DNA of 64,000 bases from an uncultured Candidatus Binatia bacterium (lineage in GTDB: Bacteria > Desulfobacterota > Binatia > UBA9968 > JAJDTQ01): contig OZ219754.1 in NCBI GenBank assembly GCA_964291295.2, forward strand, positions 256,001 through 320,000, in the 5' to 3' direction. Position numbers and translations under genes: made by a program. This document shows, one piece after another, positions 1-64,000 of the stretch. The notes beneath the pieces were generated by a model. It did not search any database. It worked only from the letters and a program-made list of their open reading frames with translations, and was not told where the DNA came from. Position 1 is the stretch's first letter. Each line of letters opens with the position of its first letter.

Positions 1-366
1 CCCCACCGACACCGCCGGCCCGGCTCCCGCGCCCACCACGTAACGCACCAATGCGTCCAGGCGGTTGAGGCCGACCACGAAGTCGACGCCGGGGAGCCGC
101 GACACCTCCTCGGGGCTCACCTGCGCATAGCAGCCGGTGATCAGCACCCGCGCCCGCGGGCTGCGTCTCCTGGCCTTGCGCACGAGTTGCCGCGCATCCC
201 AGTCCGCCCGGTCCGTCACCGTGCAGGTATTGACGACGTAGACGTCGGCCGGCTCCTCGAAAGGCACGAGGGAGCAGGACTCCCGGGCCAGACGTTCCTG
301 GATCACCGCGGAGTCGTACTGGTTGACCTTGCAACCGAGTGTCTTGATGGCGACGCGCATGGCCAT
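1..366 (-). CDS. mtaB: tRNA methylthiotransferase MtaB/MiaB family, N-terminal part (runs off the window edge)
   Basis: Manual translation gives MAMRVAIKTLGCKVNQYDS...ADVYVVNTCTVT...ITGCYAQ (UPF0004 motif). It lies directly downstream of mnmA. Confidence 0.85.
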   Translation of the reverse strand, partial: MAMRVAIKTLGCKVNQYDSAVIQERLARESCSLVPFEEPADVYVVNTCTVTDRADWDARQLVRKARRRSPRARVLITGCYAQVSPEEVSRLPGVDFVVGLNRLDALVRYVVGAGAGPAVSVG

Positions 367-372
367 CCGTGG

Positions 373-1455
373 TCAGAAGCACCGCGCCTTGTCGATCCAG
401 CCGCCGCCCAGGACCTGATCGTCACGGTAGAACACGGCGGCCTGCCCCGGGCTCACCGACGCCAGCGGTTCGTCCGGGCGCACGGCCACGCCGTCGCCGT
501 CCAGCGGCCTCAACGTGCACGAGACCGGTTGCGAGCGGTAACGCACCTGAACCTCGGCGGCGGTCTCTTCGGTCGGCGGGGCGGCGAGCCAGTTCAGGCC
601 GCTGGCGGTGAAGGACGGCGTGCGCAGTGCTTCGCGCGGGCCCACCACCACCCGTCTCCGTTCCGCGTCGATGTGCAGCACGTACAACGGCCGCGGCGCC
701 GCGATGCCCAGGCCCCTTCGCTGCCCCACGGTGAACCGGTGCACCCCCTGGTGATGCCCCAGGACATTCCCGCGGCTGTCCACCACCTCTCCGGAACCGG
801 GCTGGCCAGACCCGGCCAGGGACGCCACCACGGTGCGGTAGTCTCCGAGACAGATGTCCTGGCTCTCCGGCCGTTCGGCCACCGGAAGCCCCATCGTCCG
901 TGCCTTGGCGCGCACCGCGTCCTTGCGCAGATCACCCAAGGGAAACACGATGTGCGCGAGCTGGCGCGCGGAGAGCGCGAAGAGAAAGTACGACTGGTCC
1001 TTGCGGCGATCCGTCCCGCGCAGCAGCAGGGCTTCGCCGCACCGGTGCCGGGTGCGGGCGTAGTGGCCCGTGGCCACCCGGGAAATTCCCCGGGCCTCGG
1101 CCCACTCCAACAGCTTCTCGATCTTGAATCGGCGATTGCAGGCCACGCACGGATTGGGCGTGACGCCGGCCCGGTAACCCTGCGCGAACGGCGTCACCAC
1201 GGCCTTCCGGAAGTCGTCCCGCTGGTCCAGCACCGTGTGCGGAATGCCCAGCAGGGCCGCCACCTCTGCCGCTCCCCGATGATCCGAGCAGTTGCGCGGT
1301 CCCGGGTCGCCGCCCTCCCACAGGCGCAACGACACACCCACCACATCGTACCCCTGCTCCAACAGGAGACCGGCCGCCACCGAGCTGTCCACGCCCCCGC
1401 TCATGGCCACCGCCACTGTTCTCCGCACCGCTGTTCTCCGCGCCGCTGATTCCAC
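373..1455 (-). CDS. mnmA: tRNA 2-thiouridylase MnmA
   Basis: Motifs AMSGGVDSS, TPNPCVACN, ATGHYAR, KDQSYFL and TVGQRRGLG. The GTG start is approximate. Confidence 0.95.
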   Translation of the reverse strand: MESAARRTAVRRTVAVAMSGGVDSSVAAGLLLEQGYDVVGVSLRLWEGGDPGPRNCSDHRGAAEVAALLGIPHTVLDQRDDFRKAVVTPFAQGYRAGVTPNPCVACNRRFKIEKLLEWAEARGISRVATGHYARTRHRCGEALLLRGTDRRKDQSYFLFALSARQLAHIVFPLGDLRKDAVRAKARTMGLPVAERPESQDICLGDYRTVVASLAGSGQPGSGEVVDSRGNVLGHHQGVHRFTVGQRRGLGIAAPRPLYVLHIDAERRRVVVGPREALRTPSFTASGLNWLAAPPTEETAAEVQVRYRSQPVSCTLRPLDGDGVAVRPDEPLASVSPGQAAVFYRDDQVLGGGWIDKARCF

Positions 1456-1491
1456 CGTGCTTTCCGCGTGTCCGGGTCGCCCGCCCCTCCC

Positions 1492-1517
1492 GGATTCCCG
1501 CCTGCGCGGGAATGACG
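1492..1517. repeat. dRS3/RPE-like palindromic intergenic repeat (ATTCCC-N8-GGGAAT)
   Basis: GGATTCCCGCCTGCGCGGGAATGACG between cysE and mnmA. Confidence 0.7.
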
Positions 1518-1535
1518 GATTCGGGGTCGGGTTCG

Positions 1536-2249
1536 TCAATGCCGGGTTCCCGTACCGGCGGGTCTCCTCGACCGCTGCCGCGCCTCCAGGCTGCCCTGCT
1601 TGACGTCGAGCTCGTTCACCCGCTTCTCCAGCCTCCGGATGTACTCCGCCAGACTGTCGAGAGACTTGGCCATGGGGTCGGGCAGCCGGTCGTGATCGAG
1701 GGGGATGGGGTGCTCGACCGGATCCCGCCGCACGCCGTGCCCTTCGACCACCTTTCCCGGCACACCCACCACAGTGGCATTCTCCGGCACGTCCCGCACC
1801 ACCACCGACCCGGAGCCGATCCTGCTGTTGCGCCCCACCACCACCGGACCCAGCACGGCGGCGCCGGCGCCGATGACGACGCCGTCCTCCACCGTGGGAT
1901 GGCGCTTCTCCCGGCGCAGATTGACGCCGCCCAGGGTCACGCCCTGGAACAGGGTCACATCGTCGCCGACCTCCGCGGTCTCGCCGATGACCACCCCCAT
2001 GCCGTGATCGATGAAGAACCGGCGCCCCACCGCGGCGCCGGGATGGATTTCGACGCCCGTGAGAAAGCGGCTCAGTTGACCCAACAGCCGCGCCGGATTC
2101 CTCCAGCCGGCGCGCCACATCCGGTGGGCGAGGCGGTGGAGCAGCAGCGCGTGTACCCCCGGATAGCAGAACAGGACCTCGAACCGGTTGCGCGCCGCGG
2201 GATCCCGCTCGAAGGCCACCCGGGCGTCCTCTTTCAGAATGCTCCACAT
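1536..2249 (-). CDS. cysE: serine O-acetyltransferase
   Basis: [16 protein letters not shown] and [26 protein letters not shown] hexapeptide repeats. Confidence 0.95.
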
Positions 2250-2290
2250 GGGCGGCTCGCAGGCGGAGAAGACGCGGACGGGTGGCTCCG

Positions 2291-3919
2291 TCAGTGCGCG
2301 GGCGCCGCCGCCGGCGACTTGCCGGCGTGGGTCTTGCCGCCGTGGCCCTTCCTCTTCCTGTCCTTGTAGAGCTTGTAGTCGATGCTGTCCACGAGCGCCT
2401 GCCAGCTCGCCTCGATGACGTTCTGGGACACCCCCACCGTGCCCCACTGGCTGCGGCCGTCGCCCGACTCGATGAGCACCCGCACGGTGGCGCCGGTGCC
2501 CTCCCCGGACGACAGCACCCGCACCTTGTAGTCCAGCAACTCCACCTCTTCCAGCGACGGGAAGAACCCGGTCAGCGCCTTGCGCAGAGCCCTGTCCAGC
2601 GCATGCACGGGGCCGCTGCCCAAGGCCGCCGCATGCTCCATCACCCCGTTTACCTCCACCTTGACGGTGGCCTCCGAGAGCGGCGGCTCGTTCTCGACCC
2701 GCTTCTCGTCGATGACCCGGAATCCGTCCAGGCGGAAATTGCGCTTCTTCCTTCCCAGCGCTTCCTGGATCAGCAACTCGAAGGAGGCCTCGGCGGCCTC
2801 GAACTCGTAGCCCTGGCTCTCCAGCTCCTTGATCCGATTGAGAATCTGATGCACCGCCTGGTCCTGGCCGTGCAGGTCGATGTCGTATTCCCGCGCCTTG
2901 TAGACGATGTTGCTGCGGCCGGACAGGTCGGAAACCAGCACCCGCTGGCGGCTTCCCACCAGCTCGGGCTCAATGTGCTCGTAGGTCTCGCGATTCTTGA
3001 TGATGCCCGAGACGTGGAGCCCGCCCTTGTGAGCGAAGGCGCTGTCGCCCACATAGGCCTGCCGCTTGCTGGGCATGACGTTGGCGAGTTCGTACACGAG
3101 ATGCGAGATCTCCCGGAGCTTGCGCAACTGCGACGGACGCACGCACTTGTAGCCCTGCTTCAACTGCAGGTTGGGCAGCACCGAGCACAGGTTCAGATTG
3201 CCGCAACGCTCTCCGAAACCGTTGATGGTGCCCTGGACCTGGCGTACGCCGTTTTCCACCGCCACCAAGGTGTTGGCCACGGCCAGTTCGCAGTCGTTGT
3301 GGCAATGGACCCCCAGCGGCACCGTGACCGTCGCCTTGGCGCGCACCACCGCGGCGCCGACATCGGCGGGCATGCCGCCGCCGTTGGTGTCGCACAGGAC
3401 GATCCAGTCGGCGCCGCCGGCCGCTGCCGCCCGGAGACACTCCAACGCGAACTCCGGGTTGCTGCGGTAGCCGTCGAAGAAATGCTCGGCGTCGAACATC
3501 ACTTCGTCCACGCGCGACTTCATGAAAGCGATGGAATCGGCGATGACCTCCAGGTTGGCCTTTTTGCTGATGCGCAGGTCGTCGCGCACGTGCAGATCCC
3601 AGGTCTTGCCCACCAGCGTGACCACCGGGGTCGCGGCCGCCAGCAGGAGTTTCAGGCTGGCATCCTGGGCCGGCTTCACCGACGGCCGGCGTGTGGTGCC
3701 GAAAGCCGCCACCCGGGTCTTCCGGAGATCCCGGTTGCGGATCTCCTTGAAAAACTCGGCGTCGCGGGGATTGGAGCCGGGGTAGCCGCCTTCAACGTAG
3801 TGAATCCCCAAGTCCGCCAGCCTCTCGGCGACACGCAGCTTGTCCTTCAGGCTGAAGGAGACGTCCTCGCTCTGGCACCCGTCCCGCAAGGTCGTGTCGT
3901 ACAGCAACAGATCACTCAT
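2291..3919 (-). CDS. cimA: citramalate synthase (alpha-isopropylmalate synthase family)
   Basis: [38 protein letters not shown] and AFAHKGGLH. Confidence 0.9.
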
Positions 3920-3923
3920 GCGC

Positions 3924-5153
3924 TCACCTGCCTTCGATCAGAGAAGCGTGCAGCGAATCGACGGCCCGATGGCTGTCCTTCTCGTCGATCACCACCGATA
4001 TCTTGATCTCGGAGGTCGAGATCATCTCGATATTGATGGACTGCTCCGCCAGGGTCTGGAACATCTTGGCCGCTATGCCCGCGTGCGTCCTCACGCCGAC
4101 GCCCACCACCGACACCTTGGCGACACGGGTATCGGAGGCGACCCCTTCAGCTTGAATCAAGGGGGCGGTTTTTTCAATCAGTTCCATGGCCTTTCCGTGG
4201 TCCTTCCTGGGCACCGTGAAGGTGACGTCGGTGCTGACGTCGGTACCGCCGCCAGCGCTGGCGTTCTGAATGATCATGTCCACCACGATATGGGCCTCCG
4301 CGATGGGACCGAAGATCTGGGCGGCGAGTCCGGGGCGGTCGGGCACGCCGCGGAGGGTGATCTTGGCTTCGTCGTTGTCGCAAGTCACTGCCGAAACCAG
4401 AACCGAATCCATTTGCTGTTCCTCCTCCTGGACCAGCCAGGTGCCCTCGACGTCGTTGAAGCTCGAACGCAGGTGCACCCTGACGCCGAACTTCTTCGCC
4501 AGTTCCACCGAGCGGATCTGCAGCACCCGGGCTCCCAGGCTGGCCATTTCCAGCATTTCATCGCAGGTGATCCGGTCGAGTTTCCTGGCCCTGGGGCACA
4601 CGACGGGATCGGCCGTGTAGATCCCGTCCACGTCGGTGTAGATCTCGCACACCGAGGCGCCCAGAGCGGCGGCCATGGCCACGGCGCTGGTGTCCGATCC
4701 GCCGCGGCCCAGGGTGGTGATGTTGTCGCGCTCATCGACCCCCTGAAAGCCCGCCACCACCACCACCTCGCCGCGCTTGAGCGACTCCAGCACGCGGGAG
4801 GAGTCGATGCTCTTGATGCGCGCCCGGCCGAACACGCTGTCGGTGGCGATGCGCACCTGATGGCCGAGGAACGAGCGCGCCGCCTGGCCCTGGTCCTTGA
4901 GCGCCAGCGCCAGCAGGGCGCAGGAGACCTGCTCCCCGGACGCCAGCAGCACGTCGATCTCCCGATCGTCCACGTGAGACGACACCTGCCGGGCCAGATT
5001 CAGGAGCCGGTTGGTCTCGCCGGACATGGCCGACACCACCACCACCACGTCGTTCCCCCGCCGGCGGGCGGCCGCCACGCGGTTCGCGACGTTGTGGATG
5101 CGCTCCACCATGCCGACGGACGTGCCGCCGTATTTCTGTACGATCAGTGCCAT
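3924..5153 (-). CDS. lysC: aspartate kinase
   Basis: QKYGGTSV, TLGRGGSDTSA, YTDVDG and two C-terminal ACT domains. Confidence 0.95.
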   Translation of the reverse strand: MALIVQKYGGTSVGMVERIHNVANRVAAARRRGNDVVVVVSAMSGETNRLLNLARQVSSHVDDREIDVLLASGEQVSCALLALALKDQGQAARSFLGHQVRIATDSVFGRARIKSIDSSRVLESLKRGEVVVVAGFQGVDERDNITTLGRGGSDTSAVAMAAALGASVCEIYTDVDGIYTADPVVCPRARKLDRITCDEMLEMASLGARVLQIRSVELAKKFGVRVHLRSSFNDVEGTWLVQEEEQQMDSVLVSAVTCDNDEAKITLRGVPDRPGLAAQIFGPIAEAHIVVDMIIQNASAGGGTDVSTDVTFTVPRKDHGKAMELIEKTAPLIQAEGVASDTRVAKVSVVGVGVRTHAGIAAKMFQTLAEQSINIEMISTSEIKISVVIDEKDSHRAVDSLHASLIEGR

Positions 5154-5208
5154 GCCCGAAGATCCCGCGCGGAATACCGGGGCGCGGGCCGCAACCCGCC
5201 CCTGCAGG

Positions 5209-5712
5209 TCACCTTGCGCCGCCGCTCAATCCCGCGCCCGCCTCCCTCAACCGCGCCACCATCTCCCGATAGCGCGGGCCGTGGGCCAAGAAACGCAGCT
5301 CACGCCGCGACTCGTCCACGTAGCGGAACGCGACGCCCAGAAACTCGACGACCCCCACCGCGTCCAGGCGCTCGAACCACTCGATCACGCAGACGTTGCC
5401 GGACGCGAAGTACTCCTCCAGATGAAGCTCCTCCATCTCGGCTCCCCGGGCCACGCGGAACAGGTCCACGTGGACCAGCGGAAGGCGGCCCTGGTACTCG
5501 TTGATGAGCGTGAAGGTCGGGCTCCGGACCCAACTGTTGCCGCCCACCCCGAGCCCTTCGGCCAGACCGTGCACGAAGCAGGTCTTGCCGCTCCCGAGAT
5601 CGCCGGAAAGACCCAGGATCTCGCCGCCCCCCAGCAGTGCGGCCAGCGCGCGCCCCAGCGCCCGGGTGTCTTCGGGCGAGCCGGTGGTGACCGGGTAGCC
5701 GTGGGTCGTCAA
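5209..5712 (-). CDS. tsaE: t6A biosynthesis ATPase TsaE
   Basis: GDLGSGKT, SPTFTLINEY, HVDLFR and VIEW. The TTG start overlaps the nnr stop codon. Confidence 0.9.
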   Translation of the reverse strand: MTTHGYPVTTGSPEDTRALGRALAALLGGGEILGLSGDLGSGKTCFVHGLAEGLGVGGNSWVRSPTFTLINEYQGRLPLVHVDLFRVARGAEMEELHLEEYFASGNVCVIEWFERLDAVGVVEFLGVAFRYVDESRRELRFLAHGPRYREMVARLREAGAGLSGGAR

Positions 5713-7277
5713 ATCCGTATCCCCTCCCTGGCCCGCGCCAGTTCCTTGATGGCCCGCGGCAGTTCGTCCACCAGATCCGAGGCGATGAGGCCGGCGCCGC
5801 CGAGGTCGGCCGCCACCCGGTCGCCGGTATGGCCATGAAGGTACACGCCCAGGCGCACGGCCTCCTCCGGTGGCAGGCCCTGGGCCAGGAACCCGGCAAC
5901 GATACCGGCGAGGATGTCGCCCATGCCGCCGCTGGCCATGCCGGAATTGCCGGTGGGGTTGATGGAGACCTGCCCCGCCGGCGTGGCCATCACCGTCCGC
6001 GCACCCTTGAGGACCACGTGGCAACGGTGGTCCGCGGCAAAGGCCCGCGCCACGCCGATACGGTCGCCGTTGACCTCCGCCGTACCCAGACCCGTCAGGC
6101 GGCTCATCTCCCCGGGGTGCGGCGTCAGCACCGGCGGCACCCGCGCCCCCCGCAGCCGGCTCACGTCCTCCGCCAGGCTGTTGAGCCCGTCGGCATCGAT
6201 GAGCCACGGCAGGCGGCAGTGCTCCAGCAGCGTCTCCAGCGTCTTCCCGGCGCAAGCGTGTACACCCACGCCGGGACCGTAGAGCAGCGCGCTCTTGCGC
6301 TCCGCCAGGCTCTCCCAGTCGGCGGCGCGCAACGCCGGCCACTGGTCCTCGCCCGGCTGGCCCAGCGGCTCGGTCATGGGCTCCACCAGAGCCCCGGCCA
6401 GGATCTCGTCGAGTCCGCGGGGAGCCGCCAGGGTCACCAGTCCCGTGCCCACGCGCATGGCCGCGCGGCAGCCCAGCACCGCGGCGCCGGTCTTGCCCCG
6501 TGACCCGGCCATCACCAGCAGATGGCCGAAGCTGCCCTTGTGCGAATCGTCCGCCCGCCTCGGCAGGAGCCGCGCCGCGCCGGCCGTGTCCAGCAGATCC
6601 ACCGACGGCTTCACCTCGGCCACCGCCCGGGGATCGATGCCGATGTCCGCCACCACCAGTTCGCCGCTGTAGGCGACGCCGGGGTAGACCACCTGTCCGG
6701 TCTTGGGAAAACCCAGGGTCACCGTCAGCCGGGCCCGGACCGCGGCGCCCAAGGGCGTGCCGCGGTCGGCGTCCAGCCCTGACGGCGTGTCCACCGCTAT
6801 GACGGGAACGTCCGAGGCGTTCATGAGATCCACCACGTCCGCCAGAAAACCCTCCACGGGGCTGCGCAACCCGGTCCCCAGCAGCGCGTCCACCAGGACC
6901 CCCTTGCCCTTGATGCAGCCGCGCAGGACTTCGATGCCCCCGGCCGGAATCTCCGTGAGCCGCCCCCCCAGGGAACGATAGCGCCGGAGATTGGTGGCGG
7001 CATCCGGTGACAGTTCGTCCGGCCGGGCGACGCTGGCCACCTCGCACGGGAACCCCCGGTCGTGCAGCAACCGCGCGATCACCAGACCGTCGCCGCCGTT
7101 GTTGCCCTTGCCCGCCACCACCAGAACGCCGCGCTTCGCCCGACGGCCCCAGCGCTCGAGAAGCACAGCCACCACGCCCTGCCCCGCGCGCTCCATGAGT
7201 TCCAGGCTCGGAACACCGTGGGTGTGGATGGTGAGATGGTCCAGGCGGCGCATCTCCGCGGCGGTGACGACCCGCAT
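5709..7277 (-). CDS. nnr: bifunctional NAD(P)H-hydrate epimerase/dehydratase (YjeF)
   Basis: LMERAG, GKGNNGGDG, DALLGTG, SHKGSFG, LTPHPGEM and ASGGMGDILAG. Confidence 0.93.
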   Translation of the reverse strand: MRVVTAAEMRRLDHLTIHTHGVPSLELMERAGQGVVAVLLERWGRRAKRGVLVVAGKGNNGGDGLVIARLLHDRGFPCEVASVARPDELSPDAATNLRRYRSLGGRLTEIPAGGIEVLRGCIKGKGVLVDALLGTGLRSPVEGFLADVVDLMNASDVPVIAVDTPSGLDADRGTPLGAAVRARLTVTLGFPKTGQVVYPGVAYSGELVVADIGIDPRAVAEVKPSVDLLDTAGAARLLPRRADDSHKGSFGHLLVMAGSRGKTGAAVLGCRAAMRVGTGLVTLAAPRGLDEILAGALVEPMTEPLGQPGEDQWPALRAADWESLAERKSALLYGPGVGVHACAGKTLETLLEHCRLPWLIDADGLNSLAEDVSRLRGARVPPVLTPHPGEMSRLTGLGTAEVNGDRIGVARAFAADHRCHVVLKGARTVMATPAGQVSINPTGNSGMASGGMGDILAGIVAGFLAQGLPPEEAVRLGVYLHGHTGDRVAADLGGAGLIASDLVDELPRAIKELARAREGIRI

Positions 7278-7281
7278 GGGG

Positions 7282-8013
7282 TTACCGGCCGGCCGGCTCC
7301 GCGGCGGCAATGAGGGCCTTGATTTCACGGACCGCCCGGGCCATCCCCACCATGATGGAGCGGGCGACGATGCTGTGCCCGATGTTGAGTTCGACGATCT
7401 CTCCGATGGCGGCGATGGGGGCGACGTTCGCGGCGTTGAGGCCGTGGCCGCCGTGAACCTCCAGTCCGAGGGCGGCGGCGGCCGCCGCCGCCTGCCGCAC
7501 GGCCGCGAGCTCCTCGTCCACCCGCGGGCCGCTGGCGTTGGCATAGGTTCCGGTGTGAATCTCCACCGCGGCGGCGCCCGTCTCCCGGCTGGCTTCGAGC
7601 TGCCGCGGGTCGGGGTCCACGAACAGGCTCACCTGAATCCCCGCGTCCCGCAGGCGGGCCACCACCTCCGCGAGCAAGCCGCCGTGGGCGGCGACGTCGA
7701 GCCCGCCCTCGGTGGTCAACTCCTCACGCCGCTCGGGCACCAGGCAGGCGTGGTCCGGCCTGAGAGTCAGGGCGTGGCGGGCCATTTCCGGGGTTCCCGC
7801 CATTTCCAGGTTGAGCCGCGCGGTCAGCCGGCGCCGCAGCCGGGCGACGTCCCGCTCCTGGATGTGCCGGCGGTCTTCGCGCAAATGCACCGTAATCAGG
7901 TCGGCGCCGGCCTGTTCGGCCAGCAGCGCCGCCTCCACCGGATCCGGGACGTCGATGCGGCGCGCCTGGCGCACGGTCGCCACATGGTCCACGTTGACAC
8001 CCAGGCGCGTCAC
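7282..8013 (-). CDS. pdxJ: pyridoxine 5'-phosphate synthase
   Basis: [32 protein letters not shown] and ELNIGHSI. Confidence 0.97.
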
Positions 8014-9434
8014 GCCGGTGCCCCCAGATCGGACTCGATGGCGTCGGCGATGCCTTGTGCCAGGCGCCGTATCTCGTCCTCCGCCTCCCCTTCGAGCATC
8101 ACCCGGGCCAGCGGCTCGGTGCCGGAATAGCGCACCAGCACCCGGCCCCGCCCGTCCAGCAGGTGCTCGCTCTCGGTGATGCGCGCCTGCACCCGGGCGA
8201 GTTCGGAGAACGGGCGCTTGTCGCGCACCGGCACGTTGACGATGACCTGCGGCAACTTGCCCATGATGCGGCGCAGCTCGCCCAGGGGCTTCTCCCGCTC
8301 GGTCATGAGGGCCAGCACCTGCAACGCGGTAAGGCAGCCGTCGCCCGTGGTGTTGTGGTCCAGGAACACCACATGCCCGGACTGCTCGCCGCCGAGGTTG
8401 TGGCCGCCGCGGCGCATGGCCTCCACCACGCAGCGGTCGCCGATGGCGGTGCGCACGACGCCGATGCCGTGTGCGCGCAGGGCCAGGTCGAGCCCCATGT
8501 TGCTCATCACCGTGGCCACCACGGCGCCGGTGGGCAGCCGCCCGGCGCGGTTCATCTCAACGGCGCACAGAGCCAGAACCTCGTCGCCGTCCACCAGTTC
8601 GCCCTTCTCGTCGATGAAGAGCGCCCGGTCGGCATCGCCGTCCAGGCACACCGCCAGATCCGCGCCGTGCTCCCGAAGCGCCGCCCGGGCCTTCTCCGGA
8701 TGCACCGAGCCGCAGTCCTGGTTGATGTTGGTGCCGTCGGGTTCCACCGCCACCGGCACGACCTCGGCGCCCAACTCCCTCAGAACCTCCGGCACCACGC
8801 GGTAGCCGGCGCCGTTGGCGCAGTCCACGACAACCTTCAGACCCTCCAGGGTCAGGTGCTCCGGAAAGGTGTTCTTGAGAAAGTCGACGGTCCGCCCCAT
8901 GGCGTCGGCAATGCGGTACGCCTTGCCGATCTCCGCCGCCGCCGGGCGCCGGGCGGTGTCGTCCGGACCCCGGACCATCGCCTCCATGCGCCGCTCCCAT
9001 TGGTCGGGGAGCTTGAAGCCGTCGCTGGAGAAGAACTTGATGCCGTTGTCCTGGTAGGCGTTGTGCGACGCCGAAATCACCACCCCCGCGTCCGCCCGCA
9101 TGCTCCGGGTGAGAAACGCCACCCCCGGCGTGGGCAACGGCCCCACCAGCAGCACATCCGCCCCCATGGAGCAGATCCCCGACGCCAGCGCGGTCTCGAA
9201 CATGTAGCCGGAAAGACGGGTATCCTTGCCGACCAGGATCCGCCGCCGGTGCCGGCGCTTTCGTCCGAGGGCACCCGGAGAGGGCTTGTCGTCGGCCACC
9301 ACGCGGGCGATGGCCCGGCCCAGCTTCAACGAGATTTCCGAAGTCATCGGATCCTCGTTGGCCACGCCGCGAATGCCGTCGGTGCCGAACAGCCGGCCCG
9401 CACCCGGTATGGTTGGCGATCTGTCCGAGGTCAT
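8010..9434 (-). CDS. glmM: phosphoglucosamine mutase
   Basis: [21 protein letters not shown] and GGEQSGH. Confidence 0.96.
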
Positions 9435-9451
9435 GGCTCCCTTCCGGAGAA

Positions 9452-10345
9452 TCAGCGGACGCGGTCCGCGACGCGCACGGCCTGGCAGGTCTCCCACACG
9501 TCGTGTGCCCGGACGATGTCGGCTCCGGCCAGGACCGCCGCGGTGGCGGCGGCAAGGCTTCCCGCCAGCCGGCCCGCCGGTGCCGGCGCCGACCCGGCCG
9601 ACGCTTCCAGACGTCCCAGAAACGACTTGCGGGACAACCCCGCCAGCACCGGCCGCCCCAGGGACCGGAACGACCCAAGGTGCCGCAGCAACGCCAGGTT
9701 GTGCTCCAGGCTCTTGCCGAAGCCGATGCCCGGATCCACCACGATCCGGTCGCGGGCGACCCCCTTGCCGGCCGCGTGGGCGACGCGTTCCGCGAGAAAT
9801 TCGGCGACCTCGCGCACGACGTCGTCGTAGCGGGGCGCGCGCTGCATGGTCCGGGGGCGGCCGCGCATGTGCATGAGCACCACCGGAACGTTCTCGCGCG
9901 CCACCAGACCCGCCATGTCGGGGTCGAACCGCAGGGCGCTGATGTCATTGACCATGTCGGCGCCCGCGTCCAGAGCCCCCCGGGCCACCTCCGCCTTGTA
10001 GGTGTCGATGCTGATGGGCGCCGCGATCCGCCGCCGCAGTTGGCGGATCACCGGGATCACCCGCGCGCGCTCCTCGGCCGCCGACACCGCGGCAGCGCCC
10101 GGGCGGGTCGATTCTCCGCCCACGTCCACGATACTCGCGCCCTGGCGCACCATCTCCACGCCCCTGGCGACCGCGGACTCGATATCGGGATACCGGCCGC
10201 CGTCGGAAAAGGAATCCGGGGTGACGTTGAGGATGCCCATGACCGCCGCACCGCCACGCATGTCCACCCGCCCGTGGCGGGTCACCAGCACCGGGCCGGA
10301 GTCTCGGGACGATGACGGCTCGGGCCGGTTCCGCTTGGTACGCAT
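9452..10345 (-). CDS. folP: dihydropteroate synthase
   Basis: MGILNVTPDSFSDGG, DVGGESTRPG, DPGIGFGK, SRKSF and RAHDV. Start codon uncertain. Confidence 0.95.
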   Translation of the reverse strand: MRTKRNRPEPSSSRDSGPVLVTRHGRVDMRGGAAVMGILNVTPDSFSDGGRYPDIESAVARGVEMVRQGASIVDVGGESTRPGAAAVSAAEERARVIPVIRQLRRRIAAPISIDTYKAEVARGALDAGADMVNDISALRFDPDMAGLVARENVPVVLMHMRGRPRTMQRAPRYDDVVREVAEFLAERVAHAAGKGVARDRIVVDPGIGFGKSLEHNLALLRHLGSFRSLGRPVLAGLSRKSFLGRLEASAGSAPAPAGRLAGSLAAATAAVLAGADIVRAHDVWETCQAVRVADRVR

Positions 10346-10399
10346 GTCACGGGTCACTCGCGACCGGGACGCCGCCGCACCGGGTGTGTCGCGGCCTCG

Positions 10400-12238
10400 T
10401 CAGGCGCTGGCGGGAAGAGGGGGCGTGGGCAGGTCGGGGCCGCTGTCTGCCATGTACTCCTTGACGATGACGTCGATCTCCGAGCCGTCCAGCACTTCCT
10501 TGTCCAGCAACTCCCTGGCGACCCGGTGCAGCAGTTCGATGTGCGAGGTCAGGATATCCCTGGCATGGTTGTAGCAGTCCTGGATGATGCGCCGGACCTC
10601 CCGGTCGATCTCCACCGCGGTGCTCTCGGAATAGTCCTGCTGCTGGGTGAAGTCCCGGCCGAGAAAGATCTGCTCTTCCTTCTTGCCGAAGGTCATGGGC
10701 CCGAGCTTCTCGCTCATGCCCCACTCGCAGACCATCCGGTGCGCAATCTCGGTGGCGCGTTCGATATCGTTGCCCGCACCCGTGGTCATGTGGTCGAGGA
10801 TCAACTCCTCCGCGACCCGCCCGCCGAACAGGATGGTCACGCTGTTCAGCAGATGCTGCTTGTCCTGGCTGTGCCGCTCGTCCACGGGAAGCTGCTGGGT
10901 CAGGCCCAGCGCCATCCCGCGCGGGATGATGGTCACCTTGTGGACCGGGTCCGCACCCGGCAGGAGCTTGGCCACCAGCGCATGGCCGGACTCGTGATAG
11001 GCGGTGTTCCGCTTCTCCTCGTCGCTGATGATCATGCTCTTGCGCTCGGTCCCCATCATGACCTTGTCCTTGGCCAGTTCAAAGTCGCTCATGTTGACCT
11101 TTTCCTTGCCGTTGCGCGCCGCCAACAGCGCCGCCTCGTTGACAAGGTTCTCAAGGTCCGCGCCGGCAAAGCCGGGGGTTCCCCGGGCCAGCACCCCGAT
11201 GTCCACGTCGTTCTCCAGCGGCACCCGCCGGCTGCGCACCGCCAGGATGCCTTCGCGCCCCTTGACGTCGGGCCGCGGCACCACCACCCGGCGGTCGAAG
11301 CGGCCCGGCCGCAACAGGGCCGGATCCAGGACGTCGGGCCGGTTGGTGGCGGCGATGAGAATCACGCCGTCGTTGGCCTCGAAGCCGTCCATCTCCACCA
11401 GCAACTGGTTCAAGGTCTGTTCCCGCTCGTCGTGCCCGCCGCCGAGCCCGGCGCCGCGCTGGCGTCCCACCGCATCGATCTCGTCCACGAAGACGATGCA
11501 CGGTGCCTGCTTCTTGGCCTGGACGAACAGGTCGCGCACCCGCGAGGCACCCACCCCCACGAACATCTCCACGAAATCCGAGCCGCTGATGCTGAAGAAC
11601 GGCACCCCCGCCTCACCCGCGATGGCCCGGGCCAGCAGGGTCTTGCCCGTGCCCGGAGGCCCCACCAGCAGGCAGCCCTTGGGGATCCGCCCGCCGAGGC
11701 GGGTGAACTTCTTGGGATCCTTGAGGAACGCGATGACTTCCTGAAGCTCGTCCTTGGCCTCGTCCACCCCGGCGACGTCGCTGAAGGTGACCCGCGCCTG
11801 GTTCTCGTTCAGCAGGCGCGCCCGGCTCTTGCCGAAGGACATGGCCTTGCCGCCCCCCACCTGCATCTGCCGCATGAAAAAGATCCACACGCCCACCAGC
11901 AACAGCATGGGGAACCAGTTCACCAGCAGCACGAAGTACCACGGGGAGTCGTCCTCGGGCTTGGCGGCGATGCGGATGTTCCTCTCCCGCAGCGTCTTCA
12001 CCAGATCCGGGTCGCCGGGCGCGAAGGTGCGAAAGCGCTCACCGCTCTGGTACTTGCCGTGAACGTGCTGTCCCTGAATCGTCACCTCCTGGACATCGCC
12101 TCGCTCCACCGCGGACCAGAAGTCGCTGAAGATGATCTCGGGTTCCCGCCCCTGCTGCCGGGTGAAAACGTTGAAGAGCAGCAGGAACATCAATCCCAGC
12201 ACAAGCCACAGGGCCAGGTTTTTCGTTGCCTGATTCAA
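10400..12238 (-). CDS. ftsH: ATP-dependent zinc metalloprotease FtsH
   Basis: Two TM segments, [16 protein letters not shown], the SRH and the HESGH zinc motif. Confidence 0.98.
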
Positions 12239-12277
12239 AGGGGGGTTCTCCGGACTTCTCTATCGCCGTCCCTTGAA

Positions 12278-12306
12278 AAGTTAACACACGGGGACGGGCA
12301 CTTCAA
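12278..12306 (-). promoter_or_regulatory. candidate sigma70-type promoter for the ftsH operon
   Basis: Minus strand reads TTGAAG-N17-TAACTT with an extended -10 TG, about 40 nt upstream of ftsH. Confidence 0.45.
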
Positions 12307-12375
12307 CAAGAACGACAACCGGCCAGGTCGGCCGAGGGGGCTTTCGGAGTGCGGCCGAACGGCCCTTCGGGGCCG

Positions 12376-13785
12376 CTACGAAACCTTCACCCGCCAGACC
12401 GCCCGGGTATGGGACTCCACCCTGGCGAAATCGCTACGGGCGCAGCCGGGAACCCAGACGATCTCCTCCCCCGCCAGGAGCAGGGGCAGGGTCCGGCGCC
12501 GGGAGCGCGCGACCTTCTTTTCGATGAACAGGTCCTTGAGCTTCTTGTGCCCGGCCATGCCGAGGGGCCGGAGCCGGTCGCCGGGCCGGGCATTGCGCAA
12601 TCGGAGCGGCCCGCCGCGGCGCCGCAGCCGGGAGAGGTCGAAGGCCGCCTCGAAGGGACCGGCCGGAGGCTCCCGGCTGTCGGAGCACCACGACATGACG
12701 CGGACGCCGGCCTCGGGGACCGGCAGGTCCCCCTCCAGCGGGAGCGCGTAGGAGTAGTCGCGGCGGGGAGAAGCGCCGGTGGCACGGACCAGCCGCAGAG
12801 AATCGTACTCGCGCACCGCGGTCCAGGAGCCCGGCAGGGACACCCGGCCATGAGGACGGCTGCCGGCCAGCACCTTGAGGATGGCGTCCACGTGAGCGAA
12901 ACCGACGCGGCGGAGCGTCCCCAGGCCGCGCCGGAGCCAGAATCGCACCATCCGGGAGCGGAGCTCGGGGTCCAGCGCCAGAAACGCCCCGCGGTCTAGC
13001 ACCTCGCCGCGGGCGACATGCGGATAGGCGCCGGCCAGCTGTCGTTCCAGGAACAGATGGTCGGATCGCAGCATGCCGCCAAGCCGGGCCAGGCGTTGTT
13101 CCATGCCGCCGTCCATGCGGCCCCGAAGATCGGGCATCAGAGTCCGGCGGATCCAGTTGCGCAGATGGCGGGTGTCGCGGTTGGTGCGGTCCTCCCGGAA
13201 GGCCAGCCCCCGGCTTTCCAGAAAGGCCAGGATCCGGCTCCGGGAAACCTCCAGAAACGGACGGATCAACAGGGCGTCTCCGGCACCGGCGGCGTTCGGC
13301 GCCAGCGGCCGTGCCGCCGGCATGCCCTGCAACCCCTCGGGGCCACAGCCGCGCAGCAGCCACATCAGCATGGTCTCCACCTGATCGTCACGGTTGTGGC
13401 CCACTGCAACCTTGCCGATTCCCCGACCGGCCGCCACCTCGGCGAAGAACCGGTAGCGCGCTTCCCGGGCCAGGGCCTCGGCGTTCCCGGCGGGGCGCCG
13501 GCCGCCCGGGGGCGCCAGGTCCAGCCGCGCAAGGTGGAACGGCAGCGACAGTCCGGCGGCGACGGCGCGGACGAACTCGGCGTCCTCCCGGCTCTCGCGG
13601 CCGCGGATACCGTGTTCGACGTGGGCCACCGCGAGACTCAGGCGGAGGGACGGGCCGATCTCGTGAAGCACGTGGAGCAGCGCTATGGAATCCGGGCCGC
13701 CGGACACGCCCACCAGTACGGTGTCGCCAGGCGCCAGCAGGTGGTTCGCGGCAACGGTGCAGGTCAACGACGGGTCGGGGCTCAT
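12376..13785 (-). CDS. tilS: tRNA(Ile)-lysidine synthetase
   Basis: VSGGPDS, EALAREARY, GHNRDDQVET, LIRPFL and the C-terminal TilS_C domain. Confidence 0.95.
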   Translation of the reverse strand: MSPDPSLTCTVAANHLLAPGDTVLVGVSGGPDSIALLHVLHEIGPSLRLSLAVAHVEHGIRGRESREDAEFVRAVAAGLSLPFHLARLDLAPPGGRRPAGNAEALAREARYRFFAEVAAGRGIGKVAVGHNRDDQVETMLMWLLRGCGPEGLQGMPAARPLAPNAAGAGDALLIRPFLEVSRSRILAFLESRGLAFREDRTNRDTRHLRNWIRRTLMPDLRGRMDGGMEQRLARLGGMLRSDHLFLERQLAGAYPHVARGEVLDRGAFLALDPELRSRMVRFWLRRGLGTLRRVGFAHVDAILKVLAGSRPHGRVSLPGSWTAVREYDSLRLVRATGASPRRDYSYALPLEGDLPVPEAGVRVMSWCSDSREPPAGPFEAAFDLSRLRRRGGPLRLRNARPGDRLRPLGMAGHKKLKDLFIEKKVARSRRRTLPLLLAGEEIVWVPGCARSDFARVESHTRAVWRVKVS

Positions 13786-13919
13786 GGCGGCAGGAAGGTT
13801 TGTCGCCCCGCTGCGGGGGTGTTATAGCCTACGGTCGAAATCGACGGTATCCACACCCGCAAGGATACACGCGGAACCGCCGGCAGACAAAGCCGGACGC
13901 CGCCGGCAGGAGCAACCGC

Positions 13920-15092
13920 ATGGCTTCACCCTTGAATCCGCCCGAGAGAATCCTCCTGGGACCCGGCCCCAGCAACCCCCACCCGCGGGTTCTGGAGGCG
14001 CTGTCGGCCCCCGTGGTCGGCCATCTGGATCCGGAATTCTTCAAGATCATGGAAGAGAACAAGGCCATGCTGCGCTGGCTGTTCCACACCGACAACGATC
14101 TGACCCTGCCGGTGTCGGGCACCGGCAGCGCGGGCATGGAGACCTGCCTCGTGAACCTCGTCGAGGAGGGGGACACGGTGCTGGTATGCGTGAACGGCGT
14201 CTTCGGCACCCGCATGGCGGATATCGTCGAGCGCCTGGGCGGCAACGTCGTCAAGGTCGATGCGCCCTGGGGCGAGATCATCCGCCCGGAACAGGTGGAG
14301 CAGGCGCTCAGACAACACAAGGTGGACATCGTCACGCTGGTGCATGCCGAGACCTCCACCGGCGTGTGGCAGCCGGTGGAGGAGATCTCCGGACTCGCCC
14401 ACGACGCCGGCGCCCTGCTGGTGCTGGATACCGTGACCTCCCTGGGGGGCTGTCCGGTGACCCTCGACGCCTGGAACGTCGACGCCGCCTACAGCGGCAC
14501 CCAGAAGTGTCTGAGCTGCCCTCCGGGGCTGTCGCCGGTCTCCTTCAGCCAAGCCGCCCGGGACAAGCTGGAAAGGCGCCGGAGCAAGGTCCGGAGCTGG
14601 TACCTGGACCTGACCCTGATCGGACGCTACTGGGGCACGGACCGCACCTATCACCACACCGCGCCCATCTCCATGAACTACGGCCTTCACGCGGCCCTGA
14701 GCGAGATCGAGCGGGAAGGGCTGGAAGCCCGTTTCAGACGCCACGAACTGAACCACCGGGCGCTGGCTGCCGGGCTGGAGGAGTTGGGCATCCCCCTCGC
14801 CTCGCAGCCGGGCCACCGCCTGTGGATGCTCAACGGCGTCAGGATCCCCGAGGGCGTGGACGACGGCGCCGTCCGGAAACGGCTCCTGCTGGACTTCAAC
14901 ATCGAGATCGGCGGCGGGCTGGGCGCCCTCGCCGGCAAGACCTGGCGCATCGGGCTCATGGGAGAATCGAGCCGGAGGGAGAACGTGGTGGCGCTCATCG
15001 AGGCGCTGGGCCGTATCCTGGAGGAAGACGGCGCCGGCGTTTCGGTGACGGACGCGGCCGGCGCCATCGAGCGTGTCTACGCCGGAAGTTGA
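13920..15092 (+). CDS. alanine-glyoxylate / serine-pyruvate aminotransferase (class V PLP enzyme)
   Basis: LLGPGPS, VHAETSTG, SGTQKCL, YHHTAP and WRIGLMG. Confidence 0.9.
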   Translation: MASPLNPPERILLGPGPSNPHPRVLEALSAPVVGHLDPEFFKIMEENKAMLRWLFHTDNDLTLPVSGTGSAGMETCLVNLVEEGDTVLVCVNGVFGTRMADIVERLGGNVVKVDAPWGEIIRPEQVEQALRQHKVDIVTLVHAETSTGVWQPVEEISGLAHDAGALLVLDTVTSLGGCPVTLDAWNVDAAYSGTQKCLSCPPGLSPVSFSQAARDKLERRRSKVRSWYLDLTLIGRYWGTDRTYHHTAPISMNYGLHAALSEIEREGLEARFRRHELNHRALAAGLEELGIPLASQPGHRLWMLNGVRIPEGVDDGAVRKRLLLDFNIEIGGGLGALAGKTWRIGLMGESSRRENVVALIEALGRILEEDGAGVSVTDAAGAIERVYAGS

Positions 15093-15129
15093 GGGAACCG
15101 GCGTCCGGCGCGGCGGGATGGAGGATGTG

Positions 15130-16467
15130 ATGGACGGCACCCGCCATCGAGAACGGTTCCGCGACTTGGTGGACGACCGGGTCGCCGAGGGCGTCTTCCG
15201 GGTTGACCGGGCGATCTATACGGACAAGGCGGTCTTCGAGGCCGAGATGGCATGCCTCTTCGAGGGCGGATGGGTCTTCCTCTGCCACGAGAGCCAGGTG
15301 GAAAAGCCGGGAGACTACTTCGCCACCGAGATCGGCCGCCAGCCGGTCTTCCTCATGCGCCGGAAGGATGGATCGCTGGGGTGCTTCATCAACGCCTGTT
15401 CCCATCGGGGCGCGCTGCTGACGCCCCTCCGGCAAGGCCATGCGCGCGCGCTCATCTGCCGTTTCCACGGCTGGGCGTACGATCTCGACGGACGCTGCAT
15501 CGGCATCAAGAACGAGGCGGCGGGCTTTCCCGGTCCGGAGTTCTCGCGCGAACGCTTCAACCTCTGCCGGATCGGTGCGCTGGATTCCTACAAGGGATTC
15601 GTGTTCGGCAGCCTGAAGAGCGACGTCCCGGCGCTCGAAAACCATCTCGGCGCGGCGGCGCGCTGGATCGACCTGCTGGCCGATCAGGCGCGGAACGGGC
15701 TGGAAGTCGTCCCCGGCTCCTCGACCTATGTGATGCGCGGCAACTGGAAGCTGCAGGCCGAGAACAGCGTTGACGGGTACCACGTCACCACCCTCCATCG
15801 CGTGTTCGCCTCGACCATCGGCAACCGCGAGAACCGGGAGACCACGGCCGGCCTGCGCCGGACCGAATCCGGGCGCATGAGAGGCGATGTGCCGTCCGGC
15901 GCCTACGACCTTGGCAACGGCCATATGGCGTTGTGGGCGCTGCACACCACGCCGCAGGTCCGACCCATCCACGAGGCGCGGGGCTGGCTGGAAGAGAACC
16001 TCGACGCGGTGGAGGTGGACTGGATCCTCAACCGCGGCCGCAACCTCTACCTGTTCCCCAACGTGATGCTGATGGACAATCCATCGACGCAGATCCGGTT
16101 GGTGAAGCCGGTCTCGCCGGATCGCACCGAGGTGTCGGTCTACTGCATCGCCCCGAGGGGCGAGAGCCGCGCCGCCCGGGCCGCCCGCCTTCGAAAGTTC
16201 GAGGACTTCTACCTCACCGCCGGCATGGCGACATCGGACGACGTGGCCGCCCTCGAAGCCGTCCATGACGGCGCCTTCGGACGGCTGGGCCGGTGGAACG
16301 ACATGACCCGCGGCCTGTCCGCCCTGGTCGCCGGCCCCGACCCGGACGCCCGCAACCTCGGCTTCGAGCCGGCCGGGTCCTGCCCCGACTGGGAACATGA
16401 GGGCGTGTTTCACGGTTTCTACCGCACCTGGCTGGAGCGCATGGAGAAGGGAGCCGCCGCCGGATGA
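15130..16467 (+). CDS. aromatic ring-hydroxylating Rieske oxygenase, alpha subunit (BenA/AntA-like)
   Basis: Rieske motif NACSHRG...CRFHGW, mononuclear iron motif GNWKLQAENSVDGYH...H and a C-terminal DD. GGAGG RBS. Confidence 0.9.
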   Translation: MDGTRHRERFRDLVDDRVAEGVFRVDRAIYTDKAVFEAEMACLFEGGWVFLCHESQVEKPGDYFATEIGRQPVFLMRRKDGSLGCFINACSHRGALLTPLRQGHARALICRFHGWAYDLDGRCIGIKNEAAGFPGPEFSRERFNLCRIGALDSYKGFVFGSLKSDVPALENHLGAAARWIDLLADQARNGLEVVPGSSTYVMRGNWKLQAENSVDGYHVTTLHRVFASTIGNRENRETTAGLRRTESGRMRGDVPSGAYDLGNGHMALWALHTTPQVRPIHEARGWLEENLDAVEVDWILNRGRNLYLFPNVMLMDNPSTQIRLVKPVSPDRTEVSVYCIAPRGESRAARAARLRKFEDFYLTAGMATSDDVAALEAVHDGAFGRLGRWNDMTRGLSALVAGPDPDARNLGFEPAGSCPDWEHEGVFHGFYRTWLERMEKGAAAG

Positions 16468-16970
16468 GCGCTGACGGCATCGACGCCGCACTGGAGCGCG
16501 AGGTTGCGGCGCTGATCAACCGCGAGGCGATGCTGCTCGACCGCCGCCGCTGGCGTGACTGGATCGAACTCTATGCCGAAGACGCCGTGTACTGGGTGCC
16601 GGCCTGGGCAAGCGAGGAAGAGACCACCACCGATCCCGACACCCAGCTCAACCTGATCTATCTCAAGGACCGCGGCGGGCTCGAAGACCGGGTCTTCCGG
16701 ATCGAGTCGCGCGACTCCCATGCCTCGGTTCCCCTCGACCGCACGGTGCACCTGATCGGCAACGTGCGGGTCGAGAGCGCCGGCGCCAACGGCATCGAGG
16801 CCACCGCCAACTGCCTCGTGCACGTCTACGGGAAGAAGGGGGCGGCGACCCGCGGCAGCCTCTACGACTTCGCCTTCAGGCGGATCGACGGCATGCTGAA
16901 GATCGTGCGAAAGAAGATCACCTTCATCGACGACCGGCTCGAAGGGCCCATCGACATCTACCACCTGTAG
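16464..16970 (+). CDS. ring-hydroxylating oxygenase, beta subunit
   Basis: REAMLLD...W..W..LY..DA.YWVP and LEDRVFRI. ATGA overlap with the alpha subunit. Confidence 0.9.
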   Translation: MSADGIDAALEREVAALINREAMLLDRRRWRDWIELYAEDAVYWVPAWASEEETTTDPDTQLNLIYLKDRGGLEDRVFRIESRDSHASVPLDRTVHLIGNVRVESAGANGIEATANCLVHVYGKKGAATRGSLYDFAFRRIDGMLKIVRKKITFIDDRLEGPIDIYHL

Positions 16971-16976
16971 CCTGCC

Positions 16977-18017
16977 TTGCTGAGCCTCCAGAAGATCGCC
17001 CCCGAGGTGGGCGGCATCGCGCTTCGCGAGATGGAGCCGCGCGCACCCGGGCCCGGCGAGATATCGATCCGGGTGGGCGCGGCGGGCATCTGCGGCACCG
17101 ACATGCAGATCCACGACTGGGCACCGCGCATGGCGCGCCGCATGGTCCTGCCGCGCATCCTCGGCCATGAGGTCTCGGGCACCATCGAGGCCATCGGCCC
17201 GGGGGTCCAGGGGCTCGCGGCCGGCGACCGGATCAGTCTCGAGAGCCACCTGTTCTGCGGCCGCTGCCGCTCCTGCCGGCGCGGGCGCGCCCATCTCTGC
17301 GAGCAGACCCGCTACCCGGGCATCGACATCGACGGTGCGTTTGCCGAGTATCTGACGGTGCCCGCATCCATCGCCTGGGTGAACCCGGCCGGTCTCGAGC
17401 ACGAGACCGCGGCGATGCTCGAACCCTTCGGTATCGCCGTCCACGCTTGTCTGGCGGGTGCCGGCGTTGCCGGGCTGTCGGTGCTGGTGAACGGTTGTGG
17501 CCCCATCGGACTGATGGCGGTGGCGGCGGCGCGGGCGCTCGGCGCCCTCACGGTGGTTGCCGGCGACATCAACCCGGTGCGCCTCCGGGCGGCCGAGGCC
17601 CTGGGCGCGGACCGCGCGGTGGATGCCGGCAAGCAGGAGCTGGCGCGGGTGGCCGGCGACATGACCGGCGGCGCGGGGGTCGATGTGGGGGTGGAACTGT
17701 CCGGTACCGAGGCCGGCTTCAACGCCGTCTTCAACGCCCTCGCCAAGGGCGGCGACTTCCGGCTGGTGGGCGGTCCGCCGGCGGCGATCCCCGTCGACTT
17801 CACCTGGTGGCTGCTGAAATGCCCGGTGATGCGCCCCATTCACGGGCGCCGGATCTGGCAGACCTGGCAGCGCGCCGCCGAGCTTCTCGCCGCCGGCGCC
17901 GTCGATCTCGCCCCGATTCGCAGCCACGTCCTGCCGCTTTCCGAAGCACCGCGCGGATTCGCGCTGGTCCGGGACGGCGAGGCCCTCAAGGTCGTGCTCG
18001 TGCCCGACCGCGGCTGA
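16977..18017 (+). CDS. zinc-dependent MDR dehydrogenase (threonine dehydrogenase-like)
   Basis: GICGTD, GHE, structural Zn motif CGRCRSC..C and GCGPIG. Confidence 0.85.
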   Translation: MLSLQKIAPEVGGIALREMEPRAPGPGEISIRVGAAGICGTDMQIHDWAPRMARRMVLPRILGHEVSGTIEAIGPGVQGLAAGDRISLESHLFCGRCRSCRRGRAHLCEQTRYPGIDIDGAFAEYLTVPASIAWVNPAGLEHETAAMLEPFGIAVHACLAGAGVAGLSVLVNGCGPIGLMAVAAARALGALTVVAGDINPVRLRAAEALGADRAVDAGKQELARVAGDMTGGAGVDVGVELSGTEAGFNAVFNALAKGGDFRLVGGPPAAIPVDFTWWLLKCPVMRPIHGRRIWQTWQRAAELLAAGAVDLAPIRSHVLPLSEAPRGFALVRDGEALKVVLVPDRG

Positions 18018-18029
18018 GTGGTCCGCGGA

Positions 18030-18123
18030 ACGACTTCCGGCCGCGCGCGGGCGGGCAGCTGGTTCAAACCAGGCTCGAACCTGTCAAAAGACGACTTTCA
18101 GCCGCGTACGGGCGGGCAGCTGG
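18030..18123. repeat. pair of 33-bp imperfect direct repeats separated by 28 bp
   Basis: ACGACTTCCGGCCGCGCGCGGGCGGGCAGCTGG (18030-18062) versus ACGACTTTCAGCCGCGTACGGGCGGGCAGCTGG (18091-18123), 29/33 identical. Confidence 0.75.
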
Positions 18124-18226
18124 CACCGGCAAGTCAAGGACGTTGTCCGTGACCCGAACGGCGAGGACTTCCGGCTCCTGTCCGGCACCGGCCGCGGCGA
18201 TGCCGGATCCCCACACGTCAACCGCC

Positions 18227-21200
18227 TCAACCGGCAACCACTTTCCCGGCCTGATAGAGCCCTTCGGGCATCGGGCGTTCCAGCTCCCAGAGTATCTTCA
18301 TGGGCCGTTCCGCCTCATGACTCCGGTAACGGGCATGGCCGAGGCAGCGGTAGGGAAGCGTCTCACCCCGGATATCCTTCTTGCGTTCGCGCACGAACAG
18401 GATGACGTTCGTACCCCGGGAGCGCTGTTCGACGTAGCGGCGCCCCGCGGGCGTATCGGGTGACGCGGTGTTCTGCGATTCCCAGTGAAACAGGGTCGGC
18501 GAGATCGGGTAGTCCGCGTAGCGTGCCGCGGGCGCGTAGTCCCGGTCGGACTTCTCCAGCGTGACGAACAGGAGATCCGTCCGCGTCGCCGGATTCCACA
18601 GAACTCCGCCTTGCGGGAAAACCAGGGCGTCGCGCCCGCCGGTACGCCCGTGCGCCGCCACGATCTCGCCGAGCGTATAGGTGGCGTGGCTTGCCAGGGG
18701 AACTTCGCTCGCGGCGTCGAGGGGCCGCGCCACCGTGCGAATTTCATCGGCGAGAATCTTCAGCAGGTCGCCAATCTCGCGGCGCAACGCCGCCGACCTG
18801 AAAATCCTTTCCAGAACCTGGTCGGCTTCGCCGACCGACTGGTGACGGCCACCCAGAACAGCGAACCACATGAGGGCCAGACGACGCTTGCGGCCATGGA
18901 GTTTCGAGATGCGCTCGGAAGGATACCTTTCCAGGAGGTGGCGCCACGCCTCGATCCGCTCATGATCATCGACATGGATCAGCCGGCCGATGGTCTTGAG
19001 GACCGGGGCATCCACGGGACCCTCATCGAAGCCCGCCCGCCGGCGGAGCTCGGTAAAGCAGTGTCCGGATGCGGGCCGCGCGTAGATGTCGTCGAGTTCG
19101 ACGCCGGCGTCCCGCATGAAACCGGCAAGTCGTGCTTCAGGGCCGAGGGCGCGCAGGTCATCGGCGAGACGTGCGCGGGCATTGCGCACCGTCTCTCTCA
19201 GGTTGCGCAACACCGTCTCTTTCGCCATGCGGTCCAGCTTGAGCGCGCATCCCGGCGGGAGCGACGGGAAGTTCGCCTCGACGGCGCGCCGGACCTGATG
19301 GCGGGTGCCCCCCAGCAGCGCCCGATAGCGCACGTCGTAGCGGTACTCGCGGCGCACCTGGCCCACGAAGTCCAGAACGGTGAGGAGCCGCTTCCCCTCG
19401 GCCCACCGCAGCCCTCGTCCCAACTGTTGTAGAAACACCGTGGCGCTCTCGGTCGGTCGAAGCATGAGCAAGGTGTCGATCTCGGGCAGATCGACCCCTT
19501 CGTTGAAGAGATCGACGGCGAAGACCGCACGCAGCTCTCCCCGCCGCAGTCTCGCCAGCGCCGCACGCCGTTCAGCGAGCGGAAAGCCGCCGTCCAGGGC
19601 CGCCGCCGGCCAGCCGAAACGTGTGAACTGGTTCGCCATGAAGTGGGCATGGTCGACGCCCGCACAAAATCCCAGGGCTCGCATCCGGTGCGGGTCCGTC
19701 ACCAGCTCCTCGACGGCCTGGCGGATTCGAATGGCTCGAAGATGGTCGCCGGTGAACACACGGTCGAGTTCGCCCGGCACATGGCGTCCGCGCTCGAAAC
19801 GCACCGCCGAGAGGTCCGTCGCGTCGTTCACCCCGAAGTAGTGAAACGGGCAGAGCAACCCCTGGTCGAGCGCATCCCAAAGCCGGGACTCCGAGGCGAT
19901 GCGGTTATCGAACCACTGCAGTACCGACTGGCCATCGGCGCGCTCGGGCGTGGCGGTGAGCCCGAGCAGTATCTTCGGTTTCAGGCGCCGCAGCAGGCGC
20001 TCGTAACTGGCAGCCGCCGCATGATGAAACTCGTCCACGATGACCACATCGAAACCGTGCGGATCGATATCATCGACGCGGGGGGCAAGGGACTGCACCG
20101 AGGCAAAAACGTGGCGCCCCGCGTGCGGACGTTCTCCGCCCACCAACCGTTCGCCGAACCCCGGCTCCCGCAGGACGAGCTGGAAGACCTGCTGGCTTTG
20201 ACGGAGAATCTCGTCGCGGTGCGCGACGAAGAGCAGCGATGGACCTATGCCCTGATGGCGCAGCCTGCTGTAATCGAATGCCGCAATCCAGGTCTTGCCG
20301 GTGCCGGTGGCCGCCACCACGAGGTTGCGGTGGTGCCCGCGCAGGCGTTCCGCTTCCAGCGCCTCAAGGGCGGCGGCCTGATGCGGTTTCGGCCTGACGT
20401 CCACCTGCAGCGGCAGCGCGGTGATGGCGTCCGGTGCGCCGTTGCCGCACTGCCTCGACAGCGCGTGGTCGAGCCGCTGGGCATCGCGTCCCGGTGCATA
20501 GTCCTCGAACTCGGGTTCCTGCCAATACTGCTCGAAGGTGGCCTCGAATCGCTCGATCACCTCCGGATTTTCGACCGCGCTCACCCGCACGTTCCATTCG
20601 AGGCCGTCCACCTGTGCCGTATGCGTGAGATTCGACGAGCCGATATAGGCGGTATGCAGACCGCTGCGGCGGTGGAACAGCCACGCCTTGGCATGCAGCC
20701 GGGTCCGGGCCACCTCGTAGGAAACCTTCACTTGCGCACCGAGACCGACGAGCGCATCCAGTGCGCGGCGTTCCGTCGACCCGGTATAGACGCTTGCGAT
20801 GACCCGGACCTGCGCGCCTTCGCGCACACGCTCTTCAAGCTCGGAGCGGAACAGACGCAACCCGGAGTGACGCACGAACGCGCACAGAAGATCGATCCGG
20901 TCGGCGCTGGGGATTTCCCCGGCAATCTCGCTCGCCACCTGCGCATCTCGCCGTCCATTGACGAGAAGACCGGTCCGACGAAGAGACAGCGTCGGGCGGC
21001 GGACGGGTACGGGCGCGCCTCCCGGCACGCGGCGTTCGACCGCCTCCAGAAGCAGGCTCGCAACTTCCTCAACCCGATCACCCGGCATCGCGCCATGGTC
21101 CAGGAGCACCTCCACCAGCCGGTTCGCAAGGGCGACCTGGCTGGCGGACTGGATGGCGTCTTCACCGGGAATCCCTTCGAGCGCGCGCCGAAGGAGTTGA

Positions 21201-21397
21201 TAAACGTGACGGGCCAGAAACTCGGGACGGACGGCGGCGTCTGCCGGGACCACATCCACCCACCAACCCTCAGCGGTTCGGGCCTCGATTGCCGCCTCCA
21301 GAGAGGACGTTCGCAGGTCTTCATAAAGCCCGGAATGGAGTCGACGCATCATGACGGGTCCGGCTGGAAGAGTAACGGATGGGGAGGCTTGTGTCAC
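18227..21397 (-). CDS. PLD nuclease + SF2 helicase + DUF3427 protein (SauUSI-like type IV restriction enzyme)
   Basis: PLD motif LHAKAWLF...GSSNLT, Walker A ATGTGKT, DEFHH, LTATPER, DLFNEGVD, QQLGRGLR, and a C-terminal Y.DY.ISPTLFHWESQN typical of DUF3427. Confidence 0.85.
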   Translation of the reverse strand: MTQASPSVTLPAGPVMMRRLHSGLYEDLRTSSLEAAIEARTAEGWWVDVVPADAAVRPEFLARHVYQLLRRALEGIPGEDAIQSASQVALANRLVEVLLDHGAMPGDRVEEVASLLLEAVERRVPGGAPVPVRRPTLSLRRTGLLVNGRRDAQVASEIAGEIPSADRIDLLCAFVRHSGLRLFRSELEERVREGAQVRVIASVYTGSTERRALDALVGLGAQVKVSYEVARTRLHAKAWLFHRRSGLHTAYIGSSNLTHTAQVDGLEWNVRVSAVENPEVIERFEATFEQYWQEPEFEDYAPGRDAQRLDHALSRQCGNGAPDAITALPLQVDVRPKPHQAAALEALEAERLRGHHRNLVVAATGTGKTWIAAFDYSRLRHQGIGPSLLFVAHRDEILRQSQQVFQLVLREPGFGERLVGGERPHAGRHVFASVQSLAPRVDDIDPHGFDVVIVDEFHHAAAASYERLLRRLKPKILLGLTATPERADGQSVLQWFDNRIASESRLWDALDQGLLCPFHYFGVNDATDLSAVRFERGRHVPGELDRVFTGDHLRAIRIRQAVEELVTDPHRMRALGFCAGVDHAHFMANQFTRFGWPAAALDGGFPLAERRAALARLRRGELRAVFAVDLFNEGVDLPEIDTLLMLRPTESATVFLQQLGRGLRWAEGKRLLTVLDFVGQVRREYRYDVRYRALLGGTRHQVRRAVEANFPSLPPGCALKLDRMAKETVLRNLRETVRNARARLADDLRALGPEARLAGFMRDAGVELDDIYARPASGHCFTELRRRAGFDEGPVDAPVLKTIGRLIHVDDHERIEAWRHLLERYPSERISKLHGRKRRLALMWFAVLGGRHQSVGEADQVLERIFRSAALRREIGDLLKILADEIRTVARPLDAASEVPLASHATYTLGEIVAAHGRTGGRDALVFPQGGVLWNPATRTDLLFVTLEKSDRDYAPAARYADYPISPTLFHWESQNTASPDTPAGRRYVEQRSRGTNVILFVRERKKDIRGETLPYRCLGHARYRSHEAERPMKILWELERPMPEGLYQAGKVVAG

Positions 21398-21895
21398 CCG
21401 GCCGTATCGCCATGTCGTATCGCCATGAGATTCTGAAACGTTCCGATTCTGAAGCGTTCCTTCAGGACCAACGCTTCAGGAATGGCGCCCTGCCCCACGG
21501 CCCGGATCGATGGCCATGCCGGGCTGCCGGCCATGTGCGGCCCGATCGTATGGCCCAATCGTACGGCCCGTGTTCTTCACGACTCCACGGGAAAGTGGTT
21601 TCAGGTGTTTCTGCGGGGTGCCCGTTGGGTACCCGCAAGGTTCCTGCGAGGTGCCCGCAGTCAGGCCCCGGGTGTCGGCGAGCCTGACCACCCCTCGATG
21701 GTTGGACTTGGCGGTGCCAATCAGAATGCATGCTGCCTCGGCCCCGGCGACTGCGCGAGTCTCTGTCGAGGGTGGCGGCATGGTCGAGTGACGGGTGGCA
21801 TGGTGGAGTATCGGGAAGTCAGGTCATCAGGTCAGGAAATCAGAAAATTATTCTGATCGTTCCATAATGACAGCCCTGCGCAATCCGCCGATCCG

Positions 21896-22040
21896 ATGCT
21901 CCACCGATGGGCATACCTGCGTGAGAACCGCCTGCAATACGTGCGCGACTTCACCTGTGATGAAGACCGCTCCAGGGTGCACGGGTGCCACCTGCCACGC
22001 AATCTCGCCCGCTTGAGCAACGCCTCCATGGCCATTCACA
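21896..22040 (+). pseudogene. ISAs1-family transposase, C-terminal remnant
   Basis: HRWAYLRENRLQYVRDFTCDEDRSRV...HLPRNLARLSNA resembles the ISAs1 motif HW.IEN.LHWV.DV.F.ED..R....P.NLA.LRN. Confidence 0.7.
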
Positions 22041-22312
22041 TGGTGGACCCGCGCTCGGCACTCTCCCGAACCAACTCACCCGGTGCGCCCTCCCGCTCAT
22101 CCCGACCCCAGCCCGCAATCGCCCCTGGCATTCCTGCCAAATTTCGACTCCAAATGGTAAACTGGGGCAGGCCGTGGTGGACTGGACGTGCGTGCGCGGT
22201 GCGGGAGGAACCGCTTGGCTGCAAGCGGCGAATTCACGGCCTCATGGGTCATCCCGCGACCTGCCGGTTCCACGCTTCTGTCCAACGGTCCTTCGCAATC
22301 GGGAATGTCCCT

Positions 22313-22738
22313 ATGCGTCTCTGGAGCATTCATCCCGGGCATCTCGACCCCCGCGGGCTGGTCGCGCTGTGGCGGGAGGGTCTGCTCGCCCAAGCGGTTC
22401 TGCAGGAGGCAACGAAAGGATACCGGCATCATCCCCAGCTCGCCCGGTTCCGCGCGCAGTCGTCGCCGGTGTCATTCATCGCCGCGTATCTCAAGGCCGT
22501 GCACGCCGAATCGGTGGAGCGGGGATACCGGTTCGACGCGACCAGGATCGCGCCCGGTGGTACCGCGGAACACATGGATGTGCCGCGAGGCCAGATCGAC
22601 TTTGAATGGTGTCATCTGAAGAGGAAGCTTGAGGCGCGCGCACCCGAGTGGCTCGACCGGCAAGCGGCGTCCACGCCGCGGGTCCATCCGCTGTTCCGGG
22701 TCGTACCGGGCGGGATCGCCGACTGGGAACGACCATGA
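22313..22738 (+). CDS. pyrimidine-dimer DNA glycosylase / T4 endonuclease V-like protein
   Basis: MRLWSIHP.HLD.RGLVALWREGLLAQAVL...GYRHHPQL.RF...RGY.FD, the signature of bacterial members of this family. Confidence 0.8.
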   Translation: MRLWSIHPGHLDPRGLVALWREGLLAQAVLQEATKGYRHHPQLARFRAQSSPVSFIAAYLKAVHAESVERGYRFDATRIAPGGTAEHMDVPRGQIDFEWCHLKRKLEARAPEWLDRQAASTPRVHPLFRVVPGGIADWERP

Positions 22739-22789
22739 CCGTCACGGCCTGACCGGATGCATTGCGCCATGCGCGTGAATCGCAAGAGA

Positions 22790-22887
22790 CAATGCTCTAT
22801 CGAGCCGTGGGAAGCTTGCCAGACATTTCACCAGCACCCACGCCGAGTACCCCGTCATACCCCGTCATCAACGTAGAGGAGGTGTGA
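22790..22887 (+). pseudogene. HigB toxin 3' remnant, frameshifted by a 10-bp duplication
   Basis: Removing one copy of TACCCCGTCA (22848-22867) gives ...FTSTHAEYPVINVEEV*, like the HigB C-terminus F.GTHAEYD.I....V*. It ends 1 nt before the higA ATG. Confidence 0.65.
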
Positions 22888-22888
22888 C

Positions 22889-23420
22889 ATGGCCAACAGC
22901 GGGATCAAGCCGATCCGGACCGAGCAGGATTACGAAGCCGCGCTTGCGCGGATCAACGCACTGATGGATGCGGAGCCCGGTAGCGCCGAGTTCGTCGAAC
23001 TCGACGTTCTGACCGATCTCGTCGAGCTTCATGAAAGCAGGAACAAGCCCATGGGCTATCCCGGCCCCGCGGCCGCCATCGAGTTCCGTATGGAACAGGG
23101 GAAACTGAGCCCAAGCGACCTGGTCCCGTTCATTGGAAGCCGCGCCAAGGTCTCGGAGATTCTCTCCGGCAAGCGCAGGCTCACCCTGCCGATGGCACGG
23201 GCGCTCCACGAGCATTTCGGGATTCCCGCGGACGTGCTGCTGAGCGAACCGGAAGTCGTATCCGGCAACCCCATGACCAAAATGGAATAGAGCCGCTTTC
23301 CCGTCAGGGCGATGGCAAAGCTGAACTGAATCCCGGACGGACCGGAACTTGTGGGGCGCGCCGAGGCGGTCATCCGTGACCTGATCCATCGGGCGGGCAG
23401 ACCGGACGTGGCCGCCGCCG
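22889..23420 (+). pseudogene. higA: HigA-type HTH antitoxin (intact ORF to 23290), probably a truncated HigA-ImmA/IrrE fusion
   Basis: IKPIRTEQDYEAAL, AIEFRMEQ..L...DL.PFIGSR.KVSEILSGKR.LTLPM. The frame continues ME*SRFPVRAMAKLN*IP through stops at 23288 and 23327. Confidence 0.75.
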
Positions 23421-23421
23421 C

Positions 23422-24543
23422 TCACTCCAACGTCCGCAACTCCGGATATACTTCCGTTGCGAACAGTTCCATGCTCCGCCGGGTCTCGTCATGGGTCATG
23501 AAGCCCGCCTGGTTCATCATCAGCAGGTGGCCGACGCCGCAGCGGTGGTGCAGGTACTTGACCTTCTCGAGGACCTTTTTCGGGGTGCCGGCGATGATCA
23601 CCCCCTGTTTGACGAGTTCCTCGTAGCCGCGGTTGTAGCGCGCGTTGCCCTTGGGGTCGAAGAACCGGACGAGGCCCTGGGGCGGCACGAATCCGGGCGG
23701 AGCGAAGAAGCCCACCGGGCGCCGCTTGTTGAGATACCAGAGAAGCTTGCGGCCGCCTTCTTCGGCCTTCCTGTCGGTCTCGCCGGTGAAGGTCAGGGCG
23801 CAGTAGGCGAACTTGTCGCTGCCCGGCTCGGGGTAGTGCATCTCTTCGCAGCGTTTGCGGTAGGCGCCGAAGATGGCTTCGGTCTGGTCGTAGGAGGTGA
23901 GCACGGTGGCCAGGGTGTAGTGGTGATCCGCCACCCACGGCACGGCCGCCGGTTGGCTGCCGGTGATCCAGATGGGGGGATGGGGCTGCTGGTAGGGCCG
24001 CGGCCACGGGTTCACGTAGCGGTAATGGTAGTGCCGGCCCTCCCAGTTGAATACGTCCTGGGTCTTCCACGCCTTGAGGATCAGGTCATGGGCCTCCTGC
24101 ATGCGTTCCCGGGTATCCGACGGATTGGTGTTGGCGGGATGGACCTCGGTTCCCACACCCCGCACGAAGCCGGCGATGAGGCGACCGCCGGACATGACGT
24201 CGAGCATGGCGGCGTCCTCGGCCACCTGGATGGGGCTGCGGTGCGCCAGCGGGAAGCCCAGCACCAGGAGCCGGGCGCGCCGGGTGCGCCGCACCAGCGC
24301 GGCGGCGGTGATGGAGACATTGGCCGCCATGCAGGTGGCGGTGGCGTGGTGCTCGTTGAGCATGATCTCCATGCCCAGTTCGTCGGCGTACTCGTACTCG
24401 TCGAGGTAGCGGTGGTAAAGGTCGTGGGCGATCCTGGGGTCGCAGTAGCGGCTGGGCAGGGTCACGCGCATGGCCCCGTACGTTTCCTCCGCGTCGTCCG
24501 GCAGGAACGGATAGGGCATTTCGGTGAAGTGATAGGCCAGCAA
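23422..24543 (-). CDS. luciferase-like (LLM) flavin-dependent monooxygenase
   Basis: FTEMPYP, MLNEHH, AMLDVMSGGRL.AGFVRG, PRPYQQPHPPIW and SMELFA.EV.P. AGGAGG RBS with a TTG start. Confidence 0.9.
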   Translation of the reverse strand: MLAYHFTEMPYPFLPDDAEETYGAMRVTLPSRYCDPRIAHDLYHRYLDEYEYADELGMEIMLNEHHATATCMAANVSITAAALVRRTRRARLLVLGFPLAHRSPIQVAEDAAMLDVMSGGRLIAGFVRGVGTEVHPANTNPSDTRERMQEAHDLILKAWKTQDVFNWEGRHYHYRYVNPWPRPYQQPHPPIWITGSQPAAVPWVADHHYTLATVLTSYDQTEAIFGAYRKRCEEMHYPEPGSDKFAYCALTFTGETDRKAEEGGRKLLWYLNKRRPVGFFAPPGFVPPQGLVRFFDPKGNARYNRGYEELVKQGVIIAGTPKKVLEKVKYLHHRCGVGHLLMMNQAGFMTHDETRRSMELFATEVYPELRTLE

Positions 24544-24563
24544 GACGGCGCCTCCTGTCGGCT

Positions 24564-25355
24564 CTAACTCGCCAGGAACTCCCGGACCGCTCGGGCCAGC
24601 GCCTCGGGCCGCTCCCACTGCGGGTAGTGGCCGGCGCCCGGTATGGCGGTGAAGCGGGCACCCGGTATGGCCTCCTGGAAGGCGCGCCCGTAGTCCGGAG
24701 TCACCACCCGATCGCTCCCGCCCCAGAACACGTGGGCGGGCACCCGCACCCGGGTCAGCCGCCGCAAGAGCTTGGGATTGTGCATGAACGGACGCCAGGC
24801 GAACTTCAGCACCGACTGGCGGTTGCGCAGCAGCGTGAGCAGTTCGTCGCCCTCCACACCCTCCATGCCCGGCCACCGGAGCACCTTGGCCGCCGCCGGG
24901 TCGTGCCACGCCAGCCCGGCGGCTTCCTGCGCGGTGCGGACATAGAGGTCCTGCACGTCGCGCACGGTGGGACCCGAGACCTTGATGCCCACCGAGTCGA
25001 TCAACGCCAGATGTCGAATGTGGCGGTGCGAGCGCACCGCCATTTCCGCCGCCACCCAGCCGCCGAACCCGTGGCCGATGACGTCCACCGGACCCGCGTC
25101 CAGGGCCTCGATGGTGTCGAGTCCCAGGAAGGCCAAGTCCTCGATGTCGTCGATCCAGTCCGGCAGCTCCGATCGGTTCACTCCGGGCAGCGACGGCACC
25201 ACCGCCCGGGCACCTTTCGCCAGGGCGGCATCGAAGGGCGGCACCTGCGTATCGAGCTGGTCACCGTAGAGGATCACCACCGGGTTGCCGTCTCCGCGTT
25301 GGCGGACTCCCAGCTTGACGCCATCGACTTCCATGGTCCCGGAGCGCCATGTCAT
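24564..25355 (-). CDS. alpha/beta hydrolase fold protein lacking the nucleophilic Ser
   Basis: VIGHGFGGW at the nucleophile elbow, WG..DRV and GAGHYPQWERP. Confidence 0.8.
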   Translation of the reverse strand: MTWRSGTMEVDGVKLGVRQRGDGNPVVILYGDQLDTQVPPFDAALAKGARAVVPSLPGVNRSELPDWIDDIEDLAFLGLDTIEALDAGPVDVIGHGFGGWVAAEMAVRSHRHIRHLALIDSVGIKVSGPTVRDVQDLYVRTAQEAAGLAWHDPAAAKVLRWPGMEGVEGDELLTLLRNRQSVLKFAWRPFMHNPKLLRRLTRVRVPAHVFWGGSDRVVTPDYGRAFQEAIPGARFTAIPGAGHYPQWERPEALARAVREFLAS

Positions 25356-26203
25356 GACCCCCCACCCTCCTCCGCGTGCCGCTTGATGAAATCGATGACC
25401 AATGCGTTGAATTTCTCCGGATGTTCCGCATGGGAGCAGTGCCGCGACTGGTCGAAGACCGTTGCCTCGGCTCCCGGTATCTCGGCCTGGAGGTCGGCGG
25501 CGTAGGTGGGAAACCGAAGCGGGTCCTGTGCCCCCGCCACGATCAGCACCGGACAACGGATCCTGCCATGGTCGGGCCGCGCCGGACGAAAGCCGCGGGC
25601 CTTTCCCCCGGGTGCCAGACGCGCCGCCGCGCAGGCCTCCCACACCCCCGGTTCCAGACTCGCCCGCCAGCGCTCCTCCACCACATCCTCGCTCCACCAG
25701 CGCTCGTGATAGAAGCAGACGCGCAGGATCGCGCGCATCTGCTCCCGCTCACCGGTGTAGCCGGTGAGCACCTTGCGTTGATGGTTGTCCGGCGCCTTGC
25801 CGCCGCCGCTCACGGTGATCACCGAAGCCACGTCAAAGCGCGGGTCCGCCGCCATCTGCAGGCAGAACCCGCCCCCGAAGGAGTTGCCGGCGAGGTGCAC
25901 CGGCCCGAGGCACAGGGTCCGAAGGAACCCGTCGATGTGCCGGAGCCGAAAACCCGGCGCATCGCTGAAGCTGTAGACGAGATCGGTGCGGCCGAAGCCG
26001 GCCAGGTCCGGTGCGTAGACGTGGAAGTGCTCGCCGAGTTGCGCGATGTTGCGGCGCCAACTGAACTCGGCCCGGCCGCCGAATTCGCCGCTGTGGATCA
26101 GCACCACCGTGGGGCCGCGGCCGACGCCGGCCTCGAGGTAGTGGGTCCGAATCTGACCCACCTGCACGTAGTGGCGGCTTACGCCCTCGGGAAGATCGCT
26201 CAC
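25352..26203 (-). CDS. alpha/beta hydrolase (MhpC/BphD-like)
   Basis: YAPDLAGFG, GNSFGG, GAQD and HCSHAEHPEKFN. Start codon uncertain (26203 or 26239). Confidence 0.85.
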   Translation of the reverse strand: MSDLPEGVSRHYVQVGQIRTHYLEAGVGRGPTVVLIHSGEFGGRAEFSWRRNIAQLGEHFHVYAPDLAGFGRTDLVYSFSDAPGFRLRHIDGFLRTLCLGPVHLAGNSFGGGFCLQMAADPRFDVASVITVSGGGKAPDNHQRKVLTGYTGEREQMRAILRVCFYHERWWSEDVVEERWRASLEPGVWEACAAARLAPGGKARGFRPARPDHGRIRCPVLIVAGAQDPLRFPTYAADLQAEIPGAEATVFDQSRHCSHAEHPEKFNALVIDFIKRHAEEGGGS

Positions 26204-26392
26204 GGCCCCCTGCGTAACCAAAAGGCGTATGGCTGTCAACTTGACGACGGAGACGCCTGGCGCCCGTGCGGGACGGGCCTGAAGCTCCGGACTCGCAGGC
26301 TGTCCGCCTATGTGCTAGGGTCGGGTTTCTGTCCATGTGGCCCTGTCGCGCGCACGACGGAGCGCGAGACAGTATGCGAGACACGCTTCTGG

Positions 26393-26462
26393 CTTGATAC
26401 ATCAGACTTGATATTTCAGACCTGAAACTTGAGACCTGGAACTTGAGACCTGGAACTTGAAA
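26393..26462. repeat. five degenerate 14-bp tandem units upstream of lsrF
   Basis: CTTGATACATCAGA CTTGATATTTCAGA CCTGAAACTTGAGA CCTGGAACTTGAGA CCTGGAACTTGAAA. Confidence 0.75.
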
Positions 26463-26478
26463 GACGCGGGGAGGCCGT

Positions 26479-27279
26479 ATGCACTGGGGTATGGAAAACA
26501 GGATGGCGCGCATCGTCCAGCCGGCGGACGGGCGTTGCGTGATGCTGGCCGTGGATCACGGCTACTTTCTGGGTCCGACCAGCGGCCTGGAGCAACCGCG
26601 GGAGACCATCGAGCCGCTGCTGCCCCACGCCGACGCCATCATGCTGACCCGCGGCGTGCTGCGCAATGCGGTGGACGCGGGCATGCAGGCGCCGGTGGTG
26701 CTGCGCGTATCCGGCGGCACCAGCATCCTCAAGGAACTCTCCAACGAGGAGGTCACCGTTTCCATCGAGGACGCCATCCGGCTCAACGTCTCGGCCATGG
26801 CGCTGTCGATCTTCGTGGGCTCGGAGTTCGAGAAGGAGACGCTGGTGAGCCTGGCCAGGCTGGTGGACGAGGGCGAGCGATACGGGATTCCCGTGCTCGC
26901 CGTCACCGCCGTGGGCAAGGACATGGCCCGGGACGAACGCTATCTGGGTCTGTCGTGCCGCATCGCCGCGGAACTGGGCGCCCACCTTGTCAAGACCTAC
27001 TACTGCGAGGGCTTCGAGAACGTGGTCCAGTCCTGCCCGATTCCGGTGATCGTGGCCGGCGGCAAGAAGACCCCGGAGATGGAGGCCCTGGAACTCACCA
27101 GGAACGCCGTGGACCACGGCGCCGTGGGCGTCGACATGGGCCGGAACATCTTCCAGTCCGACAGCCCCGCGGGGATGATCCGGGCGGTGCGGGCCATCGT
27201 TCACGACGGTGCTTCCGCCGAGGAAGCCTACGGCATGTACGAATCGTCGAAACCGCCGGCGGAACGGGCAACCGGCTGA
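26479..27279 (+). CDS. lsrF: LsrF-like class I aldolase/thiolase
   Basis: WGMENR, MLAVDHGYFLGPTSGLE, AAELGAH.VKTYY and GVDMGRNIFQ. Confidence 0.85.
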   Translation: MHWGMENRMARIVQPADGRCVMLAVDHGYFLGPTSGLEQPRETIEPLLPHADAIMLTRGVLRNAVDAGMQAPVVLRVSGGTSILKELSNEEVTVSIEDAIRLNVSAMALSIFVGSEFEKETLVSLARLVDEGERYGIPVLAVTAVGKDMARDERYLGLSCRIAAELGAHLVKTYYCEGFENVVQSCPIPVIVAGGKKTPEMEALELTRNAVDHGAVGVDMGRNIFQSDSPAGMIRAVRAIVHDGASAEEAYGMYESSKPPAERATG

Positions 27280-27391
27280 TGGACGTCAGACCCCCTCGGT
27301 GACACGGTGACGGCGACGGGGTAACAGGCGCGCCACCGCGCTCCTCTCCCGCCATTCCCGTGCGCGGTCAGCCGGACTTCAGGAACGAGCC

Positions 27392-28420
27392 ATGCGCGTC
27401 GCCATGTACTACAGCAACGACGACGTCCGGTTGGAGGAGTTGCCGGTTCCCATCGCGGGTCCGGGAGAGTTGCTGCTCAAGGTCCGGGCCAGCGGCATCT
27501 GCGGCACCGACGTGCTGGAGTGGTACCGGCGCGCGCAGGCACCCCGGGTGCTCGGACACGAGGTTGCCGGCGAGGTGACCGAGGTGGGCGCCGGGGTGAC
27601 GGGGTTCGCTCCCGGCGACCGCATCGTCACCACCCACCACGTGCCCTGCAACGACTGTCACCACTGCCGCTCCGGGCACGCCTCGGTCTGCCAACTGATG
27701 CGCGAGACCCGTTTCGACCCCGGCGGTTTTGCCGAGTATCTGAGGCTGCCCAAGGTCAACGTGGATTCCGGCACCTTCCGGCTTCCCGACTCGCTCTCCT
27801 TCGTGCAAGGCTCCTTCGTCGAACCACTGGGGTGCGTTGTCCGGGCGCAGGATCACGCTCGCGCGCCGCTGCAGGAAACCGTGCTGGTCATGGGCGCCGG
27901 CATCGCCGGTCTGCTGCACGTCCAGTTGGCCCGGAGCCGGGGCGCCAGAATCCTGGTCGCCACCGACATCAATCAGGAGCGACTGACGCTGGCGCGTTCC
28001 CTGGGCGCGCACCATGGATTCCACGCGGCGGACGACGTGCCGGCGCGCCTGCGCGAAGTGACCGGCGGCCGGCTGGCGAACCTCGTGATCGTCTGCACCG
28101 GCGCGACACCGGCGTTCCGGCAGGCGTTCCGGTGCGTCGAGCGCGGCGGCCGGCTGCTCTTCTTCGCCTCTCCCCCGGCCGGGCACGAAGTGCCCATGCC
28201 GCTCTACGAGATGTGGCGCGACGAGGTCGGCGTGGTCACCTCGTACGGTGCCAGCCCCCGGGATCTGGAGGATGCGGTGGATCTGCTGGCGAACGGCAAG
28301 GTACGCGTGGACGAACTCGTGACCCACCGGCTGCCGCTCGCCGAAACCGGGAGAGGGTTTCGGCTCGTCGCCGGCGCCAAGGATGCGCTGAAGGTCATCA
28401 TCGAGCCGCAACGGACCTGA
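27392..28420 (+). CDS. zinc-dependent MDR dehydrogenase (sorbitol/iditol DH-like)
   Basis: GICGTD, GHE, HVPC..C..C...C and GAGIAG. Confidence 0.85.
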   Translation: MRVAMYYSNDDVRLEELPVPIAGPGELLLKVRASGICGTDVLEWYRRAQAPRVLGHEVAGEVTEVGAGVTGFAPGDRIVTTHHVPCNDCHHCRSGHASVCQLMRETRFDPGGFAEYLRLPKVNVDSGTFRLPDSLSFVQGSFVEPLGCVVRAQDHARAPLQETVLVMGAGIAGLLHVQLARSRGARILVATDINQERLTLARSLGAHHGFHAADDVPARLREVTGGRLANLVIVCTGATPAFRQAFRCVERGGRLLFFASPPAGHEVPMPLYEMWRDEVGVVTSYGASPRDLEDAVDLLANGKVRVDELVTHRLPLAETGRGFRLVAGAKDALKVIIEPQRT

Positions 28421-28477
28421 GGATCCGCCACACCCGCGAACGCATCCGGAACTCGGCCGGGGCCACGCAGGGGCGGC

Positions 28478-28684
28478 TCAATCGATCTCGGATGTTTCGG
28501 GGCGGGCTTCCCGGACCTTCCCCGCGGCTATCTCCCGCAGGGCCACGACGATCTCGCGGTTGTCGGCTTCCACCAACGGCTTGGCGCCCTTCAGAAGCTG
28601 CTTGGTGCGCTGTGAGCCCAGCATCACGAGCTTGAAGCGGTTGGAAACCTCGTGGAGGCAATCTTCGACGGTGATTCGTGCCAC
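28478..28684 (-). CDS. rpoZ: RNA polymerase omega subunit
   Basis: [16 protein letters not shown]....QR.KQL..GA.PL......[10 protein letters not shown]. Confidence 0.93.
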
Positions 28685-28698
28685 GGCACCCTCTCCTG

Positions 28699-29736
28699 TT
28701 ACGCCATGCCCTGCTGCGCCGGATGTTCGTCCTGTGCCGGCTCGTCCTGCCCCGGCGTCTCGATCTCGAACCCCAGATCCTCGATCATGCGGTGGGCGTC
28801 GGTCGCGGCCTGGCCGGATGTCGTCAGGTAGCCGTTGACGAAGATCGAGTTGGCCGGATAGAGGCTCAGCGGCTGCAGCGACCGCAGGTTGACTTCCCGG
28901 CCGCCGGCCACGCGGATCTCCTTGCTCGGATTGACGAAACGAAACAGGCACAGGACCTTCAGACAATACTGCGGCGTCAGATTCGACCGCCCTTCCATGG
29001 GAGTTCCCGGGATGGCTTGCAGAAAGTTCACCGGGATGGAGTCCACGTCCAGTTCCCGCAACGACACCGCCAAGTCCATGACATCGTCGTCCTGCTCTCC
29101 CAGCCCGATGATGCCGCCGCAACAGGTGGACAGCCCGGCGGCCTTGACGCTCTCCACGGTGGCGACGCGGTCATCGTAAGTGTGGGTGGAGACGACTTCC
29201 GGATGGTAGCGGTTGCTGGTGTTGAGATTGTGGTTGATCCGCTCGACGCCGGCGTCCTTGAGGATGCGCGCCTTGGTCTCGGTGAGCAGCCCCATGCACG
29301 CGCAGATGTGGATGGGAACCTTGCTCTTGATCTCGGCCACGGCCTCGGCCATCTTCTCGGTTTCCTTGAGCGTGGGACCGCGGCCGCTGTTGACCAGGCA
29401 GAAGCGCATGGCACCGGCTTCCCGGGCCTTGACCGCGGCGTCCACCAGTTCCGCCCTGGCGCGGAACGGGTATTTGTCGATCTCGGCCTCGGACACCGCC
29501 GACTGCGAGCAGTAGCCGCAGTCCTCGGGGCAAAGCCCGCTCTTGGCGTTCATCAGGACGTGGATCTGTACCTTCTTGCCGAAGTAGCGGTAACGGACCC
29601 GGAACGCGGCATCAAGCAATTCCGGCAGCCTCTCGTCGTCGCCCTTGATGACCGACTTCATTTCAGCGGGCGAAAGAAGCGCCCCGGCGAGCGCCTTCTC
29701 CGCCAGCGCGGAATACTCCGGCTCCACTTTGCTCAT
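28699..29736 (-). CDS. bioB: biotin synthase
   Basis: [17 protein letters not shown] radical-SAM motif, NHNLNTS, SIPVNFL and ANSIF. Confidence 0.96.
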
Positions 29737-29798
29737 GGGACTTCCGTGTAACATGGGGGGTCCGGAGTTGCAACCGGACGGCCGGCCACAAGACGCCG

Positions 29799-30287
29799 TC
29801 AGCCGATGAAAAGTTCGAAGATCCGGCCCCGCTGGTTCGACACCGTTTTCGGCGTCAGCAGTTTCCGGTCGAGTGACAGCGCGCTCCGGGCGACCTCCCA
29901 GTTCGTCTGCGGCAACGGGTCCAGCAAGCGGATCTCGTCCAGCGAAAGATACAGGGCACGGTCCACCTCCCGCAGGTCCGGCGTCGGCTCCGGGGTGACT
30001 CCCCGCAGCAGCAGCACGACATAGATGCTGTTGCCGGAGTCCTCATCGCAGCGGCTGCGTACCCCGAGCACTCCCTCGACCTCCGCCTCCACACCCGCCT
30101 CCTCGGCCACCTCCCGGACCACCGCGTCCTCGATGGTCTCGTCGGGTTCGACGAAGCCGCCCGGCACCTGCCAGTTGCCGCGGCCGCGGCGCGACGCGCG
30201 CCGGACGAACAGCAGGCGTCCGTCCCGCACCACCGCTCCACCCACGCCGATGTTGTAGCCGGTGTTGTAGCGTTCCGGTATCGCCAT
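29799..30287 (-). CDS. NUDIX hydrolase
   Basis: Nudix box PGGFVEPDETIEDAVVREVAEEAG. Confidence 0.9.
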   Translation of the reverse strand: MAIPERYNTGYNIGVGGAVVRDGRLLFVRRASRRGRGNWQVPGGFVEPDETIEDAVVREVAEEAGVEAEVEGVLGVRSRCDEDSGNSIYVVLLLRGVTPEPTPDLREVDRALYLSLDEIRLLDPLPQTNWEVARSALSLDRKLLTPKTVSNQRGRIFELFIG

Positions 30288-30405
30288 GTCGTCCTCTCCA
30301 TCCCGCCCGCCCGCTTCAGGTACGGGACCGCGTGGTGTTATACCTTGCGGCAGGAACACGCGTCCAGCGGCCTCGGCTACAGCGGCTCCGGGTCGCGCGC
30401 GGGAC

Positions 30406-30432
30406 ACGGGAGGAACGGGAGGAACGGGAGGA
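30406..30432 (+). repeat. ACGGGAGGA x3 tandem repeat that triplicates the RBS
   Basis: Three exact 9-bp copies ending 6 nt before the ATG at 30439. Confidence 0.8.
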
Positions 30433-30438
30433 ACATGA

Positions 30439-31185
30439 ATGGCTGACGCTCTGGGCTGGCGGCGCAAGTTCGCGGTCATCGCCCCCTCCACCAACACCTC
30501 GGTGCAACCCGAGTTCGACGACATGAGGCCGCCCGGCGTGACCAACCACTTCAGCCGGATCTGGATACCCGACGATCCCATCCACGACGACGCGGACTTC
30601 GAGCGGTTGATGGTGAACATTCGCGCGGAGGTGGACAACGCCATCGACCGCGTCATGACCTGCAGGCCGGACTACCTGATCATGGGCATGTCGTCGGAGA
30701 CCTTCTGGGACGGCGCCGAAGGAAGCCGGCGGTTGCTGGAGGCGGTGGAACGGCGGGCGGGGGTGCGGGTCGCCATGGGCTCCCGCGCCTGCGAGGCGGC
30801 GCTGGAAGTCTGCGGCGGCATCCGGCGCATCGGCGTGATCACGCCCTACATGCCCGTGGGGGACGCCCAGGTGGCGCGCTTTTTCACCGACTGCGGCTAT
30901 GAGGTGGTGCGCCTCAAGGGGCTCCGGTGCGAGAGTCCGGTGTTGATCGCCCATGTGCAGGCGGACGCGCTGGAGGCGGCGGTCGCCGAGGTGGATGGAA
31001 GCGATGTGGACGCGGTGGTCCAGGTGGGCACCAATCTGGCCATGGCACGGCTGGCGAACGAAGCGGAACGCCGCCTGGGCAAGCCGGTCATCGCCATCAA
31101 CACGGCCATCTACTGGTACGCGCTGCGGCAGAACGGTCTGTCGGACCAGTTCGACGGCTTCGGCAGACTGCTGTCGCGTTTCTAG
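30439..31185 (+). CDS. maleate isomerase / arylmalonate decarboxylase (Asp/Glu racemase superfamily) protein
   Basis: IAPSTNT.VQPEF, RRIGVITPY and GKPVIAIN. Confidence 0.8.
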   Translation: MADALGWRRKFAVIAPSTNTSVQPEFDDMRPPGVTNHFSRIWIPDDPIHDDADFERLMVNIRAEVDNAIDRVMTCRPDYLIMGMSSETFWDGAEGSRRLLEAVERRAGVRVAMGSRACEAALEVCGGIRRIGVITPYMPVGDAQVARFFTDCGYEVVRLKGLRCESPVLIAHVQADALEAAVAEVDGSDVDAVVQVGTNLAMARLANEAERRLGKPVIAINTAIYWYALRQNGLSDQFDGFGRLLSRF

Positions 31186-31386
31186 GAAGGTCTGAACAAC
31201 CCCGGGTTCGCCGGGGCTGAATGAACGAGATCAATGGGTTGCGAGCCTGCCGCTGGCGTGCCGCCGCCTTGTCCGGAACTTCCCGGGGGCAAGCCCGAAC
31301 AAGGCGACGGCGCGGCCGGGAGCGGCTCGCAGCCTGTTGATTCCATCGATTCGGCCCCGGCGAACCCGGGATTGTTCGAACCTTCC
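31185..31386. mobile_element. ~200-bp fold-back MITE with IS5-like terminal inverted repeats
   Basis: Left end GGAAGGTCTGAACAACCCCGGGTTCGCCGGGGCTGAAT; reverse complement of the right end GGAAGGTTCGAACAATCCCGGGTTCGCCGGGGCCGAAT. The interior is also self-complementary. Confidence 0.7.
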
Positions 31387-31465
31387 CCGGCGGCCTGTAC
31401 CGCGGGACGGCCGGCAGGACGGTCGCCCGTGGCCGATGGCACCCGCGCCGGGGACAGGAGAGCAC

Positions 31466-32257
31466 ATGGGCCTGACGGTTTACAGGGTTCCCGGGTGGGA
31501 GGCCGAACCCGGATTGCAACACGGTTTTGTCGGCCGGAGCGGCGGCAACAGCCGGGGCGCGTTCGCAAGCCTCAACGTCTCCTTCACGGTGGGCGACGAC
31601 CCGGTGTCGGTCAAGGACAACTACCGCGCCATGAAACGCGCCGTGGGCATGGACGGCACACCGATGGCGACCATGCGGCAACGACACGGCGACCGGATCA
31701 TCGACGTCGCCTGGCCGTGCAAGGACGCCGGCGAGGGCGACGCCATGGTGACGGACGCTCCCGGGGTATTCATCGGGGTGCTCACCGCGGACTGCGTGCC
31801 CATCATCTGCTGGGGGCATGCGCGCCGGCGAAGACTGGCCGCGGTGATCCACGCGGGCTGGCGCGGGACCCTGGCCAACCTGGCCGCCAGGGCGGTGCGG
31901 CATATCGCCAGCCGCTACGGGATGCGCCCGGAGGAGCTCTCCTGTGCTCTGGGACCGGCCATCGGAGGTTGCTGCTACGAAATCGGCCCGAGGGTTTCGG
32001 AGCCGCTGGTCGGGGCGTGGGGCGGCAGCGCGGAAGCCTCCCTCGAAGGCAGGGACGGCCGGACCTACCTTGACCTGCGGCGGTTGAACACCGCGCTGCT
32101 GGAAGCGGCGGGAGTACCCGGGGAACGGATCGCCAACATCGGCCCCTGCACCGCGTGCAACCCGGCCCAACTCTTCTCCTACCGGCGGGTGTCCAAGAGC
32201 GGCGACGGCACCACGGGACGCCAGGCAAGCTTCATCGGCTGGCGGGAAGCGCCTTGA
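31466..32257 (+). CDS. pgeF: YfiH/PgeF purine-nucleoside phosphorylase (laccase-domain protein)
   Basis: HGF, SLN, Q.HG, GDAMVT, LTADCVPI, HAGWRG, GPAIGGCCYE and LFSYRR. Confidence 0.92.
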   Translation: MGLTVYRVPGWEAEPGLQHGFVGRSGGNSRGAFASLNVSFTVGDDPVSVKDNYRAMKRAVGMDGTPMATMRQRHGDRIIDVAWPCKDAGEGDAMVTDAPGVFIGVLTADCVPIICWGHARRRRLAAVIHAGWRGTLANLAARAVRHIASRYGMRPEELSCALGPAIGGCCYEIGPRVSEPLVGAWGGSAEASLEGRDGRTYLDLRRLNTALLEAAGVPGERIANIGPCTACNPAQLFSYRRVSKSGDGTTGRQASFIGWREAP

Positions 32258-32339
32258 CCCGGGGAAACCGGGAACCCCGGCCCGGGAACGGAACCGGGAA
32301 GAAAGCCGGAAACGGCAAGAAGGTTGGAAGCCCTGGCTG

Positions 32340-32375
32340 AAAAAAGCCCCGGCTGACGCCTGGCCAGCCGGGGCT
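32340..32375 (-). terminator. intrinsic terminator
   Basis: Minus strand AGCCCCGGCTG-loop-CAGCCGGGGC followed by six T. Confidence 0.85.
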
Positions 32376-32427
32376 CGGTGTACTGTCGGAATTGACCAAG
32401 ACCCTCAATTCCGAAAGGCTCGAGAGC

Positions 32428-32466
32428 CTAGGTCTCAGTCACCTCGCAGCTGCATATGTCACTCAT
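32428..32466 (-). CDS. 12-aa micropeptide MSDICSCEVTET
   Basis: AAAGGAGGTGG RBS at 32474-32484, its own promoter and its own terminator. Confidence 0.6.
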   Translation of the reverse strand: MSDICSCEVTET

Positions 32467-32498
32467 ATTTTGACCACCTCCTTTCTCTGCTGGCTTGC

Positions 32499-32527
32499 AT
32501 CCTAAGGAAGAGGAACGTGTTTGTCAA
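32499..32527 (-). promoter_or_regulatory. sigma70 promoter
   Basis: TTGACA (32527-32522), N17, TAGGAT (32504-32499). Confidence 0.75.
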
Positions 32528-33168
32528 ACTTTTGATGGACCTGGTCCGGATCGACTCGGGCGTCTCCCTGCCGGGGACCGCTTCGCGGCGAACGCCGCGG
32601 CATTCCGCACCCGGGTGTCCGGGTCGTTGGCGGCGGCCTGCTCCAGGGCGGTCCGCACGTCCGCCCCGAGTTCCGACTCCTTCGCAAGGGCGGTGACCAC
32701 CGCCACGCGCACCAGGGGTTCCGGGTCTTCGATGGCCTGGAGCAGGCCTGCCGGTACGCCCGCCCCGGCCGACCCGATGTCCCGCAGGCAGTAGACCGCC
32801 ATGCGCCTTTGGGTGGGCGTACCGTGCCGCAGCAGATCCTTCAGGCGCACCTTGACCTCGGTATAGCGCGTTCCCAGGTCGGCGAGCAGCCGCTGTGTGG
32901 CCCACCGGAGATCCGGGTCGAGGTTTCCGAGCCCCCGCTCGAGTACTTCGAGACAGGACGCGGACGGACGTGCGATCTGGCCAAGGGCATAGGCGAGGGG
33001 CCAGCGGGGCGCGGCGCGCAGCCGTTGGGCCAGCAGCCCGGCCACCCGGGCCTCCACCGCGGCCAGCGCCACCAGTTCTTCCACGGCGCGGCGGACCACC
33101 GCCTTGTCGGCCTGGTCCAGCGCATCGAGCAAGGTTGCCATGCGCCGGTTCGGGCATTCGCGTTGCAT
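32524..33168 (-). CDS. HEAT-repeat protein
   Basis: Repeated L.D.DP.VR..A..AL units (LDPDLRWA, EDPEPLVRVAVVTAL, NDPDTRVRNAA). Confidence 0.75.
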   Translation of the reverse strand: MQRECPNRRMATLLDALDQADKAVVRRAVEELVALAAVEARVAGLLAQRLRAAPRWPLAYALGQIARPSASCLEVLERGLGNLDPDLRWATQRLLADLGTRYTEVKVRLKDLLRHGTPTQRRMAVYCLRDIGSAGAGVPAGLLQAIEDPEPLVRVAVVTALAKESELGADVRTALEQAAANDPDTRVRNAAAFAAKRSPAGRRPSRSGPGPSKV

Positions 33169-33186
33169 CGGCGGGTTGCGGACCGG

Positions 33187-34026
33187 CTACCGCGCCGGCA
33201 ATGAATGGAGCAGTTCCCGGCACCGGGCCGGGTAGTCCGTGATGATGCCATCGACCCCGAGCGCCAGCAGCTCCCGCATCTCGTCCACCTCGTTCACGGT
33301 CCAGACATGGACCTCGACGTCCCGCCGGTGGGCGGCGGCCACCAGCGCCGGCGTGACCAGATCCATGCCCTGGTGGCGCCGCGGGATCTGGAGCGCCTGT
33401 CCGGGGGCCTCCCGCGGCGGCTCCTGTCCGGTCCGGAGCGCGGTCACGAAGGTGCGGATCTCCCCGGTGGAGAATCCCGTGGCCACGGGCAGGCCGCGGC
33501 CCCGGATGACCGCGCGTGCGGCGTTCATGGCGGCATCGTCCTCGGCCGCCACCAGCACCTGCTCCGCCTTGCCGCACTCCTCCACGAGATCGAACAGCGT
33601 GTCCATGGCCGGCACCGGCAACTCCTTGATCTCCAGCGTCGCCCGGGCGCGGGGAAGGTCCGAGAAGAACTCCCGCAGGGTGGGGACGCGGATCCCCCGG
33701 CCACGGAACGGATGGCTGGCGCCGCCGTCGGGCGTGAAGCGGAAACCGGCGTCCAGCCGCCTCAACTCGGCCAGGTTCATTTCCCGTACCGTGCCGGCGC
33801 CGTCGGTGGTGCGCTGGACGGTATCGTCGTGGATGACGACGATCTCGCCGTCGCGGCTGGCGTGAACGTCCAGTTCGATGAAGCCTGCGCCATCATCGAG
33901 GGCGCGGCGGAACGACGCCAGCGTATTCTCCGGCATGAAGCCGGCCGCCCCGCGATGCCCCCCGATTCTGGGCGGGGGATCCGAGAAGAATGACGGACAG
34001 GATGGCTGCGAAGGTGCGTCGCTCAT
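33187..34026 (-). CDS. glycerophosphodiester phosphodiesterase
   Basis: GHRGA..PENTL, ELDVH..RDG..VVIHD, WTVN and GVDGIITDYP. Confidence 0.92.
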   Translation of the reverse strand: MSDAPSQPSCPSFFSDPPPRIGGHRGAAGFMPENTLASFRRALDDGAGFIELDVHASRDGEIVVIHDDTVQRTTDGAGTVREMNLAELRRLDAGFRFTPDGGASHPFRGRGIRVPTLREFFSDLPRARATLEIKELPVPAMDTLFDLVEECGKAEQVLVAAEDDAAMNAARAVIRGRGLPVATGFSTGEIRTFVTALRTGQEPPREAPGQALQIPRRHQGMDLVTPALVAAAHRRDVEVHVWTVNEVDEMRELLALGVDGIITDYPARCRELLHSLPAR

Positions 34027-34360
34027 GGCCCGGGTGCGTCGGGTGCGGGATGGAATCGGGGACAATCCTTGAATTTTTGCTCCGCGGCACCTAAGATCGG
34101 TCGGATTGTCTCGTGCGTTATTATCCCGTTCGTGACCATCGTGCGTGACTATCTCATGTTTCCAGGATCGACACCCGTTGTCGATCACCATTGTATCGAG
34201 TGTCGACCACCATCGATTCCTGTGTTGATACCTGTGGCGACCTTTCCGGGTCAAGAGACCGGGCTGCGCACCTGGACGGCAGACCATGGAGCGGAGGCGC
34301 GAGGCCGAAGGGACAGGGGCGGGGCATGAACCACCGTAAAACGGCAGGCAAGGGGCGCTG

Positions 34361-35911
34361 ATGGCCGCGGAGGACCGTCTGCTCAGGCTGAAGGAACTGG
34401 ACCGCCGAGCGCAGCTCGGGGGCGGCGAGGTGCGCATTCGCCGGCAGCACCAGGAGGGCAAGCTGCTGGCGCGGGAACGTATCGAAATCCTGCTGGACCA
34501 GGGCAGCTTCGTGGAACTGGACCGTCTGCGGACCCACGAATGCACCGACTTCGACATGCAGGATCAGAAGATTCCCGGCGATGCCGTGGTGACGGGGTCC
34601 GGCACCATCGACGGCCGCACCGTATTCGTCTACGCCCAGGACTTCACCGTATTCGGGGGCAGCCTGAGCGGGGTGGTGGCGGACAAGATCTGCAAGGTCC
34701 AGGAGCTGGCCATGAAGAACGGCGCTCCCATCCTGGGCATCAACGACTCGGGGGGTGCGCGCATCCAGGAGGGGGTGGTCAGCCTGGACGGCTACGCCCG
34801 CATTTTCGCCAACAACGTCGCCGCCTCGGGCGTCGTCCCGCAGATTTCCGCCATCATGGGACCCTGCGCCGGCGGCGCGGTCTACTCGCCGGCCATCACC
34901 GACTTCATCTTCATGACCCGGAACACCGGGTACATGTTCATCACCGGGCCGGACGTCATCAAGACCGTCACCCACGAAGAGGTTTCCAAGGAAGAGCTGG
35001 GCGGGACCGAGACCCATACCCGCAAGAGCGGCGTGGCCCATTTCTCCGCGGACAACGACAAGGACTGCCTGCTCATGATACGCGAGTTCATGAGCTTTCT
35101 CCCCAGCAACAACCTGGAGGAACCGCCGTTCCGTCCGACCGAAGACGATCCCCAGCGGCGCGACCAGCGGCTGCCGCACGTGGTGCCGGCGAACCCCAAC
35201 CTTCCCTACGACATGAAGGATCTCATCGGCGTGGTGGTGGACGAGGGTTATTTCTATGAGGTCCACAAGGAGTTCGCGCCCAACATCGTGGTGGCGTTCG
35301 CGCGTCTGGGAGGGCGCACGGTGGGCATCGTCGGCAATCAGCCGGCCCATCTGGCCGGGTGCCTGGACATCAATGCGTCGGTGAAGGCGGCACGGTTCGT
35401 GCGCTTCTGCGACTGCTTCAACATACCGGTCATCACCTTCGTCGACGTTCCCGGCTTTCTGCCCGGCACCGATCAGGAGTACAACGGCATCATCCGCCAC
35501 GGCGCCAAGCTCCTGTTCGCCTACGCCGAGGCGACGGTGCCGAAGATCACCGTCGTCACCCGGAAGGCCTACGGCGGCGGCTACATCGTCATGGCCAGCA
35601 AGTTTCTGAAAGGCGACATAAATCTGGCCTACCCGGCCTCGGAGATCGCGGTGATGGGCCCGGAAGGCGCCATCAACATCGTCTTCCGCAGCGAGATCAA
35701 GGAGGCGAAGGACGAGAAGAAGACCCGGCAGAAGCTGGTGAACGACTACCGGAGAATGTTCGCCAACCCGTTCCGGTCCGCCGAGCTGGGCAACCTCGAC
35801 GCCATCATCGTGCCCGAGGACACCCGGCCCACGCTGATCCATGCGCTGGAGATGCTGAAGAAGAAGCGCGACAACAGCCTCCCGCGAAAACACGGCAACA
35901 TGCCGCTCTGA
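34361..35911 (+). CDS. pccB: acyl-CoA (propionyl-CoA) carboxylase, carboxyltransferase subunit
   Basis: QDFTVFGGS, DSGGARIQEG, GPCAGGAVYSPA, DVPGFLPG and RKHGNMPL. Confidence 0.9.
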   Translation: MAAEDRLLRLKELDRRAQLGGGEVRIRRQHQEGKLLARERIEILLDQGSFVELDRLRTHECTDFDMQDQKIPGDAVVTGSGTIDGRTVFVYAQDFTVFGGSLSGVVADKICKVQELAMKNGAPILGINDSGGARIQEGVVSLDGYARIFANNVAASGVVPQISAIMGPCAGGAVYSPAITDFIFMTRNTGYMFITGPDVIKTVTHEEVSKEELGGTETHTRKSGVAHFSADNDKDCLLMIREFMSFLPSNNLEEPPFRPTEDDPQRRDQRLPHVVPANPNLPYDMKDLIGVVVDEGYFYEVHKEFAPNIVVAFARLGGRTVGIVGNQPAHLAGCLDINASVKAARFVRFCDCFNIPVITFVDVPGFLPGTDQEYNGIIRHGAKLLFAYAEATVPKITVVTRKAYGGGYIVMASKFLKGDINLAYPASEIAVMGPEGAINIVFRSEIKEAKDEKKTRQKLVNDYRRMFANPFRSAELGNLDAIIVPEDTRPTLIHALEMLKKKRDNSLPRKHGNMPL

Positions 35912-35934
35912 GAGCGGCCCGGGGTCGTCCGACG

Positions 35935-37473
35935 ATGTTCAAACGGATCCTGGTGGCCAACCGCGGCGAGATCGCCGTCCGAATCATCCGCGCGTGCCGG
36001 GAACTGGACATCCAGAGCGTGGCTGTCTATTCCGAGGCGGACCGAGAGGCGCTGCACGTCAAGTACGCCGACTACTCCTATCCGGTGGGGCCGGCTCCGT
36101 CCACGGAGAGCTATCTCCGGATCGATCGGATCATCAGCGCCGCCCGGAAGAGCCGGGCCGACGCCATTCACCCGGGCTACGGCTTTCTCGCCGAGAACCC
36201 GGCGTTCGCCCGGGCCTGCGAGGAAGCCGGCATCGTGTTTCTGGGGCCGTCCCCGGAAATCATCAAGCAGATGGGCGACAAGGTCCACGCCCGGGCGCTG
36301 ATGAAGAAAGCGGGGCTGCCGGTGATTCCGGGCTCCGACGACATCCTCAGTTCCGAGCAGGAGGTGCTGGAAACCGCCGACGCCATCGGCTACCCGTGCG
36401 TCCTCAAGGCGGTGGCGGGCGGCGGCGGCAAGGGGCTGCGGCTGGTGGAGTCCGGCGGCGAGATACGCTCGGCCTATCGCGCGGTGCGTTCCGAGGCGGC
36501 CTCATCCTTCGGCGACTCCCGCCTCTATGTCGAGAAGTACCTGGAGCACTGCCGTCACATTGAAGTCCAGCTGTTGGCCGACATCTACGGCAAGGTGCTG
36601 CACCTGTTCACTCGGGAGTGCTCCATCCAGCGGCGCCACCAGAAGATCATCGAGGAGTGCCCCGCGCCCACCATCGACACCCGGATGCAGAAAGCCATGG
36701 GCAAGACCGCGGCCCAGGGGGCCCGGGCGCTCGGCTACACCGGCGCCGGCACCATGGAATTCCTGGTGGACCGCAACCGGAACTTCTACTTTCTGGAGAT
36801 GAACACCCGCCTGCAGGTGGAACATGCCATCACCGAGCGGGTCATGGGCATCGATCTGGTCAAGGCGCAGATCCATGTCGCCGCGGGCACACCGCTGTCC
36901 TGGTCCCAGCGCCAGATCCGGCCCACCGGGCACGCCATCGAATGCCGCATCTACGCCGAGGACCCGGAGACCGATTTCATGCCCTGTCCGGGCAAGATCG
37001 AGGGCTTGCGGCTGCCCGAGGGATTCGGCATCCGCAACGACTGCGGCGTGTACGAGGGCGCCGAGATTCCCATCCACTACGACCCCATGATCGCCAAGCT
37101 CATCGTCTGGGGCGAGGATCGCGCGGAGGCCATACGGCGCCTCAAGCGGGCGTTGCGCGAGTACCAGGTCCGGGGGGTCAAGACCAACATCCCGTTCCAC
37201 CAGTGGCTGCTGCGCCACCCGCAGTTCATCGAGGGCGACGTCTACACCGGATTCGTGGACGACCAGCGGGGCTACATGACCATGGAGCAGGTCTATCCGG
37301 ACCGTCACGTGGCGCTGGCCTCGGCGGCCATCGTGGCGCTGCACCGGGAGCAGCAGCGCGCGCTCCGCATGGTGGAGAAGGGGGCGGCGGAGAAATCGGA
37401 GTGGCGCGAGGCCGGCCGCCGGGAGGCGCTGCGGCTTCGCTCCGACGGGTCCGCTCCCGGGCGCGGCTGGTAA
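35935..37473 (+). CDS. accC: biotin carboxylase subunit
   Basis: ILVANRGEIA, IHPGYGFLAEN, GGGGKG, CSIQRRHQK and FLEMNTRLQVEH. Confidence 0.93.
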   Translation: MFKRILVANRGEIAVRIIRACRELDIQSVAVYSEADREALHVKYADYSYPVGPAPSTESYLRIDRIISAARKSRADAIHPGYGFLAENPAFARACEEAGIVFLGPSPEIIKQMGDKVHARALMKKAGLPVIPGSDDILSSEQEVLETADAIGYPCVLKAVAGGGGKGLRLVESGGEIRSAYRAVRSEAASSFGDSRLYVEKYLEHCRHIEVQLLADIYGKVLHLFTRECSIQRRHQKIIEECPAPTIDTRMQKAMGKTAAQGARALGYTGAGTMEFLVDRNRNFYFLEMNTRLQVEHAITERVMGIDLVKAQIHVAAGTPLSWSQRQIRPTGHAIECRIYAEDPETDFMPCPGKIEGLRLPEGFGIRNDCGVYEGAEIPIHYDPMIAKLIVWGEDRAEAIRRLKRALREYQVRGVKTNIPFHQWLLRHPQFIEGDVYTGFVDDQRGYMTMEQVYPDRHVALASAAIVALHREQQRALRMVEKGAAEKSEWREAGRREALRLRSDGSAPGRGW

Positions 37474-37478
37474 GGGCC

Positions 37479-37982
37479 ATGGCATTCATCGCGGAACTCG
37501 GCGGACAGACCTCGGTGGTGCGCATCACCGAGACCGGGAAGTCGCTCTACAAGGTGGTGGTGGACGGGAACGAGTTCATGGTGGACGGCAGGCGCACCGG
37601 CCGCAACAACTATTCGCTCCTGATCGACAACCGCTCCTTCGAGGTGGACGTGGACACCACCGAGGACGAGTACCGCGTCCTGCTCGACGGCCGCACCTAC
37701 CACATCCGCATGTCCGACGAGCGGCAGGTGCGCGTCGGCGGCCGGCAGGAGTCCACCGAAATGTCGGGCCGGCAGGAGGTGCGGATCCCCATGCCCGGCA
37801 AGGTGGTGGCCGTGCTGGTGAACGAGGGCGACGCCGTGACCAAGGGCCAGGGGCTGGTGATCGTCGAGGCCATGAAGATGGAGAACGAGGTGCGTGCACC
37901 CGGCAACGGCGCGGTCAGGGAGATCCGCATCAACGCCGGGGAGTCGGTGGAATCCGGGCAGGTGCTGGCGATCGTCGAATAA
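37479..37982 (+). CDS. biotin carboxyl carrier protein
   Basis: PMPGKV and the EAMKMENE biotinylation motif. Confidence 0.92.
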   Translation: MAFIAELGGQTSVVRITETGKSLYKVVVDGNEFMVDGRRTGRNNYSLLIDNRSFEVDVDTTEDEYRVLLDGRTYHIRMSDERQVRVGGRQESTEMSGRQEVRIPMPGKVVAVLVNEGDAVTKGQGLVIVEAMKMENEVRAPGNGAVREIRINAGESVESGQVLAIVE

Positions 37983-37988
37983 CCCCCC

Positions 37989-38750
37989 CTACGCCTTCCG
38001 TCTCATGAAGTAGACCAGCACGAGGGTGAGGCCGTAGAGGGCGGTCAACGGCAGCGCCAGCAACACCTGCGAGATCACGTCGGGCGGGGTCAGGACCGCG
38101 CCCAGAACGACGATGCCCAGCAAGGCGTAGGGGAACCGTCTGATCATCATCCGGTGATCGATGATCCCCGCCCGGGCCAGGAACACTCCCGCCACCGGCA
38201 ACTCGAAGACCACCCCGAAGGCCAGCATCAGCTTCGCCGAGAACGACAGGTACTCGCTCACCCGGATCGCCGGACGGACATCCAGTTGCCGGTACTGCTC
38301 CACGAAGAACCGATAACCGATGTCGAAGATGACCAGATAGCAGAAACCGGCTCCCAGCAGAAAGAACAGGGTACCGAAGGCGACGAAGCCCTTGGCATAG
38401 CGCTTTTCGCGGCGGTAGAGACCCGGCGCCACGAACCTCCAGGCGTGCCACAGCAACACGGGTAGAGCCAGGAAGAGGGCCGCCACGAACGCCACCTTCA
38501 ATTTCGCGAAGAACGCCTCGGCCACGCCGGTGCCGATGACGGTCAGGCCGGCAGCCTCCAGTCGGAGTAGCGGCGCGGTCATGAACCGGACGAGATGATC
38601 AGCCGCCAGATAGCAGGCGATGAAGCCTGCCAGCACGGCCAGCGCGGACTGGATGAGTCGGGAGCGGAGTTCTTCCAGGTGAGCCGTCAGCGGCATGCTG
38701 GCGTCGTCCGACAGCCGCTCCTCTCCGCCCGCCTCTTCGTCCGTGCTCAC
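37989..38750 (-). CDS. tatC: twin-arginine translocase TatC
   Basis: HLEELR.RL, W.FVAPGLY..EK, FG..FELP and LTPPD..SQ. Confidence 0.95.
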
Positions 38751-39013
38751 TCTTTCCTGGCGGGATCGTCCGCTGGAGACAGGGTATTGGCGGGCTGGTC
38801 TTCCCCGGACGGTTCGGTGTTGTCGCTCAGCGGACGGCCGTCGAGCTCATCCGCGGCGGCCTCCATTTCCCGCTTCATGTCGTCGGTGGTGCGCCGAAAT
38901 TCGGCAATCCCCCGCCCCAGGGAACGTGCGATCTCCGGCAGCTTCCTGGGCCCGAGAACGATCAGGGCCACGGCCAGGATCAAGAGCAACTCAGGCATTC
39001 CGATACCGAACAT
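38747..39013 (-). CDS. tatB: TatA/TatB translocase subunit
   Basis: [40 protein letters not shown]. Confidence 0.85.
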
Positions 39014-39591
39014 TCCGCCTCCCGCAACAAGGCTAAGGCATTTGCCGGAACGAGTCAAAGCGCAGTCCGCAGGACTGTCCCACGCTGCGTGTTTGTGCGG
39101 GCGGTGAGGTTTGGGTCAAGCACGGACGTTCTTGCGCTGGGGCAATCATACTTCGGGAATGTGGGAACGCATCTGCAAGGGGTCGAGCGCGATCCCGCGG
39201 CCGCATTCGGAGGACCCGGGCCTCAACGACGCCCGCAGGGCACCAGACCGCCCAAACCCATCCCCCGTCCACCGGGCCGGCGCTCATCCCTCGACACTAT
39301 CCCTACCGACAAGGATGGCGCCAAACACCCTTCCGCCCGGCTCTCGTCCCGACACAAACCTTCAGAAGGGACAGTCCTGGCCGCATTCAGGAAACCGGTG
39401 GCCTTTTCATGGAATACGGGATGGCGGCGAGCTGAGATGGAGAGGATGATGATCAAGGATTGGAAGCAGATGACGGTTGAGGAGAAATGGGAGAAGCAGG
39501 GCCTTTCCTGGTGGGAAACCGCTCCTTGGTGGTCAGACGGGGATACAGGCTAGAACTTGGTTCCTTGGACAAGACCTTGGCTTGAAGGGGG

Positions 39592-39606
39592 TTGACAGGG
39601 GGGGGG
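39592..39606 (+). promoter_or_regulatory. TTGACA followed by a G9 homopolymer (possible slippage-prone promoter)
   Basis: TTGACAGGGGGGGGG about 150 nt upstream of the RTX gene. No clear -10 box. Confidence 0.3.
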
Positions 39607-39755
39607 AGTAAGGGCTTGAAGGTAGCCGTGTTGCAGGTAGTGGTGTGTGCGACAGCAGGGCTATACGGCAAGGAATGTATCGGCTGTGTATCGGCTGTGT
39701 ATGGTGAAGCATTTCCGGGGTTGGCTGACGGCGACCGGATTACAGGAGGAGAACC

Positions 39756-40770
39756 ATGATGGCACAAGGTTATTTCAAGGACCGGTGGTGAGGGCGACGA
39801 CATCCTGACGGGCGGTATTGGCGACGATACGCTGGACGGCGGCATGGGCGACGACAGGCTGAACGGGGGCGACGGCGACGACCGGCTGTATGGCGGCAAC
39901 GGGGACGACACGGTGGAGGGGGGTTCTGGGAACGACTCCGTGTTCGGGGGGCAAGGCGACGACAGGCTGAGAGGCGGTCGGGGCGGGGACAAGCTGTTTG
40001 GCGGCTTGGGGGCGGACACTTTCGCATTCGCGGTGGGGGACGGTGCCGACAGGATCGTGGATTTCGAGGCGGGGGACACCATCGAGATTGCCGGGGTGTC
40101 TGGCGGGTTCCCGGAACTGGTGATCGAGCAGGAGGGCACCAATGCGGTCATCCGCTACGGCGAGGGAGACAGGATCACGTTGCAGGGCGTGACCGCGGCC
40201 TCTCTCGGCGCGGAGGATTTCCACTTCCTTCCGGTGGAGACGGGGGGCGAGGAGGGCGCCGCTCCGCAGGGCGACCCGCCGCAGGACAACGCTCAACAGG
40301 GTGCCCCTCAGCAAGGCGCTCCGGTGCAGGATACCCCGCAGGGTGGCAACGACGGCGACGCCTTGCGGGGCCAGCTCTTGGGCAGGAGGGTGCTCACGGG
40401 CGGCAAAGGCGCGGACACGCTGCGGGGTGGCGAGGACGACGACACGCTGAAGGGCGGTGCCGGTGCCGACATGCTGGGGGGTGGCAAGGGCGGCGATGTC
40501 CTGATGGGCCTTGAGGGCGACGATACGCTGCGGGGCCGCCAAGGCGACGATACGCTGCGGGGCGGTGCCGGTGCCGACATGCTGGAGGGAGGCAAGGGCG
40601 ACGACACGCTGGAGGGCGGGGAGGGCGGCGAATATGATGACCTGAATATTTCTCAAGATGGCAACGACACGATAATCAAAGCCCGTGAAGCCAGTGAAAC
40701 CTGGCAGATCGTTATCGAGGGCACAGTCGATTCGACTCTGGTTGAAAGCGATTTCTCTTTTATCGCGTGA
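39756..40770 (+). pseudogene. hemolysin-type Ca-binding (RTX) repeat protein with a 5' frameshift
   Basis: Many GGxGxDxL nonapeptides and a T1SS-like tail (SDFSFIA). The RBS-linked ATG at 39756 is one base out of frame with the repeats, whose frame has a TGA at 39757. An intact ORF runs from 39844. Confidence 0.7.
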
Positions 40771-40795
40771 TCGGGACGTGACCTGATGTCGGAGA

Positions 40796-40823
40796 GGAAG
40801 GGCGGCCATGGGCCGCCCTTTTC
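40796..40823 (+). terminator. intrinsic terminator after the RTX gene
   Basis: AAGGGCGGCC-ATG-GGCCGCCCTT followed by TT. Confidence 0.65.
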
Positions 40824-41039
40824 GCATCTCCGCATTGGCCCGCGCAGGGCCGCGTGACCTGCGGGTCCACTTCATGTGTCAACGACCTTCGGACGGCAAA
40901 TGACAGGCCGGGTTTCAACCCGGACTACGCAGCTCCTCCAACCCGGCAAGCTTGCGGGCATCGCCCTGCCCCCAGCCAGCTGCCGGCGGTCCGGCGCTTT
41001 GACTCCGTCCGCGGAGCGGTGGTATGCTCCGCGTCCAGC

Positions 41040-42077
41040 ATGCCTCGCTCCGCCACTCCTTCCGCCATCGTGGCCGACCCGGTGTTCCTCAGGCACCAGC
41101 CCGGCCCTCATCATCCCGAGAGCCCGCAGCGGCTGAAGACGCTCCTCCATCTCGCGGACGAGGTGGTGGGCGGCGGCAACGACTTCGAACGCCTGCCATT
41201 GCGCGCGGCGGTGCAGGGCGAACTGGAGTTGTGCCACGGCCCGGGCTACGTGGCGCAAGTGCGCTCCACATCCGAGCACGACCAGTGCGCGCTGGACGGC
41301 GACACCGTCACCTGCCGCGACTCCTTCGGAGTGGCACTGATGGCCGCCGGGGGGTTCCTGCAGGTGCTGGACGGCGTGGCGGCGGCCGAGTACGCCAACG
41401 GCTTCACCATGGTGCGGCCGCCGGGACACCACGCGCTGCGGGACCGGGCCATGGGTTTCTGCCTGTTCAACACCGTGGCCATCGGTGCGCGTTATCTCCA
41501 GAAGGTGCACGGAGCCGGGCGGGTGGCCATCGTGGACTGGGACGTGCACCACGGCAACGGCTCGCAGGACGCCTTCTACGACGACCCGTCGGTGCTCTTC
41601 CTGTCCACCCACCAGTACCCCTTCTACCCGGGGACCGGAGCCGCCCACGAGACAGGCAGCGGCGAGGGCGAAGGATACACCGTGAACGTCCCGCTTCCGG
41701 CGGGCTGCGGCAACGCCGAGTACCTGGCGGTCTTCAGGGAGATCATCGTCCCTGCCATCGAACGCTACCAGCCTGAATGGCTGCTGGTTTCGGCCGGCTT
41801 CGACGCGCACCGGGACGATCCTCTGGCGTCCATGACCGTCACCGAGGAAGGCTTCGGCGTCATGGCCGATGCCTTGCTGGAACTGGCCCGAAAACACGCC
41901 GGCGGCAGGATCGCCTTTCTGTTGGAGGGCGGCTATGACCTGACCGCGTTGCGCAACTCCGTGGCCACGGTGCTGGACCGCATGCGGTCCGACGAGGCCG
42001 CGCGGCTGGACAGCGACGGCGGTCGTGCCGCGGCGCGCATCCGGGAAGTCCTTCAGATCCACGAAAAGTACGGGTAG
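41040..42077 (+). CDS. histone deacetylase family amidohydrolase
   Basis: HPESPQR, RPPGHHA, GFCLFN, DWDVHHGNG, SAGFDAH and LEGGY. Confidence 0.93.
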   Translation: MPRSATPSAIVADPVFLRHQPGPHHPESPQRLKTLLHLADEVVGGGNDFERLPLRAAVQGELELCHGPGYVAQVRSTSEHDQCALDGDTVTCRDSFGVALMAAGGFLQVLDGVAAAEYANGFTMVRPPGHHALRDRAMGFCLFNTVAIGARYLQKVHGAGRVAIVDWDVHHGNGSQDAFYDDPSVLFLSTHQYPFYPGTGAAHETGSGEGEGYTVNVPLPAGCGNAEYLAVFREIIVPAIERYQPEWLLVSAGFDAHRDDPLASMTVTEEGFGVMADALLELARKHAGGRIAFLLEGGYDLTALRNSVATVLDRMRSDEAARLDSDGGRAAARIREVLQIHEKYG

Positions 42078-42091
42078 AGCGGCGGGCGCAC

Positions 42092-43345
42092 ATGGGAAAT
42101 TCCAACGGACGCAGAGTGGTCGTTACCGGAATGGGAATGCTGACGCCCCTGGGCATCGGCGTGGACGCCAACTGGGCGGCGATTCAGGCGGGGCGCTCGG
42201 GCATCGGCCCCATCACCCGCATCAAGGACATCGAATCGTTCTCGAGCCGCATCGCCGGCGAGGTCGACGACTTCAACCCACAGGACTTCATTGATGCGCG
42301 CGAAGTCAAGAAGATGGACCTGTTCATGCAGTACGCGCTGGCCGCGGCCCAACTGGCCGTCGAGGACAGCGGGTTCGAGGTGGACGGCGACCAGGCGTTC
42401 CGGGCCGGATCCATCGTGGGCGTGGGCTTCTGCGGCATCGCCACCATCGAGCACTACCACGAAGTGTACCTGAAGCAGGGGCCGCGCAGGATCTCCCCCT
42501 TCTTCATCCCCAAGGTCATCTCCAATCTGGCACCGGGACAGATCGCCATCCGCTACGGCCTGAAGGGGGTCAACTGGACGCCGACATCGGCCTGCGCCTC
42601 GGGCAACAACGCGCTGGGAGAAGCCTTCCACCTGATTCGGGACGGCCGGCAGGATGCGGTCATCGCCGGCGGAACCGAGGCTGCCACGACTCCCCTGGGA
42701 CTGGGCGGGTTCAGCGCCATGAAAGCGCTGTCCACGCGCAACGACGAGCCCGAGCGGGCCAGCCGGCCCTTCGACAGGGAGCGGGACGGATTCGTCATGT
42801 CGGAAGGCGCGGGCATGCTGGTGCTGGAGGAGCGCGAGCGCGCCCTCCGCCGAGGCGCCCGGGTCTACGCCGAGATCATCGGCTACGCCACCAACGGCGA
42901 CGCCTATCACATCACCTCCCCGGCGCCGGAGGGAGAAGGAGCCGCCCGCTGCATGGCGCTGAGCCTCGAAGACGCCGGCATCGCGGCCGGGGACGTGGAC
43001 TACATCAACGCCCACGGCACCTCGACCCCATACAACGACGCCAACGAAACCACGGCCATCAAGGCGGTCTTCGGCGACCACGCCCGCGCCCTGGCCATCA
43101 GTTCCACCAAGTCCATGACCGGCCATCTGCTGGGCGCGGCCGGTGCGGTGGAGGCCATCTACAGCGTGCTGGCGCTCCATCACGGCGTGCTTCCGCCCAC
43201 CATCAACTACGAGACGCCGGACCCCGACTGTGATCTCGACTACGTACCCAACCAACCGCGGCAGGCGGACGTCGGCATCGCCCTTTCCAACTCCTTCGGA
43301 TTCGGCGGCACCAACGCGTGTATCCTGTTCAGGAAGGCGACATGA
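42092..43345 (+). CDS. fabF: 3-oxoacyl-ACP synthase II
   Basis: SACASG (Cys), NAHGTST (His), GHLLGAAG (His) and SNSFGFGG. Confidence 0.95.
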   Translation: MGNSNGRRVVVTGMGMLTPLGIGVDANWAAIQAGRSGIGPITRIKDIESFSSRIAGEVDDFNPQDFIDAREVKKMDLFMQYALAAAQLAVEDSGFEVDGDQAFRAGSIVGVGFCGIATIEHYHEVYLKQGPRRISPFFIPKVISNLAPGQIAIRYGLKGVNWTPTSACASGNNALGEAFHLIRDGRQDAVIAGGTEAATTPLGLGGFSAMKALSTRNDEPERASRPFDRERDGFVMSEGAGMLVLEERERALRRGARVYAEIIGYATNGDAYHITSPAPEGEGAARCMALSLEDAGIAAGDVDYINAHGTSTPYNDANETTAIKAVFGDHARALAISSTKSMTGHLLGAAGAVEAIYSVLALHHGVLPPTINYETPDPDCDLDYVPNQPRQADVGIALSNSFGFGGTNACILFRKAT

Positions 43346-44337
43346 CACAGACAACACCGCGCAGCGTCATACGGGGTACGGGTTCCGCCGTTCCCTCCAC
43401 GGTGGTCACCAACGACGACCTGGCCCGAATCGTCGACACCAGCGACGAGTGGATCACCGCCCGAACGGGCATCCGGGAACGCCGGGTGCTGGAACAGGAC
43501 CAAGCCGCTTCGGACCTGGCGCGTAGCGCCTCGGAGCAGGCGCTGGACGATGCCGGCATCGACGCCGCCGACCTCGACGCCATCATCGTGGGCACCTGTA
43601 CGGCGGATTACCAGTTTCCCAGCCTGGCATGCGTGCTGGAAGCCAAACTGGAGGCGAAGAACGTCTTCTCGTTCGACGTCAACGCCGCCTGCTGCGGTTT
43701 CCTGAACGCCCTGTCGGTGACGGACATGTTCATCCGCTCCGGGCGTATCCGCAATGCCCTGGTGGTGGGCACCGACGTGCTGAGCCGCTTTCTCGACTGG
43801 CAGGATCGCAGCACCTGCATCCTGTTCGGGGACGGCGCCGGCGCCGCGGTGCTGAGCGCAAGCGACAACGGCGACCGCGGCATCCTCAGCAGCAGGCTGC
43901 AGACCGACGGCTCCCATGCCGAGACCCTCTACATACGGGCCGGCGGCTCCAAGAAGCCGGCGACCCTGGAGACCGTGGAGAAACGGCAGCACTCGATCTA
44001 CATGAACGGCAAGGAGGTCTTCAAGGTGGCGGTGCGGTCCATGGAAGAGATCAGCCGCCAGGTGCTTGCCGAAGCCGGCCTGGGCGTGGACGACGTCTCC
44101 CTCGTGGTGCCCCACCAGGCCAACCGCAGGATCATCACCGCCCTGGCCTCGCGGCTCGAAATCCCCATGGAGAAAGTCATCGTCAACGTGGACAAGTACG
44201 GCAACACGTCGGCGGCGTCCATCCCCGTCGCTCTGGACGAGGTGCGGCGGGAAGGCCGCATCGCCGACGGCGATGTGGTTCTGCTGAACGCTTTTGGCGC
44301 CGGCTTCGCCTGGGGCGCCGCGGTCATCCGGTTCTGA
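43342..44337 (+). CDS. fabH: 3-oxoacyl-ACP synthase III
   Basis: DTSDEWI..RTGI, AAC, LFGDGAGA, PHQAN and GNTSAAS. Confidence 0.95.
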   Translation: MTQTTPRSVIRGTGSAVPSTVVTNDDLARIVDTSDEWITARTGIRERRVLEQDQAASDLARSASEQALDDAGIDAADLDAIIVGTCTADYQFPSLACVLEAKLEAKNVFSFDVNAACCGFLNALSVTDMFIRSGRIRNALVVGTDVLSRFLDWQDRSTCILFGDGAGAAVLSASDNGDRGILSSRLQTDGSHAETLYIRAGGSKKPATLETVEKRQHSIYMNGKEVFKVAVRSMEEISRQVLAEAGLGVDDVSLVVPHQANRRIITALASRLEIPMEKVIVNVDKYGNTSAASIPVALDEVRREGRIADGDVVLLNAFGAGFAWGAAVIRF

Positions 44338-44367
44338 CCGCGCTCCCCGGGGAATCGACGCCTTCAC

Positions 44368-45234
44368 GTGATCCCGGCCGAAGCCTTCGCCCTCGCCTGC
44401 GGCCTGTTCACGGCCATCAATCTGACCCTCCTCAAGAAGGGGTTGGCACACGGCAACACCGTCACCGCCATTGTCATCTCCCTGGCCATCAACGTGGTGT
44501 CCTTCTGGAGCTTCGTCCTGGTGGTGTTCCCGTGGGACCAGATCCTGCGCCCGGGGCTGCTGGTCTTCGTACTGGTGGGGCTGATCCAGCCCGGCGGCAC
44601 CCGCTACCTGGCCTACCTGAGCGTGGAGAAGGTGGGCGTCGCGGTGACCGCGCCGCTCCGGGCCACCACACCGCTGTTCTCGTCGCTGATGGCCATCGCC
44701 GTGCTGGGGGAGCAACTCACGCCGGCAGTGGGGGCGGGAACGGCGCTGGTGTTCGCCGGCGTCACCCTGCTGAGCCTGCGCGAGGAGAAAAACGGCGGCT
44801 GGATGAACATCCTGGTCACGCTGCCGCTCCTGAGCGCCTTCGTGGCCGGCTCCACCCAGGTCATCCGCAAGATCGGTCTGGCACAGATCAACCTGCCGAT
44901 CCTGGCGGCCGCGGTCACCACCGGCACCTCCCTTGCCGCCGTGGCCCTGTCGCTGACCGTCTCGCGGAAGTGGTCCACCCTCGACTTCAACCGGGACTCC
45001 CTGGGCTACTTCATGCTGGCGGGCTGCGCCGTGACCCTGGGCGTCGCCAGCATCTACATGTCGCTGTATCTGTCGGACGTGGTCATCGTCGCGCCCCTGG
45101 CGAGCCTCAGCCCGCTCTACAGCCTCGTGCTCTCCGCCATCTTCCTGCGCGAGGTCGAGGTCATCACCGTCCGGCGGGTGGCCGCCGCCGTCCTGATCGT
45201 GCTGGGCGTGGTGCTCATCACCGCGATCCGCTGA
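44368..45234 (+). CDS. DMT/EamA family transporter
   Basis: About ten hydrophobic segments with duplicated EamA motifs (AVLGEQL, IFLRE). Confidence 0.85.
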   Translation: MIPAEAFALACGLFTAINLTLLKKGLAHGNTVTAIVISLAINVVSFWSFVLVVFPWDQILRPGLLVFVLVGLIQPGGTRYLAYLSVEKVGVAVTAPLRATTPLFSSLMAIAVLGEQLTPAVGAGTALVFAGVTLLSLREEKNGGWMNILVTLPLLSAFVAGSTQVIRKIGLAQINLPILAAAVTTGTSLAAVALSLTVSRKWSTLDFNRDSLGYFMLAGCAVTLGVASIYMSLYLSDVVIVAPLASLSPLYSLVLSAIFLREVEVITVRRVAAAVLIVLGVVLITAIR

Positions 45235-45317
45235 AGGGCATCCGGCAGGGGAGCCCGAAGCCCGGAGGGAAGCCGCGGGAGGAGGGCCGGCCGGCTGTTG
45301 AAAGTTCGCGCCCGGGG

Positions 45318-45348
45318 AGTCACATTCCGCAGAAAGTCACATTCCGCA
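45318..45348 (+). promoter_or_regulatory. AGTCACATTCCGCA direct repeat (17-bp period) overlapping a candidate promoter
   Basis: Two exact copies. TTGAAA (45298)-N17-CACATT (45321) lies upstream of the DUF1989 gene. Confidence 0.5.
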
Positions 45349-45364
45349 ACCAGGGAGGCCGAGA

Positions 45365-45997
45365 ATGAAGAAGATATTCGCCGGGCACGTTCCCGCCAAC
45401 AGCGGCTGGTCCGGGGATCTCAGGCAGGGACAGACCATCCGCATCATCGCCATGTCCACGGTGGACTTCGTGGTGCTGGACCGGCACAACCTGCGGGAGC
45501 GTTTCGACCAGGCGCGCACCAAGGTCTACAACGGCAAGCTTTTCCTGAGCACCGGCGACAAGCTGATGTCGCGGGACAATCACCACTTCATGACCATCGT
45601 GGCGGATACCTTCGAGGAAGGGACCCACGACCTGCAGAAGGGCATGTGCAGCGGGCGCCGCTTCCAGTTGGCCAGGGAGGAGGGGCGGCTGCGCGAGTAC
45701 TACCACCGGGACTACCGGGACGACGAGATCCCGGACCATGGTTGCTGGGAGAACCTGTCCCGGGCGCTGGCGCCCTACGACATCGCCCCCGAAGACATCC
45801 CGAACCCCTTCAACATCTTCCAGCACATGATCATCGACGGCAGCACCGGACTCATGCGGCACACCACCGTCCGGCCCAAGCGTCCGACCCATGTGGACAT
45901 GCGAGCGGAGCGGGATCTGCTGGCGGCGTTGAGCGCGTGCCCGGACATGCCGGTGGGCGGCAAACCGGTGGACGTGGAGATCCACGAAGCGGACTGA
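45365..45997 (+). CDS. DUF1989 (urea carboxylase-associated) protein
   Basis: VDF, ERFDQART, HDLQKGMC, HGCWENL, PFNIFQ and AERDLL.ALSACP. Confidence 0.85.
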   Translation: MKKIFAGHVPANSGWSGDLRQGQTIRIIAMSTVDFVVLDRHNLRERFDQARTKVYNGKLFLSTGDKLMSRDNHHFMTIVADTFEEGTHDLQKGMCSGRRFQLAREEGRLREYYHRDYRDDEIPDHGCWENLSRALAPYDIAPEDIPNPFNIFQHMIIDGSTGLMRHTTVRPKRPTHVDMRAERDLLAALSACPDMPVGGKPVDVEIHEAD

Positions 45998-46124
45998 GGA
46001 CGCCGGAAGCGGCAGCGCGCCACCCGGAGGCGCGCCGCCGCGGGCGGAGCGTGTCCGCGGTTTCCCCGCGGGACCGCGGGGTTCGGGAATAGTCCGGCGG
46101 TCCGGGGATTCCTTCCGCGGCCCG

Positions 46125-46793
46125 CTACTCGAATCCCATGCGGCGGCCCCAGTTGGAGGGATCTTTGAGGAAATCGACGATCTGGTCCCGGCTCTCCTGG
46201 GAGAAGAAACGCGTTTCCTCGCCGGCGCTCAGGACGTCGTCCCAGTTGGACAGGGCGTGGAGGCTGATGTCGTGGCCGCCCAGGTTCTTCTTCCCCTCGT
46301 GCAGGTCCAACTCGTCCGAACTGTACTCGAAGACGCACAGGCAGTGCGTGATGCGCGCCTTCTGGGCGCGAACGCCGATGTTGAAGCGGAGCTTGCTGAA
46401 GCCGTCCGTCACCAGGTCTTCCACGAGCGTGACCCGCTGCCCCTCGCCGAGCACCCCTTCGATCTGGTTGGTGTGCCCGTAGCCCTTGGGATTCTTGCGG
46501 ATGTAGATCATGGGCTTGCGCAGGTAGTGGGACACGAACGCGGCATAGGGAATGCCGGCGGTTTCGCCGCCGGCCACCACATCCATGTTGTCGAGACCGA
46601 TGTCGCGGCGGGCGATCTGGGCCAGCGCCTCGAGGATCTCGTCCCGGGCTTCCGGAAAGGACAGCAGCCGGCGGCAATCGATGTACACCGGCGAGACCCT
46701 GCCCGAGACGAACACGAACGGCCTCTGGTCGTAAACCTGTATGGATTGCGTGCTCAGCAGCAACTGCGCGATTCTCTTGCCGGTTTCTGACAT
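46125..46793 (-). CDS. pyrE: orotate phosphoribosyltransferase
   Basis: SG..SPVYIDCR.L.SFP, AGGETAGIP and the LVEDLVTDG PRPP loop. Confidence 0.85.
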   Translation of the reverse strand: MSETGKRIAQLLLSTQSIQVYDQRPFVFVSGRVSPVYIDCRRLLSFPEARDEILEALAQIARRDIGLDNMDVVAGGETAGIPYAAFVSHYLRKPMIYIRKNPKGYGHTNQIEGVLGEGQRVTLVEDLVTDGFSKLRFNIGVRAQKARITHCLCVFEYSSDELDLHEGKKNLGGHDISLHALSNWDDVLSAGEETRFFSQESRDQIVDFLKDPSNWGRRMGFE

Positions 46794-47040
46794 GAAAGCG
46801 GCTCCTCAAGGCCCGTCGGGCGGGCGCACGGTCCGCGGGCGGGGTCCATGGACCGTGCGGTCCCGCGGACCCGGCCGGCTCTGCGGGGCCGGCGGTTCCA
46901 GAATGATGGTTTCAGGGTGGCGGTTCCAAGGCTCGTCCGGTGACGTTTCCTAACATGGCCGGCGGCGCTTTGCCACACGTTGTTCCAAGCCGCCGTTTCC
47001 TGTTACCATGCCTTCCTCTCCCGATCGGATGCGTGTTCGG

Positions 47041-48300
47041 ATGGATGTCCCCGAGATCGATCGAAGCAGGCTGTTGCGGGATCTGAACGCGGTCTCCCGC
47101 ATCGGCTTGGGCGAGGGCGGCTCGGTCACCCGGCTGGTGTTCTCGGTGCACGAGTTGCGCGCCCGCCAGTTGCTGGTCCACCTCATGGACCAGGCGGGTC
47201 TTGAGGTACGCGTGGACGCCGTCGGCAACATTTTCGGACGCTTGGCCGGGGCGCGGACAGGCCCCGCGGTGCTGGCCGGCTCCCACCTCGACTCGGTCAT
47301 CCAGGGAGGACGATACGACGGCCCGGTCGGCGTCATCGGCGCCCTCGAGGCGGTGCGGACCATCGGCGAGAGCGGCCTGCCCTTGCCTGTGCCGCTGGAA
47401 AGCGTCTGCTTTGTCGGAGAGGAGTCGAGCCGCTTCGGCTTCGCCACGCTGGGCAGCAGCCTGGTGGCCGGGGACGTCACCGTGGACGACTTCACCCACG
47501 CCGTGGACGCCGGCGGCAACCGGCTCGAGGACGTGCTGTCGAGCCTGGGCATCCACCGGGAGAACCTCGATTCGCTGAAACGCGACCCCGGGACCGTCAA
47601 GGCCTACCTTGAGCTTCACATCGAGCAGGGTCCCGTGCTGGAATCGAGAAAGAAGAAGATCGGCGTCGTCAACGCCATCGCCGCACCCAGCCGGTTCAGG
47701 GTGATCTTCAAGGGGCAGGCCGACCACAGCGGCACCACGCCCATGGAGATGCGCCGGGACGCCCTGGTGGCGGCGGGACACCTCATTACCTACGTCGACG
47801 AGGTCTGCCGGGAACACGCCGCCGCGGACGCGGGCCGGGTGGTGGGCACGGTGGGCACGGTCAAGGCGGAGCCCGGGGTCATCAACGCCATACCGGGGCG
47901 GGCCGAATTGCAGGTGGACGTGCGCAGCATCACGCCGGCCTCGAAGCGCAAGGTGGCCGGGCTGATCAGGAAGCGAGTCCGGCGCATCGCCCGGGAGCGG
48001 GGCGTTACAGCCGAAATCCTCACCATCCGGGAAGAGGAACCGGTGCCGATGCACCCGCGCGTCATCGCGCTGCTCCGCGGCATGTGCGAGTACCGCGGCG
48101 TTCCCTTCGAGGTCATGCCGTCGGGCGCCGGCCACGACGCCATGCAGATGGCCAGGATCACCCCCGCCGGCATGATTTTCATACCCAGCACCCGCGGGGT
48201 GAGCCATAACCCCGCGGAGTGGACCGACCCCGAGGACATCTGCCTTGGCACCCAGCTTCTGGTGGAGGCCCTGCTGAGAGCCGCACATGCAGACATCTAG
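47041..48300 (+). CDS. M20 Zn amidohydrolase (allantoate / N-carbamoyl-amino-acid hydrolase family)
   Basis: GSHLDSV..GG.YDG, EE.SRFG, ELHIEQGP, SGAGHDA and SHNPAE. Confidence 0.9.
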   Translation: MDVPEIDRSRLLRDLNAVSRIGLGEGGSVTRLVFSVHELRARQLLVHLMDQAGLEVRVDAVGNIFGRLAGARTGPAVLAGSHLDSVIQGGRYDGPVGVIGALEAVRTIGESGLPLPVPLESVCFVGEESSRFGFATLGSSLVAGDVTVDDFTHAVDAGGNRLEDVLSSLGIHRENLDSLKRDPGTVKAYLELHIEQGPVLESRKKKIGVVNAIAAPSRFRVIFKGQADHSGTTPMEMRRDALVAAGHLITYVDEVCREHAAADAGRVVGTVGTVKAEPGVINAIPGRAELQVDVRSITPASKRKVAGLIRKRVRRIARERGVTAEILTIREEEPVPMHPRVIALLRGMCEYRGVPFEVMPSGAGHDAMQMARITPAGMIFIPSTRGVSHNPAEWTDPEDICLGTQLLVEALLRAAHADI

Positions 48301-48832
48301 ACCGGCCCGGACGAAGCGCGTGCTGGGCGCGACGCAGATCAGGCGAATCCTCGCGGGCTTTGCCCGCCGCATCTTCGAGGACCACGGCGACGCCGGTCCG
48401 CTGGCGTTCGTCGGCATCCGCACCCGGGGACCGACCCTGGCCCGCCGGGTGGCGGCAGCGCTGAAAGCGGAGCAAGGCCTGTCGGTGCCCGTGGGCGAAC
48501 TCGACGTCACGCTCTACCGCGATGACCTGGACACGCTGCTGCCCAAGGGACGCATCGACGCCACCCGCATCTCCTTCGAGATCGCCGGCAGGACGCTGAT
48601 CCTGTTCGACGACGTGCTCCAGACGGGCCGCACGGTGCGCGCCGCCCTGGACCACCTCATGGCCCTGGGCCGACCCCGGACCATCGTCCTGGCCGTACTG
48701 GTGGACCGGGGCGGACGGGAACTCCCCATCGAGGCCGGTCTCGTCGGCAAGACGGTGCCGCCGTCGAAAGGCGGGGAGGTGCGGGTGAGACTCGCGGAAA
48801 TCGACAAGGCCGACGAGGTCTTGCTGGCTTGA
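48287..48832 (+). CDS. pyrR: PyrR regulator / uracil phosphoribosyltransferase
   Basis: GIRTRG..LA, LD.TLYRDD, DDVL.TGRT.RAA and LVDRG.RELPI. Confidence 0.9.
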   Translation: MQTSRPARTKRVLGATQIRRILAGFARRIFEDHGDAGPLAFVGIRTRGPTLARRVAAALKAEQGLSVPVGELDVTLYRDDLDTLLPKGRIDATRISFEIAGRTLILFDDVLQTGRTVRAALDHLMALGRPRTIVLAVLVDRGGRELPIEAGLVGKTVPPSKGGEVRVRLAEIDKADEVLLA

Positions 48833-48886
48833 TCGGCCGGCTTGCCTGGCACCTGGACAGGATGCGGGGGATTTCCCGGCTGGCCC

Positions 48887-48921
48887 TTGACAACCCATGC
48901 CGATACCCGTATTAGGCATGG
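48887..48921 (+). promoter_or_regulatory. candidate promoter with an overlapping inverted-repeat operator for the ABC operon
   Basis: TTGACA-N17-TATTAG and CCATGCC-N13-GGCATGG (48895-48921). Confidence 0.5.
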
Positions 48922-48982
48922 ATTCCATCGTTGGGCAGGGGTTCCGTCGGATCGGAGTCCTTTCCCGCGCCCGTCCCGTTCC

Positions 48983-49813
48983 ATGAGCACTCCACAGGAA
49001 ATACCTCTCGAAGAAACCGGCGAGTCATCGTTCACCACGTCCGTGAAAGCGGTCTACAACCGCCACCGCATCGGGATCAATTTCAGCCTGTCCACGGTCC
49101 TGGCACTGTTGGTGTGGGAGTTCGTCGACTTCGTCTTCAACGATCCCGACTTCTTCACCGGACCCGTCGCGGTGATGATCGAGTACGGCGTGCTGATCCA
49201 CGAGCCGCGCTTCTGGGAGCATGTGCGCTACAGCGGCACCGAACTGGTGTACGGTTTCGCCCTGGCCGTGGCGCTGGGAGTCCTCATCGGCTCGGCGGTC
49301 GCCTTCAGCCGCACCCTGGACGAGATGTTCTCGCCCATCCTGGTGGGGCTTTACGCCACGCCGCGTTCGGTGGCCGCGCCGCTCTTCATCATCTGGCTGG
49401 GGCTCGGCATCGCCTCCAAGGTCGGCGTCATCACCCTCGCCTCGGTCTTCCCGGTGATCATCAACACGCAGGCCGGCATCAAGAACGTCCAGGGCGAGTT
49501 CCGCATGCTGGGACGGGCCTTCAACATCTCCTTCTGGTCCATGCTGGTGAAGATCATCGTGCCCGGGTCGCTGCCGTTCCTGATCGCCGGTCTGAGGCTG
49601 GGCTACTCCCGGTCGGTGGTCACCATCATGGTGGCCGAGTTGTTCGGAGCCGAGGCCGGCATCGGCTACATGATCGACCAGGCGACACAGACATTCCACG
49701 TCGCGGAGATGATGGTGGGCATCTCGCTGCTGACGATCATGGGCATCGCCGGCAACGAGATGCTGAAGTTCATCGAGCGCTGGGCCACCCCTTACAGACA
49801 GACCATGGTCTAG
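48983..49813 (+). CDS. ABC transporter permease (SsuC/TauC/NitT family)
   Basis: PLFIIWLGLG..SK, EAA-like loop and PGSLPF..AGLRLG. Confidence 0.9.
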   Translation: MSTPQEIPLEETGESSFTTSVKAVYNRHRIGINFSLSTVLALLVWEFVDFVFNDPDFFTGPVAVMIEYGVLIHEPRFWEHVRYSGTELVYGFALAVALGVLIGSAVAFSRTLDEMFSPILVGLYATPRSVAAPLFIIWLGLGIASKVGVITLASVFPVIINTQAGIKNVQGEFRMLGRAFNISFWSMLVKIIVPGSLPFLIAGLRLGYSRSVVTIMVAELFGAEAGIGYMIDQATQTFHVAEMMVGISLLTIMGIAGNEMLKFIERWATPYRQTMV

Positions 49814-49837
49814 GTCGAGGGAGCCGGAAGCAGACCC

Positions 49838-50623
49838 ATGAACGCATTGTTGAAGATCTATCAGCGGCAGCGCAGATGGATGAACGCCGTCTTCGGCCTC
49901 GCCATCGTCACGGTGTTCTGGACCTTCGCCAACTGGCAGGTGAACAGCGAGCTGTTCTTCGTGGGGCCGTGGCGTGTCGTCACCTACACCTACGGACTCT
50001 TCGCCAGCGGCGAGATCATCGACGACCTGCGGATCAGCGGCATCGAGTTCTTCCTGGGCTATGGCGTGGCCGCGGTCACGGGCGTCGGCCTGGGCATGGT
50101 TTTCGGCATCAGCCGGGTCTTCCGGGAGTTCTTCGACCCTTGGCTCAGCGCCCTCTACGCCACACCCTCCGTGGCCCTGGCCCCGCTCATCATCATCTGG
50201 TTCGGCGTGGACCTCACAGCCAAGATCGTCATCGTGCTGATCACCGCGGTGGTACCCATCGTGCTGAACACCTACACGGGCGTACTGAGCGTCGGCAAGG
50301 AGTTCCAGACCCTGGCCCATTCCTTCTGCATTCCCAGGAACGAGATTCTCTACAAGATCCTCATCCCCGGTTCGCTCCCCTACATCGTGACGGGGCTGCG
50401 CCTCGGCATCTCCCGCGGCATCGTGGGAGTCGTGGTGGGAGAGTATTTCGGCGCCTATGCGGGACTGGGCTATCAACTGTTCAAGGGACTGGATACCTTC
50501 AACATGCCGCTGATGATGTCATGCGCGGTTATGCTGGCCGGTGCCGGCGTGGTGTTGAACCAGGTAATCCTGATGGTCGAGCGGCGGATGGCGCCCTGGC
50601 GCGATTCCCAGTTGCAGGAGTAG
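49838..50623 (+). CDS. ABC transporter permease (SsuC/TauC/NitT family)
   Basis: Paralogue of the upstream permease; PGSLPYIVTGLRLG. Confidence 0.9.
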   Translation: MNALLKIYQRQRRWMNAVFGLAIVTVFWTFANWQVNSELFFVGPWRVVTYTYGLFASGEIIDDLRISGIEFFLGYGVAAVTGVGLGMVFGISRVFREFFDPWLSALYATPSVALAPLIIIWFGVDLTAKIVIVLITAVVPIVLNTYTGVLSVGKEFQTLAHSFCIPRNEILYKILIPGSLPYIVTGLRLGISRGIVGVVVGEYFGAYAGLGYQLFKGLDTFNMPLMMSCAVMLAGAGVVLNQVILMVERRMAPWRDSQLQE

Positions 50624-50626
50624 TTC

Positions 50627-51418
50627 GTGTCTTCATCGATTCAGGTAGAACAGATCCACAAGACCTTCGTGAAACCCACCGGAGAGACCGTTCACGCGGT
50701 GGGCGGCGTCGACATGGACCTCCGCCCCGGGACGTTCTATTCGTTCGTGGGGCCCAGCGGCTGCGGCAAGACCACGCTGTTGCACATGATCCACGGGCTG
50801 GTGCCGCCCACCCGGGGGCGCATCCTGCTGGACGGGGTGGAAGTCGCCGGCCCGACACCCAACAAGGCCGTCGTGTTCCAGCAGGCGCTCCTGTTGCCTT
50901 GGCGCACCGTCATCGACAACATCCGGTTCGGCATCGAGAACGACCGCACGAAATCCGCCGCCGAGAAGCTGGATATCTGCGAAAAATACACGCAGGTCGT
51001 CGGTCTGCGGGGCTTCGAGAGCCACTACCCCCATGAACTGTCCGGCGGCATGCAGCAGCGCGTGAACCTCGCCCGGGCGCTGGCGGTGGATCCCGAGATC
51101 CTGCTGATGGACGAACCCTTCGCCTCCCTGGACGCTCAGACTCGACTGCTCATGCAGGAAGAGCTCCAGCGCATGATCGACTGGAAGAACTCGGGCAAGA
51201 TCGTGGTCTTCGTCACCCACGACATCGAGGAAGCGGTGTTTCTGTCCGACGTCGTGTTCTGCTTCAGCTTCAGGCCGGGTACGATCATGAAAGAGATCAA
51301 GGTGCCCTTCCCCACTCCCCGCACCCTGAGAGTCAAGGAAGAACCCGAATTCCTGCAGATCAAGCACGACATCTGGGAGCTGCTGGCGGACGAGGCGCGC
51401 AAGGCCATGGAGGAATAG
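50627..51418 (+). CDS. ABC transporter ATP-binding protein (TauB/NrtD type)
   Basis: GPSGCGKT, LSGGMQQR, LLMDEPF and VTHDIEEA. Confidence 0.95.
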   Translation: MSSSIQVEQIHKTFVKPTGETVHAVGGVDMDLRPGTFYSFVGPSGCGKTTLLHMIHGLVPPTRGRILLDGVEVAGPTPNKAVVFQQALLLPWRTVIDNIRFGIENDRTKSAAEKLDICEKYTQVVGLRGFESHYPHELSGGMQQRVNLARALAVDPEILLMDEPFASLDAQTRLLMQEELQRMIDWKNSGKIVVFVTHDIEEAVFLSDVVFCFSFRPGTIMKEIKVPFPTPRTLRVKEEPEFLQIKHDIWELLADEARKAMEE

Positions 51419-51582
51419 CCGACGGTTTGCCAGGCCGGCATCGTTGTCGGACCGCACTCCGGCCTGGTGGAACAAGGCGTGGACACAGAAGCAAGGAGTC
51501 ACGGATTGCCCCGGAGCCGACGGCGCCGGAAGCAAACCTTTGTCAGGCGCTGCACCGCAGCCGTTAACCAAGGAGGAGACTC

Positions 51583-52608
51583 ATGAGGCGCAAGTCTAAC
51601 ATCCCAAGGGGAATCGTGGTGGCGCTGGCAGTCGCGGGACTGCTGCTGGGCGGCCATGCGTTCGCACTGGAAAAGCTCCGCATTCCGGTGGCGCAGACCA
51701 GCTCGACGACGTCGCTGGTGGAGCAGGTGGCGATCCACAAGGGTTTCTTCAAGGACATCGGCTACGACGCCAAGGTCTATTCCGTATCGGGCGGTGAGAA
51801 TGCCGCCGTGCTGGCGCTGGAGCGGGGTCAGCTCCCTTTCTTCGGGTCTGACGACAACATCGCGCTGGCCATTCGACCGGGCAGCAACATTCGCATCGTC
51901 GGCACCGAGGTGAACACCCTGCCCTACTGGCTCGTGGGCGGGAAGCACGTCAAGTCCTACAAGGATCTGCCGCGGCCGGTAAAGGTGGGCATCAGCTCTC
52001 CCACGTCCGGCAACGTCTATGTTTCCCTCAAGCTGCTGCAGAATGCGGGCATCCCGGAGAAGGATGTGCGCCTGGTGAAGGTCGGCGGCTCGTCGGCGCG
52101 GCTGGCCGGCGTCAAGGCCGGCAAGATCGACGTGGGCTCGCTTACCTTCGGCAAGATGCTGCTGGCGCGGGAGGCGGAATTGACGGTTCTCGGCTCGGCA
52201 AGCCAGTTCGTCAAGGAATACGCGTTCCTGCAACTCGCCATGAACAAGACGTTCATCAAGGACAACCCCGAGAAGGCCACCGCCCTGTTCGGCACGCTCA
52301 TTCGCTCGTGCGCCTACATCAACGACCCGGCGAACGGTGAAGAGATACTGCACGTCTACCAGGACGTGATGCGCAACAAGCCGAACATCGCCAAGCAGAT
52401 GTACGAAATCGAGATCGTCGACGGAAAGGCCATCCCCGATCGCTGTCAGGCGACCGCGGCGGGCATAAAAGCGTACATTGATTCGGCCTTCTGGACCAAG
52501 TCCATCGCGGCGGACACGGAGATTCCGCCGATGGACCAGATCATGTTCCCGGAGTTCTACGCCCAGGCGCTGGCCTGGTACAACAACAAGGGCTGGATGA
52601 AGAATTAG
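51583..52608 (+). CDS. ABC substrate-binding protein (NMT1/SsuA-like)
   Basis: Signal peptide ending AFA, KGFFK..G and AGKID. AAGGAGG RBS. Confidence 0.8.
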   Translation: MRRKSNIPRGIVVALAVAGLLLGGHAFALEKLRIPVAQTSSTTSLVEQVAIHKGFFKDIGYDAKVYSVSGGENAAVLALERGQLPFFGSDDNIALAIRPGSNIRIVGTEVNTLPYWLVGGKHVKSYKDLPRPVKVGISSPTSGNVYVSLKLLQNAGIPEKDVRLVKVGGSSARLAGVKAGKIDVGSLTFGKMLLAREAELTVLGSASQFVKEYAFLQLAMNKTFIKDNPEKATALFGTLIRSCAYINDPANGEEILHVYQDVMRNKPNIAKQMYEIEIVDGKAIPDRCQATAAGIKAYIDSAFWTKSIAADTEIPPMDQIMFPEFYAQALAWYNNKGWMKN

Positions 52609-52756
52609 GCCCGCCCGCAGCCCCGGCGCACCGACAGAAGGGACCCTTCCGATGTCACGGGACATGGGGAGGGTTCCTTTCCTTTCAACCTTTCCCGGCA
52701 CCCCGCCGCACACCGGACCGTCGCACGCCGAGCCTTCGCAGGTTCCAGGCGAGTCG

Positions 52757-53953
52757 CTACCCGAGCATCCGGAGGGCGGCGGCGGCGTAAATCCTGGCCG
52801 CCCGGCGCACCTGCTCCAACGGCACCACCTCGGCATCGGTGTGGGCGAAGGCCAGGTCTCCCGGGCCGAACATGACGGTCTCGATGCCCTTCTCGTTCAG
52901 GTAGCCCGCATCCAGCGCCGCCGGGAACCAGACGGGCGGCCCGGTTTCGCCGGCCATCCCGCGCGCCGCCTCCAACGCCACCGCCACCTCGCTGTCTCCC
53001 GGCACCTCGGCGGGATACATGAAGGCGCCCCGGGTCACCTCCACCTGCCAGGGCGCCATGTCCGCCAGCGCCCGGGAGATGGCGGCCAACGCCTCGACGG
53101 GGTCGTCGCCGGGCAGAAGCCGCCGGTCGAGCGTCAACCGGCAATGGTCCTGAATCGTGTGGAGGATATTCGGCCCGCTTTCGATGTGGGTGGCTGCCAG
53201 ACTCGCCTGGCCCAGTTCCGGATGGACGTGGCCCGCCACCAGACCGTCCAGGCGCTCCAACACCGCGCGGGCGCCGTCCACCGCGTTGACCCCGGACCAC
53301 GGCGTGCTGCTGTGACAGGAGCTCCCCCGCACCATCACCTCCACGTCGATCCTTCCCTTGTTGCCCAGACAGACCCGGTTGCCGGTGCCCAGCCCGACGA
53401 TGGCGTGCCGTGCCGCGAGCCCGTCCTGTTCCAGCATGTACCGGGCCGCGTCGTGCCGTCCGGTCTCCCCGGCCGTGCTCACCGCCAGGGACAGGGGGCG
53501 CGCCGGCTTCCGGCCCGACCGCCGCACCGCGGCCGCGGCCGCCAGCATGGCCGCCAGCGCCGCCTTCTGTTCGCAGCCGCCCCGGCCCCACATGCACGGT
53601 CCCTCAAACCCGTGGGGCTCTCCGGGCACGATCTTTCCCGAAAACGGCTCCGGCATGGCGCCCGCCGGATAGGTCATGGCGTAGCCCATGAAGAGCAGCC
53701 CGTCCGCCGGGTCCGCCTGCGGCGGCCCGAGTTGCCACAGGAGGTTGCCCATGCCGTCGAGCCGGGGCGCCACGCCGGTGAGCGCTTCGAGCGCCGGCGC
53801 CACCACACCGGCGATAAAGGCCTTGAGCGCCGGATCGGCTTCCATGCGCTCGGTGTGAACCGACGGGACCCGTACCAGACGGGTGAACAACCCGTCCAGC
53901 CCGGGATCGTCGACGTTCGCGTCCGCGATGACGAAGGCTTCCCGCGCATCCAT
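52757..53953 (-). CDS. M20 ArgE/DapE-like metallo-amidohydrolase with divergent metal ligands
   Basis: GRGGCEQK, AGETG, G.SCHSS.P..G.NA, DRRLLPG and FGPG...AH..AE. Confidence 0.8.
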   Translation of the reverse strand: MDAREAFVIADANVDDPGLDGLFTRLVRVPSVHTERMEADPALKAFIAGVVAPALEALTGVAPRLDGMGNLLWQLGPPQADPADGLLFMGYAMTYPAGAMPEPFSGKIVPGEPHGFEGPCMWGRGGCEQKAALAAMLAAAAAVRRSGRKPARPLSLAVSTAGETGRHDAARYMLEQDGLAARHAIVGLGTGNRVCLGNKGRIDVEVMVRGSSCHSSTPWSGVNAVDGARAVLERLDGLVAGHVHPELGQASLAATHIESGPNILHTIQDHCRLTLDRRLLPGDDPVEALAAISRALADMAPWQVEVTRGAFMYPAEVPGDSEVAVALEAARGMAGETGPPVWFPAALDAGYLNEKGIETVMFGPGDLAFAHTDAEVVPLEQVRRAARIYAAAALRMLG

Positions 53954-53955
53954 GG

Positions 53956-54609
53956 TCAGCGGTCTTCCGTTTCGAATATCTCCACCCGCACCGACTGCCC
54001 CCGGCCGGATTCCGGGCAGGCGCTGAGGGCCACCAGGCAGTCCAGCTCGGCGCGAAAGTCCACGCGGGCCTCTTTTGCGGGACGCACGAAGGTGTCGAAC
54101 AGGGCGCCGCTGTCCGGATCGATGCGCATGGTCTGGAAGATGTTGAACGGGCTCGGGATGTCCACCGGGGCGACGCCCCAGGGCGCCACCGCCTCCGACA
54201 GGTTCTCGTAGCAGCCGTGGGAAGGCATCTCCTCCGGCCTCCCGGGATTGGGGTCCACCCCCTCGATGAAGTTGCGCCGGGCCAGGCCTGCGGCCACCAG
54301 TTCGAAGCGCCTGCGGCTGCACATGCCCTTTTGCAGATCATGCCGTCCTTCGTGGAACGTGTCCGCCACGATGGTCAGCAGCGGATTGTTGAGCTTCGAC
54401 AGGAGCTGGTCTCCGGTGCTGATGAAGAGCTTGGCCTGGTTGGTCTTGGTCCGGGCCTGGTCAAAGCGCTCGGTGAGGTCATGGAGGTTGAAGGCGACGA
54501 AATCCACCACCGACCTCCCGGCCACACGGATGCACCGACCCTTCGTCACCACAAAGGCTCGGCCCGAATTCTTCGGCACCATCACGCTGCCGAGAACGCT
54601 TTCCGACAT
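53956..54609 (-). CDS. DUF1989 (urea carboxylase-associated) protein, second copy
   Basis: VDF, ERFDQARTK, HDLQKGMC, HGCYENL, PFNIFQ and AELDCLVALSACP. Confidence 0.85.
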   Translation of the reverse strand: MSESVLGSVMVPKNSGRAFVVTKGRCIRVAGRSVVDFVAFNLHDLTERFDQARTKTNQAKLFISTGDQLLSKLNNPLLTIVADTFHEGRHDLQKGMCSRRRFELVAAGLARRNFIEGVDPNPGRPEEMPSHGCYENLSEAVAPWGVAPVDIPSPFNIFQTMRIDPDSGALFDTFVRPAKEARVDFRAELDCLVALSACPESGRGQSVRVEIFETEDR

Positions 54610-54781
54610 CTCTTTTCATCCTCTCCGGCCGTGGCGCTGCAGGCGCCCGGCAGTTTATGACGTAAACCCTCCCGGGTAAAGGCATCCTGACGTCTCACGG
54701 CGTCCTGGCGTCTCACGCTTGCGTTCGACCAAGGCTTCTGCTAATTCGGTTACACACGCAATACCACGAAGGAGAGACATC

Positions 54782-55498
54782 ATGTTCACCGACAAGGTCG
54801 AACTCAAGGACTTCGAGAAGATGGATCCGGAGTACCAGGATCTGCTGAAGCGGGTGCTTGCGATCCAGTGCGACTGCGAGATCGGCGGGCCGCATCTCTA
54901 CCTGGAAGACATTCTTCCCAACGCCCCGACGAAGCTCTATCAACTCGTGGTGGCGCGCACCGCCGCCGAAGAGGTGGACCACTACCGGAAGATGGCCAAG
55001 CTGGCCGGCGACGTCGGCGAGGACGTCTCCTACGTCCTGAGCTGGCCGAACCGGAAACGTTATGTGGAGGCCTTTCGCGGCAAGATCACCACTTGGGAAG
55101 ACTTCGCCGTCTTCGGCTTCCTGATCGACCGGGTGGGGCGGTACCAGCTCGAGGAATTCGAAGATTGCAGCTACGTGCCGCTTGCCGAGATCCTTCCCAC
55201 CATGGAGCAGGAGGAAGTGGCCCACATCTCCTTCGGCACCAACATCACCCGGGAGATGGCCGACAAGGGCGGCGAGTCCAGGGAGCGCGTCCAGCGGGCG
55301 ATCAACTACTGGTACGTCAAGGGCCTGGACATGTTCGGCAAGTCCGACTCCCGGCGCTCCGAGCGATACCGCTACTGGGGGCTCAAGCGGCGCACCAACG
55401 CCGAGCAACGGCAGCAGTACACCGACGAGGTCAACCCCCTGATCACGGACATGGGGCTGGAGATTCCCGACCCCGGAAAGGGCCGTCTCTACAACTGA
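54782..55498 (+). CDS. PaaA/BoxB-like ferritin-fold diiron protein
   Basis: Ligand pattern E(IGG), EEVDH, D(RVG), EEVAH, plus VQRAINYWY..GLDMFG and YWGLKRRTN.E.RQ. Confidence 0.8.
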   Translation: MFTDKVELKDFEKMDPEYQDLLKRVLAIQCDCEIGGPHLYLEDILPNAPTKLYQLVVARTAAEEVDHYRKMAKLAGDVGEDVSYVLSWPNRKRYVEAFRGKITTWEDFAVFGFLIDRVGRYQLEEFEDCSYVPLAEILPTMEQEEVAHISFGTNITREMADKGGESRERVQRAINYWYVKGLDMFGKSDSRRSERYRYWGLKRRTNAEQRQQYTDEVNPLITDMGLEIPDPGKGRLYN

Positions 55499-55511
55499 GG
55501 CTGATTCCGGA

Positions 55512-55700
55512 ATGGCAAAGGCACCCCACACCAACGAGTTGGACGAGCACCTGAAGGACTGCGTCGCCGCGGTTCGCGGCGCCGTCAACCGGGCGATCCC
55601 CAACATCAAGGACGAGAAGACCGTCGATCAGGCCCTCCGGGATTGCCGGGAGGTACTGGACATGGTGATGGAGGGGAAGGTATCCGAGTGGCTGGAGTGA
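55512..55700 (+). CDS. small hypothetical protein (62 aa)
   Basis: Starts 13 nt after the diiron gene with GC3-rich codons and an amphipathic helical pattern. Confidence 0.65.
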   Translation: MAKAPHTNELDEHLKDCVAAVRGAVNRAIPNIKDEKTVDQALRDCREVLDMVMEGKVSEWLE

Positions 55701-55817
55701 CGGCGCCCGAAGCCCCGGCCCTCCTCCGGTCCCTTCGAGCCCGTTCGAACTCACGTCGTGGCCCGTCTTGGCCGCGGTTTCCATTGAGTTTTCACTGACC
55801 TGCCGGAGGTTCGCACC

Positions 55818-56597
55818 TTGGACATCGTGGTCTGCGGCAAGATCATACCCGCCAGCACCGTGACCATCGAGATCGACCCCTCCACCCGGCGGATGATCCG
55901 CAAGGGCGTGGCCCACGAACTGGATCCGGCCGCCGCCAGCGCGGTGGAAGAGGCCCTGCGGCTGAAAGAGAAGGATGGCGGCACGGTCACGCTGGTGACC
56001 ATGGGCTTCAACGAGATCACCATCGGCATACGGACCGCTCTGGCCATGGGGTGCACATCCGCGGTTCACATCTTCGACGAGGCATTGGCGGGGTCGGACG
56101 CCCTGGCGACAGCCAAGGCCCTGGCGGCGGCCATCGCGAAGCAGCCCTTCGACCTGGTCATCTGCGGCACCGAGAGCAGCGACAGCTATTCCGGCATCGT
56201 GCCGGGCCAGATCGCGCGGCTCCTTGGAGTGCCGCCGGTCACCTTCGCCAACGAGATGACCGTCCAGGGCTCCACCCTGTCCATCCAGCGGCAGAGCGAG
56301 ACGGGCTACGACGTGGTCGAGGCCGACCTGCCGGCACTGGTGACGGTCACCAGCGGCATCAACGAGCCGCGCTACCCCCAGCTCAGGGGCATCATGGCGG
56401 CCAAGCGCAAGGAAATCCTGCAATACTCGATCCAGGATCTGGGGCTCACGGCGGACGACGTGGGCGAGCGGGGCGCCCGGGAAAGGGTGCTCGAGGTAGG
56501 CAGGCCGCCGAAGCGCGAGGCCGGTGAGGTGGTGCAGGACGAGGGCGACGGGGGCAGGCGCATCGCCGACTTTCTGGCCGAGGCCAAGGTCGTATAG
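55818..56597 (+). CDS. etfB: electron transfer flavoprotein beta subunit
   Basis: IVVCGK.IP, AVEEAL.LKE, GSD.LATA and INEPRYP.L.GIMAAK.K. Confidence 0.92.
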   Translation: MDIVVCGKIIPASTVTIEIDPSTRRMIRKGVAHELDPAAASAVEEALRLKEKDGGTVTLVTMGFNEITIGIRTALAMGCTSAVHIFDEALAGSDALATAKALAAAIAKQPFDLVICGTESSDSYSGIVPGQIARLLGVPPVTFANEMTVQGSTLSIQRQSETGYDVVEADLPALVTVTSGINEPRYPQLRGIMAAKRKEILQYSIQDLGLTADDVGERGARERVLEVGRPPKREAGEVVQDEGDGGRRIADFLAEAKVV

Positions 56598-57560
56598 ATG
56601 TCCGACGTTATCTGGGTCTATGGCGAGGTAGTGGAGGACGCCGTCAGTTCCACCACGCTGGAGATGGTGACAAAGGCCGCGGAAGTGGGCACGGCGGAGG
56701 CGATCCTGCTCGGTCCGGCCCCCGACAACGCGGTGGAACTGCTGGGCCAACACGGCGCCGGCAAGGTCTATCGGTCGCAAGACCCGGTCTTTCGCGACTG
56801 TCTGACACTGCCGGCGGTGGCGGTGGTCGAGTCGCTTATCCGCGAGCACGAGCCCGCGGTGCTGATGCTGGCGTCGAGCTACGGCGGCCGTGACGTGGCC
56901 GCGGCCTTGAGCGCCAGCCTCGACTGCGGTGCCATCACCGACGTCGCCGACTTTGACCTGACGGACGGCACCGTCGAGGCCAGGATCCCCGCCCTGGGCG
57001 CCAGCTACTGGAACACCGCCACGCTGGTGCACGACGATGTCAAGCTCCTGCTCGTGAGGCCCAGGGCTTTCGAACCCGCGCTGAAACCCAGGACCCCGGT
57101 GGTGCAGGAAGTCGCCCCCCCGGATGACGTGAATCTCCACAGAGTCCGGCTCAAGGAGAAGGTCGCCGCCAAGGCCGAGGGTCCCCAACTGGACAGCGCC
57201 AACGTCATTGTCGCCGGCGGACGCGGCTTGGCCGGGGCCGAGAATTTCGACATGCTGCGGGAACTGGCCGACCTGCTGGGCGGCGCCGTCGGAGCCACCC
57301 GCGCGGTGGTGGACTCCGGTTGGCTGCCCTGGTCCCTGCAGATCGGCCAGACCGGCAAGACCGTCAAGCCGGACCTCTACATCGCCTGCGGCATCTCCGG
57401 CGCGGTGCAGCACCTCGCCGGCATGAAGGACTCCAGGATAATCGTCGCCGTCAACAAGGACGCCGACGCCCCCATCTTCCAGATGTGCGACCTGGGCATC
57501 GTGGGCGACGTCTTCAAGGTCATCCCCCAACTGATCGACGAACTGAAGGCGCGGAGGTGA
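56598..57560 (+). CDS. etfA: electron transfer flavoprotein alpha subunit
   Basis: [38 protein letters not shown] and NKD..APIF. Confidence 0.95.
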
Positions 57561-57573
57561 GGCGCAGGGTCTG

Positions 57574-57602
57574 TTGACGCCAGGCCCGGTCCATGGTATC
57601 CT
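57574..57602 (+). promoter_or_regulatory. sigma70 promoter
   Basis: TTGACG-N17-TATCCT with an extended -10 TG. Confidence 0.65.
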
Positions 57603-57608
57603 CGCTCC

Positions 57609-57686
57609 ATATCCTTGCTCCGTATTGCTGACACGCCATCCAACCCCCTCGGGAGCGAGCCGTAACCGGCCCCGAGGGGTTTCTTT
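57609..57686 (+). ncRNA. candidate small RNA (~80 nt)
   Basis: Bounded by the promoter and a terminator (AACCCCCTCGGG...CCCGAGGGGTT-TCTTT). No RBS or ORF; the 5' part is C/U-rich. Confidence 0.5.
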
Positions 57687-57845
57687 ACATACGCGCTCTA
57701 CCACCCGTGCCTCGCCAGGCGGTGCCTCGCCAAGTGTCGCAAAATCGTCGACCAGAACGTCACTGATCGACGATCCCGTCGGCGGCGCCCCACCGGAGAA
57801 ACCTGCAAGACCGCATCATTACCGGGGCTTGGCGTGGTCCGTGGT

Positions 57846-57862
57846 CTGGCACGATTGTTGCT
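57846..57862 (+). promoter_or_regulatory. sigma54 (-24/-12) promoter
   Basis: CTGGCACGATTGTTGCT matches TGGCACG-N4-TTGCW. Confidence 0.8.
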
Positions 57863-57919
57863 CTACAAGGATATCGAAAAACCGCCTCAACCGAGGCCGT
57901 CTCAACCGAGGAACTCACG

Positions 57920-58147
57920 ATGCAATCACTCACGCTTCTGGACGTGATCAACGCCGTAGGCGAATACGCCAGGACTCCCGACGAAATGAAGGCCGTGGTC
58001 ATCCACCTGGTCAACAGCGGCAAGGTGAAACTGCGCGGCGAACTGGCCGGCTGCAAGATCGACTGCGGCCCGGATGGGGCGCTCAAGCTCGTCACCATCG
58101 GATCCCGGACCGTTCTGCCCCAACAGGCTCTGGACCAGGCAGGGTAG
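57920..58147 (+). CDS. small hypothetical protein (75 aa)
   Basis: GAGG RBS, a sigma54 promoter upstream and GC3-rich codons. Confidence 0.75.
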   Translation: MQSLTLLDVINAVGEYARTPDEMKAVVIHLVNSGKVKLRGELAGCKIDCGPDGALKLVTIGSRTVLPQQALDQAG

Positions 58148-58416
58148 CGGCCCGCAGCCGCGGGTGATGCGACACGCACCGAATTCCCGACGGTGCTCGA
58201 CAGCGCAACCGTCCGATCCTCGACAGCCGACTCTTCCGGCGGGCGGATGAATGCCGGCGGCTACGGCTCCACCCTCGTGGCACCCGATAGCGTCTTTGAC
58301 CGCCGCGATGCCTCCACCATGATGAAAGAGGACGGCTGCCCGCTGCTTCAGGTCCGCAGCGCCTTTCCGTACCGGGGATTGACCATCGCCCGGAGGATGC
58401 AGGGTATGGATCCCGC

Positions 58417-59982
58417 TCATGCGGGTTCGGCGCGGAGGTCGAGGAAGTTCCACGCCTCGCGCCCGCAAGCCACGCCGATCAGGTGGACCGGGCCGTCGTG
58501 CTCGCGGTAGGTCTCCGCATAGCCCCGCTCGCGCATCTGCGCCATCGCCGCGTCCAGCGCGGCAGCGCCGTCCTCCTCGCCGTCGGCCATCTTGAACTCC
58601 AGCACGAAGACCTGCCCGCCGAGACGCAGCACCATGTCCGCGCGGCCGCGATGCGAGGCCTCCTCCACGCTCAGGTCGGCGCCAGCCGAGCGCAGGCACA
58701 TGTAGAGAAGGCTCGCATACCAGGCCTCGTAGCGTGCCAGATCGCCCTTCGCATGCCACTGGTAGGGAATCCCCGCGAGCCAGGCGCGGAGCTTCTCGCC
58801 GAAACCCGCGAAGTCGTTCGCCTCCAGCAGCGCACAGAACTCCCGGCCCCGCTCCAGCGGCTCGGCGTCCCTCGTCCCCAACCACGCGAGCAATCCTCGG
58901 CTCAGGCTGACCCGAACCTCGAGGTTGGGAAAGTCCAGCCGGTAGAGAGCGTCGAAGTCGTCCTGTTCCTCCCCCGCGATGGTCAGGTATCCGGTCTGGA
59001 AGAGCAGCGCCTTGATGTCGATGTCTCCGACATCGAACTTCGAGACCCGTGACATGTCCGCCAGTCGTCCCTCCAGTTCCATCGGACTCACGGACTTCTC
59101 CATCAGCACCCGAAACAGGAAGTTCGGTGATCCGGTCTCGAACCAGTAGGGACGGAATTCCCTGCTGTCGAGCAGCAGGAGCAAGTCATGGGGATTGTAG
59201 ACCCGCTCCCCGCCCCGCCAGTGGTAGCCGTTGTACCAAATGCGGATCTTCTCGCGGTCCAATCCCGCCAGTTCGGGACCGAACACCCGGTCCAGATCCT
59301 CGTCACGATAGCCGCAGATCGTGGCGAAGCGAGGATCGAGGCTGATGTCTTTCAGATTGTTGAGCCCCGAGAACAGGCTGACCTTGGAGAACATGCTGAC
59401 CCCGGTGACGAAGACGAAACGAACATGTGCGGCGCTGTCCTTGACGATGCCGTAGAAGCCGCGCAGATAGTCCCGGTTGGCCGTCGCGAGCTCCGGATCG
59501 TGGAGCACGTCGAGGATCGGCTTGTCGTACTCGTCCACCAGCACCACCACCTGCCGGCCGGCGGCGCCGTGAAGGCGGTCGAGAACATTCCGAAGACGCC
59601 TCGGGCCGGTATCGGACGTCCGGGCGGGCGAGAGGCCGTGCTCGCGTTCCACGCTCTCCAGTTGCTCGATGATGTCCCCTTCGATCTCGCCGGGTTCGTT
59701 GTATTTCCCACCGAAGCTCAGCCACACCACCGGATGCGGCGAGGACCAGTCCCAGTGGGGGTGGATGGCCAGCCCCCGGAACAGGGGGTCGTGGCCGGCA
59801 AACAGCGATCGCAGCGTGTCGAGCAGCAGGCTCTTGCCGAAGCGGCGCGGACGGGACAGGAAATAGTGGCGACCCTCGTCCACCAGCTTCCGGACGAGTG
59901 ACGTCTTGTCGACATAGTAGAAGTCCTCGCTCCGGATCGTCGGGAAGTCCTGTATCCCGATCGGAAGATGGCGGCGGGTCAT
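58417..59982 (-). CDS. AAA-ATPase-like domain + PD-(D/E)XK nuclease protein
   Basis: LPIGIQDF..IR....YYVDKT, LSRPRRFGKS, LVDEYDKP, SGLNNL and a C-terminal GRADM...VLEFK. Confidence 0.88.
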   Translation of the reverse strand: MTRRHLPIGIQDFPTIRSEDFYYVDKTSLVRKLVDEGRHYFLSRPRRFGKSLLLDTLRSLFAGHDPLFRGLAIHPHWDWSSPHPVVWLSFGGKYNEPGEIEGDIIEQLESVEREHGLSPARTSDTGPRRLRNVLDRLHGAAGRQVVVLVDEYDKPILDVLHDPELATANRDYLRGFYGIVKDSAAHVRFVFVTGVSMFSKVSLFSGLNNLKDISLDPRFATICGYRDEDLDRVFGPELAGLDREKIRIWYNGYHWRGGERVYNPHDLLLLLDSREFRPYWFETGSPNFLFRVLMEKSVSPMELEGRLADMSRVSKFDVGDIDIKALLFQTGYLTIAGEEQDDFDALYRLDFPNLEVRVSLSRGLLAWLGTRDAEPLERGREFCALLEANDFAGFGEKLRAWLAGIPYQWHAKGDLARYEAWYASLLYMCLRSAGADLSVEEASHRGRADMVLRLGGQVFVLEFKMADGEEDGAAALDAAMAQMRERGYAETYREHDGPVHLIGVACGREAWNFLDLRAEPA

Positions 59983-60469
59983 CGGTCTCTCCCTTCGCGG
60001 CGCCGGAACCTGCGGCCAAGCGGGGCGCGCGGGACTTCCCCTGTGGTGGCTCCGAATGCCCCGGAACGGCGACGTCGCACGCACGGCCGCGCTATCCGCC
60101 TGCCTGTCCATGAGCAAGGGATAGATACGGCCAAGGCGAACATGACGGGCAACCCGAAATTCGTCCAGGAGATGTTCCGCTTCGTTCGAAACCCGGACGC
60201 CCATGTTGCGGAGCGGCGCCGGGGAGAAAGTCACTTTGCGTCGTGAACCGTTCGGTCCTGTCGCCTGAGAATACACCGCCCACCTGTTCTCGTTACGGCG
60301 CGCGTCTGCAACCGGTTCCGGTTGGGTTGCGGACTGCCGCGACAGGTTCGCTGCGGTCGTACAGGCCAAGCCGGCCGAAGACGGGAATTCGGCATGCGGC
60401 ATGAAGTCATGACGCTCGTGCCGAGCGAAGTTGCGCCGCATGGTCGGTAGCGGCGGTCCGGGTGTGGGG

Positions 60470-60734
60470 TTGCAGCGCGACCGCGCCACGCGGCTTTCGT
60501 CTTTTCGTCCCCCTGCGATCATGTCCTGAATGGCAAACGGCGAGGCCCTTGAGACCGGATTTCGGGTGTCGGTGCCGCAGAGTTCCCGTCGTTCGAGAGC
60601 TTCGATGGCGAGTTCGACCGGGAACGGGTTGGTGCTCGGGGCGACCCCCTGGTGGCCGCTTCGATGCGTTCCCACGGTTCCGGGAGCACGCAGACACGCT
60701 TGTTCAGCGTTTTCCTGCCTGCGGAATCGGTCAT
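60470..60734 (-). pseudogene. possible frameshifted small hypothetical gene
   Basis: MTDSAGRKTLNKRVCVLPEPWERIEAA in one frame continues as VELAIEALERRE...QDMIAGGR in another. Confidence 0.35.
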
Positions 60735-61628
60735 GGTTGTCGCTTCTGTCGGATGCGGGATGAGCCGATGCGGCCAACCCGGCATACGATCGATGCCCTC
60801 GGTCCACGGTCAGTCTGCGCTTCAACCGATCGACGCCCGGATCGAATGCGACGCCATCCTCGCTGGAAACAGGACCTGGATCGCACGTCAGCCGGCACCA
60901 CCGATCAGCGGCGCGAGGCCGATACCACGATGCCCGGGAGTATTCGATCCGTGGCAGAAGGTCTGCGCGATCATGCTGCAGGCGGCGCATGCGCACGTCA
61001 TCGACAGCGTGTCGATCGCCACCGATCGGTGGCAGATCTTCCCGGCACGTCAGAACGGCGCACATCTGCGACCGGTCACCCTCGTGCGCACTCCGCACCG
61101 ACAGCCGCAACCCCGGTGTTGAGGGCACCGTCGGTGCGTCAGACGTGCCGAAACAACGCCATCGGGCAGGGTTGCCTGCGCACCGTCACCGCGGAAACGC
61201 ATGCTCCAAAAGGAGTTGCAGCCCGCCCGGCGCTTGAGCGAGACGACCGGTGCGCGATCTTCGAGCGCGTCCCGCGTTCACGAGCCAAGGTAACAGAACG
61301 GGTCGCGCGGCGGAAGGATCCTGCGCCGTCCGTCACACAGGGCACACCGAACGCCGGAACGGTGGCGGGGTTGGTCTCGCAGTGCAGACGGTGCGTGTCT
61401 CCTGTTCCCGCAGCGGACCGGTGAACGACAACAGCGCCGGTATCACCGGCGCTGCGGTCTCGGTTCACTTGCTGCCGCAAGCACAGCGACCCTCCGTGCA
61501 CCCGTTCCCGCGGCGTCACCCGTGCGGATGCGTTGGCAGTTGCACGGGCCGTTGCAGTCGGAGGCGGCCACGGCAGCACCTGCACGACCGCAGGCGGCGC
61601 TCGACAGCTACACCGTGCGCGGCGCGGG

Positions 61629-63158
61629 CTACTGGACCGGCGGCCGATCCAGGCTGCGGTACTGGATGGCTTCGGCGATGTGCGGCGGCTGGATCTCTTC
61701 GGCACCGGCAAGGTCGGCGATGGTGCGGCTGACCTTCAGGATGCGGACGTAGGCCCGGGCGCTCAAGCCAAGCCTGCTGAGGGCGGCCTCCAGGAGTTGC
61801 TCTCCGGCCGCGTCCAGCGTGCAGTAGCGCTGGACGTCGCGCGCGCTCATGCGCGCATTGGCGTGGTATCCCGCCTGCTGGAAACGTTCGACCTGGATTC
61901 TCCTCGCCTGGTTGACGCGTTCACGGACGGCCGTGGAGGGCTCGCCCGGCGCACGGGACGCCAGCGCCTGGTACTCGACCGCCGACACGTCCACCTGGAT
62001 GTCGATGCGATCGAGCAGAGGCCCGGACACGCGGGAGCGGTAGCGGGTGATCTGCACGGGGGTGCAGCGGCATTCCTTGTGCGGATCGGAGAAAAACCCG
62101 CAGGGACAGGGATTCATGGCCGCCACCAGCATGAAGCTGGCCGGATAGTCGATGGAGCCGGCGGCCCGGGCCACCGTGATGCGGCCATCCTCCAGTGGCT
62201 GGCGCAGCACCTCAAGGACATTCCGGCGGAACTCGGGAGCCTCGTCGAGAAAGAGCACACCGTTATGGGCCAGCGACACCTCTCCCGGCTTCGGCACCGT
62301 GCCTCCGCCCACCAGTCCCGCATCGGAAATGGTGTGGTGCGGTGCCCGAAACGGCCGAATGGCCACCAGCGCACGGCCATCGAGCACCCCCGCCACGCTG
62401 TGGATCTTGGTCGTCTCCTGCGCCTCCGCCAAGGTCAGGTCCGGCAGTATGGTGGGGAGCCGCTTGGCCAGCATGGTCTTCCCGGAGCCCGGCGGCCCCA
62501 TCATGAGAACGTTGTGGCCGCCGGCCGCCGCCACCTCCAGCGCCCGCTTGGCGTGGGGCTGACCGCGGACGTCGCTGAAGTCGGCGTCATGAACGGCATG
62601 CTGGCGGAACAACCGGGCGAGGTCCACCCGTGTGGGCTCGATGACGCGCTCTCCGTTCAGGAACTCCACCACCTCGGCAAGGCTTTCGACGCCGAAGACA
62701 TCAATGTCCTGGACCACCGCGGCCTCGGCGCCGTTGGCGGAGGGCAGGATCAACCCCTTCAGGCCCTGCCGCCGCGCCGCCGCCGCGATGGGCAGCGCCC
62801 CGCGGACGGGCTTGACCGCACCGTCCAGGGACAACTCCCCCACCAGCACGTAGTCGGCGAGTCGGGATGCCTCCACGGCACCCTGGGCGGCGGCGATGCC
62901 CAGGGCCATGGGCAGGTCGTAGCCCGACCCTGCTTTCCTGACGTCGGCGGGCGCGAGGTTGATGGTGATCCTTTGCGGCGGGAACGGGTAGCCGCAGTTC
63001 CGCAACGCCGCCCGTACGCGCACCTTGCTCTCGCGCACGGCACCCTCGGGCAGACCGACCATGGCCAGCTCCGGGAGGCCCGAGGCGATGTCGACCTCCA
63101 CCGTCACCTTGAGCGCGTCGATGCCGTGAAGCGAAACGCCGTAGATCCTCGAAAGCAT
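61629..63158 (-). CDS. comM: YifB/ComM Mg-chelatase-like AAA+ ATPase
   Basis: [43 protein letters not shown] and SGPLLDRID. Confidence 0.93.
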
Positions 63159-63337
63159 GCCAGTATCACTATCGGCAGCGGCGCACCGGATCTTTAGCCG
63201 GCCTCCGGCGAAAGCCGCGCGCCAGTCATGACGCGGCGGGCGGTGCGCGCCCGGAGCGACTGAAGCGAACCGGCGGGAACGGGCAACTTGCCAGCGCCAG
63301 GAAATCCTGCCAGGATGTGTCATGGCCGGCAGGATGA

Positions 63338-64000
<663 letters not shown>

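What the first reader, a model, noticed from the sequence alone, without database searches (positions are those of the whole stretch)
32340..32527. Autonomous transcription unit encoding a 12-aa CxC micropeptide with a structured 3' UTR
Seen on the minus strand, in order: TTGACA-N17-TAGGAT, then AAAGGAGGTGG (the strongest RBS I noticed in the window), then ATG AGT GAC ATA TGC AGC TGC GAG GTG ACT GAG ACC TAG (MSDICSCEVTET). Three hairpins follow: a 5-bp stem at the stop codon, a perfect 10-bp stem (TCGGAATTGA/TCAATTCCGA, 32386-32414) and a GC terminator with U6. The terminator lies after the stop and the next gene is convergent, so this is not an attenuator leader. The peptide is hydrophilic and acidic, unlike type I toxins. 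Inference: a highly expressed metal-binding or redox micropeptide, an orphan RiPP precursor modified in trans, or a dual-function sRNA. Gene callers would miss it.
Basis: partly seen in the sequence, partly recalled or inferred. Interest (0 to 1): 0.8.

Follow-up and report, generated by a model that had tools for sequence, protein, structure and literature searches.

The report
Widely conserved translated small RNA
This is a real, self-contained RNA gene of about 150 bases with an unusually long ribosome-binding site and a 12-codon reading frame; it is related to a small RNA so far described only in actinobacteria, it occurs in several phyla, and the frame seems to be kept so that a ribosome unzips the RNA's own fold, not for the peptide.

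Summary
On the minus strand there is a near-consensus promoter and a 15-nt Shine-Dalgarno that pairs with the genome's own 16S 3' tail. An ATG follows, then 12 codons (MSDICSCEVTET), a TAG, hairpins and a terminator.

The unit is strongly conserved. It was found in 39 of 41 related genomes, while its flanks cannot be aligned. It is a remote homologue of Rfam RF02471 (actinobacterial sRNA Ms_IGR-5): 36.2 bits against a cut-off of 45, and one relative reaches 46.7. Look-alikes occur in records titled Actinomycetota, Acidobacteriota, Ignavibacteria, Zixibacteria, Eisenbacteria and Leptospira.

The reading frame is kept. 101 of 104 distinct sequences have an in-frame ATG/GTG/TTG, the stop is always at the same place, and indels come in threes.

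The conserved "CEV" is dictated by RNA pairing:
- The Cys codon pairs with the RNA's 5' end and covaries with it, becoming Arg, Gly or Ser.
- The next codons pair with a segment just before the terminator.

Best reading: a structured sRNA whose micro-ORF lets a ribosome open the fold. The peptide is probably a by-product. The CxC metal-peptide, RiPP and attenuator readings are not supported. The function is still unknown.

The parts
32522..32527 (-). -35 box TTGACA. The stop codon of the upstream HEAT-repeat gene (32526-32524) lies inside it.
   Evidence: Invariant in 20/20 genus loci and kept in the 14 order-level loci. ORF end.
32499..32504 (-). -10 box TAGGAT, 17 nt after the -35 box.
   Evidence: TA...T is kept in relatives.
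32340..32492 (-). Predicted transcript of about 150 nt. Conservation starts at CAGCAG, 7-8 nt after the -10 box, and ends at the U run.
   Evidence: Conservation boundaries. Fold -65.4 kcal/mol, z = -4.28, 0 of 200 shuffles as stable. The 5' and 3' ends are inferred, not mapped.
32487..32490 (-). P1, 5' strand (GCAG), at the very 5' end of the RNA.
   Evidence: RNAalifold, MFE fold, covariation.
32472..32486 (-). Extended Shine-Dalgarno AGAAAGGAGGTGGTC, exposed in the loop closed by P1.
   Evidence: 15 consecutive pairs with the genome's 16S 3' end. Unpaired in the centroid fold.
32428..32466 (-). Micro-ORF of 12 codons plus TAG (MSDICSCEVTET).
   Evidence: Frame, start and stop conserved.
32446..32449 (-). 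P1, 3' strand (CUGC). It includes the second Cys codon.
32436..32443 (-). Long-range helix, 5' strand (GGUGACUG). It covers the Val and Thr codons with neighbouring bases and is itself Shine-Dalgarno-like.
32386..32414 (-). It corresponds to hairpin P2 of the other families.
   Evidence: Sequence. Changes within the genus give G-U pairs. P2 covaries in relatives. The MFE fold of the window's RNA alone prefers another pairing.
32377..32385 (-). Long-range helix, 3' strand (CAGU-A-CACC, A 32381 bulged). It resembles an anti-Shine-Dalgarno and is preceded by the conserved AAUUCC motif.
32340..32376 (-). Intrinsic terminator: 14-bp stem, 5-nt loop, U run.
   Evidence: All nine modelled pairs have changes on both sides in the alignment A2.

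Best explanation
The locus is a stand-alone gene for a structured small RNA of about 150 nt. It is the Binatia-lineage version of a family whose only described member is the actinobacterial sRNA Ms_IGR-5.

A near-consensus promoter makes an RNA whose 5' end pairs with the ORF's Cys codon (helix P1). This leaves a 15-nt Shine-Dalgarno and the start codon exposed in the loop. The next codons (Val onward) form one strand of a long-range helix. Its partner, an anti-Shine-Dalgarno-like CAGY(N)CACC, sits directly before the terminator. The stop codon and a middle hairpin lie inside that helix.

A ribosome that starts at the ATG must melt P1 and the whole long-range helix, and it terminates two to three bases after the helix ends. 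I therefore read the micro-ORF as a device by which translation opens the RNA. Opening frees the conserved AAUUCC...CACC strand and the 5' end, which could then act on a partner or expose the RNA to decay. The peptide is mainly a by-product.

Shown: conservation, homology, the helices, and maintenance of the reading frame.
Inferred: that translation occurs in this organism, that opening is the purpose, and what the opened RNA does.
For: Real gene:
- Present in 39/41 relatives, in 24/24 genomes of the genus, and as a single copy.
- The core is conserved while the flanks cannot be aligned.

Homology:
- RF02471 matches full length at the same place in 20/21 genomes; one relative scores 46.7 bits, above the cut-off of 45.
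- A model built only from the 23 Binatia-type sequences finds all 40 other-phylum loci offered, at E = 4e-16 to 0.09.

Translation:
- 101/104 distinct sequences have ATG/GTG/TTG 3-9 nt after the SD in the frame of GAG-GTG. The other frames give 0/104 and 49/104.
- The stop is always 5 codons after GAG (TAG 96, TAA 4, TGA 1).
- Start codons switch among ATG, GTG and TTG at one position.
- All ORF indels in the alignment A1 are 3 columns long.
- 16/16 and 3/3 further loci keep the ORF.
- Ribosome footprints on Ms_IGR-5 homologues in two mycobacteria are reported in PMC4974804 (passage read).

Structure:
- 88.9% of cells pair against at most 50% when slid (A1); 90.3% against at most 47.3% (A2); 0/500 shuffles reach either.
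- RNAalifold finds the long-range helix unaided in 29 actinobacterial sequences, and the MFE fold of the window's RNA finds P1 and the long-range helix.

Peptide not the target:
- The 5'-end tetramer and the codon covary: CACA:UGUG 64, CGCA:UGCG 11, CACG:CGUG 10. 97/105 are fully paired, and 0/2000 shuffles reach this.
- One Eisenbacteria-titled locus keeps an SD-led 13-codon ORF ending at a TAG in the same place but in another frame.
Against: - There is no direct evidence of transcript ends or translation in this organism.
- The four metatranscriptome runs only hold short assembled contigs of a relative's copy, and one of them runs past the promoter.
- Most loci outside the order were collected with a pattern that fixes the SD and GAGGTG-CTG, so the invariance of those letters is partly circular. 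Only the BLAST hits and three model-only hits are free of this.
- The alignment A2 was fitted to my structure.
- The core GGUG:CACC never covaries. This says nothing for pairing and hints at another constraint, such as binding of the ribosome's anti-SD, of a protein, or the Glu-Val residues.
- A CxxC or CxC spacing recurs in several lineages, so a peptide role is not excluded.
- No target or partner of the freed strand is known.
- A 15-bp SD might slow rather than promote translation (my own knowledge).
Confidence: 0.5

Rival explanations
1. The RNA is a docking or decoy RNA for the small ribosomal subunit, or for a factor that recognises the 16S 3' tail. The very long SD and the start codon serve to hold a 30S subunit. 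Alternatively, the internal SD:anti-SD-like helix mimics the initiation helix. Passage of a ribosome through the ORF and the peptide would both be incidental.
For: - 15 consecutive pairs with the 16S tail, at the top of 13,959 sites.
- A second SD-like block (GAGGUGG) and an anti-SD-like block (YCACC) are both invariant in all sequences seen, including hits not chosen by pattern.
- In one actinobacterial locus the 3' strand reads exactly like the 16S tail core as read.
- The RNA is a single-copy gene behind a strong promoter.
Against: Docking alone does not need a fixed reading frame, yet frame, stop position and 3-nt indels are kept. No binding data exist. The similarity of the 3' strand to the 16S tail covers only 5-7 nt.
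Confidence: 0.2
2. The product is a functional micropeptide: a metal-binding or redox peptide, or a peptide acting on the ribosome. The RNA structure would only tune its synthesis.
For: - The ORF is kept across phyla.
- Cys-rich N-terminal parts with CxxC, CxC or CC occur in Binatia-type, Streptosporangiaceae, Terriglobales and Leptospira sequences.
- The C-terminal x-E-V-(A/T) is invariant.
- Small leader peptides with functions of their own exist, for example peTrpL (review PMC12612679, passages read).
Against: - The Cys before Glu-Val becomes Arg, Gly or Ser together with compensating changes in the 5' end.
- The upstream Cys is absent in most mycobacterial and Ignavibacteria-type sequences.
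- The residues after Val covary with the 3' strand.
- One lineage reads the region in another frame.
- The N-terminal half varies in length (11-19 aa) and in sequence.
Confidence: 0.12
3. It is an orphan RiPP precursor modified in trans, or a cis-acting leader/attenuator of a neighbouring gene.
For: A short Cys-containing peptide, and a terminator after a short ORF.
Against: - Neighbours differ between phyla, and no maturation enzyme was seen in the 20 flanking ORFs scanned. Eleven of the 20 had no Pfam match at all.
- The downstream gene is convergent here and in L021.
- The core residues are not conserved.
- Published actinobacterial transcriptomes list the homologue as a separate sRNA unit: PMC8780764 and PMC8079986 (passages read).
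Confidence: 0.03

Closest known systems
Rfam RF02471, Ms_IGR-5 ('Actinobacteria sRNA')
   Same: - Full-length alignment, model positions 1-184.
- The same order of blocks: 5' CRCR, long SD, short ORF region with UGYGAGGUGGCUG, hairpin, AAUUCC...CAGYCACC, terminator.
- Reciprocal detection with my own model.
- Stand-alone small transcript in actinobacteria.
   Different: - The window scores 36.2 bits, below the cut-off of 45.
- It lies outside Actinomycetota.
- The middle domain is shorter.
- The consensus structure printed with the Rfam match has neither P1 nor the long-range helix, and it leaves the 3' strand unpaired.
- None of the three papers that name the family mentions an ORF in the passages I read.
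Dual-function sRNAs and attenuator-derived sRNA/peptide pairs (rnTrpL/peTrpL; SgrS/SgrT type)
   Same: One short transcript that both folds as an RNA and carries a translated small ORF. peTrpL is 14 aa (review PMC12612679, passages read).
   Different: - Here there is no downstream operon.
- The ORF overlaps the structural core of the RNA.
- The peptide sequence follows RNA pairing.
- No base-pairing target is known.
Leader-peptide attenuators (trp, his type). Recalled, not tested.
   Same: The ribosome's position on a very short ORF decides which RNA helices can form, and a terminator follows.
   Different: - No regulated gene lies behind the terminator.
- No run of regulatory codons is shared across lineages.
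- No antiterminator alternative was identified.
Internal Shine-Dalgarno-like elements that act on elongating or terminating ribosomes (prfB frameshift site). Recalled, not tested.
   Same: An SD-like block inside an ORF a few codons before a stop codon. Here GAGGUG lies 9 nt before the stop.
   Different: No slippery site, no second frame to enter, and no release-factor gene. The role of the block may be purely structural.

Membership tests
Rfam RF02471 (Ms_IGR-5) | Infernal score at or above the curated gathering score (45 bits). | tested here: not met
   The window scores 36.2 bits, E = 9.9e-7, and no family reached its gathering score in the window. Of 21 related genomes, 20 match at E <= 0.01 and 1 (G030) reaches 46.7 bits.
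Rfam RF02471 (Ms_IGR-5) | Homology over the full length, detectable both ways. | tested here: met
   Model positions 1-184 are aligned. Model R1, built from 23 Binatia-type sequences, hits all 40 of 40 non-Binatia loci offered, including actinobacterial ones at E = 6e-10 to 0.09. It also hits 19 of 61 Actinomycetes genomes under strict filters.
Rfam RF02471 (Ms_IGR-5) | Taxonomic range given in the family's name (Actinobacteria). | tested here: not met
   The window's genus includes records titled Candidatus Binatia.
Rfam RF02471 (Ms_IGR-5) | Detected as a discrete small transcript. | tested here: inconclusive
   Four metatranscriptome runs from four studies each hold one short contig (165-362 nt) of a relative's copy. 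Contigs cannot show transcript ends, and one runs past the promoter.
Dual-function sRNA | The ORF is translated. | tested here: inconclusive
   The comparative signs are strong, and footprints are reported for mycobacterial homologues. There are no data for this organism.
Dual-function sRNA | The RNA regulates targets by base pairing. | not tested
   No target search was made. A conserved exposed-on-opening strand exists.
Leader-peptide transcription attenuator | A co-directional regulated gene downstream of the terminator. | tested here: not met
   The next gene is convergent in the window and in L021. Neighbours are not conserved across phyla.
RiPP precursor | Conserved core residues that are modified (here the Cys residues). 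| tested here: not met
   The Cys codon is replaced by CGT, CGA, AGC or GGT with compensating 5'-end changes. The upstream Cys is absent in many lineages.
RiPP precursor | A maturation enzyme encoded nearby. | tested here: not met
   20 flanking ORFs from 10 loci were scanned against Pfam. Matches were HEAT repeats, Cu-oxidase_4, histidine kinase, peptidase A4, SLT, MFS, patatin and others, and none was a RiPP enzyme. Eleven had no match, and some of my ORF picks in high-GC DNA may not be genes.
Type I toxin | A hydrophobic, membrane-active peptide with an antisense RNA. | tested here: not met
   The peptide is acidic and hydrophilic. No antisense element was looked for.

The most novel reading that the evidence does not exclude
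This is one of the very few regulatory RNAs shared across distant bacterial phyla: a 'ribosome-operated' RNA. An internal copy of the Shine-Dalgarno:anti-Shine-Dalgarno helix is locked shut until a ribosome, recruited by a full-length complement of the 16S tail, reads an 11-19-codon frame and unzips it. The RNA would thus report translational capacity. Once open, it would present an anti-SD-like strand that acts in trans on mRNA ribosome-binding sites, or as bait for a factor that handles the 16S 3' end.
Probability: 0.2. Interest if true: 0.85.

Novelty: new variant of a known kind. Interest (0 to 1): 0.66.

Why it matters
The family is catalogued only as an actinobacterial sRNA of unknown function. 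This window shows that it also exists in Candidatus Binatia. The pattern and model searches show look-alikes in records titled Acidobacteriota, Ignavibacteria, Zixibacteria, Eisenbacteria and Leptospira. Few non-housekeeping bacterial RNAs have such a range.

The comparative data give the family a new anatomy: a 5'-end helix, a long-range helix through the ORF, and an obligatory reading frame. They also give a directly testable idea, that translation is used as a mechanical switch and not to make a product. The case is a caution for micropeptide hunting as well, because a perfectly conserved 'motif' (CEV) can be the shadow of RNA pairing.

Cultivable carriers exist (Mycolicibacterium smegmatis, Streptomyces), so the question can be settled at the bench.

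Tried and rejected
- Rfam at gathering thresholds gave no hit in the whole window. The other sub-threshold Rfam hits (BSR1350, SorX, Spot 42, NsiR1 and others) rest on the terminator or are weak. I treat them as chance.
- RNAalifold on the Binatia alignment did not find the long-range helix. It was found by duplex search, by the MFE fold and by RNAalifold on the actinobacterial set.
- Clustering of neighbouring ORFs was swamped by spurious high-GC ORFs and abandoned. The Pfam scans of hand-picked neighbours show no shared neighbour across phyla. Within the order, a Cu-oxidase_4 gene lies beside the element in the two loci checked, in different orientations.
- A possible alternative pairing of the stop-codon region (AGGCUC) with GAGCCU of the inner hairpin is nearly invariant, with one double change. 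This is too little to claim.
- Sequencing runs: 2 runs hold the whole stretch, and they may be the source sample. The small-share rows that I did not lay are no evidence of habitat.
- Laid runs: four RNA libraries from four studies each hold one short contig of a relative's copy, 90-99% alike. One contig of 165 nt is nearly the element alone. Another extends past the -35 box, so DNA carry-over or read-through cannot be excluded. I count this only as a weak hint of expression.
- Phylum scan with a strict pattern: 4 of 301 genomes. Only G000 and G026 are convincing, and 0 of 8 same-class genomes outside the order matched. The pattern is strict, so this is 'not found', not 'absent'.
- Control genomes: RF02471 was found in 0 of 14 named genomes, including Corynebacterium glutamicum.
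- The second 15-bp anti-SD complement in the genome has no start codon.
- Literature: three papers name Ms_IGR-5 or RF02471. Searches for four hexapeptide strings of the ORF found nothing relevant. Two broader searches gave no paper describing this ORF or its helices. Of PMC4633059 I read passages. Of PMC9094748 and the other listed papers I saw only the listing. The original Ms_IGR-5 paper is not held.
- Supplementary tables are closed. The lists of ribosome-protected small ORFs in PMC4974804, PMC4633059 and PMC9094748 could already contain this ORF.

Unpublished genomes:
- G341 (= locus L039) contributes one row each, and two neighbour ORFs.
- G411, G419, G428, G434, G440 and G447 are 6 of the 37 matches. 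G411, G428, G440 and G447 are 4 of the 19 matches.
Full report
1. THE OBSERVATION

- Promoter: TTGACA (32527-32522), 17 nt, TAGGAT (32504-32499). This is the only promoter-like site the consensus scan finds in 31000-34500 (10 of 12 positions; 0.4 expected from shuffles).
- Shine-Dalgarno: AGAAAGGAGGTGGTC (32486-32472).
- ORF: ATG at 32466, 12 codons and TAG at 32430-32428. It translates as MSDICSCEVTET*.
- Hairpin: a 10-bp inverted repeat (32414-32405 with 32395-32386).
- Terminator: a GC-rich stem followed by a U run ending at 32340.
- Composition: local G+C falls to 0.47-0.52 in a 0.65-0.75 background.
- Neighbours: the gene upstream is a HEAT-repeat protein whose stop codon lies inside the -35 box. 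The gene downstream is a convergent Cu-oxidase_4 (PgeF-type) gene.

I read the genome's own 16S 3' end. The SD forms 15 consecutive pairs with it, one of them G-U. Among 13,959 GGAGG-containing sites in the genome, only the antisense of the 16S gene itself is longer. One other site ties, but it has no start codon behind it. 'Strongest RBS' is therefore literally true at genome scale.

2. IT IS A CONSERVED GENE

A BLAST-type search of 41 related genomes finds the 211-nt stretch once in each of 39 of them. That covers 24/24 genus relatives and 14/16 genomes of two other families of the order.

In the genus alignment the stretch from the -35 box to the terminator is 86-95% identical, while the DNA on both sides cannot be aligned at all.

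In the other families the promoter, the SD, a short ORF ending ...CEV(A/T/P)ET-TAG, a hairpin and a terminator are all kept. The middle of the RNA differs in sequence but still pairs.

3. WHAT IT IS RELATED TO

No Rfam family reaches its curated score in the window. With relaxed thresholds, RF02471 (Ms_IGR-5, 'Actinobacteria sRNA') aligns over its full length at 36.2 bits (cut-off 45), E = 1e-6. The same family hits the homologous place in 20 of 21 related genomes, and one of them (G030) scores 46.7 bits, above the cut-off.

A pattern taken from the blocks shared by the window and the Rfam consensus was scanned over one genome per species. By their depositors' titles the records are:
- many Mycobacterium and Mycolicibacterium, plus Mycobacteroides, Nocardia, Saccharopolyspora, Streptosporangiaceae, Actinomadura, Frankiales, Nakamurella, Propionibacteriales and Streptomyces;
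- Candidatus Binatia, and MAGs labelled Deltaproteobacteria or Syntrophobacter that carry the Binatia-type sequence;
- Terriglobales and Blastocatellia;
- Ignavibacteriales, Candidatus Zixiibacteriota and Candidatus Eisenbacteria;
- Leptospira.

One MAG titled Gammaproteobacteria carries a mycobacterial-type copy and may be mis-binned. A contig of a genus relative (G004) has the same length as a record titled Candidatus Binatia, so the window's genus belongs there.

A covariance model built only from 23 Binatia-type sequences (R1) recovers all 40 non-Binatia loci offered to it, at E = 4e-16 to 0.09.

Spot checks of breadth:

| Group searched | Method | Genomes with a match |
|---|---|---|
| Leptospira genus | relaxed pattern | 22 of 22 |
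| Actinomycetes class | relaxed pattern | 37 of 61 (two look like chance) |
| Actinomycetes class | model R1, strict filters | 19 of 61 |
| Ignavibacteria-type class | relaxed pattern | 6 of 41 |
| Window's own phylum | strict pattern | 4 of 301 (only 2 convincing, both in the window's order) |
| 14 named control genomes, incl. C. glutamicum | RF02471 | 0 of 14 |

The distribution is wide but patchy.

What is in print, from passages I read:
- The actinobacterial homologue is an expressed stand-alone sRNA in Streptomyces lividans (PMC8079986) and S. avermitilis (PMC8780764).
- It carries ribosome footprints in Mycobacterium abscessus and M. smegmatis (PMC4974804).
- None of these passages mentions an ORF or a function.

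4. THE READING FRAME IS MAINTAINED

I examined 104 distinct sequences between the SD and the conserved block.
- 101 have ATG, GTG or TTG 3-9 nt after ...GGTGGT, in the frame of GAG-GTG and open up to it.
- The other two frames give 0 and 49 of 104. The 49 are largely one mycobacterial TTGATTGAC repeat.
- In all 101 the stop comes exactly 5 codons after GAG: TAG 96, TAA 4, TGA 1.
- Peptide length is 11-19 residues.

Further signs:
- At one alignment position the start codon switches among TTG, GTG and ATG between close relatives.
- In the MAFFT alignment of the order, every gap inside the ORF is exactly three columns. Two genus members have an in-frame 3-nt deletion.
- Sixteen further actinobacterial loci and three loci found by the model without the pattern all keep an SD-led in-frame ORF.

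Exceptions:
- Two sequences have only ATT or ATA as a possible start.
- One Eisenbacteria-titled locus has a 13-codon ORF that runs through the conserved block in a different frame, yet it also ends at a TAG in the same region.

These counts come from related sequences, so they are not independent trials. Still, the several independent length classes and start-codon switches are hard to explain without translation.

5. THE CONSERVED 'CEV' IS AN RNA STRUCTURE

Three helices involve the ORF.

P1.
- The RNA's first bases pair with the Cys codon and the next G. RNAalifold finds this helix, and so does the MFE fold of the window's RNA.
- Outside the Binatia type, the 5' tetramer and the codon tetramer covary: CACA:UGUG 64, CGCA:UGCG 11, CACG:CGUG 10, CACG:UGUG 6, and others.
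- 97 of 105 distinct sequences pair at all four positions. Shuffled partners give a mean of 76 and a maximum of 84, and 0 of 2000 shuffles reach 97.
- As a result the 'Cys' is Arg (CGT) in 13 of 16 fetched actinobacterial loci, with one CGA, one AGC and one TGT. It is Gly (GGT) in 4 of 22 Leptospira.

Long-range helix.
- GGUG(G/A)CUGnnn, that is the Val codon and the next two or three codons, pairs with nnnCAGY(N)CACC directly before the terminator.
- I found it by duplex search. It appears in the MFE fold of the window's RNA (32443-32436 with 32385-32377, one bulge).
- RNAalifold predicts it unaided on an independent MAFFT alignment of 29 actinobacterial sequences, with pair types CG 18 / UA 6 / UG 5 and CG 15 / GC 5 / UA 2 / AU 1 at its variable end.
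- On the order-level alignment, my full structure has 88.9% of cells paired, against at most 50% when partners are slid.
- On the cross-phylum model alignment it has 90.3% against at most 47.3%, with 27 of 36 pairs changing on both sides. No shuffle out of 500 reaches either value.
- That second alignment was fitted to the structure, which inflates it somewhat.
- The three model-only hits show fresh compensations, for example CCG:CGG and UCUG:CAGA.

GUCC:GGAC (actinobacteria only).
- The end of the SD (GUCC) pairs with GGAC just before the Cys/Arg codon.
- This accounts for the conserved (W/R/G)-T residues.

The terminator and the middle hairpin also covary.

The resulting architecture, 5' to 3', is:
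- 5' end and P1, closing a loop that displays the SD and the start codon;
- contiguous with P1, the long-range helix, which encloses the stop codon and the middle hairpin;
- a conserved single-stranded AAUUCC;
- the 3' strand of the long-range helix;
- the terminator.

The consensus structure printed with the Rfam match has neither P1 nor the long-range helix.

6. HOW IT MOST LIKELY WORKS

Shown:
- a strongly promoted, single-copy, stand-alone RNA;
- a maximal SD left unpaired (centroid fold);
- a frame that is maintained;
- an ORF that covers the 3' strand of P1 and the entire 5' strand of the long-range helix, and stops 2-3 nt after it.

Inferred: a ribosome that reads the frame must melt both helices and then leaves at once. 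Selection would therefore be on where the ribosome travels and stops, not on the peptide. That explains four things together: the frame is kept, the N-terminal half is free to vary in length and sequence, the 'conserved residues' covary with distant nucleotides, and one lineage can use another frame. Opening would free the AAUUCC...CAGYCACC strand and the 5' end.

What that achieves is unknown. Candidates are pairing with G-rich ribosome-binding sites, binding of a factor, or translation-dependent decay.

Two features remain unexplained by pairing alone. The GGUG:CACC core never varies, and the unpaired A of GAG is invariant. Both fit a second role as an internal SD for the ribosome's own anti-SD, placed 9 nt before the stop, or a sequence-specific partner. 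I put about 0.5 on the translation-operated switch.

7. RIVALS

- Ribosome or 16S-tail decoy in which translation is incidental (0.2). It fits the extreme SD and the SD/anti-SD-like blocks, but not the maintained frame.
- Functional micropeptide (0.12). CxxC, CxC or CC motifs recur in several lineages, and E-V is invariant. But the Cys is exchangeable with compensation in the RNA, and one lineage changes frame.
- RiPP precursor or attenuator (0.03). There are no shared neighbours, no enzymes among the 20 flanking ORFs scanned, and the downstream genes are convergent.
- Chance: excluded by conservation.

8. COMPARISON AND NOVELTY

The element works like a cross between a leader-peptide switch and a dual-function sRNA, but it regulates no downstream gene. 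By homology it belongs with Ms_IGR-5. By Rfam's curated cut-off and stated range it is not a member.

I file it as a new variant of a known kind. New here, as far as my searches show (supplements closed; original paper not held):
- the occurrence outside Actinomycetota;
- the maintained micro-ORF;
- the two helices through it.

It may already sit unremarked in supplementary sORF lists.

9. LIMITS

- There are no transcript ends and no translation data for this organism. The metatranscriptome contigs are only a weak hint.
- Most distant loci were gathered with a pattern that fixes parts of the motif.
- Taxon names are depositors' titles.
- Counts are over related sequences.
- Some rows come from genomes marked unpublished; they are listed under Tried and rejected.

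Noticed in passing
window 32524-32527 (minus strand): The stop codon (TGA, 32526-32524) of the upstream HEAT-repeat gene (32524-33168, Pfam HEAT_2) lies inside the sRNA's -35 hexamer. The two units abut with no spacer.
   Followed up: partly
window 31337-32257 (+) and locus L021:569-1432: A Cu-oxidase_4 (PgeF/YfiH-type) gene is next to the element in both families checked. It is convergent and downstream in the window, but co-directional and upstream in L021. The neighbourhood is kept while the element's orientation has flipped.
   Followed up: partly
G000:C1:1501443 (minus strand; outside the window): This is the only other site in the genome with 15 consecutive pairs to the 16S 3' tail. No start codon follows, and the surrounding frame is open for a long way. 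It is probably a chance match inside or antisense to a gene.
   Followed up: partly
locus L129 (record titled Candidatus Eisenbacteria): The homologue keeps the SD, a TTG start, 13 codons and a TAG, but it reads the conserved GAGGUG block in a different frame. The frame used elsewhere carries an in-frame TAA.
   Followed up: partly
loci L160-L165 and (Leptospira genus): All 22 genomes sampled carry one copy behind a TTGACA-N17-TATTNT promoter. Four have GGT instead of TGT before GAG without a visible compensating change at the 5' end, so the innermost P1 pair is lost there.
   Followed up: partly
alignment A1 columns 76-81 with 128-133 (window: stop-codon region 32429-32421): The bases right after and including the stop codon (AGGCUC) could pair with GAGCCU in the inner hairpin of the other families. 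In the window's genus they could pair with the loop of the 10-bp hairpin, as in the MFE fold. This would be a possible second conformation. The pairing is nearly invariant, with one double change.
   Followed up: partly
window 34050-34250: A second low-G+C island (0.50-0.52) lies between divergent or convergent ORFs, with a terminator-like site at 34056-34072 (+), upstream of a carboxyltransferase-like ORF (34361-35911). I did not examine it.
   Followed up: no
locus L184 (G448:C12): In this actinobacterial homologue the SD core is GGGGG instead of GGAGG, the stop is TGA, and the 3' strand of the long-range helix reads like the core of the 16S 3' tail as read.
   Followed up: no
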